64,000 nucleotides of DNA from Lama guanicoe. Lineage: Eukaryota. Where the stretch lies: positions 1,761,408 to 1,825,407 of the forward strand of contig MU054831.1 in the NCBI GenBank assembly GCA_013239625.1, in the 5' to 3' direction. Position numbers and translations under genes: made by a program. A model generated the notes under the pieces. The model saw only the letters and a program-made list of their open reading frames with translations. It did no database searches and was not told the origin of the DNA. Numbering within the stretch: the first letter of the stretch is position 1; each line of letters starts with the position of its first letter. Positions 1 to 64,000 of the stretch are shown here, in pieces.

Positions 1-3000
1 ACAAAGATGTGATTTTTAAGAAAATTCTGGAAACTTGAAGAAACTACGAAAACTCTAGAGAACTTATCCAAACTAACAACAACAAAAAAAGTGAGGTTTG
101 ACTTTAAAAGCCACGGATTCCCAAATCTTACTGAGTGTTTGGCCACCACACTGTCAAAGGGGTTATCTTGACCCTCCTTGACTTCTGGAGCGGGAACCCT
201 TTGAAGTCAGCTGGTGTCTGAGACTCCTGTGGCCTCGGGCACGTGGTGGTGTCTTGTCTGGCTGGCTTTGGGGAGGGGGAGGGGAGTTGCGAAGCAAGTG
301 CAGACAGAAGACTGCCTGTGGCGTCGGGGGCTGCAGTCTCCCCACCGCAGCACTGGCACCGGGGGCTGTTGATTTCTGTAGTAAGTAGAGCCCCCAGCCC
401 CGTGACAAAGCCTCACTTGTGACGCTTCTCACTCGGTCCTCCTTTGTGTGTGTTCCCTGTGAAGCTGGGGTTTGGGGTTTGGGCCTGCTCAGTGCCGGGA
501 GGGAGAGGACTTCGGTTTGCTGGCTCAGGGGCCAGGCCGTTCCCGCGCCGCGCTGGGGCCCGCAGGCGTGGAGACTGGCCCCGGGTGATGAGCTGCACCC
601 TGGGCTGCAGGCCACTTGCTTTACCCCCGCCCCCAGCACTGGTCCTCTCCCACCAGACTGTGCGCGCCCTCCGGCAGCGCCAGTGCCTGGGCAGGTGCCG
701 GGAGCAGCACGTGGCACACACAGCATTGTGTCTTTGTCCCATTTCTCTCCTCCTCCCCCGTTACAGAGAGCGCCCCTCCTGCCTGCCCACGTTGCGCTCC
801 GTGTTAGGAGAAGCGTGTGTGGGATCAGGACTGGGCCCAGCTGAGTTACTGCCGGGCCCAGGGCAGCGGGATCTGCCTGCCCCCGAGTGGCCTGGAGCAG
901 GTGGCTCGTCCTCTGAGCCTGGGCTGCCTCTCTGGTGTCACATGGCTGCTCAGCTGGCAGCAGTGGCCTCAGGGGACCGGGAGGCTGGCAGGCGTCGTCC
1001 AGCACACGGGAGGGCTCCACTGGGCTCTCCATCCGTCTTCTGTTTCATTGTGCCCGGACTCACTGGTCCACTCCAGTCAACTTGTCCCAGCCCCCGGCTC
1101 TGCTGCTTCCTCCTGGCCCCCCAACCCCCCACCAGCCCAGAAGCCTGTGTGACGGCCCCCCCAGGACTCTGGTTTTTAAAACGAAGCAAAACCAGCCTGT
1201 GTGGTGGAGAAAAGCGTGACAACAGACGTGCTCGGGGTTGTGCTGCATCGCCTCTCGGAGGACTCGCACCTGCCTGGGCGTTTCCCTGAACGCCATGTTT
1301 TATAGACTTGGAGGCATGTCTGCCCTTCGCGACGTTGCGCACCCAGACCTGCTTCATGTTTAATGCTGACACATCCGTCTTTAACACTGAGCCTGGCCGA
1401 CAAGCCTTGGCCCCCAGAGAGCGGACTCACGGTGGCGAGCCCTGGCCTCCCGCCGGCAGCTGCGCAGGTGCGCGCGTGGATGGGATTTCTGTCCACAGGA
1501 GCCTCCGGAGCTCAGCCTGCCGGGCGGTGCCGCCCCCAGAACACGGGCCATGGACCCCACTCCGGAGAGGAGACTGAGCTGCTGCTTCAGAGCCTAGGGC
1601 CTGTCGCCTGGCCCGATTCCCGTCCACTGCCCCTGCTTCTCGGTTCTGATGAGTCCAGGAAGGAGAGAATTCCCCAGGTCGTCCTTAATGGGATAAAGTT
1701 TTGGATTTGGTGCCTTGGGATGGTGTTTCCCGAGGAAAGGCAAGCCAGGCTCCCGTGTTTCTGCCTCCTGTAACAGATCCAGCCCCGGTCCCGCGTCAGT
1801 CCCCGTGTCGCTCCCTGTCTTTGGCCTTAACAGTTGATTGCGAGGCCCAGATTCTGGGAGCCGTGTGGCTCCTGCAGCCTCGCCTCCGCCGGTGACGGTG
1901 ACACCGCTCTCGCCATGCCCCCTGGGCTTCCGAGTGCGCCAGGCGCGGGGGCTGGCTGGTTTGGAGAGAAGGGACACTCACCCCTGCTCCTGTCCTCACT
2001 TCTCGGGCCGCTTCTCGATTCCGCCTCTCCGCCTTCCTCCTGTCTCCTTCCTTGGTTTCCCTGGCTTTTTCACTCAGCAGGGAGAGCTGTCTGGAGCCTG
2101 GAAACACCTCTCCTGCCGGATCCCGAGGCCTGGGCGCCTTCCGCCGAGGTCCGCCTTCCGCCCTAATCGCTGCCTGGTGGCAGGTCTGCGCTTCGCTCCG
2201 GACCTCAGTGCTGGTGGCCTCCTTCCCCCTGGGGCAGTGGGTTCCCACCACGGCCGTGTTGTCGGGGCTCCGCCTCCCGTGATGCCAGGCTTTCTGGCCC
2301 GTCTAGTGACCCTGCCGTCTTTGTCACAGGGCATCCTGGCAGCCAGGGCTCCCCGCCCTGCTCTCGCACATCTCCCTGGGGCTAGTCAGCTCTGTGACTT
2401 GCTGGGAGGCGTGGCCAGGCCGCCCGCATCCTGGGGAGGAAGATGGGTCGGGGCCCCTTCAGCTGTGGGGCCGGGGTCAGGTGACTGTGCTCCTGAGCAG
2501 GTCCTTCTCCTGCGTCGGGGGCCCTCGAGCTGAGGCTCTCAGCCCCACGAGGCTCTGATTCGGTTTCTTGTAACTGATGAGGCAGGTGCCTGTTAACCAC
2601 CCGTGTCTTTTCTGACTCCCAGAACTTGGTTCTCCCTCATTTGTGTTTTCTCTGCAATTCGGTTGGTGTGAGTTAATAAAAAAAAATCCACATCTGCCGA
2701 CCCCGAGTGTCCTCATGCGGGACTGGAAGGTGGTTATTAGGCAGAAAAACCGGCTTTTCCCCAACTCAGGATTTTGCTCTGCTGTGCACCAGACGCGGCA
2801 CTGATGCGGGAAGGTGTTGGTGCATGAGGACCCCACTTGCAGAAGAAGCACTTTCTGTCTTTTTCTCTCTTCCATTACCAGCCTCTGGTTCTGTACTCAG
2901 GGCTGTGGCATGTGCACGTGGTGTATCCGGAGTCTGCAAACCCCTTCAAAGTGTCTAGAAGCACATTCGGCCAGGGTCCGGGGGCCACGCTTGTTACCTC

Positions 3001-3789
3001 TGGTCTGTGTTCCGTGGTTTGACTGAGAACACGGTCACAGTTTAACACCCGGTAACACTTCAGCCCCACTGCCAGCCTGCCCTCTGGGAGGATGAAGTGC
3101 TGTCTTTGAGGAGGGTTTCCATTTCTGGAGTCTCTCAGCATTGTGTACCGTCCGGGCCCAGGCCCTCCGGCTTGCTAGTGGCCTGGGTTCTGAGCACTCC
3201 AGCGGGCCCAGGGTTGGACCAGGGTCCTTGGGTAGTGGGTGCCCAGCGGGACAGACGGGCAGAAGCAGAGGAGGCTCACCGGTGGTTCAGGAGCCCGAGG
3301 GGAAGGGGCTGGCGCTCCTTTTGGTCCCACAAATGCCCACTGAGCACCCGGTGTGTGGCCAGCCTCGGGAGGCCCGTGGTGCGGGGGGAGCCGCCGTGTC
3401 CCGCAGGTGTCCTCGTCCACCTTTCCCCGAGCCACCCCCACCCAGTGTTTCCGGGGGGACGCGGGGAACATGCAGACCCCGTGTCGCCGGGGCAGGGAGC
3501 ACGCTGTCGGTCTTGTCGGTCGAAGTCTGAAACCGTGCCTGTTTCATCAGCTCTGGTGACACTCCTGTGCGTCTAGTTTCTGCTCCATTCGCTCCTGTTC
3601 TTTATTCTGCCTTCAGGGGGTGGCTTAGTGTTCTTGTTCTAAATGCTTGGGTTGGACATTCAGCACATTAACCTTTGCCCTTCCTTCCTTTTGACGGAAG
3701 CGTGTGAGGCCCCGTGTTTCTCTGGTACCACTGGAGCTGCCTTGCTGAGCTCTGGTTGGTGGTGGTCAAGTTCTAGGTTAGAGCAGTTA

Positions 3790-4075
3790 ATTTGTAGCCT
3801 CTTTAAAATGTGTTCCCTGCTTCTTTTTTCTTTGAAAAAATGAGATGTTTAGAAGTGTTTTTCACCTGAAAGTACGAGGTTTTTCACGTCATCTTTTTGT
3901 TACTGATTTTTGTTACACGGTGTTGTGGCTAGAAATTTCTGAGCCTTTGACCTTTTTTGAGACTTGCCGTATGGTCAGTTTTTATGACTCGCCCACGTGG
4001 ACTTTAGAAGAGTTATATTCACTACTTGTGGGGGCAGGAGTCCAGATACGCTCATGAAGGCAAGCTTGGGGGTAG
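3790..4075 (-). mobile_element. Old L1 (L1M-type) internal fragment
   Basis: AT-rich segment resembling antisense L1 (gtttagaagtgttttt…gagacttgcc…gttatattcactacttgtgggg). Boundaries approximate. Confidence 0.55.
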
Positions 4076-4239
4076 AGAATTAGCTAGGACATTGGAAGGT
4101 GCCAGAAGGTGATGAATGCTGTCGAGAAAAAGTAGCAACTGAGGACAGACAAGTTAAGTTCCCTGTGGGGTGGGTGTCTGCGGCGCTAAATCACGTGGTC
4201 CAGGATGGCCTCGGGCTCCGTCCACAGTGACTGGGCTTC

Positions 4240-4960
4240 CGGTGCCAATCACTGCTGTTGGCACCTGGGATTCGCATGTTGATGGAAAAGCCAAGATGCC
4301 TGTGTTTGTGGAGCTCATATTATACTGGGGTAGGAGAGGACCGGCAGTAACTACAGTTAGTAAACTGTGTGGTGAGGAAGGGGCTCCGCAGTGGAGAGGC
4401 TGGTGATCTTCCAGGCGGGGTCGGGTCGGCCTGGCGGGGGGAGGTGGTGGGGGCAGACAGCTGATGGAGAAGGAATCTGGCGGGGGGGACTGGCGGGGGG
4501 AGAGCGCAGAGGTGCAAGGTGGGCGAGCCGGGCACCTGTCAGGTCAGGAGGGGGGGGGGAGAGACAGGGGAGGAGAACCTGCCTCCCTGGGCTGCTCCTG
4601 TCACCTGTGGTAGAGGAGGGACACCACCATCACTGAGCCGCAGGGAATGACCGCGGTGGCCCCTGGGTGGGGGCAGGGGCCTGGCTCAGCCGGCGTAGGG
4701 ACGGCGGCCGTGGTGGCGTGTTCAGATCTAGATGTATTTGGAAGCAGGTGGGATCTACCAAGGTGGTGGGTGGGCAGTGAAGGAGGCAGAGGAGTGGAGA
4801 GTTACTCCAGGGTGGCGGCTTTGAGCATCCTGGTGGTGGAGATGCTGTGAATTGAGGTGGGGAAGGGGGGCGAAGCCGGCCTGGGGAAAGGTGAGGGCCA
4901 GTGTTGGACGTGTGGGTAGTGGCAAAGTCAGGCTCTGAGCCCAGCGCAGGAGGGTGAGCA
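4240..4960 (-). mobile_element. L2 LINE remnant
   Basis: L2-like motifs ggcacctgggattcgc…atgcctg…tggagctcatattatactgggg and gatctagatgtatttggaag…ttactccagggtggcggctttgagc. Confidence 0.6.
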
Positions 4961-6019
4961 GTATGGACATGCGATCTCCCGGGGCTGGGGCAGGGGGCTC
5001 TCCGCGCACCGTGTATTTATCCTGCATGGTGTTTGTAACAGTTTCATAGGCAGCGTTTGCAGGGTTTCCAGCACATCCACCAGGTGATGCTCGCAGTGTA
5101 GAGTCATCCAAACCAGGGTCCTTGCTTTGTGGTGAGCATGTGTCCCCACGCAGGAGCAGGCTGCCCGCCGCCTTAAGTGGGAGAGCTCAGGGTCACCACG
5201 CTGGATCGCTGCTGGTGGCCGCAGTGATGGCAGGAATGATGATAACAGGTCATTTTTCCTTCACCCCACAACCTGTGTGAGCAGCTGCAGGAGGAACCCC
5301 ATTTCCCAGCTTCCCTGCACATAGACCCGGTGGGTGGATCTTTGACTAGCGTCCCAGGTTCACACTAAAGTCTGAACCTAACCTGCCCTCAACACACTCT
5401 AAAATCCCACATTTCCAATGGCCTGTTGGATTGCCCGTCTCCCCCCTGCCCCTGTCCCCATTGGCCCACAGAGCCCCTGAAGGAGGCTACCTTCCTTGCT
5501 GGGCATTTGAGGCCCAGCTCAGGCATGCTGGTTTCCAGAAAGCCCAGGGGGGAGCGCTCATGGCTGCCAGGAGGCCTGCCTCCCTCCCCGCCCCGTGCCC
5601 GAGGAGGCTGGCTCGCCCCGAGGAGTGCAGCCCTGCCTCAGGCGCCCCCTGCTGCCCTCCCTCCTCCTCCGCCAAGTGGAAGAAACACCTTCTATTTTTA
5701 AATATTTCAACTGTTACTCTTAAGTAACACCGGTTCCTACTGCAGCCCCGCTGTTGGGTGAGATACAGAGCCAAACGTTTGGAGGTTGCCGAGAAGGAAG
5801 CTCTGAAATGCGTTCTTCTGTTACGTAAACTTGACCTCGTGTAACTGAAATGGCAAAGACTGAACCGCAGAGCAGGTTCGTGCAACTGTTTTTAATTTTC
5901 AGATGAAGTGTTTTTATCCACTGGGTGTAGGGCACTCAGAATGGCTTTCAGAGCGTAACTAGCGGTTGCTGCTGGGGTGAGGGCGGTGGGGCTGCGAGGG
6001 CACAGGGGCTCCAGGAGGT

Positions 6020-6148
6020 GTGGCTGGATTTGAATCCAGGTGTCATCCTGCTGATCCGCTGAGAACTCTCCAGCCTGGGGTCCCCCTCTGTGTGCCCTGT
6101 CACCCTGGGGCCACAGTGTGGGACTGCGGGGAGTAAAGGAGATAATAC
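6020..6148 (+). mobile_element. MIR SINE remnant, interrupted by L1; its tail resumes near 6899-6915
   Basis: ctggatttgaatccagg…gggagtaaaggagataatac, then taagtgctcagcgatc after the L1. Confidence 0.55.
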
Positions 6149-6163
6149 AAGGGAGGCACTTCT

Positions 6164-6883
6164 ATTCTTTTTTATTTTTTAGGGTTCTTCAAAGTTTATT
6201 CATTTTAAACTTTATTTTGCATTGACATGCAGTTGATTTACAGTGTTCGTTTCAGGTGTGCAGCAAAGCGATTTAGTTGTACAGATACTTTACATACATA
6301 CGTATTTTTTCAGATTCTTTTCTGAAAACTATAGGTTATTACAAGAAATTGAACACAGTTCCCTGTGCTGTACAGTAGGTCCTAGTTGTTTACCTATTTT
6401 ATACATAGTAGTGTGTATCTGTTAATTCCAAACTCCTAATTTATCCCTCCCTCCCCACTTTCCCCCTAGTAACCAGAAATTTATTTTCTGTGTCTGAGAG
6501 TCTCTTTCTGTTTTGTAAATAAGTTCATTTGTCTCAATTTTTTAGATTCCACATGTAAGTGATATCATATGGTATTTGTCTCTCTCTGTCTGGCTTACTT
6601 CACGTAGAATGACGATCTCTAGGTCCATCCATGTTGCAGCAAATGGCATTATTTTATTATTTTTTATAGCTGAGTAGTATTCCATTACATAAATATGCCA
6701 CAACTTCTTTATCCAGTCCTCTGTCAGTGGGCGTTTAGGCTGTTTCCATGTCTCGTATTATATAAGTAGTGCTCCTGTGGACGCTGGGGTGCAGGTGATT
6801 TTCTGAATTACAGTTTCCTCCAGATATATTCCCAGGGGAGGGACTGCTGGGTCACATGGTGGGTCTAGTGTTTTGAGGAATCT
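6164..6883 (-). mobile_element. 5'-truncated L1 (3' UTR and ORF2 end, cetartiodactyl-type) with target-site duplication
   Basis: Poly-T head and typical L1 3' sequence (gattccacatgtaagtgatatcatatggtatttgtc…tccatccatgttgcagcaaatggc). TSD aagggaggcactt (6149-6161) versus aagagaggctctt (6884-6896). Confidence 0.9.
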
Positions 6884-7159
6884 AAGAGAGGCTCTTTTAA
6901 TAAGTGCTCAGCGATCAACCTTTGGCGGTTTTGTTGTTGTTTCTGCTCCATTGCCTTTGCATTGTAACTGTATAATCTTAGAGTTCTTATCCTGTTTGTA
7001 ACATTATGACACCTGTTGGTGAGATGATGACAGCAGAGTCTTGGATGGGTTGCTCTGTCGAGCGCTCTTCCTGGAGGTCACGTTTGCCTTTGGTGGCTGC
7101 CTTTCCATGTGAGAACTTAGAGCACGTCTCACTGTTGTTTGCACTGGGCAGGCCTGCTT

Positions 7160-7179
7160 CTATTTATAGTTTCCCGGAA
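7160..7179. promoter_or_regulatory. MEF2 consensus CTATTTATAG followed 1 bp later by GAS/STAT TTCCCGGAA
   Basis: Motif matches only. Confidence 0.45.
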
Positions 7180-7949
7180 GCAGATTTGTGCACTTCTTGG
7201 AAGCCAAGTTCCCAACTGCCTGCCAGGTTTTTATTTACAGCTCTTGCTCAATTTGAGCTTGCAAATATTTCCAGAAGACAGTTTTTCTTCTTGGGGGATC
7301 CAGAGCAAATTAGAAACATTCAAAGGATTTTCTAAAGCGCTTTAAGGAGAGTTCTGAAACAGGGAGGGGGGAAGGGGAGCCAACACTGGCTTCATCGCAA
7401 AGTCACAGAGCACAGAAGGGCAGACGGTTTTGCCGCCTGCAGACAGAACCCTGGCCGGGGGGCCAGTGCACAGGGGTTTACGTGCACTGGATTCCACGGC
7501 AATAGCATCACCAGCTTCGGGAAGGCCAGGACAACTGCAGGGAGATGCTGGCTCTGCTTCCGAACCAGAATCCACGTGGCCGGTGGCGTCCTCTGGAACC
7601 GCCTGGATCGGAGGGGTTTCGGAGGGCTGCCCCAGTACAGCCACGCTGGCATTTAGGTCATTTTATTTTCGGGAGAATTGGACTGGGAATGCTTCTGCGT
7701 TGCTGACACAGGGCATCGCTCTGAAGAGAAAGCCCTTGCAGCTGTCCGTTAAGGAAAATTTTGTCTCTTGGAAGTTCGTTCTAACAGCTTCAGTAGTTTC
7801 AGTTCGTCCTTTAATAGGATCTTTGGGAAAAAACGTGCACCAGAAGAGAGAAGCCAGGTGGGCGGGTGGGACAGGCAGCCCTCCACCAAGGAAGAGTTTG
7901 GCTGGAAGTGAGATTTTGGAGTCCCCCGCAGATTTCAGGCAGCCCTTTC

Positions 7950-8420
7950 AGGGTCAGCGTGCGTGGAAATAGCTGTTGTGAGGCTTCCCGGACGCCGCGC
8001 TCGGCACGCGCCGCGGCGCAGCTGGGCGGGGGCCAGGGCGGCGGCGGGGACCGCTCCGGGCTGCCGCGCCGCTTCCCGGAATCGCTGCTTAGTTTCTCAC
8101 TTCCTAATGTCACTGAAAGAAATCTGCTTTTCTAAACAATGACCCATTCTTTTCCATCTCTTATCAGTTTAAAGTTGAGACATTTTGCTCTCAAATAACA
8201 ACAAGGATGTTAAGACGTGAAACAGTGTTGCCAGTCATTCAAGCCGGACCCACGGGGTCGCGAGGCTGCTCGCTGACGCTGTGTCGTTTACGACGAAACG
8301 GTTGTTCCGGTTTGTTTTTACCGCGCAGGCTGGTTCCTGAAAGCCGCCTTCAACTGTCACCCCCGCGATTTTGCCCTCCCCCCAGCGGGCACCGCAGGCC
8401 CTGTCCACGTTGCGGGCTTT
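7950..8420. promoter_or_regulatory. Intronic CpG-rich element with GC box, STAT (TTCCCGGAA 8073-8081) and ETS-like motifs
   Basis: Local CpG cluster (ggacgccgcgctcggcacgcgccgcggcgc…gggcggggg) in non-repeat sequence. Confidence 0.45.
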
Positions 8421-8449
8421 ATCAGCCCTGCTGGTTTTCTATTTCCTGA

Positions 8450-9800
8450 ACAGCAAGTCCTTCAGTTTCTTTCCCCTTCACTATCCTCTTCCTCTTTCCT
8501 CTTGAGCAGTGTATGATTTAACTGAGTTCTTTTTCTGACTCTTTGGGTCCAATGCTCAGTTTATTTGTTTCGGTTCCTTTTTTAATTACTTCAGTGCGTA
8601 AGACTATGAATTACACTCTGAGCTCAACTTCACCAGTTCCTGAAATTTTCGGTGTGTGAGGTGTTCCTTCTCTTTATAAATTCTCTCCATTTTCATTTTG
8701 GATTTGGAGTATTTAAGAGAAGAGTGTTCAGTTTTCCTATGGTTGGATTTTTGCTTTTCTTCTTGTTTTATTAATTTCCAATTCTGTCGCAGGGGTTACG
8801 GCCCACGTGTTGTGTGTGTGTGTGTACCAGGACGTTTTCTGTGCCAGTGTGGCATTGACGTTCTGTCAGTGTTTTGTGGAGGTTTGAAAAGGAAGGCACC
8901 AATTCTTTGGCTGTGCAGAGTTTGCAGCACAGCTCAGCTGAAGTGTTGGTCGTATTGTTCAGACCCTGCACGAGCGTGTGTCACAAGCGTGCCACGGCAA
9001 GTTCATACCCACCGCCAGCTCCGCCTCTCTGGTCGGTTCTTCTTCTGCATTCTCTGTGTTCTGTCTTTTGCCAAAAGGTGCACATCTCCAGGACACACTT
9101 GTCTCGTGGTAAATTGTGAACCTGATGCACACGTGAAATGGGCCTTATCAGTGTCTGGCATTTGTTTAGGTTTAATCTCTGTGATGCTGATCTTCTGACC
9201 TCAGATTTCTTCCAGTTGCTATTAGCCCGTTGTGTTCTGGGCGTTGTCTATGTGGACGACACATTGTTTAGTTTTTTTTTTTTTTCACTGAATCTGACCA
9301 TTTTTGTGCGAGTAGATGCCGTTTGCATTCAGCGACACAACGGATCTACTTATTTCTACGCTTTTCATCCAGTTTTCATGTCCTGGCTTCTATGCTGAAA
9401 GCTTCTGGCTTTGCTTCTCATTCGTGGGTTTTCTGGCCTTTTCTTTGGGTCCGTGTGAGAAGGTGTGTTGTCCTGGTCACTCGGAAGGCTGTGTCCTCTC
9501 TCCAGACCTCATCACAAGACAACTTAAAAGCGCGTGTACTTAGCTAAACGACTGCTTCTTGCTCTGGCGGCTGTAGGCAGCGTTTGTGGACACCCCACGA
9601 GAGACTGGATTGCTGCCAGCGCACTGTCACTTCTCCGGCCTCTTTTCTCGTTTTCACTTTCTGAGTTTGTCAGTCACAGTGTTGTTTTTAGTTCTGGGGG
9701 TTCTCTTTATAGCATGTAAATCGTATACTTACCATCCTCCATTTACTGACTTATTAACCTTAAAATGCTGCTGGTGTATCACTAGGAAAAGCAAGAAAAT
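8450..9800 (-). mobile_element. Highly decayed L1 fragments
   Basis: T-rich, low-CpG stretch with antisense-L1-like wording. Family uncertain. Confidence 0.35.
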
Positions 9801-11575
9801 GAATACAGTAAGTTTTTCCCCTACATCTTGGTTTGTTCTATTACTTTCCTTTTAAGATGCAAGGAGTTTTAGGTTAACTTCAAGGTGTCTAAAATTAAGG
9901 TACAAAGCTCCCATCGGTTTGGTCCTCACTGAAGGGAGTACAGGATCCCTCGCTCTTCCAAGTGATGCTGCCGCCTCCTGGAGGCCCTCCACCTGCGGGC
10001 GCTGGGCTTGGCTCTGCCACCAGGGCCCCCGCACAGGCACGTTCTGCCCCCTGCTCTGAGGCCGGTGACCTTGGCTGAGGACACACCTGGTCTCTGCTGT
10101 GGCCCTGGGGCCGTAGAGTGTCTGGTGGTTGCCCCCAAGTCCTCAGGGTGGCCGAGGGGGTTCTGTTTTTACAAGGAGAGGGTTCAGTGATTCACCCTCG
10201 GGGATTAGATGCTGGGAGGAGGGAACATGACATGAAACCAAATCCTTGTTGAAGCACGTCTCTTGCTGCCTACTTGTCTTCTGCCAAACCAGGGACTGTG
10301 GCATTTAGAAGCTGTTGAAGATCTGGGTGCCCAGTTCCTTCACGTGCGGTTCCGCACCTGCCGAGGGGACGCCGAGCGAGGCAGGTGGAGGGCAGGGTGG
10401 CCGCCTTCCCACGGGCGGCGCCGACATCAGGAGGTGTCGCTTCTCTCCGGGGCAGTGCTGTCCAAGTGCTGAGCTCCCAGGGGGGATGGTCGCGGCCGGG
10501 GCCCTCCAGGCTGCCTCCTCCTGGGGCGGGGGCTGCTGTGATGCAGCCCTTTCTCACCTGGGCCCCGGTCGGAGCAGGTCATCCCGAGGGGACTGTGTTT
10601 GAGGGCAGGACGAAGACGGTGTCACGCTGGGACACATCACCCCGGAGGGAGACCTGCGGACTCTGTGTTTCCTAAAGGACACTGCGTACAAAGGGAAGCT
10701 GCCACATGCTCACACCATGAATGTTCAGCCTAGCACAAAATTTAAAAACCAGAGTAGGCAAGCCTGCCCTCCTGGGACGGGCTGACCCCTCGGGGGCTAG
10801 GGCACGGCCAGGGTGGCTGTTAGGGCACCGCGTCCGGGCGCCCGTGGCAAGCAGAGGTGAGTGCCCGGCAGACGGCAGTGTCCTCATGTTCTCAGGGCCA
10901 TGGGGTTAAAACCCCGTCCTCCAGAGCCCTTGTGTGTGGGAAACTTTCCAACTTTCCTTTTTCTTTCTTCCTCTAGGAAAATAAATGAGGACATTCCATT
11001 TTTGTTCTTGAATGGAATTTCCACTATAAATATTACATATGTATGTACGTGTGTGTATGTCTCTCAACATATATGTCTATTTTTGCCTTCAGTGAGATGG
11101 GAAATGTTCGCAGGATTGCCAGGGTGACACTGTGCGCATTACGGTGCTAACTAAAGTGTACACACTATGCAGAGGGTAAGCTTACATTACTTCAGAGTTT
11201 ATGTATTTGACCTTTTAAACAGTTAGAGTTGTGTATTTAAAATAAACCAGGTGTGTGATACGGAATTACTATCACTTTTATGAGTGGAGTCAAAGGTACA
11301 AATATTTATTGAGGGATTTCCGTGCATGTCCCCAGACCGCTTTCCAGAGAGGAAAAGCCCCACTTTTATTTATTCACGGTGACGTCTGATGACCCGAGGG
11401 CTGCGGACTCTGACCGCCGGCCGGCCAGCCGGTGCTCCGGCTGCCGAGGGTGGCTGGGCTGGCCTGGGGCTCTTGTTCTCGTTCTGCTGGTTGGTGGGAC
11501 AGGGGCAAGGAGACCTGGAGAGAGCGCTGGCAGTTTCTGCGGAGGTGCCTCCTGGTGTCCCTGCCCTCAGTGCTG

Positions 11576-11708
11576 TTTATTTTCGTTTTGTTTTGGAGGA
11601 AGGTACTTAGGTTTATTCATTTACTTACTTAATGGCGGTGTTGGGGTTGACCCCAGGACCTCGTGCATGCTAAGCACGCGCTCTACCCCTGAGCTACACC
11701 CCCACCCC
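11576..11708 (-). mobile_element. tRNA-derived SINE, camelid Vic-1-like
   Basis: Reverse complement reads GGGGGTGTAGCTCAGGGGTAGAGCGCGTGCTTAGCATGCACGAGGTCCTGGGGTCAACCCC (A/B boxes), then …AATAAACCTAAGTACCTTCCTCC and an A-rich tail. Confidence 0.85.
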
Positions 11709-11959
11709 GTTCGGTGTTACTGATGCAGAGACAGAAGAGTGGGTCCAGGTGGCTGGCACTTCCTCTCTCTGCTCCCTGCACGCCACCCACCTTGAGCCCT
11801 CACCCCCTCCAGACTCCATGAGGTTGACGTTGGTGTTCAGCACTGTCCACCACTCGTTTCCTGGTGAGACGAGCTGGTGTCCCCCTCCTGGTCGGTCCAC
11901 AGCATCTTACAGGTAGCTAGCTTTCCCTGGTTACCAGCAGTCTCTATTTTCATGTCACC

Positions 11960-12520
11960 AGTAGGTCCCCTTATTGCCAGAAGTCACACTGCCACGTCCC
12001 AGTTGTCATCTTGGTGGCCTCTCACCAGCATTGACCCAACAGACCACCCTCTTCTAGAAGCTCCTTGTCCCGGGATCGAACAGTCCCGGTACCTGCCCGC
12101 TGCCCCAGTCACTTGTCATCAGGCCCCTGGACAGGTTTTCATCTGTCCTGTGTCTCAGTGTTGGGGACACAGGCTCATCTTCTGATGGCTCCTCATCCTT
12201 GTTGATTCGTTCCTCATCCTTGTTGATCCCACTGGTTCCATCCCATCCTAGGTCAGAGGACCATCCTGACACAGCTGCCATTCAGATGTCCAGCTCCAGC
12301 CGATCCCAGGGCCAGCTGCGAGTTCTGGATCCCCACCTGGGTGTTAACAGGCATCTCAAGACTGGATGTGTCTGGAACCAGACTCTTCATCTTCCCCCGA
12401 AAACCTGCTTCCCCCATGCCTTCGCCTGGACTCAGTGGTTCCTCCACCTTCAGAAGCCCCCATCACCCTGCGTCCTCTTTCTTTCGTGTCCCACATTCAG
12501 CCCGGTCTGCAGCACCTCAG
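11960..12520 (+). mobile_element. L2 LINE remnant
   Basis: ccacctgggtgttaacaggcatctcaagactggatgtgtctggaaccagactcttcatcttcccccgaaaacctgcttc matches L2 3'-region wording. Confidence 0.75.
12190..12227. repeat. Direct repeat tcctcatccttgttgat x2 (period 21)
   Basis: Copies at 12190-12206 and 12211-12227. Confidence 0.9.
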
Positions 12521-13510
12521 CCAAGTAATGGCATCTGTCTGTGCTGCGGTGGCTCCAGCTTTGGAGGCAGTCCTGATGGTTATGGGGCTGGTGAGCGGTG
12601 CCAAGCCCTCCCTCGTCCTCGTCCGCGCCCTCCTCCCCCCTCTCCTGCAGCATCTCTATCAGCCGCCTCTTCCCGGTGCTGTTCTGGGTTCCCGGGGGAC
12701 CGTGGAGAGCCACGTAAACACCCTTGCGTTTTCGGGGGTGAGCGAGGGGCAGCAGACAGCAAACAAGTGAAGGCTGTGCTGGCAGCCTCTCTTGTGGTTT
12801 GCTGTCCTGTTCTCACGTTAGAGGTTTTCCTAAACGTCTGCGCAGATCTGAGTGAGTCTCCGACAAGCTGGGCGGGCATATTGACTGACTGTCTCTCTGG
12901 CCAGGTGAGGGGCTGGGGCCTGGTCACTTCCTAGTGTCCCACATGCCAGGACCTGTTGTCCTTTCTCTCGGCCAGACCCTTTACTGGGGCACCCTCTCAA
13001 CTCCTTCCCGGGGACACACCTGTTCCCCACACTGCAGTCCCTGGTGTATCAGCTTCCGCTGCCCCTGTTTTGGGCTGGCACCCAGCTCCTGGCCTCAGCG
13101 TGGAGCTTCTCTGGGGGGTGGCGAGGGACAGTGCCCCTGCATGTGGGGGTGGACGGGTGTGGTGGTCAGAGACTAAGCAATAGAAAATCCAGAAGGCTGG
13201 GAATAATTAAGGAATGCCCTTCATAGACCGAAGCACCCCCAGCCTCGGAGGCGCCTGGCCGGCCAGGCCCTTCCCTACTGCAGGAACTCAGTGGTTGTCA
13301 TCTTCCTGGTGATGGGGTTTGGGGAGAGCATCCCTTAACTGTTCCCAGCTTTCTGGGTTTTATATTGCTTAGTGATTTTGTGCTGCGAGGGCACCAATTC
13401 CATGTTTATACCATTAAATAAGATAATCTATTTCCTTCTGTCAAGAATTTTCATCTAAAATTAATTTTGGATAGGTCAGATTAAAGTGGAATTGAAATGA
13501 ATTTTTTTGT

Positions 13511-13632
13511 GGAGTTCAGGCTCTTTGAGCGCAAGCCACCCGTTCTCCTTGTGCTGGTGCCTTATAGTAAACACTGTGCTTTCCTTCACCACTAAATAAA
13601 TAAATAAATAAGGTTTTGTTTTGTTTTGTTTT
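13511..13632 (+). mobile_element. ERV-LTR-like 3' fragment followed by (TAAA)n and (GTTTT)n microsatellites
   Basis: ggagttcaggctctttgagc…cccgttctccttg…agtaaacactgtgctttccttcaccac resembles an LTR R/U5 region around the polyA signal. Confidence 0.5.
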
Positions 13633-14329
13633 TGGTGAGCAAGTGGTTTTAGGTGATTGAAGCTAGATGACTTCATCGCACAGTCATGCTTCCAGTTCCC
13701 GGCCATGTGGCATTTGGGAATTCTTCATCTTACCGGTCAAGCAACATAAGTAGAACGTAACAGCCAACGCTTTCCCTCTTTTGAGGATATACTTCAGTAC
13801 AGAAGTGTGTGTGGAGTGTGACTCGGAGGTTCTGTGATGGGGGCAGTGCAACACTAAGGCACTAAAGGAGTGCTGCCTTGTCTGGTGTGTCCTTCCCACG
13901 TGCCTGGGGTGAGGGTTGGTTTCCACCGGGAGGTTCTAGCTCCCCCACCCCAGCCTCGGTCCAGGTACCACTCCCGTGCTGACCACTGTGTGAAGGTGCA
14001 CGTTGGACACACTGTTCCTAAGAAGTCAGGAAGGAAGACTTGTGGGCTGCCCTTCAGTCCTTGATGTCACGTGTAGTGAAAAGTGGGTTCCCTGGGCTGA
14101 TTTCCACCGAGCTCGCCTCCCCCAGAGCGCCTGCCACGCCACTCCCTCACCGCCTAGCAACGGATGCCGGGGTTGCAGCCAGTCACTCACTGTTGACATC
14201 AGCCCTTTTCTCAGTTCTGTGTTTGTCATTGACTTGCTTTCTTTTATTTTTTAACTTATTTTGGAATGCAGTTGAGTTTATTTCTTTGGCATAATTTCTT
14301 TTAAAAACTACTTTTGTCGTATATGTCTG

Positions 14330-16860
14330 GCTTCTTAAACAGCATCCTGTTTAGTTTTACTTTCTGGAGCTTTCTTGCAGTGGCGTCTTCTGCAGCTTGC
14401 CTTTTTTTTTTTTTTTAACTCAGTGCTGTTTCTCAGACTCATTCACATAATTCTGTATAGCTGGGGTGCCATTCGTTGTCAGTGCTAAATACAGCCACAC
14501 CCTTCCTGCCCCACGGTGGACCTGTTGGTGGCTGTGGCTGCTGTGATGACAGTTCTTGCACATACCTCTGTGTGCGCAGGTGCAGGAGTTTCTCAAGCAT
14601 GGGTAGACCTAGGAGTGGAATCGCTGGGTCGCAGAGCCAAGGTTCAACTTTATAAGAGAAAGCGCTGATTTTCCGGAAGGTCCGTCTTCACCCAGAGCCT
14701 CTCCAACACTAGTAACTTGAGAATGGGGTGGATGGAAAGCTGTCATCTCCGGGTGGTCTGATTGCCTTTTCTTGATTACTAATGTGGTCTTGCATTTTAG
14801 CCTGGTTTGTTTTGTTTGTTTGTTTGTTTGTTTTCCAACCATTAAGGGCCCTTCTTCTGTGAAAAGCCTATTCATGTGTTTTGCCACTTCCTCTGGTCTT
14901 TTTTGTGCTGATTTACGATCCAGCATAGCTCCAAGTCCTTTGTCAAGTGCTTCGTCTTTATGTTCCGTTGACCATCTTCTTCAGAGCTCAGCCTTCCACG
15001 GTGCAGTGGTGTCCGGGGGCAGCGGCTCCTGGTGTCAGTGTAGTCCTGGTGCGGTCAGTTTTGTCTTTGGTGGTTAGCACTTTTTTGCGTCTTGAGTTTT
15101 CTTTCTGAGGTCATGAGGATGTTTTCCAAAGTGCCCTCTGAAAGTTTTGAAAATTTGCCTTTCACATTTGAATCTTAATCCACATGGAATTAGTTTTGGT
15201 CTACAGTGTGGACAGGGATGAATTCCATCTTCCTTCCATAGACAGAAACGTAGAGTGCTCCGTCCTCTCCAGAGTTACCTGTGGGGGACCCATTACCACC
15301 TGCGTCATGGCCCTGACTGCTTTGGGTTTATTCCTCTGTGTTGTTTGAGAAGCACCTTGTCCAGGTCACGAAGTACTCGGCGTTCGTGCCATAGATCTGT
15401 CTGGAGAGAACTGCCGTCTTTATGATGACGGTAAGTCTTCTTGGCCTTGAAGGTCTCTCTCTCCACTTGTTTCAGCCATTTAGAATATCAGCAGTCTTTT
15501 CCATTTTCATCCATAAATGTCTCTCCTGTCTTTTATTAGATATAGTTCTTAGAACCTTATATTCTTCTAAACGTTAGTTTCTCTATTTGTCGCGTTGTTG
15601 TGGAAATGCTGTTTTTTTATGTTGACCTCACCCAGCACCTTGTTAAAGGCCCTCATTGGATCTGTTAGCTTCTCTGTAATTCCTTTTTTTCCAGCGGGGA
15701 GGAGTTCTCTACGGGCAGTCACAGAGTCTGAGAAGCGTGGTGGTTTTGTTTCTTGCCTTTCTGCGTGTATTGTGACCCCGGCAGCTGGCTCCTCTGGGTG
15801 CTGTGGGCTGGAGTCTTGTCTTGTTCATGGTTCACCATTAAAAGCAATGTTCACTGTGCTTTTTTAATTAGAGACACCACTTTTCAGGTTAAAGAAATTC
15901 TCTTTCATCCCTAGTTGGCTCAGAGCTCGCGTGATGACTAGTCACTGGATTTTATAATAAGCTTATTTCCGTCATTAGGATGATGGTTATTAACACAGTA
16001 AGTTATATTTGTAGCTCTTCTGTACAGCCATTGCATTTCTCACGTTAAAATCCCATTTATTTTGGTCTGTTGGCCTTTGTATAGATTACTGGATTAGGCT
16101 TGCTAATAATTGATTTGGGAATTTTGTGGCTGTATTTATTTTTCTTTTTTATACTGTCTTTGGCTTTTGTAACAAGGTTTTATACTAGATGCCTGTGAAG
16201 AGCCAGGGGTGTTCTTTATTTTTCTGTTCTCTTTAAAGTTTTGTTCAAAACTGAATGATCAGTTAGTTGAAAGTTTGCTCATACTGTCTCTAATACGCTC
16301 TTTGTGGATAGATTTTAAAGCATTGATTCAATTTAGTTTATGGTTATAGGGTTACTCTGTTTTCTATTTTTTCTCAACTTGGGAAAGTTACATTGTTCTA
16401 CAAATGTACCATTTTACGGAGGTTTTAGAATCAATTGGCCTAAAACTGTTCATTGTATTTTGTTTTATTTTCAGTTTCTGTCACGGCTAAAGTTCTGCGA
16501 CTTTTCCAGTTCCTAATGTTTTAAGTTTGTGCCTTTCTCTCATTTTCTAAATTATTCTTCTCAGAAATTTGTCTGTTATATTGGTCTTTTCAAAGAACCG
16601 ATTTCTGACTGCGCTGCTGTGTGTGGCTCATGAGTGCTTCTCGCTGTTTGTGTGTGTGTTGTCTCCTTCCGTCTGTTCTCCTGGACTTGCTCTAAGGGTG
16701 TGCTTTCTAGTTTCTAGTATCGATCAAGCTTATAAACCTGTAAGCTCATTATTGTCACAAATGATAGCTTAAGGTGATCAGTTTTCTTCTGAGTATAGCA
16801 CAAGCAGGACCTTGCAAGTTACTACATGTTCTGTTTTCATCATCTCTCCATTCTAGTTAC
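14330..16860 (-). mobile_element. Old L1 (L1MC/ME-type) fragment series
   Basis: About 2.5 kb of AT-rich sequence with antisense L1 landmarks (acctaggagtggaatcgctgggtc; tttgcctttcacatttgaatcttaatccacatggaattag). Includes a (GTTT)n repeat near 14806-14832. Confidence 0.75.
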
Positions 16861-18512
16861 TTGTCAATGGCTGGGAGCTCAGCAGCCACTTCTTTTTCTC
16901 CTTAAAATTCTTCCTGTTGCTCTTGCTGGCTCCGCCCACCCGACACCCCCGCTGTGGATGCCCTGTCTCCCTTCTGTCCCCAGCGGGTGTGGCCCAGGAC
17001 TGTGTGCGCCGGGGCGTGCGGAGCCCGCGTCCAGCCAACCCCGCCAGCTCCAGCCCATAGCGCTCACCGCCTCTCGGTTCAGCTCCGCGAGTCCGGGGTC
17101 CCGCCTCCTCCCCGCGTGTTGGGCTCACCTTGCCTCCCCGCCTCTCAGGCCTCCCGTGGGCCTCTCCCTTGACTGAAGGCTGGCCGGTGAGCTTCCACAC
17201 CGTCTTGGCTCTCAGCAGGCCGCACGGCTGTGCGTGTCCTGCGTTCGCGCCCGAGGGCCAGTCTCCCTGCGCACGTGGCCCCAGCTTGGCACAGGGGCTG
17301 CGCATCGCGCCCCAGCTGGACGGCTGCTTCCTGGCAGCTTCCACGGGCAGCCTCACCGGTGCGCCGGTGGCTGGACTGTCTGTTGTGTCTGCAGCTCCAC
17401 TCTGCAGTTGTCCTGATTCGTTGTTGCTGTTGTTTGTTTCCCCTGCTTGGCTGTGCCTCCATCTCCCTCCCACCGGCTCTGGAGATGCTCAGCGTGTCTC
17501 CAGGTGAGGCTGCCTCTCTGAGGTCTGACCTGTGACATCCACAGCTGGGAGCACCGACTCCGGAACCCGACAGCAGAGACGGGCGTGCAGGCTGCGACCT
17601 CCCTGCTGGGCGGAGGGGAGGCTGGGCGGCAGGACTGCCCACCCCGCAGTAGGTGGCCCGGGAGCCAGGCTGGGGCCTGGTGCGGTGATGGGGAAGGACA
17701 GGGAGGAGCAGGGCGTCACTGAAACGTGACCAGCGCCTCGATTCTGCTCCGTGGGCCTAATTCTCTTCCCGATGCTCTCCTGTACTACAAAGAGCTCTTT
17801 ATTTCTTTGACAGAAGGGCGGGGTGGGGCCAGGAGAGGGATCAGCAGCTGCTGTGGGATCAGCAGGGGCCCTGAGCAGGTGGAGCCGACGTTTGTTTCTC
17901 CCTCTGCGTTAAGATAAATGGACTCTCGTTTCCCGGATGCCTACAAAGCTGGAGCCTTTCCGGGTCCTATTCGTGTCCCCAGAAGCTGATAGTCCGTTTG
18001 GGTCCCTGTCTGCCAGGACACAGGGCCCCTCCCCTGTGCTGCTGTCAGCACGGCCAGTTTGCGGAGCCTCGTGTGGGGCTGGGGGGCCGCGGGCCGCGTG
18101 GCCTTGGCCAGAGGGGACTTCGCGCCCCGGGACTCGGAGGGATGCAGGGACCGGGCGCCGCCGCGCCCCGAGGTCCTCGTGCTGAAGCTGGAGGGCATCA
18201 CCGCCTTTCCTTTTCCTCCCGACATTCGTGCCTCTGTCCTGCACGCAGGGCCCAGGTGGTCCCGGGACTGTCCGCCCACTTGGCTTCTTCCAGGACTCCA
18301 CATCTGTTTCGGGTGAGGAGGTTTCGAGCCTGAGAACAGAAGGAGCTGTGTGGGTTTGTGTTTCTGGGAGCCCAGCCCCTGGGACCCTCACCCTGTGTGT
18401 TCCAACCAGACACTGCACTTCTGCTTAAAGCGCAAGACAGACTCTCCCAGACCTGAAAACACGGTCAACGCTGTTTTTATCCTTTACTGCTGTGTGAGTC
18501 TACAGTTGATTT

Positions 18513-18525
18513 TGCTAAAAATAGC
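18513..18525. promoter_or_regulatory. MEF2 consensus tgCTAAAAATAGc
   Basis: Perfect CTA(A/T)4TAG at 18515-18524. Confidence 0.45.
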
Positions 18526-20699
18526 TGATTATTACACAGAGAGGTGCCTGTTCACATGAAGAGGAGAGTTTTCCTCTAGGGCGCCGGCCACCACTGCCAT
18601 CCCCACACCTGCAGGCGAAGCGTGCGCCCTTCAGGTAGTGACGTCGTGGTCCCTCCGTGTCCCCTGGGCCCTGCGGGCTGCGAGGAAAGGGCTCATTGCT
18701 CTGTGCTGGCTGGCCCGACCTGCCACCAGGCCGGGGGCCCCTCCCCTCCTCCCTCTCGCCCTGTCGTGGGGAGCTTGCGGACACCTGTACTCCCAGAGGC
18801 TGCACTTGCCCAGGGGCTGGGTGCTGCAGGACAGTGCTTGCTGTCCTGAGGTCTGCGGAGTGGCCGGAGCTGCTGGCGGGTAGGAAGGGGCCTGCTTCCT
18901 GGGAACCTGTCTGGGCGCTGTGGGCACCTGCCCTCACACGGGGCCGTGACCTCGGCCGTCGGGGCTCACAGGTGCGGACGCTGAGGGGGGAGCTACGCCC
19001 TTCTGCGAGTCTCTCCCACACCCTGACCACCAAGCGCCACCTGGGGTGTTCATCACTCTTCGTGTGAAAAGCGCTTTCTGGGCCCACTTTTTGGGGAGTG
19101 GGATCAGAAACATGGGAGGTGAGGTGGGCTCAGCTCTGCCCACCTCGCCTGGATGCCAGTCCCCGGGGTCTGATGCCCTGAGCTCTTCTCTCTGCATTTG
19201 CTCGGCCCCTGTGACAGGTGGCTCCGGGCCCCAGGCTGCATCCCGGCCCCGCGGTGGACACCGGATCACACGCCAGCATCAGTCCTGTTCCAGCACTTTG
19301 CACACTAGCCCGCTGCTCACCCGCTGGATTGGAACTCCCACTAGCCCCAGAGCCCACGCTCTTCCCTCCGCCCCCTCTGCACGTGAGAACCGTGCCCCCC
19401 CATGCCCACCCCGCTGGGCGTTCGAGGGACCAGGTCTCCCCACTGGGGCCCTGTGAGCTGACAGCACAGCGGGCCCCGCCTGAATTGCTCTCCTGAGCTT
19501 TACTCGGAAACACCGCCTTGCCATGAGGTGGAGGCCGCAGAGCAGGTTTCCCCAAGTAGCCCCACCTCGCGCCCTGCTGTCCCCCACGGTGGCTTGCCGG
19601 GGTGGGGGTGGGGAGAGGGCGTTTCAGGGCAGACCTTTCCAGCAACCACCCACACCCCCACCCATCACCTCCAGGGTTCTCTCTGGTACCTGCAGAGACA
19701 GCTCGGAGGAGCCTGGGGGGAACCTCGCAGGCGAGGATCCGAGCAGCTGCGGGAAATGCCCCCTCAGGCGGGACGCTGGCTGGGAGGCCACGCCCCCGTG
19801 TGTGGCTGGACCCTAGACTTTCTGCCAGAGAGCGACTCTTTGAAAACGTGTAGTCTGGGGAGGCGGTGTGCACTGGGTGGAGGTGAAGTCTGACTGAGGT
19901 GAAGAGACAGTGGAGAAGAACACACACCAGGTGTTAATGACGGCTTTTTATTTTTAGCCTGCAGAGGACTATTTCGGGAATTTTCTCTGTTCATCTCTGC
20001 CCAGCAGGCCAGGTCTGGCCGGAGTGCGCGCGCTGGCCTGTTCTGGTGCAGGGCGGGCGCTGCCCCAGCGTGGTCTCCGCCTCGCGCCGAAGCCTCACGG
20101 AGCTGATGCCTGTGGCTGCCCAGCCCCAGGAGCTCTCGAGGAAAAATAGAGTTGGTTTTTATTTTTCCATGGGGAGCACTAAACTGCAGGGTGCTGGTGC
20201 AAGCTGGCGGTTATAGGGGAGGCCCAGCCGTTGGTCGTGACGGATCTAGAGCTGGAGCAGAGACCAGGGAGGCCCAGGTCGGCAGGCCCCCTGTGGGGGG
20301 AGCGCCCTCAGAACGCCAGAGCGGGGGTTCCTGGCCTCAGAGGGGACTGACCACCCGAGCCCCCAACCAGTGGGGGCCGACTGGAGCGTTCCTCTCTGGA
20401 GAACATCATCCAGAGGCCCAGGCAGGGGACCGCGGCCAGTGGAGGACGCAGGGAGTTTAACAGGACTGGGGCATCGGTGAGCACCTTCATGGTGAGCGCT
20501 GAGCACAGGGACCCCCGCTGGCACCCGGGGCTCCGCCTCTTCCCTGCAGGCCCCGCGGGGAGGAGACTCGCTGGGGACAGAGGCTGGCGAGGCGGGGGAC
20601 CCGCGGTGCCAAGCCTCGAGCCCCGACGGGCGCCGCTCCGCGCACCATCCGGAAGCCCAGCGCCGAGACTCCTTCTCTGCTCCCAGCTTCCAGCTGGGT

Positions 20700-21300
20700 T
20701 CACCCTCTCACTCCAGGGCACACTTCCAGAAACGATGCAAAACCCGGTGGAAAGGTTAGAGCACACGTTGAAGGCAGTCTCACGTGCGGTTGAGCAGAAG
20801 ACAAAGAAAAGGAAAATAGGGAATGGAAAAGAAAATCAGGGGATTGTTCCAGGAGACTTACCACCCAACTAACTACTCGAGGTTCCGGAAGGGGAAAGAG
20901 AAAAAAGGAAAGCATCCTCGAGAGAATTCAGGGGCCTCCCCGCAGCTGCAGGGCCTGAGCTGCCACGCTGACCGGGCGGCCAGGCCGCCGCGGGAAAGAA
21001 AGGTCCGCCCCCAGCCCTCTGCCTCAGATCTCGGGGCGCTGGGACGGAGGGAAAGGCCGGGCTCGGGCGAGGGACGCGGAGTCAGAGGGGCTTCGGCTTC
21101 GTTAAGGGCAGCATTGGGCACGAGGGGGCGGCGGGCCAGAGCCGCTGCGCTCGGGGATTCTGTACGCAGCCAGAATAACGACACGGTGAGGGGGAGATAA
21201 AGACATCTTTACTCACAAAACCTACCTCTCACGGCTTCTTGTTCAAGACACACTTGGAGCCCGAGTTCCTGCAGAAAGAGTGGGACAGAGGAACGGCACC
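20700..21300 (+). mobile_element. HAL1 / L1 ORF1-like remnant
   Basis: Translated relic MQNPVERLEHTLKAVSRAVEQKTKKRKIG resembles the ORF1p coiled coil; gtgagggggagataaagacatc…acctacctctcacgg is HAL1-like. Confidence 0.65.
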
Positions 21301-21903
21301 TGCTCCAGGACAGAGGTGCATGGGGCTCCTGGAAGGGGGCAGGCGGCAGGGACAGCGGCTGCGCACGAGGTGCTGGGCCGCCTCACTCCGCAGCTTCCGG
21401 GGCGGGGGTGTGCAAGGCGAGGGCGGGCCTGCCCGGACTCTCCCGCCCTCCGGCCTCACTCACCTGGGGACGCGGGACCCCCCGTGGGGCTCACACCTGG
21501 AGATGGAGCAGACGCAGAAGGCAGGTTGGCTCTGGTCCACGTGACGCCTACCAGGTGCTGTGGAGGGGTGGCCCTTGGGTCCCCTGGGTCACTCTTGACC
21601 TCACCCAGGGAGAAGCTGTCTTTGTCAATTGTCCCAGAAGCTGAAGGCAGCCTGGACTTGAGACTGTCTTTTCCTGGGAACCTTTGTCACCCTCTGGTTG
21701 CACTGCTCTGTCCTCACTGCTGTCACTTACAGAACACAGTCTGAGGGCCTCACTCGTGGACACTGTAACCGTAAGGAAAGCAGGGTGCCTAACAGATCAG
21801 ACGTTGTCGGGGGCGCGGGCACGTGATGGGGGCTCGGAGCACAATGCTCTGTTTGGCGAGGGGGGCTGGACATGCAGGTGGTCGCTCCTCACTCTTCACC
21901 TCA

Positions 21904-21925
21904 GTGTGTGTGTGTGTGTGTGTGT
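21904..21925. repeat. (GT)11 microsatellite
   Basis: Direct read. Confidence 0.95.
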
Positions 21926-24900
21926 CCAGGGGTGCAGCACCTCACCATCAGGATGGCCAGCCCCTCCCCCTCCAGTCTCCCTCCCTCCGCCCTCGCACAC
22001 AGGCAAATGTCAGTGTGAGAGGAAACCGTGGTTACATAGCTGAAATATCTATTATTTTTCCCTTGGATTTGAATGAGCCCTTCTTTACTTGAACAGACCC
22101 TAAACTTTGGCCACATTTTCTAAAGAATAGCCCTTCTCTTTACTTCACATCTATGTGATGACATGAAATGGTGTTATAAAGAGGACCTAACCCATGTCAT
22201 GGAAAACTACAGTGTCCTTTGCTCTGATCGTTCACTTAAAAAAACAGACCAGCAGATTTCTTTCTATTTCTGATTGAGAACTCGAAGTCACAACCCAAGC
22301 TCGCCATTTCTTACTGAACTCTGAATACAGTCTTTGTGCTTCTACTGACGTCACGAGTCTGCTTGTACTAACACGCTTCTCGGGGCACAGCCTATAGAGC
22401 TGTTTCCTCCTCTGCCATAAAGCATCAGGAGAATCAGAGGCTTTTTGTTTTGATGCTGCATTCTCTAAGTAGAGAAGGTTTTATTGTTTCTTCTGGGCGC
22501 TTTGGGTCAGAAGCCCTAGCAGCTTCTCTGTTGGGAACTCATGGCATTTCAAATGGTTTTTGATACAGAAATAGTATAAGTCATGTTTGACGCACCCGCC
22601 AGCGCCTGGGCTGAATGGGGACTGTGGCTGCGGCCTCGGCAGCTGGTGTGGGCCAGGCCCAGGCACTGCCCAGCCGCCCCCCCATCTCCCCGACGCTGAG
22701 CCCACTGGGCATGGGGAGCCCCCGCCTGGTCCCTCACCCCCGCAAGTTCAGTGTCGGCTTCCGTGTCTCTCCGTCAGTGCAGCATCGCTTTCGGAGGTGA
22801 AGAAAGGGCGTAGCTGGTCGTGGTGTATCTGCCTTAGGTAACGGATAGCTTTTCATCCCCTTTGCTTTTGACTTTCTTTTACAGAAGAGTGAGGTTTTAC
22901 ACAAGCCTCAGTGGGGTGGACCAGGGCAGGACTTGCCTCCCTCCCAGCAGTGAGTCAAGAGGAGGATCGTGCTGAGAACAGCGGTGCGCTCTGCTGAGGA
23001 CCTGCCCGCACCCGGGCCCCCTCCATTCACTCCTCTGTTCACTCCGGGTTGGGGGGCTTGTCTGCGGCCCCCGCCACCCCGGGGCCCATCCACTCTGGTA
23101 CCTGTGGGATGACTAACAACACGGACTGTGGGGGGAGGTGTTTCCTTCCACGGTTCCCTATGACTCCAGACTTCGAGGAACCTCAGAAACATTGGTGTGG
23201 ACAGAATGAGCCTCCGCCCTCCCGCCCCCTCCAGGCAGCCCCGTCCTGCCTGGCCCCTGAGCCACTCTGGGCCTGCAGCGCCCTCCCACCCTGCCCGGCG
23301 CTTCCCTGCCTGCGGCCAGCGCCCCATCTCTTTCACTCCCAGCACCCCGACGCCGGCCCCTCTGCCTCTGAGGCCCGGGCTCGCCCACCCACCCCACCCC
23401 AGACCTGCAGGGACCGTCCAGGATGTGCAGATGCAGGCTCTGCACTGTGAGGGGTGGTCCCGGCTCCTCCATTCTCCCCCAGCAACCCAGGACCCTCCAC
23501 CGATTCCCGGACCCGTGGATCCCGGCTCACCTGCCCCTCCTGTCTTAGAGATGCAGCCTCCGTGCAGACCCTCCCTTCCCCAGGCTTCCATCAGCCCCCT
23601 GCCCTCTGCTCTCTGGGTTCCCAGGGGGCCTGCTACAGGCTGGGCGGGGAGCTTCCCCCCAGCGCCCAGCACAGAGCGGGAGGCCCTGCACGTCTCTTCA
23701 GTATCTGAACACATGTGTGGAGACGTTTGACCCCTCGTATTTTTGAAGTTGGTAAAAAGGCTCCCTTAGGAGTTGTTTATGTTCAGTTTTTAAAGAGGTT
23801 AACTCCTGGACGTTTCTGATGGTCCTCCCGAACCCGTCTGTGAAAAATTAGAACTGGGGGGGGGCGGGTATGGAAAAATGGGCGGGTCTGGTGCTCAGAG
23901 TCTTAGGGACGGCCTTATTCCTACGTGATGTCTTAGATCACCTGGGCACGTCTCGCAGGTGTGGATCACACCTGACCACCCCGCCTTCGGCCAAACGAGA
24001 AGATACCACTTAGGAAATGCAGGGCAGTATGATTATCTCATTAATTCTCCCTGGCTATTAAGCTAAAAGATTGCTACCTGACCAGCCAAGCAGAGTGAGG
24101 GCCAAGTCACCAGTCTCACCTCCGAGCACAGACCCAAACGTGCTCAGTAAAACGGTCTCAGGATGACTCCATCAGTGACTGTGTGTTTATCCAGAAAGAC
24201 AAAGTCGGGTTTATCATTAGAGAACAAAGGCCGACTAACCCGCGGACGTCTGCTGAGCAACGCACCCGTCACCCTGCCGGGCAGGTCTGCGGTTAATGGA
24301 GGAGACCTCTCTGAGGGCATCGGGGGACACAGAGGGGCCCGGGAGACCTGGTCACTCACGGTGACGACGTTTCTCAGGAAGCTCAGTGCTGTCCCTGGTG
24401 GGAGCGCAACGACATACGCCCCCTGGAGAGAGAAAACCGGGAAGCCAGTTTCCTTCCAGACGTCAAGTCACTTTTCTCTTCCCTCCAGGCCTGTTTCCTG
24501 AGCTCTCCTCCCTGCCCTCCGTGATGCTCGAGTCCTTGAAAGAAAGTCTGAAGCAAATGAGGAGAGGTGTTGAGGTTTTATAAAACTGGTGGTGTTTACA
24601 CAGCTTTTCTATTGTGCTGTATTTCATATTAAAAATGCTCATGAAAAGAAAAGAAAGGAAATTAATAAATTTCAGTCTTGTGTGGGGTGGGGGTGGGATA
24701 GCTTACCCCTGTTCCCTGGTCCTGTTCACAAACCGTTTCTTTGTGATTTTTCTTGCATAAATGTCAAATAAGAACCTTTTAATGCATCAAGCCTGACCCC
24801 CAACTAGAAAAAAAATAAGTTCACTTACAAAGTTAGGGTGGCACTTCCGAGATTTGGGGGAAGAAGCGGAAGAGAACAGTCAGCTGGTGTTTGTCCCGGC

Positions 24901-26432
24901 CTTGTTGGGGCTTCGAAGAGGAGAATTAGATCATTTTTGAAGTGACTGGAAGTGAGAGTTTGTCCCCACGCCCTGCAGCCAGGGTCCAGGCCTTCCTGGG
25001 GGCCTCCGCCAGCCCAGCCCGGGCTGGGGGCTCAGGTGGGAGCCGGGGCTTGGTCCTGAGGGGGGGAGATGGTGACTCCAGTCATGGAGCCAGGGCCCTG
25101 CTCTGGCCCCAGCAGCACCCTCCCCTCCGCCGGGGTGCACCCTGCCCTGCAGGTACCGGGCCGCGTTTCAGTCGAGGACACCAGGGCTCGAGGAATCAGC
25201 TTAGGGGTTAGAACCTAGGGCTCCTGCCAGAGCCGAGCCTCTCCCCACCTTGCCTTGCAGAGGGATGGCCAGCGTGGACCTGCTGCTTGGGCAGTGACCA
25301 CAGGACTGCCCTGTTCCCAGGGGCGGGTCCTCTTACGACTGTTTCACCAGAGGCTGCGAGCTGCAGAGCACAGGCCTCCTCAGGAACTGGGTTACTTCTG
25401 GGCGCCGGGTCCCCGGGCCTTGGCCACTCGGGGTGACCCTGGGACAAGGTCGGGTGCGTAACAAGGGCCTGACCTGCAGGGAGTCTGGGCAGAGACGCTG
25501 GGATGAGACCGTGCCAGGTGGCGATGGCTCTGAAGGCGAGGAACTGGTCCTTGGCGGCCCTTGTCTGTTGAGTCCGGGACCCACCTGGGCCCCCGTCGCT
25601 GGCGCCCGGGTCTGGTGCGGGTTGGCTGATGAAGGAGTGAGCCCAGAGCAGGCTGCCTGGGGAGCACTAAGATTTACGCCCAGTGCTGGGCGAGCAGAGC
25701 CCGGGGACACTCCCCTGCCCCAGGGAGGACTACAGGAGGCTTGACCTGGGAGGTGCCGTCACCTTGTCACCTCAGCTCACAGCCGGTGCCTGCCACCCGC
25801 CCGTGCTTTTCAGATGCAAACCTGTCAAAAAGGACGGCTCACTTTGGGTTATGTTGCGACACCCACAATTTAAGACTTTCCTTCTGCACTCACTTTCTCA
25901 CTTCAACTTGGTGTTGGTTTGGAAGCGTTAAGGTTGACTCCGCTTCTGCTTCCAGTCAGAACACTTGCAGCTCTGTTGGCAGTCCGCTGGTGCGGCCGAA
26001 AAACCCACCTCTTAGCGAGCTGTGGACGCACAGGCCTGCTGCGCCAGCCGGCTCGGGCAGGCCGGGGCCTTTCGTTGGCCGCAGTCGGTAAATGCGTTCT
26101 CCAGAGGGTGCTTGCCTCACCGTGGAGACGCGCTCCCTGTCCTGGGCATCTGCCTGGACCACTTCAGGGCGCAGGCTGCTCTGTGGTTCCCGCTCACGGC
26201 TCTCAGTGGCTGCATGGCAGGGAGAAGAAAAAGGCGGTTTGCTTCTCTGCATATGAATGTTGGGGCTCTTTGGAGAACTTTTCTTGCTTTTTCTCTTTGT
26301 TGACTTTCAAAAAAGATGTCAGAAAAGGCCACTGGGCTGCAGCGAGGTCCCCTGAGAGAGAGGTCCTCCCCGCGAGGAGGGAAGGGTGCAGGAGTGGGTG
26401 CCCTGGTCCCACCCCTCAGCCTTTGGCCCTGA

Positions 26433-27065
<633 letters not shown>

Positions 27066-27139
27066 TAAAAGTCACGGTGTAGAAAAGCACTGAAAGTAGC
27101 ATTTCATCCACAAATATAAGATTTGTCCATAAATGGAAA

Positions 27140-27290
27140 CATTACCAGCAAGAAGAAACACCAGAATATTAACGGTGATCATCTCTGGGTGGTGTGTTTA
27201 CGCATCATCTTCACTGTCTTCTTAGGACTTGTCTGTCTTCTCTCCATTTTTCCTACTGACCTTTCATAGTCAGAGAAAGACAGTAATATT
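27140..27290 (+). mobile_element. L1ME-type 3' end fragment
   Basis: caccagaatattaacggtgatcatctctgggtggtg…tttcatagtcagagaaa. Confidence 0.6.
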
Positions 27291-27493
27291 TTCTTTTAAT
27301 TTAAATGGAATAAGAAAAAACTAACGTAGATCTTTTGGGGGACACTCACTCTCTGCATGTATATAATCTGATCCCAGATTTTAAAAGAAACACATACTGG
27401 GGATGCATAGCAAAGTCATGTTATGCAGTTGAGGGACCACTTGTGATGTCTGTGATCACAGCATGCTCTCACTGTATTTAGGACCGTGCAGAG

Positions 27494-28272
27494 CAATGAT
27501 GTCCAATGGAAATAAGCAGGTATATATTACAGTTACATAGGTGATTTTACATCTTCTGTAGCCACCTTAAGACACCAGAAGAAACTGGCTGTGTAAGTTA
27601 CGTTATCGCTAGGTAACAAATTACCTGAAAACCTAGCTACTGAAAAAAACGCGCATGTGCTGTCTGGTTGCATCCCGGGGTCGGGTCCGGGAGCTGCCTT
27701 CCTGGTGGTTATGTCTCAGGATCTCTCAGGAGGTGCAGTCAAGCTGCCGGTGAGGGCTGCGGTCTCATCTGAAGGGTGCTGGGGCTGCAGGGTCACTCCC
27801 AAGCTCACCTGCGTGGGCATAGGGAGGAGGCCATGGGTCCTTACCACCTGAGCCTCCAACAGCAGCTTCCCCAAAGTGAACATCCCAGATGCCAAGATCC
27901 AAGGGGCCAAGAAGGAGGCCTCCGTGTCTTCTTGCCTAATCTGAGAAGTGACACCCCCTCCTGCCTTATTCTACTGTTTCATAGATCAGCCCTCCCAGAG
28001 GGGCCCAGGCAAGAGGTGACCAGGGGGCAGGGATCTTTGGGGGCTGCTGGGAGCCTGGCTGCCAAAGTTAAATTAATGTGAAGACATTTTACTTAAACTC
28101 CTACTTCTAAAATTGTTTTCACTCAAAATGCATAGAAACACTTGTGTTTGTCGTCAACCTTGGTGCACCATTGCAGATGAGACATGGAGAGCACATCTCC
28201 GCCTGGCCCCACAGCGTTTCAGGTGCCCTGTGACCACATGTGGTACGAGGCCATTTAGGGGTTGGGCAGCAG
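27494..28272 (+). mobile_element. MER33-like hAT DNA transposon, split by an MLT1 LTR
   Basis: 5' end caatgatgtccaatggaaat…tagccacc…agaaactgg. It resumes at aaattaatgtgaagacattttacttaa, and the 3' end is agcacatctc…tttcaggtgc…ccacatgtgg…ttgggcagca. Confidence 0.7.
27590..28066. mobile_element. MLT1 (ERVL-MaLR) solo LTR
   Basis: tgtgtaagtt…gtaacaaattacc…gcagtcaagctg…gggctgcggtctcatctgaagg…gaagtgacac…ggggcagggatctttggggg…ggctgcca. Confidence 0.8.
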
Positions 28273-29073
28273 GGATGTGGAGAATTGAAAGCCATGCCCT
28301 CGTGTTCCCCAGTGCTTCTGCGATGCTGTTTCCATGGAGACCATCATGGCCCATGGGTGGACGTCACTCAGCCAGGCCTTGGCTTCTTCAGGTGTCAGCC
28401 ACACCCAGACTGCCTGTGCCCCCTGGTGCCAGGGGGGAGCTGCCCCGAGGCCCTGGGTCTTGGCCGGTTTGATTGTTCCTCTGGGTTTTGTTGGTGTCCA
28501 GTTGTTGCCTTTGCTGCTTCCCCTCGACTCCATTGGGGTTCTGAGGTCGATGTTGGACAAACCAAGGAGAGAACACTTTCCAGAGCGGCTGGAAGTCCAG
28601 CCCCCATCGTTTTGCCTTAAGAATCCTGAGCAGGCGAGTGCTCCTGCCTATCAGAGGTCACCAGTCTCCATGGAGTGCACGGGGTGGGGGGAGGTGAGTC
28701 TCCCTCCATGGAGACTGGTCCCCAGCAGCCACGTGGTCCTCTACTTTTCAAATAAGCACTGTCGGGTTTGGGGTGGAGCGGTTGAGGGCCCTTCGTGGCT
28801 GTTGGGACTAGAGGGAGGCCCTGCGGGGACGCTGGTGTGCCCTGGACCTCGCCCGCCGGTGGGGAGGCCTGCACCTTGCTAATGGTTGCTGCTCCGTGCG
28901 GTGCAGGGGGGGATGCAGGGGGGACCACGGTCCAGGCCAGCCCCACCCGAGGCGTGTTTGGCAGCACCCACTTTTCAGGACGGTGGTGGGGAAGCCCCAG
29001 GCGGCCCGGGCCATGGTCCTGGCAGCGGGAGTCAACCCAGGTATCTGCCTTTCAGCACCGGCGAGAGCCCCCG

Positions 29074-29223
29074 CAGGCTGCCGCCCCTCGCCTCCCCCGC
29101 AGGCTGCTGCCTCCCCAGGCTCCGCCTCCCCAGGCTGCTACCGCCCCTTCAGGCTCCGCCCCCACCGGCTCCGCCCCCACAGGCTGCTACTGCCCGCGCA
29201 GGCTCCGCCCGCGCAGGCTGCGG
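29074..29223. repeat. GC-rich minisatellite of 9 units (CAGGCT-anchored, mostly 15-19 bp), several with Sp/KLF GC boxes
   Basis: Units start at 29074, 29100, 29116, 29131, 29150, 29165, 29180, 29199 and 29214; core caggctccgcc or caggctgctac. Confidence 0.85.
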
Positions 29224-29770
29224 TCTCATTTTGTCCTGGAGGTTGCAGCCTCTCATTTCTGTGCCTCTCAAACAACGATTTAAAAAACGAGCCCTGGGCT
29301 CCCTCACGTCCGGTGACCTTGCCGGCCCACGTGGGGCAGAGCTACTTCTCAGCATGTTTTTGAAGATCTTCCGTCACAGGCCTGTGTCTTTATGTCCTCT
29401 CAGAAGCCGGAGTGATGGCTGCGGGCTGGCTCTTCCCGGTCCTCTCGGATGGGTCCCCTTTTCCTGGCCCCATGGCGACCGGCGGGGCCCGTCTCTGCTC
29501 GTCTCTTCCGAGGAGAGCACCGTGCGTCCCCGAGGTCGCCATCCACCTGCCCCGACCTGAGGGCGCGCTTGCCACCCGCTCTGCGTGCGGCCCCCGCCTC
29601 TGCGCGCCGCAGCCCAGCGCGGCGCCTGGGTGACGAAGGGGCCGGGCCGCGTGCTGGTTTGCACTTTTCCCCGTTTCCACTCCCCGCGCACTTGTCCTCG
29701 GACAGCATGTGACGGCGGGATCGCGGCAAACTTGCTGGGGTGGATTTTTGTGCTCCAGGGATTAAGGAAG

Positions 29771-29797
29771 ATGCTCATTGTTGACATTCTCGTGTAT
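29771..29797 (+). CDS. HDAC4: Candidate coding part of an alternative first exon of HDAC4 (MLIVDILVY), splicing to the exon at 42328
   Basis: aagATG has A at -3. Nine codons are followed by TAT|gtgagt, a phase-0 donor matching the phase-0 acceptor at 42328. It lies inside a CpG-rich region. Inference only. Confidence 0.5.
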
Positions 29798-32079
29798 GTG
29801 AGTTGAACCTGCAGGTTTTACAAGGGAAAAAAGGAGAAATAAACAGACCCCAGGTACGTGAGGGGTCAGCAGAGGCAGCGCCAGGAAGCAGCAAACATCC
29901 AAACGCTCTGGTGCTGCCGCCGCCGCTGGGTGAGACCCGGCTTCCCGCGGTCCGGCCTCTGCCGGCTGCGCCCGGCCTCCGCGGCCGTTTCCCGCCTCAG
30001 CTGGTGCTTCACGAGTTGTGCCGCCTCTTCGGAGATGGAGGAGAGCGCCCCCAACCCGAGCCCTCCCGACAGCGCCTGGTGCCTCGCAGCCCGGCGGGTG
30101 GGGCTCCTCACGTCGGGCGTGCCCCCCCACTCGCGGGCCGGACGCCCCAGGAGGGGACGGGAGCCCCGGAACCTGGCTCTGGGCTGGTTCTCAGCAGCGA
30201 AGGGAGCGCCTCCAGGTTCCGTGTTCTCCGCAGTTGAATCATTTGTTTTTCCATTTGCGATGGAGATCTGCAGTCTGAAGCTGTTTAAACTGTGTGATCC
30301 GGCGTTCCCTCCGCCCGCGCCGCTGTGACGATTTAGGCCCTCCTCGTAGGCCGTGGTGCTGATAGTGACAGTTGGCAGTGGTGGTTGTCAGACAGATTTC
30401 TTGAGCGCACTATCTAATTAGTGTCATTAAATCATCAGTGGATTTGAATAGGATTTTATAATTAAAAAGGGAATCGTTTTTGAAATGGAACTTCAGTTGT
30501 TAACCTTGGGTGCAGAAGGTCTCTCGGGAGGTTTCCACACTCAGTGTCACGCTTGTACAAGACAGTTTCCTTGTTGGTCGTGACTCAGGGGCCCCGTCCC
30601 CGCTCCGTCCCGCACTGTGGGTTCTCTTCTCCCCGGAGCGGGGTCCAGGGAGCCTGGTTACCGAGGCCGAGGGCTGAGAGCGTCGTGCCACTGGGTGTCG
30701 GCAGGTGCTTGTGTCCAGAAAATTGTTGGCCGCTTCATCACCTGGGAGAGCGTAGCTGCTCATCTGGCAAATGTAACATTACCGAGATTTGCTGCTTTGG
30801 GCGTTTGTTGTGCTATATTTAACTTTTAAAAACTTTTATCAGAGAAATTTGTGTTTCTAATGTATCTAGTCGAAAGGTAGTGTGTCAACACAGAGAACCT
30901 GCCCTCGCCGCCCGCCCCCCACCCAGCTTCCCAGGCCCCAGGTCTGTGCTGGTACGCGCGCCCTGTGTCTCCACGGCCAGCTTGGTGCCTGAGTCCTGGG
31001 TCCCTTGTGGTGGGTTCCCACTTGCGGGAAAGACTTGGCTTTCTCACCTCCCCCCACCCCGTGCACCCGCCGCATCTTCGTGGTGCCCCCACACTGAGCC
31101 GCCTCCTAGTTAAAGAGCCCTTCAGGGGCTCCACCCTCATGGGGGGGGCCTGTTGCTTATGCCACACAGTGACCGCGTGGCCTTCCTGATACAGCTGTCG
31201 GCTTTCCCTGAGTCTGTCGTCTCCTCCCTCACCATTGGCTTAGTTCCCTGTGCCTGATGCAAACCCGGCCCCACAGTCTGAGAAACCTGTCAGCCCTTCT
31301 TGCTGTGGGGAGCGCCCCCGTGCAAGCCAGGACTCCTCGGCCACCTTGTTCTGGGTTCCAGCCTGCCATCCCTTCCCTTCCACCCACGGCAGTGATGTTC
31401 TTGTAAACATGTGGCTTTTGCTGCTTTGCAAGCGCTTGTAATATTGTATTGGGAATGAATTAGACATTCCCTTCAGTGATGGGAAGTGCTGTGAACACTG
31501 AGCAGACATGGGATGTCGACCCTGGTGTCTGGGAGCCACCTCCAGGGCTTCCAGGTGGCAGCCGCAGGCTTCTTTGTTCGGGGCGATTCCTTCGCCCTTT
31601 GCTCTGCGTCGTCCCGAGTGCTGAGGACACACCTGCTCTCCAGCCCTGCCTGCAGGCTTTGTTCTTGTGAATTTATGTCTCCTAAAAAGTAGTGTCCCTC
31701 TCAGTGGGTTTTGGAGAGGAGCAGGGGTGAAAGCGTGTTCACTCGGCCCTGCTCACCCCGACGTCTGGCCTCCTCTTCAGCCGCTGGCTGACAGCATCCT
31801 CAGATCTTCCCCAGGGCCCCCTGCACCCCCGGAGGACACCTGTCTAGGTGAATGGCCCAAGCATCACGGGACGAGGGGGACGAGGCCCGGGGCTGAGGGT
31901 GCCCGGCGCCTGCCCAGCGGGGAGGGAGCAGCAGCCTTTACCTCCAGACCGTCTTTTTCACGGGGACCGCTTTCCTCCTGATCTCTTTCTGATCGCAAAG
32001 TCCTTAATGTTAATTATTGAGTAACTGGAAATTACAAGGGAAATGTGACTCCAGTCCTGTTAGCTAGGGAGGCTGTTAC

Positions 32080-32900
32080 ATTTGGAGTATATTCTTGTAA
32101 TCTTAAATTATGTACGTTGTGTGTGTGTCGATAGTTGTATGGAATTGGGGTTATACTGACACGAGGCTTTTATTTAGCGTATTGTTAATATTTCCCTTTA
32201 CCATCACATACACTTCAGAAGTGTGGTTTTAATGGTTTCGTGGTCTTACAGTGAGCCATGATGAATTTAAATAACCACTGATGGTTAAGTGGTTGGACAT
32301 CAAGGTCATTTGCAGGTTTCCTTCTGTTTTGAGCATCCTTGTGTGTGGACCATATGCGTTTGTCTTAACAAAATAGAAGTGGTGTTGCAGACCCCAGATG
32401 AGTCCTTCTCCGAGGCCTTTGTTACCTGTCGTCGTGTTTCTCTCCAAAAGCTACACCAGTCCTGAGTGTGCACCTGTCTGTCTCTCTCACGTGCACACAC
32501 ACACGCACGGGCCGAGAGCAGTAACGGTGGCACTTACTGACCCGTGCCGGGGCTGCCCGGGCCCCCTCATCCCGCCCACAGTCTGGCCCGGGCCGGGGCG
32601 ACCCCGGCCTCGCCCCTGCGCTGCGCGCAGACCGCCGAGTGGCTGAGCAGGTACGAACAAGTCAGACTTGTTCACATTGCGTTCGATTCTGTCCCACATG
32701 GTGTCCGCATGTCCTTGAGTGTGGTCGCCCAGATTTCTACGTGCTGATTGCCTTTTTGCATTTTTCTACTAATTACCATTTCCTGTGCTGTTTTCCTGTT
32801 GCAGTGCTGGCCTCTTTCTCATTGGTACATGAATGTTCTTCATAAATTAAGGGCATTATTTCAGCGTCCATCATATCTTGCCATTTGGCTATTAGTTGTG
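32080..32900 (-). mobile_element. L1ME-type fragments
   Basis: ggttggacatcaaggtcatttgcaggtttcc…gagcatccttgtgtg; ttctcattggtacatgaatgttcttcataaattaagggcatt. Confidence 0.55.
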
Positions 32901-34267
32901 TTTATAATCTAATAGTTACCTACTTGGTCTGCCCTCAGGCATGAAGCAAAACGTGTTTCCAGACAGTGAAAAGTGCCACCTCTGTCCCGTCAGCAGCGCG
33001 GGCTTGTTTTCCCGGCCGAGTCTGTCTCTGGGCCTCTCTGCTCCGCGCAGGCAGGAGCCTTTCCCTGCGTCTCAGTGTCCGGCCGTGCGGGCCCCATCCA
33101 CACGTTATTCTCACTTTACATTTCCCTCAACCTGCCTCCAGGTGGACTTCTGTTGTCCTGGGTGAACCCCAGAATCATTTCTCATAAAGCCCCCCAAATG
33201 TGGTCTGCGAACTTACCAAAGTTGCAGCGAGTCAGTAAGTTAGCAGGAGGTCTACCAGCAACTTTCTGATATAAACGTTCTAATCCAGGAGCGTGGTCTG
33301 TGCTCTGAGGCGTCTGTCCTTATGAAAAGACCTGTTCTGCTTTCCTCGTGTGAGGCCTGTGGATTTTATGTCTAATCATTCTTGGGTATTTCACGTAATT
33401 TTTTTTTAATGAATAGAATGTGTTTCATTTTATTTTTGCCTTTTCTACTGTCAGTGTGAAGCTCTTGTTTCATTATCATTTGTAGCCAGCCCGTGCATAG
33501 GATTTTCCTGTTAGTCGTGAGGCGTTTGTGATCGGTGATGCTGTGTTCTCTAGGCAGACGGTGGTGTCCCCTCCAGGTTACAGCTGTTTAGCTGCGTGGA
33601 CTAGTACGTCCGTAACCACACTGAGATCTCAAAAAGCAGCCGGTGACAGCACATGGGTGCAGCGTCCTGCCAGGACCACGGGCGTGGCTGTGAGTGTGGC
33701 AAGGCTGGCCTGGGGTGTGGCCGGGGGTGTGGCCTCCCTGAAGGCTGGCTCTGGCACTAGGGTGCTGGGCAGAGCCCCGGGCCCCCTCAGGGCCATGCGG
33801 GCGCACCTTCTCCGGGCCAGTGACTGTGTTTCCTGCGGTGCTGAGTCCAGCAGCCTCACTGCGACTCAGATAGTAAACAAGAGCAGGTGGCTCTCCAGGG
33901 ACGGAAGGCCCTCCCAGGCCCGTATGCAGAGACCGGCCTCCCCGCGGGGAAGAGGTGGTCTGCGGGCACGGTGCTGGGCACCACTCTTCCGGCTCCCAGT
34001 GCTCGTCGGGACTGTGGTCGCTGTCACCACCCCTGGGTTTCCCCGCGTCCTTCGCAGCTGGGGATGCTCCCTCTCGATGCCGGCGGGGCAGGAGGGTGGC
34101 CGAGGCTCTGCCTTCGTCCCCATCCGCATCCTGGGCTTCCGGGCTTCCGGGCTTCCGCACAGCCGGCCCTGCGCCTGCGCTCACTCCCACCTGGCGGAGC
34201 CCGGAGAGAAGCGGCTGCCCTCCCCTCCTTTTCAGTATGGAAAATGCGTAGTTTTAACCTTACTCAT

Positions 34268-34825
34268 CTTTTTTAAATTGTGGTAAAAGTCACATAATAT
34301 AAATTCATCATTTGGCCATTTTTAAGTGTACAACTCAGTGACATTTAGCACATTTACAGTATTGTCCAGTCGTCACCCCACCTGCTTCTAACAATGCTTT
34401 CCTCACCCAGGAGGAGTCCCTGCACCGCCGAGCAGCCGTGAACGGCCCGGCCTCCTGCCCCGGGACTTGCCCGTCCGGGAGACTTCATGTGAACGGAATC
34501 TCGGTGTGTTGTTTTTGCATCCGGCTTCTTTCACTTGGCGTAACTTTCTCGAGGTTCTTCTGCACCGTGGTGCGTGTCGGCGCTGGCTTCCTCTCTAGGG
34601 CCGAGTGTACCATTGTGTGCACGTGGCCCAGCTTGTTTATCTGTTCATCTCTTGGTGGACGTGTGGGTCTTTCCACCTTGTGGCGCCTGTGCAGGGTGCT
34701 GCAGTGACCATGAGGGCACGAGTTTGGTTTGAGCTCCTCTTTTCCACTCTTTGGGTGCACACCTGGGAGTGGAATGGCTGGGCCATGTGGTAACTGTGTT
34801 TAACTCTTCCAGGAACCACTAAACC
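34268..34825 (-). mobile_element. L1MB-type 3' end
   Basis: ttttaaattgtggtaaaa…tttaagtgtacaactcagtgacatttagcacatttacag…acacctgggagtggaatggctgggccatgtggtaactgtgtttaac. Confidence 0.85.
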
Positions 34826-34834
34826 CCTGACTCA

Positions 34835-35075
34835 TGTTTTTATTGCAGTAAATATACAGAACATAACATTTACACCTTTAAGTGTCCAGTTCCATGACAT
34901 TAAGTCCATTCACACCATTGTGCCATTGTCACCAACATCCGTGTCTAGAATTTTTTCATTCTCAAAGTGAAGCTCTGTCCCAATAAACACTCACTCCCAA
35001 CTCCGGCCCCAGCCCTGGCCCCCAGCATTCAGCCTTCTGTCTCTATGAATTCGACTACTCCGGGTGCATCACACA
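34835..35075 (-). mobile_element. Second L1MB-type 3' end, adjacent to the previous one
   Basis: tttattgcagtaaatatac…ttaagtccattcacaccattgtgcc…ctgtctctatgaattcgactactc. Confidence 0.8.
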
Positions 35076-38000
35076 ACGTCTGTCTGGACCAGCCCAGCCA
35101 TGTTCAGTGTGGTTTTCATGATAAATTTCAGGGGTCTGGGTCGTCACGGTTGTGTGTCCCCACAGAGCACCTGAAACAGGTGGTGTCGTCTTATAGGCAC
35201 AGTCCTCACCACGTGGCTCTGTTGTTAGACCCTCTGTGTGCACACCGGCGTCCTTCTCCATAGCACTGTCACCCTGCAAGTGCAGGAGAGACTCGTCCAG
35301 AACCAGGGCGCCACTGCTGCTGCCCTTCCCCTGGCCGGCCACACACCTGCACTGGGGTCCCCCTGAACCCCGACTTTCTTCTTAGTTACGTAGCTGATTT
35401 GACATATGTATATAAAGTGCTCAAGTGTCTAAAAACAAATCAAATGGGTGAGAACCAGGTTCGCCCTATCTTTGTGAGAGTACCCGCGTGCCGCGTGTCA
35501 GACGCTCCCGTCCGGGGGAAAGTTAACGAGCGCCGTGTGATTCTCTGACGTTCACCGTGCTCTGGAACCCGGGCAACAGGCAGGTCTGTCTTTGGGCAGT
35601 TCTAGAATATGGACCTTTGAGGATGGATCTGATGGTTAAGTTGAACGCAGAAGTGGTTGACCTCTAATTTAACCATGAGCCGTTCTGTTGTGTTTCTAAC
35701 AAGAAAGGCAGAAGTGAGCTGGAGTCGTGAACCACCTCTAAACCGCTAAGAGACCAAATTTGGGGGTGACTAAGTACAGGGGGTCCCCTCCTCCAGGAGT
35801 GCCCTGGGGAGGGACGTCCTCTACGCACAGTCATTGTTCTCTCTGAGTGTCAGGGCTTGGGGGTCCCCAGGGCCAGCTTGTGGGCCCTCTGGGCTTCTGG
35901 AAGCTTCTCTCTTGCACTTGGGCACCAATGCCTCTGGGAAGGTTGTGCAGAGGGCAGATTCAGATGTGTGTGCAGAGGGGGCGTGGCTGTGGCGGGCGTG
36001 CCCCAGGCCTGACCAGGAACCACAGGGCAGGCAGGGAGGCCCCGAGTGCAGGACTGACCCCCTCACACACCGGGGCACACCTGGCTGTCAGACTCCTTGT
36101 GCAGCACACGCTTCCCCCACCCCCACCCCAGGACTCACCTGTTCTGATCAGCCGTTCTCACCAGCCCTTCTCACACTTGTTAATGAAATTTTCAGCCCAG
36201 CGGTGGCTTTTTGTCAATTTTTCATAGTTACTTGGGGGTCTTTGCTGTGACTGGGACTCCACCATAGAGAAAAAATACGTGTCTTCAGTCTGAGGATGTG
36301 CTTCTGGGAGCTGTTTTAGACAGATCCTGTCCCGTCGGCACCAGGACCCCGTGGTCCGCCGGCACAGAGCTCGGGGATGCCCAGCTGGGAGCTGGCGGGG
36401 CCCCCCACGTTCCCGACATCAGCCAGCGCCCCCACGGTGGCTCCAAAGTGGCCGGAGTCGGCTGCACCCCGTGCCCCTGGGGCCGCGGCACCCTGTCCAC
36501 ACCAGCGCAGTGACGCGGCAACCCGTCCTGACCCATTTGCCAGCAGGTGCCGTCCCAGAGGCGGGGGCCCCTTTTCCACGGTTCCTTGGCGTAGGTTTGG
36601 GACACTTGCAGTTATTTTCTCAGAAAAAATCCCTTCGTGTGAAAAAACACAGTGTGCATGTTGCGCATTTTAAAGCATCTTGCCGTGGTGCCCTCCGGCA
36701 GAGTTCACGCCTCCTCCAGAGGCAAATTCAGCACAGACCTTCCCTTCCCGGGCCTCAGGGGGCATCTCCAGCCTAAGGGGTGAAAAATAAAACCTATTTC
36801 CATGCTTTTAATTTGCATGTCCTTTTTAACTGGTAAGGCTGAACGTGTGTGTGCGCGTGCAAAATATTTTAGTGTGCCCTGTGCTGTCTCCATGGACAGG
36901 GGAGAGTTTTACGAGCTGTTTAGTTGAAAGTGGAACACTCTTCCTAGTAGGAAAAAAGGTAAGATTGAAAGGGAGCCTGGTTTTATGGCGCTGGGGCCGG
37001 GCTGTGGTGTTTCCTCTGTCACCATCCCAGGAGCTGAATGGGTGTTGTCTGGGGCCCCGGCTTCTGGGTCACCTGAGGCAACTGTTAATGCGCCTGCAGG
37101 ACGCACGGAGGTGGTTGTAGCCCTGGGACCTGCGACCTGGGACAGCTCGTGGCCACATGCTGCGTCAGCCCTGAGCCTGTCTGCGCCTGATTAACACGTT
37201 TGCAGTCAGGAGTGGCTCATAAACCCGGCACCTTGGGTTTGTAGGAAGTGGCTTCTGGGCAGGCGGATGGCCTTGTGCGGCTGCCTTCCGGGGGCACTGC
37301 CGGCCACCCCAGGTGTCGTGCTGGGCCCTCCTCTTCCTTTGCTGCCCGACGCCTTGCCCTGTAAGGCGCTGGCTCGCCTTTGGGGGCGCCGTCGTGCTGC
37401 AGCCTGCCTGTGGTTCCTAGGGCTTTTTGTGTCTTTCCCAAGGTCACAGCTGCAGAAGTTTGTTCCACAAAGAAAACCTTGCCTTGCATTGACTGGCGAT
37501 GTGGTTTCTTCTTCTTCCTCCTCACGGGCTCCTGTTGTTAAATACGCTGCCTCTGGTCCGGCCCAGGACCCTCCCGGGCTTGCTTAGACACCTAAGCCGA
37601 CTGCAGAGAGAAAATGGGGGTCAGACGCTGTCTGGGTCTTTGGTCCGCCTGGAGCCCCCAGGGGAAGTGTCTCCAGGCAGCTGTGAGCCCGAGGAGGGGA
37701 GGAGCCAGGACTCCCTGCAAAGGCAGACAACCCTCCACTGTCTCACAGGGACGCAGCTTCCAAGGCGCCCTGCCTGGGCACCTGGGCTTCTTAACGGCCG
37801 TGATGTCAGCAGTGCGTGTCCGTAGCGTCCTGGGGCCTGAGGGGTCAGTCTTTGAGCAGCGCTGTAAGCAAGCCCTGTCCTGATTAAGTGCAGTGGTGTT
37901 GATGTGACTTCATTGCACTTGACTGCTGCCAGCTTGCCACTGTGGGTCACTGGCCTCAGGACTGAGGAGAGGTGCTGGCCAGCTGGGGGCCAGGAGGCCT

Positions 38001-40644
38001 CTCTCGTCCCCTGGCCAGTGGGTGGGTAGCCGTCCCCGGGGCTGCCCTTCAGCAGGGCAGGGTTTTATTTTAGTTCACTTTTTAAGGTAAAAATCTGGTT
38101 GCGTTTCCACTTGAAAATTTGTCATTAAATTCCAAAGCCAGAATCAGAGAAGCTGAGGTCTGGGAATCTGAATTTTGATTCTGAGCCCAGTGTTGGCTTG
38201 AAAGTAAATTCAGTATTAATCTTGGTTAGATGAATATGATCTGTTATTTTTGTTTTTTTTCCCTTAGAAAAACTAGGTAGTAGACATACATCCTATTTTA
38301 AACTGCTCGTGATAGTTTTTCAGTCTGCAAAACAGTCCTCCCTCCACGGAACAGTCCTGACCCTCGCGCGCTAGTGAGGTGCTCGTTGCAAAGAGCTCTG
38401 AGGACTTTGCCCAAGACTGACATCAGCACAGCTCGAGGTCTCATTTTCTGTGGCCTGAGCCCTGCATGGTGTGGTGTGCTCTCACTCCCCTGGGGCCGAC
38501 CGAGGACGGGTCACCTGGGACCGGCAGGCGTCCCTTACCTTGCAGCCCTTCCTCATTTTCCAGAGCGTGGAGTGTGGAGTCACTCCGTCAAAGGTCAAGA
38601 GTCAGGCCTGGAGGGTATTGAGACCTTGTGAGGGAGCGTGTGTCCTCACTGCCTTCTGTTCTGTGGACTGTAGCACGCAGGTTGTCATCTGCAAGTCCAG
38701 TAGCATGTCGCGTCTGTGTAACCTAAGAAGATGTCGCCGTGACGCTGTGGGGCACTTGGGGCATCAGAGTCATCCTTGCTAATTGCTACTTTCACGAAAA
38801 CTCCAGGACAGTATTGTTTTCCTGGGAGTTTTGTCGTCCTGTGAACGTTAATCACCAGTATCTGGGTGGTTGTTTCCAGTCTCTTTGTAATGATAATTGA
38901 AAAATCGCACTTTCCTTCTGGGTCCTGGCTGAAAAGTAAATACTGTGAGGCCCTCTTAAGTGAATTTCTGCCTGCACCTCATTTACACATGAAATGGCGA
39001 GGGAGCGGTTAAAAGGGAACTGGGGCTCGAGGTAGGCGACTGGGGTGTAGGTGACACCCAGAGGCCTGGCCCTTCACAGCAGGATCTGTTGTTCATGACA
39101 CATGGGGGCTCCTGACCTGAGTGACACCAGGAAGCCCTGAGTTGTCTCCAAGGACTGGCAGTGCAGGGGATCCCAGAGCCGCTGGCGGTGGCCCGGTGAC
39201 ACCCGGTGAAGGCTTTTACCATGGATGCAGCCGCGGGGCACTTGGGCAGCAGTCTCTGAATTCATTCTGATCGACAAACGTTTCTTCTGCCCGAGTGCCT
39301 TCGTAGGTATGGGGCCCTGATCCGCGGGGGAGTGAGTCGAGCCTTCCACGGTGCGGCTCTTGGAACGAGATAAATGACAAGGGACACGTTTTATCCCCAC
39401 TTCTCTCACTCTCTTGTCCCCAGGGTGCAATTTGGTTTTCCTCTTTAAAGATAAGAAAACTCACTGTTTTGAAATTATTGGCAAAGTCCTTGAGCTGGTC
39501 TTCCAGACACGACAGTGATGCCAGTTTGAAGGGGCCGAGGCCCTGCTCAGGTCACACCAAATGGTATTGTCTGCTGGCCACAGTCCCTGCAGAATTCAGA
39601 AACCAGTTTGGAGATTTACTCTTGGGGTTCAGCTACCCAGAAAGCCCCGTGGAACGTCCTTCCTATCCCCCAGTTCCTGTAAACCAGCTGTTTGGAAGGT
39701 AGTAATTTTTCCATAGAAAGCTCTTAGAAGTGACACCCGGGACCCCTCAGGTGGGTGCTGAGCGGGGTGCCCACTGCTGGCGGCCCCTCTCCCACACACT
39801 GCTGCACGATATGGTCTGTGGGCACCTGGCCCTCAGTCCTGGGCACCTGGGTCCCCCAGCGTCTCCCACGGTGGGGGTGGGTGCTGCTGGGTGGGGTCTG
39901 GACACACACCTTTGTGCCGCCCCCTGTCCCGGGCACTGGTGGACGCACGCCTCTCCCCCCACCCCCCACGCTGTTTTGGGGCTGAGCTACGATGCCTCGC
40001 TGGCCGTTCTGCCCCCATGGTCCTGGCTGGAGAAGGGAACCCTTGGCGAAAGGCAGGAGGTGGCGGCGTTTGTGGACGGGGCTGCAGTCCTGCTGTGTGT
40101 GCCAGCACAGGTGTGGCCTCAGGTGTGACCCACCCCCCAGGCTCCGTCCTGTGGGGCTGTGCTGGCTCCCGCTGCAGCAGGGCCCGGAGGCTGGGCGGCC
40201 GGGCGGCCGGCTGTGCTGACTGTGGAGGCCGCCCAGGTGGGCTGGCGGGGCCGCGAGGGGGTCCCTGGGAGGCGACAGGGCAGGTCCGGCTGGGCACGCT
40301 GCCCGCGGGTTGGGTGTGTGGACCTGCACCCCAGCCCCGCTCGCACCAGCCTTTGTCAGATGCTCGTTCATTGTCATGGACGGCTTCTTCTCGGGTCTGG
40401 CTGGACAGCGTTTTCACCAGGCAGCGCAGCCACGCCGGCGCTGTGGCCTTTGTTTAGAGAATGAAAGGGGAGACTTTGCACCTTCCACGTTTCCTCAGTT
40501 GGTGGTCTTTTTCTTTAATGTTTTCAGTGTCACGTGATCGAAACCTAACCCAAGTCGCAGATGAGAGGTGGCGTTGCGTCTTTAACAGGAAGGAGCTCTA
40601 AGCTGCAAAATCCTGTCTCCTTCTTGAGGGGGGTGTTTCTTTCT

Positions 40645-40935
40645 TATTTTGAATTTTATGTGTGACGTCTAGGCAGTGTGCAATGTCGGGTCACTTTCTG
40701 GGGCACAGCACAAACTCTCAGTCGTACGTGTCCACACGCACGTTCTTGTTCAGAGTCTTTCTCGTTGTAAGTTACTGCAGGACATTGAGCATGGTTCCCT
40801 GGGCCGCGCTGTAGGACTTTGCTGTTCATCTGTTTTACATGCTGTAGTTACACCTGCAGGCCTCTGGCTCCCGGTTTATCCCTTCCCTCTTCCCCTGGCG
40901 CCTGTAAGTTTGTTTTCTGTGTCTGTGAGCTGTAC
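40645..40935 (-). mobile_element. Diverged L1 3'-end fragment related to the 6.2-6.9 kb L1
   Basis: caggacattgagcatggttccctgggccgcgctgtaggac…tttatcccttccc…aagtttgttttctgtgtctgtgag aligns to about 6340-6500. Confidence 0.75.
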
Positions 40936-42021
40936 CATGTGACGTCAGTCGTACGTAGAGTCTGAAAAAAAAGAAAAAGACACGAATGGCGTTATTCACA
41001 CACTGAAATCCTGTTCCCTTACTTTCCGTGCTGCTCTAGCTGTTGGCAGAACCTGGGCAACTTCCAGACTGTGGAGATGGCGGAAGGCGGTCAGGGGAGG
41101 GGGGCCAGGCAGCCAGGGGTGGCCTGTGGGAGGGGCTGCTCTCTCCTCTCCCTGCGGTCCCTTGGCTGGGGAGAGGCTCTGCCCGGGCCTCGCCTGCAGC
41201 CCTGACCCTCCCCGGCAGTGAGGTGGCTCCAGGCAGTGACCTCGGAGCTGGAGGCGGGCACAGCAGGAGCCTGATGCCGGCCCGGCTCTGCTTCCAGGGA
41301 CGAGAGTTTGGAGATGTTCCTGGATACACACTGCCCGCTCCCAGGCTGCCAGCACACGCGTGCATACGCATGCATGCACACACGCTCACATAGATGGCTC
41401 GTGTGTCTCCGTGTAGACTGTTTTCTTGGGTGCAGGGGACCGCTCAGGGGAAAGCTGGGCAGCCTCCGCCTCCTGCCCCTTGGGGCACCCTGGGCAGCGG
41501 TGTGCCCTGTGCCCCTCATCCTTCACCCCTGAGCACCTTCATCTTCTCTCAGGGCACAACGCTGTCCTCATAGAACAGCTGGAGAAGAGGAGGGGAGGCC
41601 GTGAGAGGCACCTGCAGCGTCCTGGGTGGGGAGCCCTTCAGGCCGAGGCCCTGACCCACCGGCCACTCGGCGCCTGGGTCTCCCCTTCAGAGTGTCGCGC
41701 TTTACGCTTCGTGCTCCAGGACTTCGTGTCAGCGGGCTCCTCGGGATCTGACCTGTCTGCCCCCCCCCGTCAGCACGGGGCTTTTTTGCTTGTTTTGTGC
41801 CTGTCATGTGTTTCCGGGCACCTGCGGTTTCTTCTTTTTCTTGGCGAGGTGGGTCTCTAGCGTCCAGACACGCACTTCTGCTGCGGTGCTGACGTCCGGG
41901 GGCGTCTGAGGTGCGTCAGGCGGGGCTGTCGCGAGCACAGTGCCCGGCACAGGCCCACGCAGGGCTTTGCACGGGTCAGTCCTGGGAGTGGGGTTGGTGG
42001 GTCCTGGTGGGCGAGGGCTAA

Positions 42022-42657
<636 letters not shown>

Positions 42658-43564
42658 TGAAAGACTATTCAGCAGCTCCTAGTGGACTTAAAAGATGCTA
42701 AAAACCATGAGGCGTCCCAGATGCATCTGATCTCCAGCTGTGAGTTCAGATCCTAACTTTAACCCTGACGTTTTCAAAGTCCTGTTTTGAGAGCGTCTGC
42801 CCGGTGTTATTAGCTTGTAGGACCACTGAATGGAGACGCGATGACCCACATTTGGGTTATACACATGCCCTTTGACCCCAGGTTTTGCTTTCCACAGTGG
42901 CTGCGCTCGTGTGAAGACCAGCGTGGTCTGTTACCTGCCAGGAGACCCCTGGCCTGACCCAAGCCGGAGGCTCTTCTGCATACTGTTCCCCCTTTAAAAG
43001 CTGCACAGAGTGCCCCGTGTCTGTCGGGGCAGAGGCCGCAGCCCCCTGTGCTTCCCGCGCAGCTGCAGGACAAAGAGCAGGGCTCGCACAGCTCCGGGGG
43101 AGGGCAGGTTCAGCGCCACCCATCTCCCGGAGGCTGCGGCGTCCCTCCCGCGTCCCTGGGCCTCTTTGTTTTGACAGTTTGTTCCTCCCAGTGATACACC
43201 CGGGACCTGATGGGGTGAGCTCACGCCCACACCCCCAGGCTCTCCAGTTTCCGCCAAAGCCCTCAGCTCAGTGAACTCACTTGTTCCCCATTAATGCTGA
43301 GAATAAGCCAGGACGTGATGGACTGACTGTTGAGCAATTTTCTCTTCTAATGCTCAGGTGTAAAAATAGACGTTTCTGCACATTTTACCAACACGTATTA
43401 ACCCCAAAAGCCTCAAACCCTTTGTCCTCGACCACTGAGAACGGTGCCACCTGTACGAGTCACTTTAACACGCCCCTTTAAATTTTCACCTTTATGTGCA
43501 TGAGATACAGCTTAAGACGCACTGAAGATTTTTGTAGGTCTGTTATTTGAAATGGCTTACGAAT

Positions 43565-44290
43565 CTTTTTTATTGGGGTGTGCCCCACGTGCAGAAAGCA
43601 CACGGTCTCCAGTGTGCACATCCCTGTGTAGCCGCCACCCAGCAGAGCGCCCAGGCCAGGGCAGGAGCCGCCTCGGGGCCCCCATGCCCGGAGGCCACGC
43701 CGCCTGACCACTGACACCCGACACCGAGGGTAACTTTGCTTTTCACCTTGACGTGAGCCGCCTCATCCTCACGTGGGTTTTCGCACTTCGGTTCCTCCAC
43801 CCGGCGTCGTGCTGTGAAGCCTGTGCTCCCGGTGTGCAGCTCGTCCACTGTCCTGCTGCGTGTGGCCCCCGAGGGGGTTCGTCCCCTCTGGTCGGTGGGT
43901 GTGGGGTGGCTTCTGGTCGGAGCTCCTGCAGGTGATGCTGCAGCCCCGGGCGCGGCTCCTGGAGCAGGCGGGCGGGCGTGAGGAGGCGCGGCCGGAGCGT
44001 GGGGCGCCCTGGCGGGCAGTTCCCAGGGCGGTTGTGCCGCTCCTGAGGGTCCGCGCTGCCGGCGTTGCCCCGGCACTCACTGCCGGCGGCACTTTCGTCT
44101 CTGCTCTGGGGCTGCAGCACGTCCCCGAGCGCAGGGCACCTTGGCCGGGTTCCCCCTGCCGCTGCCCCGCGGCTGCCCTTCCTGGGAGGCTTCCTGCCCG
44201 CTCTTCTGCTGAGACGTCTCCCTTCTTCTTGGTTTGGAGTCGTTCTCTTTGTGCTTAGGAGTCGAGCCCCTTGTGGGTGTGGTGTGTCTC
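43565..44290 (-). mobile_element. GC-shifted old L1 (L1MC/ME-like) 3' region
   Basis: ttttattggggtgtgcc…agaaagcacac…ccctgtgtagccgccaccca…cagttcccagggcggttgtgcc parallels the L1 3' consensus. Confidence 0.5.
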
Positions 44291-47200
44291 CGGGGTCTTC
44301 CTCCCCTCTACCCTCTACCCTCTGCCCTCTGCCCGGTCCCTCTCCTAAGAGTGCCTTGGGAACAGCAGAGACTCAGTCCTAATGCCGCCCTATTTGTCAG
44401 TCTTTCTGCTCAGTCAGGGTAGAATGTAATTGATCTGTATTATGTGTCTATTATTTTGTTCATTTTATAAATGCTTCCTTTGAAAGAGGATATTATTTTT
44501 CCTAAAAGTACGTAGCTAATTTATCCTCATTTTCAGTTTATCTATTTATTTGTACATCCTTAGTAATTGTTTCTAAACGTAAAATTTCATAGCTTTATTA
44601 GTTACCGCAGCATTTTGCTCTTAAAATAATCAATATACTTTAAACATAGTTTTACTTGGACTAAGAGTTTCAACATAGAAAGCACGTCAGGAGAGGTTCT
44701 GTTCCACAGGAGACCTAACTTTGTACCAATAGTTGAAAGTTGTCACTAAATCTGAACCGTGTACGTGGTCACATCACGACAGTTAGACGAAAGACGGCTC
44801 GCAGGCTCGCTGATCACCCACCGTCGAGATTCCAGGATGAGGACGGAGGCCGTCAGGGGAAGCAGAACGGCAGGTCTGGGCTGCCCACTGCAGAGCCCTC
44901 CCCGGGCGCCGGGGAGGACCGGATGCCGCTGCCCGCGGGGTGGGCTGACTGCTAAAATGGAAGGCGGCACCGGCTGCCCCGTGGGCCCTTGAGTGCCGAT
45001 GGGGTGGGCTGGTGGGGTAGACGGTGCCCGTCGCACTCACCACTCTCACCGCCCAGCCGGCCAGCTACGGTCACACCCCTCCGCACCCCGCCAGGCTGGT
45101 CCTCTCCACCACGTGTTCTGCTCCGAGGGTGTGGCCGGGGAGCGGATACGTCCAGGCCTGCAGCAGGTGGTGTCAGGAGCCCCCAGCCGTCCTGACGCCC
45201 TGATCTGGCGTGGAGGGTGGGCGCCCTCGTTTTCATTTCTAAAACTCCAGGGACGACACTGAGTGCAGGAGAACCGGGTCTAGGTGGGCGCCCTTGCCCC
45301 GGGTCAGGAGGCTGAGCGTCCCAGCAGCTCCGTGGCCTCCCTCCTGTGTCCCCCACGTGGGTGCCACCTTCCGTTTTATCAGTCACCCACGGCAGCAGCA
45401 TCCGGTCTCCACAGGCGCCCTGGGAGGGGCTCTGCTGCGGGCAGGACGGCAGGGGAGTGGGGAGCAGAGCCCAGGTGCGCCTGCTGCGCTGCACCCGCCT
45501 GGCCTGCGACGCGGGCCCTGCCCCCGTCCGCCCTCTCTCCCTGGCCTGGACCTCTGTGTGTCCTACTCTTGTTTCTCTTTGGAGCGGGGAAATGGTTGTT
45601 CATCAGAGGGTGGAGGTCTAGCTGGTGGGGGCCGGCGGGCTGATGGGCGCCCCACTCACCAGCTGCTCGGTACAGCAGGTCTAAAGGAGTTCCTCCAAGT
45701 TTCCCAGAAACTTCCAGTGAAAACGTCTCCAGCCTCACGAGGTTTGGAACGACTTGGCTTCAGCAAGCGCAGCAGGCCTGTTTAAGGTCGGAAGCACTTC
45801 TGGCCCCGCCTGCCGAGCAGCCCCTTAGCTGAGACATCAGAATGTCCCTGCCTCCCTCCCGGCTGGTCGCAGCGCTGCCCCGGTGGCCGCAGTCCGTGCG
45901 TTTGGGCGGCCTGGCTTCGGTGTTAACAACAAGCTGTGCTCGGTCGGGCGTTCGGCCTCAGGGCGCGCGGTCTTGCGAACAGGCGCTGGGCGGTGGGCGC
46001 GCCTTGTCCGGGGCTCTGCGTGCGCGGGGCTGGCCGGGGTCCTCCCGCAGGAGGTGCAGCGTAGGGGGCGTTGCGGGCGACACACATGGCATTGAGCATC
46101 TCCAGCTTTTAAGCATCTAAAGGTGCAGGGCAAGGCTTCTGTTTTTCAGTTCCTTGGTTTTTTTCTTTTAACGAATTTCTTCTCGAATATTTAATTAAAG
46201 TTTCGTTACACTTATCAACGTTTCCTGTGCCTTTTAAATAATTTTAGTATTTTAAATAATTTAAGCATTGTGAATAGTTTTGTCCGTTACTTGTGATGCC
46301 GGTTACTGCTGTTGGTTTGATGGAAGAGCGACTCTTGGACGTCGTGCTCTCACCTTGTTCAGCAAGAACGACCAGTTACGTTCGATTTCGACGAGCTGTG
46401 TTTCAGAGCCCAAGCTGTGCTGTCGCAAAGTTTACATCAAAGGGAAAATCTGACGAAAGGCAAGTCCGCCCTCTGAGCGGTTTGGAACTAACACAACTAT
46501 GTATATTTTTTCCCGTTTATATTCATTCACAAGCGCGACGTGGTTGGGAATCAGGGCCCATCTCGTAAGGGAAGTCGTGCACTTTGTTTAAAACGATGGC
46601 TCAAAGGGCCGGAGTTCAAGGATGGAGCGCCTGCTGTGAGAGCGATCCCCTGCCCTGCTGGCGGCGTCCCGTGTGCAGAGGCGACAGCCTGGCAGAAGCA
46701 GGGCTGCGACTGGGACGCAGGGTGTGTCCTCGTCCCTCCCGTGACCTGAAGGCGCTTTGTGTCCTTGACTCACCCCGGACCCCACCGGCTGGCTTCGTGC
46801 AGGTACCTCGTACTTCCTCTGTCAACTCTGTCAAACGAGTGACTGATAATCAACGTGAATTAATTTTTTAAAGTGGAAATTAGAAACATTTGGTGTCCAT
46901 TTCCTGAAGGTGTTTTATTGACTCTGGAGCTTCCATTTCACGAGGGGAGATCTGGTGGGAGATGAGAATACAGCTAGCACCCGAGGACCAGGATCAGCCT
47001 CTTCCCTTTTGAAGTCCCTCCCATTGAGGTCATCTTGTGCGTCCGGAAGTCTGGGTTCGGGGAGCTGGGTTTGTTTCCCTCTGACTCAGGGAGAGCCCAG
47101 TGAGGTGCCCCTCTCACCCTGGACAGCTTAGGCAGGTGCCCCAGAGGGACCTCAGCCCTGCCAGGGACCGGCCAGCATCCCCTCCCGGCCGGCAGCTGCC

Positions 47201-47839
47201 CCCTCCGCGTCTTGCTGCCTCGCCCGCCACTGGGCTCCGCCACGCGCCCCACCTGCTGGGCTTGGGAGTGTGTCCTTGTCCCTCAGGGGGCAGGAGTCCG
47301 AGGTGCGAGCCCTGCACGTGGCCAAAGCAGGGGGATCGGAGTGCTTCTCTGCGTGGCCCCGGGGGCCACTCTGCAGAGGGAAGTGGACACCCGGGAACAG
47401 GTACTTCCTGAGAGCGTCGGTGCTGTCTCCTGGGAGGCCCGGGGGAACGTCAAGTCCTGCTCGAGAACTCTGCCTCCTGTCCTGCTTTGCATCCCTGACT
47501 CCTTCCGTCCTTTTGGAAGGACCTGAGGGTCAGCTCCTCTGACAGGCTGTCCAGGTCATGGTCCTCCTCATGCACCTCGTCCGGTCCCTGCCCTGCCAGC
47601 ATCCCTGGAGGGAAACACCAGAGTCCCTCATTTTGCCCCCAGTTCTCCCTGCAGTGGGGTTGGACTCACCTGCATGCTCACCGCACGCTGTGTCCCCTCT
47701 GTGTCCCTGGCTCCCTGCCTCCCACCCCAAGTTCCTGGTTGTCGGGCACTTTGTGTCCAGACACGGCAACCCTATGCGTGGTTTTTGGTTGTCCCTGGGG
47801 CTGGGTGCCCTTCAAGCATGCCAAGTGGCTGCAGGTCAC

Positions 47840-47899
47840 ACACGTTGCACACAGATTTCAGTGTCTCTGACACGTTGCACACAGATTTCAGTGTCTCTG
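47840..47899. repeat. Perfect 30-bp tandem duplication
   Basis: acacgttgcacacagatttcagtgtctctg x2. Confidence 0.97.
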
Positions 47900-48559
47900 T
47901 GAGGGTGTAATTTTCAGGCGGGAAAGGCAGTTAGGCCGGAGGTTTTCAGGAGTGTCCGTGTCTGGCCTGGATGCCCTCAGAGGGGGCCAAGAGGCTTGCT
48001 CAGAAGTGGAGGTGCAACCTTCGGTCGTGTCCCACCCACAGTCTGGTCACTCCTCCCGTGGGCCCTTTGCGCTGGGTGTCGTGGGTTCTGTAAGCCCAGG
48101 TCTGGGCAGCTCTGCCCTGTGGCTGGCGCACCCCGCACACTCAACATCTCGTAACTCCCGGAGCTCAGGCAGCATCTCTGCTCGAGTGACCATGGGCGGC
48201 TTCCTCAGGTGCTGAGAAGCCTTGAGACAGATGCCCGTGTGTCCCAGGGACCCTTCCTGATGCGCTGTCCCCATGCTCCCCTGGTTGCCCCTGTTCAGGT
48301 CCCCCTGCAGCTGTCAGGGGCCTGTGCCCAGGGGTTCGTTCCGCAGGACCCTAGTCTGTGACGCACAGAAGTCATCGTGAAACAGCCACCGGGGAGGCTG
48401 CCTTCCACTCAGGCCTGTTTCCAGCCAGACAAATTCAATCTGTGAATGATGACAGGTGTATTTGGAGTGTGATAAAGGTGGCAGGAAAGACATTTCACTA
48501 ATGGTGTTAACAATTTATGAGCAATTCATCAGAGTGTGGAGTCTCTTACACCAAAGTCC

Positions 48560-49920
48560 ACTTCATGCACATCAGAATGAAATGTGAAAAAACAGACAGC
48601 GGAATGAATGACAGTCCAACGGCAGAAAAACAAGGGTAAAATGAAACTGAGTATTTCCCGAACTAGTGGAAAGATACATTTCAAAGCTTTCAGGAAATGG
48701 GGGGAAGTCAACGGCAGGACGAGAACAGACGCCACAGAAACCAGCGTGTGAACATCTGAACTAGGAATCAGCCCAGTCTCCTCCTTCCCGTGTCGAGGGA
48801 CACCCAAGTCCACTCCCCCTCCCCCCCACCCCGGAGGATGGGCTGGAGCGGGGAGCTCCCGGCTTCTCCGGCTCAGTCCTCCTGGTGGCCAGCCCCGCGG
48901 GAGCCATCCCGGACCCCGCCCGTGTTCTCACCATCTGGGAAATTGCACAGGCTTTAGGAGCTCTGTGCCTGAAGGGACAAACATCTTCTACTATCTCAGC
49001 ACTCGAGTATAATCCACGTTTCAAAAGGAAACAGAGCAGGGCAAACCTTGCACAAGCAGAGTGTCGAGCCGGGAGCCAGGAGGCTTAAATGTGCCAGGCT
49101 CGCAAGTGGCGGCTCACAGTAAACGTATTACTGTAAAAAAGCCACACACACCAAAGGGCACACCTGCAGAAGCCTGCGCACGGACCCACGGCACCAGCAC
49201 CACACCACGCGCAGCGCAGGGAGGTCTGAAAGCAAAGCGGCCGAAGACATAAAGGCACATCGCTGGAGAGAAGGGCCAGCGCCCGCCCTGGTGGCCACCC
49301 AGGACCCGACAGTGAGGTACCAGGCAGTCTTCTCATTTGCAGCAAGTGGTGCTCCCGCGTGCGCGTGAGGACGCGGTGGGGGGGGCGCTCCCGGGCGCGG
49401 GTGGAGACGCGGGGTCGGGGGCTTCCGAGCAGTGCTAGGCAGAGACAGAGGTACCGTGTGGAGGCGTTTTGGAGAACGGCTCAGAAGATGCACCCAGGGC
49501 TGTACGCTGTGTTCGTTAGACGTAGTCACTTCGCTGATCTCTCCTGAGGAAACGCTCCTAAACGCGGTCGGTGACAGCTCCTCAAAGATGCTGGTGCAGC
49601 ATGGTTCCCACAGAACCACAGGGGCAACGTCTGAAGAGCTCTCCAGTCAGGAAACGGTTTTGTGAAGTACACTTTGCTCACCTCATGAAGCTTTTGCCCA
49701 CCATTAAAAATGCTGTTTGCAGTCTGTGTGACGACAGGGAGGTTCTCACCTCGTTTCTGACGGAAGGATGGGTCCCAGGTGCTGTGTGGTCCGATGGCAG
49801 CTCTACGGAAAGCAGATTTGGTGCCAGCAGACCTTGGATTTGGGTGGTGGGTTCAGGGTCTCTGTGTGTCTGTTTCTCAAGTTTGCCAGTTTTCTTTAAT
49901 GAGTTGAGTCACCGCCACTC
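48560..49920 (+). mobile_element. Decayed sense-strand L1 fragments
   Basis: A-rich tracts (tttcccgaactagtggaaagatac) and an L1ME-like 3' end near 49840-49920. Weak. Confidence 0.35.
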
Positions 49921-50166
49921 CCACAAGAAAACCACGAAACACGAGCTGTCAGCTTCAGTCCAGCCTGGTGACGTGTGCTTCGCCTGAGTAGGTAGCTGTA
50001 GGCTGGAAGGAACAGGGACATCCCTGAAAGGGTTCCCGGGGGCCTGGCTGCCTCCTTTGCGGGAGCCTTGTCCTGCCTGCCCCGGGGACGCTCCGTCCCT
50101 TTCTCGCTGCTCGGGGCTGCGATGCTTCGCTTTGCACAGAAGCTCTGCTCTGTCTCTTTGCTGCAG

Positions 50167-50289
50167 TGAGAAAGAAGCCTAATTCAGACCTTCTTTTATG
50201 TGTGCATATTACAGCTCCCTGTGGCGGGGTTTGTGTTCAGTACAGTAGGTTTTTCTGCTGCTTCCACCTGCATTTTAAATGGGAGGCAG
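50167..50289 (+). other. Candidate 123-bp cassette or alternative exon
   Basis: Acceptor ctctgctctgtctctttgctgcag| and donor CAG|gtatgt. Length is a multiple of 3 with no stop in the HDAC4 frame. Confidence 0.35.
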
Positions 50290-50302
50290 GTATGTAAAGC
50301 CG

Positions 50303-50622
<320 letters not shown>

Positions 50623-51829
50623 TAAGTGCAGGGGCGGGTCCCCTCCCACCGCCCGGCACGCGTGATGGGGTGGATTTGAGTGGCACTCAGCTCGTCGCCT
50701 GTAAGGCAGGTGGGAGGGCGTGGAGTGAGAAACCACGCCCCCCAGCCCTGGGCCCGGCAGCACCTGGTGGGACCCGAGTGGTCAGGAGGTGAATGCACGA
50801 GGCGTCGCCCAGATGTGGGTGCTCGTGGGCTGGTGCCTGACCATTTTCTCGGCTTCTCAGGCTGTATTTTGGCCACAAAAGCTGCCTCCTAAACCGAAGC
50901 TCTGGTCTGGATTGTCCGTGTGCACCTCCTGGGTTTCTGCCCAGTGTTGCGTTGGTTCTTAAGCAAGTCAAAGGTTCCTGCGCTATTTTCATTGTTTATA
51001 TACTGAGAACCCCTCCCGGAGCCTCGTCAGCCACAGAGACCACGGAAGTGCCTTGTTCATGCTCAGAACTGAAGAGAGTGGATGCGTGTTCCACGGGCCT
51101 TTACCTGATGGAGGATGCCGTGGGCGGAGGGGCCGTCCTCCAGGCTCGCGCAGCTCAGAGGCTGGCCATTGACACCGGCTGAGTTTGAAATGGAGTCACC
51201 AAGCCATGTGGCTTTAAACCTGGTCAGGTGCCTCACAGGGTTTTGCTTCGAATATAAGTTTCTGCTGCTTTCGAGAGTAATTTCATTCTGGAAGAAACAT
51301 CATAGGGTGGTTTTCATAAATCAAAGATAATTATCATTCATTTCACTGGGGGAAAAGTGTAGCCCTCTGGGGCCCCAAAGTGGACGGCGGTTTGTACAGA
51401 AATGCCGCCGAATCCCGTTGAAACGAGCCCTTATGCTCCAGCAGGCGACACTGGGGGTCCTGATACGACCTGAAAGGCACTTTATTCCAAGACTGTCTCC
51501 CCCCGAGTGTCTGCGGCCGCTGCACGTCGCACAGACACGTGAGCTGTGCTCACAGCAAGCAGGGTGCTGGTGTGTGCAGCTCCACCGCCCAGGCAGTGAA
51601 GGCCACCGTGGTCCCTGAACAGCCGTAAATGACAGCCGCGCACCCGAGAGCGACAGAGAGTTGGGGGGTTCATGGTTAGTTCTGCTGGCAGCGCACCCGG
51701 AGACCCCACGTTGAGGTCACACTGATCCGCGGCCTCTCCACCTGTGCCAGCCCCCTGGGATTTGCTGCACGGAAGCTCCATTGTTCCCCTTTGGGGGGTG
51801 CAGCCTGATGCCCCAAACGCAGTAGGTTA

Positions 51830-52560
51830 GGTAGCTGTTGAGATGTTGTCCGTGCTGTTGAGCTGAAGGTGGCAGGAAAGAAGCTGGGGTGGAGGAGGGG
51901 ACCCCGGAGTCAGCCTGTACGGCAGTGAGGGGAGGGGCTCCCAGGTCCTGGGTGGGAGGGGTTGGGACGCAGGAGGGAACACTCAGAAGATGTGATCAGC
52001 GGGCGAGGAAGCACCCAGGAGCCATTTCAGAAGAGGGAGCTGTCCTGAGAGGCGCCACCAGCGAGGGGGCTACAGCGGTAGCCGTACGAAGGCTGCGGGC
52101 CCAGAGAGGGTAGGGGGGAGCCGGGGTTGTGGTTGACCACACTGGAGCTCTTGGATGGGGGCCACAGTGACATGAGGGGAAGACTGGAGTGGCCAGTGCC
52201 AGAACCCCCCATGAGTAGGTCGTGGGGGGCCGGGCTGGCAGGAAGGGAGGCCATGATGATGGGCTTGTAGGTGGTGGGCAGGGTGGAGCCCGTCGGTGGG
52301 GAAAGTGCGTCCCCCTAGTCCTGGGGCTCCCAGGGAGTGGGTGGCCCTGGGCAGAGCTGCAGGCACCGCCCTGAGAGGTTGGAATTGAGAAGGGCTTTGG
52401 GGAGGAGTGTGAACAAGGTGCACCTGGGAGGCGAGGTGGGGGAGATGGGGGCCTGCAGGGCTTCCCAGGGTCAGGAGGGACTGACACGGCTGCTCCTGGG
52501 GAGTAGGGCGGCCTCGATCACATCCCCGGCCTTGATGAGGCTTGCTTGTCTGGGTTTAGC
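51830..52560 (-). mobile_element. Probable L2 remnant
   Basis: Purine-rich antisense-L2-like wording. Weak. Confidence 0.35.
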
Positions 52561-52719
52561 ATTTGGTGGGGAGAGCCCTCTTCCCCGAGGGGTTGGGGTG
52601 AGCAGGCTGGAATGGGGATGGCTTTTAGCAGCTTTCTTGTTTTGTCCCCCAAACCAGACCAAATCATGGAGTGAACCACACAGTCTCTTGCTGCGTGGTG
52701 GGAAAACTTTGCTGGAAAG

Positions 52720-52795
52720 AACCAGCTTAAATGCCGTAGACTGAACGTGAAAGCTGGATTGTTAAAACTTCCAGAAGAAAACACAGGAGAAAGGG
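52720..52795 (+). mobile_element. L1 ORF2 fragment
   Basis: tagactgaacgtgaaagctggattgttaaaacttccagaagaaaacacaggagaa (KLPEENTGE, like L1 KLLEENIGE). Confidence 0.65.
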
Positions 52796-52921
52796 GTGGA
52801 GGTTCCTCCCAGAGGGCAGAGGGCGCTGCCAGTGGGGACGACACCATCCTGGGTCGTTACCGGAGTGGCGGTTCCACGGTGGACACGCATCAGAAGTGTC
52901 CCCTTTAGACTCGGTGCGAGT

Positions 52922-52995
52922 CTGCGCTGTCTACTGCGGCAGCCCCCAGCCACGCTTGGCTTCTGAGCATTGAAACCGGGGTGGAAACTGAGGCA
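52922..52995. mobile_element. MER3/MER33-like hAT terminal fragment
   Basis: gcgctgtctactgcggcagcccccagccacgcttggcttctgagcattgaaa. Confidence 0.55.
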
Positions 52996-55599
52996 AGCTG
53001 CCACCATCAGGCACGCTGGACCTCGAGCCTCGGCGTGAAACGCAACTGTGACTGTCTCGTGGACGCTTGCAGACAGGCTGCGCGTTGAGACAACGGGATG
53101 CTGGGTGTGCAGGGGCAGGAGGAGACTGGGGCTCCTGCCGCCGCTTTCTCTGTGCTCACGGTAACGTTTACAGCCGCTCGCGTAGCTTGCTGTTGGCCAA
53201 GGCTGGTGTGAGTGATGGAAAGTTTTATTTAAGTCACTTGGATAAATCTGTAACGGGAAAGGCCAGCTGTTGACAGAATTTGAACAGGCGAGTCTGCGTC
53301 TAGCATTATTCCGTATTGCAGTCAAAGTAACCTTTAGAGAGGAAACAAGGCATGTTTGCGCTGCAGTCTTCGTCAGAAGGGGTTGTCGTTAAGAAAAGAT
53401 GCCCTTTCAGTTAACCAGGATGGCGGCAGATGTACGACAGAGCCGCCCTCCCCGGGCTGGACGAGGGGTCGGAAGCGTGGAAGGTCGGTGATGGTCAGGG
53501 CGGAGGTGGGCAGAAGACGGCCCTGCAGAGGGGGTGTGTGTGTGGGTGTGCGCGCGCACGCACGTGGGAGTGGGTGACTGTGCGTGCGGGTGGGATGGGG
53601 TGAGTCCTGGGTGTGGGGGGCACACGGGGGTGGGATGCGTGGGGGGGTGAGTGTGAGGGCACATGCAGCCAGGCACAGGGTTGACTTGGGCTCACACGCC
53701 CAGACCCTTGCTCGCTGGGGCAGGTGTCAGCCCCGGGCTGTGTGACGCGTGGCTGCCCCACCGGAGGGCAGACGATGTGTGTTGTCCCCGAGAAGCCCTT
53801 CTCTTGGCCTCTCAAGGAGGCCTGAGCATCACCGTCACGTCGTGATGAGCTGTCTTCCCTGGCTTTGCCCGGCTCGGGGGAGTTAGGCTGCTGTGCGTGA
53901 CCTGAGTCACTCTTGTGAAGCCTGGCGTCAGTCACCTGTGATGGTACCAGCTGGGTTGGTCCGGCCGCCTGCTCCCGATGCCTGGAATTCTCCCCTAGAC
54001 CGTGCGGAACAGGCCTGCCCAGGGCTCTCGGGCAGCACACCACGCGGAGCCCCGCCAGCTGCCTCCTCATCTCACTCATTTTGAGTCTGGACGAGAAAGT
54101 AAGGACCTGAACACTGACGGCCTCGGTGCGCAAGGGACCAGAACAGAAGAGAAAGCCTGTTAGATCTCAGACAACTAGCTTTTCCAGCTTCTGGCTTAAT
54201 CACAAACAGACTCCACCACTAATGTGGAACGACAATGGTGATTAGTGTCTACAATAACATTTCATTAGTAATCACTGTGTTTTCAAATCGCGTAACACAC
54301 AGAGCCTTTTTCTGTGTTTCTTACGAAAGAGAAAGTAAAGTTTTTCTCAGGTTATAGCTTGGCGCGAAACTGGCCAAGGCCGTGCTGCACGGAGGACAGG
54401 ACCTGAAGATGTGATGAATTATAGAGAGTTGCCTCAGACCTTCAGTGAGATTGTGCGGGAGTGGCTCCCTGAGGCCTGGTAGAACCCGCTGGCGAGGGTG
54501 CAGCCAGCAGCAGGGTGGCCTGTCCCACCCTGAGCTCCCGCCCTGGCATCCCTGAGCATGTCCTGATGGAGGCGGTGTGCCCTGGGTGGTGGCGGCGGCG
54601 GGGACACCACCCCGCTGGGCTGTTCTCTGGGCTCCCTGAGCACTTCTCATGGGGCACACGGGCTGCAGTCGTTGCACTGCTCTCTGAGCATCACGTTCTC
54701 TGCACCAGTTTGCTCTCCAATATTTCAATATCCACCTGTAAGCATTTAAGAGCTCACACTCTTAATTCAAATAACACCAGGTGCACGGATGTGGAGTACT
54801 GTGTATTCAAATAAATAGTCTAACAAATTCCAAATAAGCAAGTTGGCAAATTGGTTTCAAGCCATTAAGCAGATTACACAGTTTAAAGACTCACAGATTT
54901 CGTTACACCTCCAGTGCCTCCGGCAAGGCTCAGCGGGCGGCCCCGTCAAAGGAGGTCGCTGCAGGCTCTCCTGAGTGCAGCCAGCCCCTCCCATTCCCAG
55001 GCCGGACCCCCCCCCAAGCCCCTCCTGACCGCTGCCCAGTCTACTCATCGTAAGGATTTTTGAGCTGTGCCCACTGTTCATAAAGGCAGTAAATGTCCTG
55101 GCTCAGCTCCCAGGGCAGTGTGGTTGCTGTCACCCCTCATTCCCGAGGAAGGGGAGATGGCTGGGGTGACTGTCCTGTGAAGGCACGGATGCAGACTGTA
55201 TACTTTATGCTGAAGGGACGTCTCCACGTGGCTTCTGCCCTTGAGGACCCTGACACCACCAGCACTTGTCCCCGCAGCGCCCCCACCAGGTCTCAGCTGC
55301 CTCTGACGCTCCTGTGTTCCCTACACCTGGAGCCCCCATCTCCCTCTGCCCTCCGCGCCCCAGGGGAGGCCCCTCTGTGGCCGGTGGTGACCCCCGTGTA
55401 GCCTCAGAACCGACCAGGTCAGGAGCTGCCCGAGGGGAAGGGGCAGGGCAGAGCCCCGGCGCCAGGACCGCAGGCCCGCGGTCAGCAGAGGCTGCGGCCA
55501 GCACGTGTCCACTGGTTCACGGTTGGTTTTATTTCATTTCAGTCTTGCCCCAGAGAGAAGGCCAGTTTGCCTCGGAGGCCGGCCACCTAGCTGGGCTGA

Positions 55600-56019
<420 letters not shown>

Positions 56020-59000
56020 TGACGCTAGCATCCCTTTTGGCGGTGTGCTCTGCTCGGTCGCAGTCCGCGGGGGCCCTTGGTGAGCAGGGGACACGGCAGC
56101 CCTGCGTGACGGGCCTCAAGTGCCTTCAGCGAGAGAGCCAGTCAGGGTTTGGCCCTCAGCGGGGAGCAGCCAGGGGTTCCAGATTGGGAGGGACATTTGT
56201 ACAAGGAAGAAACACTCTGCCCTCCTGCAGAGACGTCTTAGGGTGGCCTGGAGGGGTTCTGCCACAAACCAGAAGGAGAAGGTGTTTAGACACAAGCAGG
56301 CTGCCCGCCTGGGGTCTCTTGGACTTTCTCTAGTGGTGACGGTGTAAGTGGGTGGTGACTTTGAAGACAGATCAGATTGGGTGGGCAGTGCACTGGGGTG
56401 GCCAGAAGGGCAGGGGCCAGAGAAGGAGTGACCGAGCGGTGAGGGCCTGGCTGCTGGTGGATGAAGGGCACGCTGGTCTGGGGGCGGCAGCTGGAGCCCG
56501 CGGCTGAGGGTGCTGTGGGGGTCCCGGCCCTGCTAGGTGGGAGTGGGTCTGCTACACAGCTGCTTCTCATAAGCACAAAGTTTGTTTGATCTGAAGGGGT
56601 TTGGTCCATTCCAGACAGAAATGCTTTAAAGCAGCTTCACCCAAGCGATGGGTGTTGAGATGGGGCTGGGGACGCCCCTGCTGCCCCGTCCCAAAGACAG
56701 CAGCCGTGTGGCCTCTCAGTTGGCAGAGCTGTGCTCCAGGGAGGGCTTGGTGTCGCAAACCTGGAATCGAGGGCTGGAAGTGAACGGGGAGATTACAGTT
56801 CAGCCTCAGTAGGGCTGACCGACATCCCAGGTGCATGGGGGGCGGCTGCGTCCCTCGGGCTGGACCCCAGCATGCAGGCGGGGCTGCATTTGGGCCCTGG
56901 ACCTGGACCCTTTACTGGGGAAGGTGAAAGCCTGTCGTCTGTCTTCGTCTCTCCGGTGTCAGTGTGTGGCTGTCACTCATGTTTGCTGAGAAGGGCCGTG
57001 GGTTTTACCCAGAGACACACCGCAGGCTCCACAGAAATAGGTTCTGTTGTGATGGGGGCGGCTCCCCTGCACTGCCCTGCACGCCCTGATCCTGCAGACT
57101 CAGGCTGTGACCCCCAAACCCAAGTCAGCAAGCGGGGCGCTGTGCTGGGAGGGAGACCCGGGGCGAGGAGACGGAGACCGCGCCTGCCCCGGGGAGTGGA
57201 GCCAGGGGTTGCTCGCCTTGTGGCCAGTGGGTCACGGTCCGGCCGCTCGGGTGGGGCTCCCCCGGGTCTGCAGCTCCGTGCCCCATGACAGCCTCTCCCT
57301 GGCCTCAGCTCCTCACCATGAAGTGGGTGCACTGAGTGTGCGGCATATCCCCCAGCCCTGGGGGTGGCCAGGTGGCGCCCGGGGCAGTGGACGTGGGAGA
57401 TGGACGTGCGGGGCTGAGCGCCGGGCTGCCCAGCAGGGCCGTCCGCCTCTCGCTGGGGCTTCCTTGCGGGAAAGCACGTCTGTCCCTTCCCACTGAGGCC
57501 CCGTGAGAAGTCAGAACATCGTCTGGCCCCGAGCAGCTCCCCGCACGTGCCCACACCCCACTCACGGTCGGACAGGGTCCTGTCCACGGGCGGGCGTTCG
57601 CTCTGGCCCTGCCTGGCCCAGGCAGACTCAGTCAGCATCGCCTGGAGACCCTCCCCCCTCACCAGTCCCAGAGCTGGCACAGCTCATCTGTCGCAGGGCC
57701 CCGGGGACTCTGGATGCAGGACCGTGAACCCACGCTGGCTCCGACCTGCTGCTCCCCGCCAGCCACGTGGCCCACGATCTGGTCCCCCGAGGTCCCCGCT
57801 AATCTCCGGCTTCTGTGGCCGCCGGCTCTGCGCTGGCTCGTGCTGCAGGCCTGGCTGGCGTCGGCGCAGTTGTGCTGGCCGTTTGCTTTATGCCCAGTGG
57901 GAAGCCGCTCACCTCAGCCTTGTCGAGAGCTCCTTCTCTGACGGCAGGCCTCCGCCAACTGTGGGCTGGAGAAGGCCGGGCTGGTTTGCGGCATGGAGCT
58001 CCTGAGTGGTCCTTGCATGGAGCTGGGCGCCAAAAACATTCACCTCTGTCCTGAATTCACTTCTGCAGCCGGGGATCCCCTAGCCCTCCTTCTAGGACGC
58101 TCACCCCGCCCTGCACCTCCCAGCAGTGGTGGCCGGGCTTGCGTTCTCCGTGGGGAATGTCAGGTGATCGTCGCGATGCGGGAAACGTGCCAGGTTTCTC
58201 CCTCGCTGGCTGAAGCTGCGCGACTTGGGGAGGAAGAGCTGTGCCGTCAGCCTGGGCCTCGCCGCCTGGGCGCCAGGGCGGACAGCCTCGCCAAGCGGGT
58301 GTGCGCATCTGTACCCTGGGCAGCAGGGCTGGCACCGCCCGGGCTGGACCGGGCTGTGCGATTTGCGACAGGCTCTGTGGTCTGTGGAAGTGGCAGTTAG
58401 GGACAACGTCAGCCCGAGCCCGGCTTCACTTGGGTGTGTCTCGTGCCGTCAGATGTCGTGGGACGGATGCCCGCGGCTCCTGCTGGGCCGGGCCAGGGCG
58501 CCTCCCCTTTCTGAGCTGCCTGGCAGGGAGAAGCACGTTCGCTGCGGTGCCCACAGCGCTGGTCCCCGAGCTTCCCGCCACCACTGGGGCCTTCGTGCTT
58601 GGCTGTCTTCCGTCAACTTTGTGCTCTTTGAAAACACGGATAAGAGAGTATTCAGGAGGTTTTTAAAAAGGCTGTGTTGTGCTTTTCCAAAGGAACGCCT
58701 AGACATGGCGAGTTTGGTTAAGTACCAGGCAGCTATGACGTCGAGAAGGGCTCCCTTCAAACCTTGATGTCTGTCAGACTCAAACTGCTTCTCGTGTGGG
58801 ACATCCCCGGTGTGATGTGGACCTGGCCTTTCCCAGATACGCTCATTCGTATCTGAGCTGGACGGCCATCTCAGACAAGACACTGAGTCGATTGATTTAG
58901 CAGGAAGAGGGTGTAGACGGTTCCAGCGTTAAGCTTCACGTAAAGTGCTTTTTTAATCTAAAAAAATTCACGAAAGCAATGCATACTTATAACAAATTAA

Positions 59001-59149
59001 AACATCTGCAAAAGGCACACGTCCTGAGTCCGACTTCCGGGAGGCTCTCCTGTGATCGGTTTGGCATCTGTCTGTCCAGGTACCATCTGTGCCTGTGCCT
59101 GTGCCTGTGCATGGAGGTGTGTGTCTGTGTGTGTGAGATATGTGTGTGG

Positions 59150-59900
59150 TCTTTTTCTCCACCAAAACACTGGCTTTGCATTTCGGCCTGTTACTTTATT
59201 CTCTATCCAATGTTATACCACGGACACCAGCCGTTTCAGTGTGTGACGATCAGCGCCTTTTTCCATATGACTCCAGTGTGCAAGTATCGTAGAAGTTGTA
59301 ACTGTTTCCTGGTTTTTATTTTGCCAGCAAACATGGGTACCTCTGTTCACTGTTTCTGGAGGATAGCATCCTAAAAATGGGACTGCCAGCTCAAAAGAGG
59401 CTGCGCACCCTACAAGAACGAGCACACCGCATCCCACCAGCGGCTCACGAGAGGCCCTCGTCCCCTGGGTTACGGGGTGCTTCAGGCTCACTGTAGCCAG
59501 CCTGACGCAGAAGTCGGGATCTCTGACGTTTCCACGAGCAGTTCTGCCACTGTTAGGAAAGTTTGGGTGACTTTATCTTTCATCTTCCCTCCTCAAAAGT
59601 GAGCTTCGTGCCATGCTGCCAAACCGCTGTGTCTCACTCCTGTGGGTGCCGGGTGGCCCGTGCCCCTGAGCCGGGCTGTCTTTCTGGTCCAGCACGTTCC
59701 CGTGCCCAGCGTCTGGAACCACGCCGGTCACACGGGGAGGGTCCCTCCCTGTGTGGTGTTTGGTGGCTGTTCCCCCGTCCTTTTTCCCAGGCACTGTTTT
59801 CTCGTTGCTTTGTGGACACTCTTTATATGTTATGTACTATCCTGTGTCGTGTGTCCTGCGAAGATCATACTCCAGCCTGTCATTTGTCTTTCTAGAGTTC
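59150..59900 (-). mobile_element. L1ME-type remnant
   Basis: tgtttctggaggatagcatcctaaaaatgggactgcc…catcccaccagc. Preceded by (CTGTGC)4 at 59087-59110. Confidence 0.45.
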
Positions 59901-60142
59901 TCTTTTGTCATTATCAGAGTAAACAAATGTGCATAAATCAAACAACCTCACAAGGCTCATGCCAGGAACAGCGGCCCTGCCCCGCCCTGCTGGGCCCTGC
60001 CTGGCCCTGTGTCGTGACCACAAGGCACAGAAAGTGCAGCTTGAACCCATGGTGACCGGGGCTGCCCTTCCTTTCCTGTGTAACTTTCCTTTATCCTGAA
60101 GTTGATCGCTTTTTTCATTTGCTTAGTTTTCTGGGAGCCTGG

Positions 60143-60260
60143 ATTTTTTTTAATTGATGTATAGTTGATATATGATATTATATAAGATTCAGGTGTACAA
60201 TTTTTAAAGGTTCTACTCCATTTAGAGTCACTGTAAACCACTGGCTCTGTTCCCCGTGTG
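60143..60260 (-). mobile_element. Short L1 3'-terminal fragment
   Basis: tttttaattgatgtatagttgat…ttcaggtgtacaa…taaaggttctactccattt. Confidence 0.7.
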
Positions 60261-61003
60261 TCTCTGTGCCTGCTTTTGCTTCAACTCCAGGGCAGGCGGG
60301 CCAGAGGCTCCGCTCAGGCCGGGAAGACTCGCTCCTGTCCCCACGGCCCCAGCCGGGCCCCTGGGCCCCTGGGCCCCTCCCCTTGGCGGTCTCCTGGCGC
60401 GGGGGCCCTGCCTCGTCCCCAGACTCCACGTGTTCCTTCGTCCTTGGTTGTGCAGCTCCCCGAGCTTCCTGAGAAATCGCACACAGAATATGAGTTTTTT
60501 GAGTCTCTGGTAAATGTGTTTATTCCGGCTCCCACTTGGCAGAGAACAGGGTTGGGTCTAGAAGTCACTTCTCTTCACGACTTTCAGGTCTTCTCCTGCC
60601 CTGAGTAGCTGCTGCAGAATCTGACGCCACTCGCAAGGCTGGCCCTTGGTGCCCCCCGCCCCTCCCTGGCTCTGAAAGTTTCCCGGATCCCCCAGTGAAG
60701 GGCTGTGGGCCTTGGCCGTCTGGAGCCACGGCGAGCCCACGGCGCCCCCTCCGGGACACCAGGTCTCCTGATGGAGCTTCACGCCTTGAATCACCTGTCA
60801 GCGATCTTCCCCACTCTGTTCTGTCCACTCCTGGGCTTTGCATTGACTTGATGTCGGGCCTCCCGTCGTTTCATTTTCTCCCCTTTCTCTTCAGGTGCCT
60901 TCTTTCAGCACCTCCATTTTTATTTGAAGTTTCCTTTGCTGCCCTTGCAGGGTTCCAGGAAGAGCAGCTGCGAGCACAGGCCCGGGGGTGCTTTCTGCAC
61001 CTG

Positions 61004-61099
61004 ATCCCATCCTGTCTTGTCCTGTCCTGTCCCATCCCGTCCCGTCTTGTCCCATCCCGTCCTGTCCCATCCTGTCCTGTACCGTCCCATCCCATCCTG
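61004..61099. repeat. Compound pentamer repeat (CCTGT/CCCAT/CCCGT)n
   Basis: Direct read, about 19 units. Confidence 0.9.
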
Positions 61100-64000
61100 C
61101 TGCCACCACCACGTCCTGAGCATCCTGGGTGTCTGGATGTCTGCTTTCCCCGCCGGCTGCTGGACGTGGTGCCAGGACAAAGCAGTGTTGCTTCCAGACA
61201 GGCTGACCTCTGTGTGTGTGTCCCTGTGTCCCCTTGACTGTTAAACAGTTCGGGCTTACAACTGCACGAGGTGTTATGCTGTGACAGCCGTGGAGAGAAC
61301 TAAAACGTCAGGAAAATCAGTGCAGGGGAGGTGAGGGACAGTGAAGAGCCAGCCTGCGACTCATGGACGTGCTCCTGCCCGAGGAGGGGCAGGTGCTGGG
61401 GATGGGGCAGAATTTTTAGGTTGGGGGAGAGAGTGAATGGTCTTATCTGCCCCCGTCTGATGGCCTTTAGGGGAAGCGCCCCGGGGCCCCGGGAGCAGGC
61501 ACCCCGTCTGTGGAGACCCTCGGCATCCACGTGCTGTGAGCCGCGCCTCCCAACCCTTCTGTAGCTCTGCTTCTAGCGGCCCCACCCCCTCAGGAGGCAC
61601 AAGCAGTAGCTCTGGTCACTGGGCTCAGCCCCGGCGGGACCTCCAGTGCAGTCAGGGGCGACTGGCGGGGCGTGTGGCTGCACAGCCCTGCACGTGGCAG
61701 TGTGACCGTGACCTTATCGCAGGCAGGTGGCAACCCGCCTGCATCCTCGGGAGCCGTCTGGGCGATGACGTTTCACAGATTTCAGGAAACGGGCTTATGA
61801 ATGAACAGCCGGACAGTGGGCCACTGTGCTTCTGCGGTGGAGTCTGCGACTCACTCCAGCATGAGCTGTCCCCAGACTAGAGGCTGCCACCCTCTCCATC
61901 ACTGCCACCACGCAGGAGAAAGCCCCAGAACCGGCTGGGGAAGGGCCCACCCCAGCCCTGCGCCGGAAGGTCGAGCACCCGCCCATCAGTTAAACGCGCT
62001 GTCTCGGCCGCAGCCCCGTGTTTCCATGTTGCACTGGGCCCCGCACGTCGGGAGGGCCAGCAGCTGCAGCTGGCGCAGGGAGCGGTGAGTCCCTCACTGG
62101 GTCCTCTTTTGCAGGACAGGCACCTCTGAATTCACTAGGACCAGAGGGCAGGACAGACCCTTCGGTCTTTTGGAGTTTCCTGCCCAAGTGTTAGGGGGTG
62201 GGAGGGAGGGCAAGAAATAGGTAACTGAACAGAGTAATTTCAGACAGTGAAATGGCTGCTGTGTGGCACCAGAGGGTCAGGGTGGGGGCAGCCAGCTTGT
62301 CCCTCACGCAGCGGCTGAGGGAGGCCAGGGTGGGCCCTGGGGTGGATGGGGGCCAGGAGTGGATGGGGAGAGCGTGAGTCACACTAGGAGTCTGGGGTCC
62401 TTGGGCAGGGGACGTGGGAGGACAGACAAGGGGCAGAGTCTGACTGCCCTGCTGATGACCTGGTGGTATCGTCACTCAGCCAGGAACTTTGGACGTGAAA
62501 TGGCCTGCAGGGCAGTCCCAGTGCACGGCCGGTCTGAGGCTGGCCCCTGGTGACCCTGTTGCCACCGCCCCACCCACACACCATCTCCTGATGCCACATG
62601 GCCCTGCTTCACCGCTTCCAGGCAGCCCCTGACAGGGCCCTTCCACAGGGGCCGGACCCTGCGCCGCCCTGGCTCCCAGGGGCGCCCTCTCCCCTCAGCC
62701 CGCGAACGGACCAGTGGTTGAGGAAGCCCCGTGTGGACTCGGCTGAGGTCTGGGTGGTGGGGGAAGAGCTGCTGTTGTCTTGATTATCAGTCTGGTGAGA
62801 TTATAGCTTTTTTTTTCTTCTTAAATAATAGCAAAGTAAGAAACTCAGCATAGAAATAGAAATAAATGAAATGTGAATCTCCGGTTATCTCAGTGGTCTA
62901 AAAAGTGTCTATAAAAGTAGAAGCAGAGCCCTGGCTGGTGGAGAGGCTGGTTCACGGTCGCTCCTTTTCCTCTCTCGTGGTGGAAGCCCTTCCAGGGAGC
63001 CTTGCTTGACACACAAACACTTCAGAGCAGACAGGGCATCTCTCGCTGAACCCGGGCCTTGGAGACAGGCTGAGCCTCTGGAAGGGGCTGCCGCCTTCCT
63101 AACAGGTTTTGATTTCTTGGGGCAGTGTAGGCGGCCAGCTTCTCACTCCCCCTTCCAGGGCCCACAGAGCAGCAGGCCTTTGCCTCCTTCAGAGTCACCT
63201 GGTGGCGCGGACCCCTCAGCGCTGCTCCCCGAGGGGCGGAGCCGGCAGCCACGAGACACACGCGTGGCCCAATTTGCATAGCCCCAGCCAGCTTACTTCC
63301 GATTCCAGGGGAGACTCAATTGTGTTGCTTGTTGCTCTAGAGAGCAGTTAAGTTCCTGTTCCAGGAAGATTAAAAACAGCAGGGTAGCTGATTAAAAATG
63401 AAAACAAGAGGTAAAAACTGACTAATCTGCAAATCCACAGTAGTAGGAGGTTGAACGCAGTCAAGTAAAACCTCAGGACACAGGCATCTCCGGCATGGGG
63501 GCGGCCTCTCCCTGCCCTGGGCTCCAGCGCCGCCGGCCACTGGACCAGGAGGTGCCTGTGCCGGGTCCACACAGCGGGCGCCGGCGGCAGCCTCACCTGA
63601 GTGCTGGAGTTTCCCACAGTGGGTCCCACCCCAGATGGGTGACTGGACTGGTCTGGGGGTGGTCTGGGTCCAGGTGCAGAGGGTGGCGCCACCGAGGGCT
63701 TAAAGCTGCGGGTTCACAAAGGGCTCCGTCCACGCAAGTAGAGCTGTTAACAAAACCAAACCGAGCCAAACACCTGTGCCCTGGGGTCAGGCGAATGCAG
63801 AGGGAGACGGGCACTCACCCGTACAGTGTGGCCTGTCCTCTCACTGGGGTGGCGGTGCCCTCGCGCCTTCACAGCGGCCATGCAGAGGTGGCCAGGAGCT
63901 CACATGAGCAGCTCGTTCCTGGGTGCTTACGTGTAGGTGGGGTTTTGATTTGCAGGTGAACAGAAAGCCTGAAATGTGGAAATCGTAATAACATTCATGA

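What the first reader, a model, noticed from the sequence alone, without database searches (positions are those of the whole stretch)
28950..29860. Internal promoter and alternative first exon predicting a CtBP-less, N-truncated HDAC4 ([18 protein letters not shown]…)
Seen: a CpG-dense region starting about 2 kb into intron 4 leads to aagATG (29771), nine open codons and TAT|gtgagt. That phase-0 donor fits the phase-0 acceptor at 42328. Known: exon 4 carries the CtBP-binding PMDLR motif and the first half of the Gln-rich self-association helix. Inference: an internally initiated isoform would keep the MEF2-binding, 14-3-3 and deacetylase regions but lose CtBP recruitment and normal oligomerisation. 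It may already exist as a predicted isoform in annotation databases; I cannot check this.
Basis: partly seen in the sequence, partly recalled or inferred. Interest (0 to 1): 0.75.

Follow-up and report, generated by a model that had tools for sequence, protein, structure and literature searches.

The report
Possible internal HDAC4 promoter and exon
The largest CpG island in this window lies inside an HDAC4 intron and carries a short exon-like piece that is probably transcribed, which would yield a shortened HDAC4 of a kind already predicted in other mammals, but the proposed nine-residue start and its splice could not be checked.

Summary
The sequence features are all present as described: ATG at 29771, nine open codons (MLIVDILVY), TAT|GTGAGT at 29798, and a phase-0 fit to the exon starting at 42328. 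They sit in the middle of the longest and densest CpG island of the window (29014-30397).

The ORF, donor and phase fit is not beyond chance: 3 of 8 GTRAGT donors in this intron have it.

Support:
- RNA-seq contigs from three independent studies hold about 120 nt of 29300-29900.
- Exon-4-less HDAC4 isoforms that start inside exon 5 are annotated in felids, a macaque and lemurs.

Against the exact reading:
- A stronger donor (CAG|GTACGT, 29854) lies 56 nt downstream. Using it would turn the ATG into an 11-codon uORF.
- None of 309 retrieved HDAC4 proteins, and no paper, carries the peptide.
- In-frame and out-of-frame internal-exon readings also exist.

Verdict: a plausible alternative first exon of HDAC4 (about 0.5). 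This is an ordinary kind of feature. The N-terminal peptide is unproven (about 0.2).

The scan noted possible alternative HDAC4 5' exons upstream in this genome, but not this one.

The parts
26632..26876 (+). It ends in phase 0, with donor GTAAGT at 26877.
   Evidence: Read; donor score 5.33.
29014..30397 (.). CpG island, the longest and densest in the window (1384 bp, GC 0.65, o/e 0.79, 115 CpG; strict core 29193-30397).
29094..29219 (.). 15-bp tandem repeat (7.8 copies). Five CCGCCC GC-box cores lie at 29081-29205, four of them inside the repeat.
29540..29720 (+). GC peak (77-83%) and inferred TSS zone. It has no TATA or CCAAT box. It contains TGACG at 29631 and 29710, GCGGCAAA (E2F-like) at 29723, and a minimal uORF ATG-TGA at 29707-29712.
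   Evidence: The TSS position is inference only.
29771..29797 (+). Nine-codon ORF MLIVDILVY. The frame is open upstream to 29561.
29798..29803 (+). Donor 1, TAT|GTGAGT, phase 0 relative to the ATG. PWM score 3.39, 98.2th percentile of all GT in the window.
29854..29859 (+). Donor 2, CAG|GTACGT, PWM score 5.46 (99.7th percentile, as strong as the real exon-4 donor). An exon ending at 29853 contains TGA at 29804, so the ATG 29771 ORF becomes the uORF MLIVDILVYVS*.
29757..29758 (+). Acceptor-like AG after tttttgtgctcc. It would define a 39-nt in-frame internal exon at 29759-29797 (GLRKMLIVDILVY). A second acceptor-like AG at 29704-29705 follows a long pyrimidine tract.
42328..42478 (+). HDAC4 exon 5 (QQQELLAMK...KGKE), with a phase-0 acceptor. 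Its first internal Met is the M of ..LAMKHQQ.
41544..42245 (.). Second CpG-rich stretch, abutting exon 5. It is an alternative place from which exon-5-initiated transcripts could start.

Best explanation
The CpG island at 29014-30397 is an internal, TATA-less, GC-box-type promoter inside the 15.4-kb intron between the CtBP-motif exon and exon 5 of HDAC4. Transcription starting around 29.65-29.72 kb gives a short first exon of roughly 100-150 nt. That exon ends at one of the only two good + strand donors in the island, 29798 or 29854, and is spliced to exon 5 at 42328.

The product is an HDAC4 that lacks the first ~117 residues, meaning the CtBP motif and profile positions 1-52 of the Gln-rich domain. 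It keeps the MEF2-binding stretch, the 14-3-3 sites and the deacetylase domain.
- If donor 29798 is used, translation can start at ATG 29771 and add MLIVDILVY.
- If the stronger donor 29854 is used, that ATG opens an 11-codon uORF and the protein starts at the exon-5 Met (MKHQQ...), as annotated in cats.

Shown: the sequence anatomy, the presence of part of the stretch in RNA, and the domain bookkeeping. Inferred: the strand of the RNA, the TSS, the splice partner and the start codon.
For: - It is the largest CpG island of the window, with the candidate exon in its middle. It has five GC-box cores, no TATA box, and a GC peak just upstream.
- Only two + strand donors score >=3 in 29000-30400. 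Both lie within 60 nt of the ATG. None scores that high on the - strand.
- Seven runs on record as RNA, from three studies, plus seven probable RNA runs from three more studies, each hold 0.09-0.18 of the 55 sampled words of 29300-29900. Eight runs sit at exactly 0.16, the pattern of one discrete unit of about 120 nt.
- No Rfam family lies in 28000-31500 and the sequence is unique in the window, so an abundant small RNA or a repeat is unlikely to explain the RNA.
- Exon-4-less isoforms that start in exon 5 are predicted in Felis catus (XP_019694538.1), Panthera pardus, Leopardus and Herpailurus, and also in Macaca fascicularis (XP_073866766.1), Lemur catta (XP_045414609.1, XP_045414606.1) and Propithecus.
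- Human HDAC4 has four full-length cDNAs with tissue-specific first-exon variants, from testis and immune tissue (PMC2780955).
- Mouse CLL B cells use intragenic Hdac4 TSSs predicted to give truncated protein (PMC9359700).
Against: - No read or contig was laid, so the part of the stretch that is in RNA, its strand and its junctions are unknown.
- The ORF, donor and phase fit occurs at 3 of 8 comparable donors in the intron.
- 15 donors of equal or better score exist in the intron.
- The window is CpG-rich throughout.
- No isoform of about 984 aa, or of about 963 aa, from a close relative of this genome appeared among the 120 best proteins of 316-1006 aa. The only camel entries were the 1004-aa X8 forms, which keep exon 4.
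- The exon-5-initiated isoforms of other species could instead start from a 5'-extended exon 5 (CpG-rich stretch 41544-42245).
- The leader MLIVDILVY is very hydrophobic and is not found in any retrieved protein.
Confidence: 0.5

Rival explanations
1. One reading: the first exon ends at 29797, translation starts at ATG 29771, and the protein begins [18 protein letters not shown]. This is a sub-case of the best explanation, scored separately.
For: The phase-0 fit, A at -3, and an intron side that is a perfect GTGAGT. The donor score of 3.39 exceeds that of the real exon-5 donor, 2.81.
Against: T at -1 and T at -3 on the exon side. A stronger donor lies 56 nt downstream. The peptide is absent from 309 HDAC4 proteins and from the paper library. 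Other species' truncated isoforms start at the exon-5 Met. The fit is within chance.
Confidence: 0.2
2. It is an internal alternative exon rather than a first exon. Either the in-frame 39-nt exon 29759-29797 inserts GLRKMLIVDILVY between exons 4 and 5, or a frame-shifting 'poison' exon runs from 29706 to 29797 or 29853.
For: Acceptor-like AGs with pyrimidine tracts at 29757-58 and 29704-05. The 39-nt version keeps the frame on both sides.
Against: A 39-nt exon holds only nine 31-mers, about one sampled word, so it cannot give the 0.16 share seen. Its position in the centre of the largest CpG island, directly below a GC peak, suits a TSS better. None of the 309 proteins has such an insert.
Confidence: 0.1
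3. The island drives another transcript, either an antisense or bidirectional lncRNA comparable to human HDAC4-AS1 or enhancer RNA. On this reading the + strand ORF and donors are incidental.
For: CpG-island promoters are usually bidirectional (established knowledge). Human HDAC4-AS1 is reported to share a promoter region with HDAC4 in the opposite orientation (PMC8806694). The strand of the RNA pieces is unknown.
Against: No - strand donor scores >=3 anywhere in 29000-30400, while two + strand donors do. The location of human HDAC4-AS1 relative to this intron was not established here.
Confidence: 0.15
4. Nothing functional is here. It is a chance ORF and donor in a CpG-rich intron, and the RNA words come from unspliced pre-mRNA, from DNA carry-over, or from the part of the stretch that a relative's genome happens to share.
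For: The chance rate of the ORF, donor and phase fit. The CpG-rich background with 16 islands in 64 kb. Half of the holding runs are only guessed to be RNA, and all shares are under 0.2.
Against: The same share (0.16) recurs in eight runs from four studies, which does not look like random intronic coverage. This is the top island of the window, with clustered GC boxes.
Confidence: 0.15

Closest known systems
NCBI/Ensembl-predicted N-truncated HDAC4 isoforms that start inside exon 5: Felis catus X7 XP_019694538.1, Panthera pardus X6 XP_053758886.1, Leopardus geoffroyi X6 XP_045338301.1, Herpailurus X5 XP_040306412.1 (963 aa, MKHQQ...); Macaca fascicularis X14 XP_073866766.1 (967 aa), Lemur catta X11/X9 XP_045414609.1/XP_045414606.1, Propithecus A0A2K6G9X0 (972 aa, MLAMKHQQ...)
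   Same: They lack all residues encoded upstream of exon 5, meaning the CtBP motif and the first half of the Gln-rich domain. They keep everything from exon 5 on.
   Different: They begin at the first Met of exon 5 and carry no MLIVDILVY-like leader. They may not use the counterpart of this island.
Human HDAC4 first-exon variants (FLJ51157 testis; FLJ51174, FLJ51177, FLJ59806 immune; PMC2780955) and intragenic Hdac4 TSSs in mouse CLL B cells (PMC9359700)
   Same: Alternative, tissue-restricted transcription starts of HDAC4. The mouse ones are predicted to truncate the protein.
   Different: Neither paper places its start sites relative to this intron, so no correspondence could be tested.
Human HDAC4-AS1 and its shared bidirectional promoter (PMC8806694)
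   Same: An HDAC4-associated promoter region that fires in both orientations.
   Different: Here no - strand donor was found in the island. The homology and position of HDAC4-AS1 were not tested.
Alternative promoters and truncated forms of other class IIa deacetylases (HDAC9/MITR; HDAC7 splice forms, PMC10113009 title only)
   Same: The same gene family uses alternative 5' ends and truncations to change partner binding. This is established knowledge and was not tested here.
   Different: MITR-type forms lose the C-terminal deacetylase domain, whereas this form would lose the N-terminus.

Membership tests
CpG-island alternative promoter with its own first exon | CpG island (>=500 bp, GC>=0.55, o/e>=0.65) at the proposed start | tested here: met
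   29014-30397: 1384 bp, GC 0.65, o/e 0.79, the largest of 16 islands in the window.
CpG-island alternative promoter with its own first exon | Capped 5' ends (TSS) inside the island | not testable with these tools
No CAGE data were available.
CpG-island alternative promoter with its own first exon | The exon is present in RNA | tested here: inconclusive
   0.09-0.18 of the sampled words of 29300-29900 are in RNA-seq contigs of three studies on record as RNA. Which part is held, and on which strand, is unknown.
CpG-island alternative promoter with its own first exon | Splice junction from the exon's donor to exon 5 (42328) | not testable with these tools
The exon-5-only protein searches returned only unspliced genomic ORFs.
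CpG-island alternative promoter with its own first exon | Usable splice donor downstream of the TSS | tested here: met
   29798 scores 3.39 and 29854 scores 5.46. The real donors in the window score 1.9-6.4.
CpG-island alternative promoter with its own first exon | Conservation of the ATG, frame and donor in orthologous introns | not testable with these tools
   No mammalian genome collection was on hand.
Exon-5-initiated N-truncated HDAC4 isoform (as annotated in felids and primates) | The protein lacks the CtBP-motif exon and keeps only the C-terminal part of HDAC4_Gln | tested here: met
   Exon 5 covers profile positions 53-91 of 91 in PF12203. The cat X7 form matches positions 60-91 plus the full PF00850 domain. 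Exon 5 maps to chain positions 73-112 of 2o94/2h8n.
Exon-5-initiated N-truncated HDAC4 isoform (as annotated in felids and primates) | Such an isoform is annotated for this genome or a close relative | tested here: not met
   Among the best 120 proteins of 316-1006 aa, the only camel entries are the 1004-aa X8 forms, which keep exon 4. No protein carries the leader.
In-frame cassette micro-exon | Acceptor and donor, length a multiple of 3, and RNA evidence that fits its size | tested here: not met
   An acceptor-like AG at 29757-58 and a 39-nt in-frame exon exist. However, the RNA share of 0.16 needs about 120 nt, not 39.

The most novel reading that the evidence does not exclude
In this lineage the intron-4 CpG-island exon has acquired an in-frame ATG and uses the 29798 donor. 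A CtBP-less HDAC4 with a private hydrophobic nine-residue N-terminus and a halved oligomerisation helix would then be made, perhaps mainly in reproductive tissue, where most of the holding RNA runs come from. Such a protein could bind MEF2 without normal tetramerisation or CtBP recruitment.
Probability: 0.15. Interest if true: 0.45.

Novelty: new member of a known kind. Interest (0 to 1): 0.3.

Why it matters
HDAC4 represses MEF2 targets partly through its N-terminus, by CtBP recruitment and by Gln-rich helix oligomerisation. An internally initiated form would separate MEF2 binding and signal-dependent shuttling from those two functions, so it could act as a weaker or competing repressor in the tissues that use the promoter.

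The idea itself is not new. Truncated forms that start in exon 5 are already in the annotation of several mammals, and alternative HDAC4 first exons are known in human and mouse. The value here is mainly as an annotation lead for this genome, and as a pointer to one specific island that could be the source of those isoforms.

Tried and rejected
No letters of 26671-26710 were sent to any search tool afterwards. Full-length database proteins whose own sequences cover the homologous residues were passed by id in two calls. In one search the search region was set to 114-613. In one search it was an exact look-up for accessions.
Only exon 5 alone and the unspliced 29585-29803 ORF were used.
3. Exon-5-only searches returned unspliced genomic read-through ORFs, which are uninformative.
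4. The primate HDAC4 search found that all 120 best hits keep exon 4.
5. The peptide search in papers gave 0 hits. Four other paper searches found no study of an intron-4 promoter.
6. Rfam found nothing in 28000-31500.
7. The metagenome scan with a codon-degenerate pattern gave 0 hits. It is uninformative because mammalian DNA is scarce in that collection.
9. The unspliced 73-aa ORF is not in the protein collection and has no Pfam family.
I stopped that step, so the species is not established. By eye, the exon-4 translation equals the Camelus X8 proteins.
11. Human proteins appeared in the hit lists. No human contig was fetched, saved or compared.
Full report
**What is there**

HDAC4 runs on the + strand of the window.
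- The exon that encodes the CtBP motif and the first part of the Gln-rich domain is 26632-26876. It ends in phase 0 and has its donor GTAAGT at 26877.
- The next coding exon starts at 42328 in phase 0 (QQQELLAMK...) and ends at 42478.
- Exons 6 and 7 lie near 50503-50621 and 55708-55828.
- The intron between the first two exons is 15.4 kb.
The phase fits the acceptor at 42328.

**Is it more than chance?**

The coding-type argument alone is not. Of the eight GTRAGT donors in this intron, three are preceded by an in-frame ATG with no stop and sit in phase 0. Fifteen donors in the intron score as well as 29798 or better on a simple position-weight matrix.

What stands out is the setting.
- The exon lies in the middle of a CpG island at 29014-30397 (1384 bp, GC 0.65, o/e 0.79, 115 CpG). 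This is the longest and densest of 16 islands in a window that is CpG-rich throughout (median o/e 0.52).
- The island has a 15-bp tandem repeat at 29094-29219, and five CCGCCC GC-box cores lie at 29081-29205 (four inside the repeat). It has no TATA or CCAAT box.
- It carries TGACG half-sites at 29631 and 29710 and an E2F-like GCGGCAAA at 29723.
- A GC peak of 77-83% at 29540-29660 lies directly upstream of a 40-48% GC patch at 29720-29870, which holds the ORF.
- Within 29000-30400 only two + strand GT sites score 3 or more, and both are next to the ORF. They are 29798 (3.39, 98.2th percentile of all GT in the window) and 29854, CAG|GTACGT (5.46, 99.7th percentile). The real exon-4 donor scores 5.33. 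No - strand site reaches 3.

**RNA evidence**

- A search of public runs with 29300-29900 (55 sampled words) found DNA-type runs of one organism label holding 0.74-0.89 of the words.
- Seven runs on record as RNA, from three studies, hold 0.09-0.18. They are transcriptomes and metatranscriptomes labelled reproductive system, plus a second organism label.
- Seven more probable RNA runs, from three further studies, hold similar shares.
- Eight runs sit at exactly 0.16.
- Nine of 55 words correspond to roughly 120 contiguous bases (my inference). The repeated identical share suggests one discrete unit such as an exon rather than scattered intronic coverage.
- It is too much for a 39-nt micro-exon.
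- There is no Rfam family in 28000-31500 and the sequence is unique in the window. An abundant small RNA or a repeat is therefore unlikely to be the source.

The strand, the ends and the junctions of the RNA therefore remain unknown.

**Annotation and relatives**

- Exon 5 alone, searched in two protein collections, gave only unspliced genomic read-through ORFs.
- An Aotus HDAC4 from those results (P0027) was used with its region 114-613. It returned 120 primate proteins, and every one keeps the exon-4 residues.
- I then typed residues 114-688 of that protein, so that only proteins of 316-1006 aa were candidates. This exposed annotated N-truncated isoforms that start inside exon 5.
  - MKHQQ... 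(963 aa) in Felis catus X7, Panthera pardus X6, Leopardus geoffroyi X6 and Herpailurus X5.
  - MLAMKHQQ... (967-973 aa) in Macaca fascicularis X14, Lemur catta X9 and X11, and Propithecus (accessions).
- Exon-4-less HDAC4 is therefore already a predicted isoform class.
- None of the 309 proteins retrieved has IVDIL, LIVD, VDILV or DILVY in its first 200 residues, and no paper in the library holds the peptide.
- The only camel proteins in that list, the 1004-aa X8 forms, keep exon 4. By eye, their exon-4 region equals the window's.
- Those isoforms need not use the counterpart of this island. A second CpG-rich stretch (41544-42245) abuts exon 5, and a 5'-extended exon 5 would give the same proteins.

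**What the product would be**

- Exon 5 covers positions 53-91 of the 91-position HDAC4_Gln profile. It maps to the last 40 residues of the crystallised Gln-rich helix (2o94, 2h8n) and to positions 55-104 of the 7xuz chain.
- Exon 6 carries the [13 protein letters not shown] stretch known as the MEF2-binding motif. Exon 7 ends in the FPLRKT context of the first 14-3-3 site (the functional assignments are established knowledge).
The isoform would lose the CtBP motif and more than half of the oligomerisation helix and keep the rest.

**Which start codon?**

- With donor 29798 the ATG at 29771 is in frame (A at -3). It is preceded only by a minimal ATG-TGA uORF at 29707, if the TSS lies that far upstream.
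- With the stronger donor 29854 the same ATG runs into TGA 29804 (MLIVDILVYVS*). The protein would then start at the exon-5 Met, which is exactly what is annotated in cats.
- There are also acceptor-like AGs at 29757-58 and at 29704-05. The first gives an in-frame 39-nt exon, GLRKMLIVDILVY. Internal-exon readings therefore exist, although the RNA word count and the island context speak against the 39-nt one.

**Literature**

- Human HDAC4 has four full-length cDNAs with tissue-specific first-exon variants, from testis and immune tissue (PMC2780955).
- Mouse CLL B cells use intragenic Hdac4 TSSs predicted to truncate the protein (PMC9359700).
- Human HDAC4-AS1 is described as sharing a promoter region with HDAC4 in the opposite orientation (PMC8806694).
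- None of these papers places its sites relative to this intron, and I found no study of an intron-4 promoter.

**Verdict**

| Reading | Probability |
|---|---|
| Internal CpG-island promoter with a short first exon spliced to exon 5, either donor (includes the next row) | about 0.5 |
| The specific MLIVDILVY start (sub-case of the row above) | about 0.2 |
| Internal exon | about 0.1 |
| Antisense or other transcript | about 0.15 |
| No function | about 0.15 |

It is a new member of a known kind, of modest interest. One laying of the already identified RNA runs on 27000-32900 would settle it.

**Procedural notes**

- A metagenome scan for the exon found nothing and is uninformative.
- Human proteins appeared in hit lists, but no human contig was fetched or compared.

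Noticed in passing
window 1-64000: The whole window is unusually CpG-rich for mammalian DNA (median o/e 0.52 in 500-bp windows). 16 stretches of >=500 bp pass GC>=0.55 and o/e>=0.65. CpG density alone is therefore a weak promoter signal in this locus.
   Followed up: partly
window 41544-42245 and 42022-42327: A CpG-rich stretch abuts exon 5. The exon-5 frame is open upstream to 42022, with an in-frame ATG near 42206. A 5'-extended exon 5 could be a second route to exon-4-less HDAC4 transcripts.
   Followed up: no
window 29094-29219: A 15-bp tandem repeat (7.8 copies, consensus CCCCCACAGGCTCCG). Four of the five CCGCCC GC-box cores found at 29081-29205 lie inside it, one core every 15-34 bp. 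It looks like an Sp1-site array made by repeat expansion.
   Followed up: partly
window 29720-29870: A 40-48% GC patch of about 150 bp in the middle of a 65-83% GC island. It holds the ORF, both donors and an A-rich run (gggaaaaaaggagaaataaac). Its origin was not determined.
   Followed up: no
window 7804-8521 and 45690-46195: Two further compact CpG islands with o/e 0.88. One lies upstream of the CtBP-motif exon and one lies in the intron after exon 5. They were not examined for exons.
   Followed up: no
proteins P0030 and P0281 (Trichosurus vulpecula, 'HDAC4-like' X2 and X1, 585 and 612 aa): C-terminally cut HDAC4-like forms without the deacetylase domain, ending in a private tail. These are MITR-like truncations annotated in a marsupial.
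   Followed up: no
runs X1, X3-X6: Most of the runs on record as RNA that hold part of the stretch are labelled reproductive system metagenome. One of the four human HDAC4 first-exon-variant cDNAs is testis-specific (PMC2780955). This may be coincidence.
   Followed up: no
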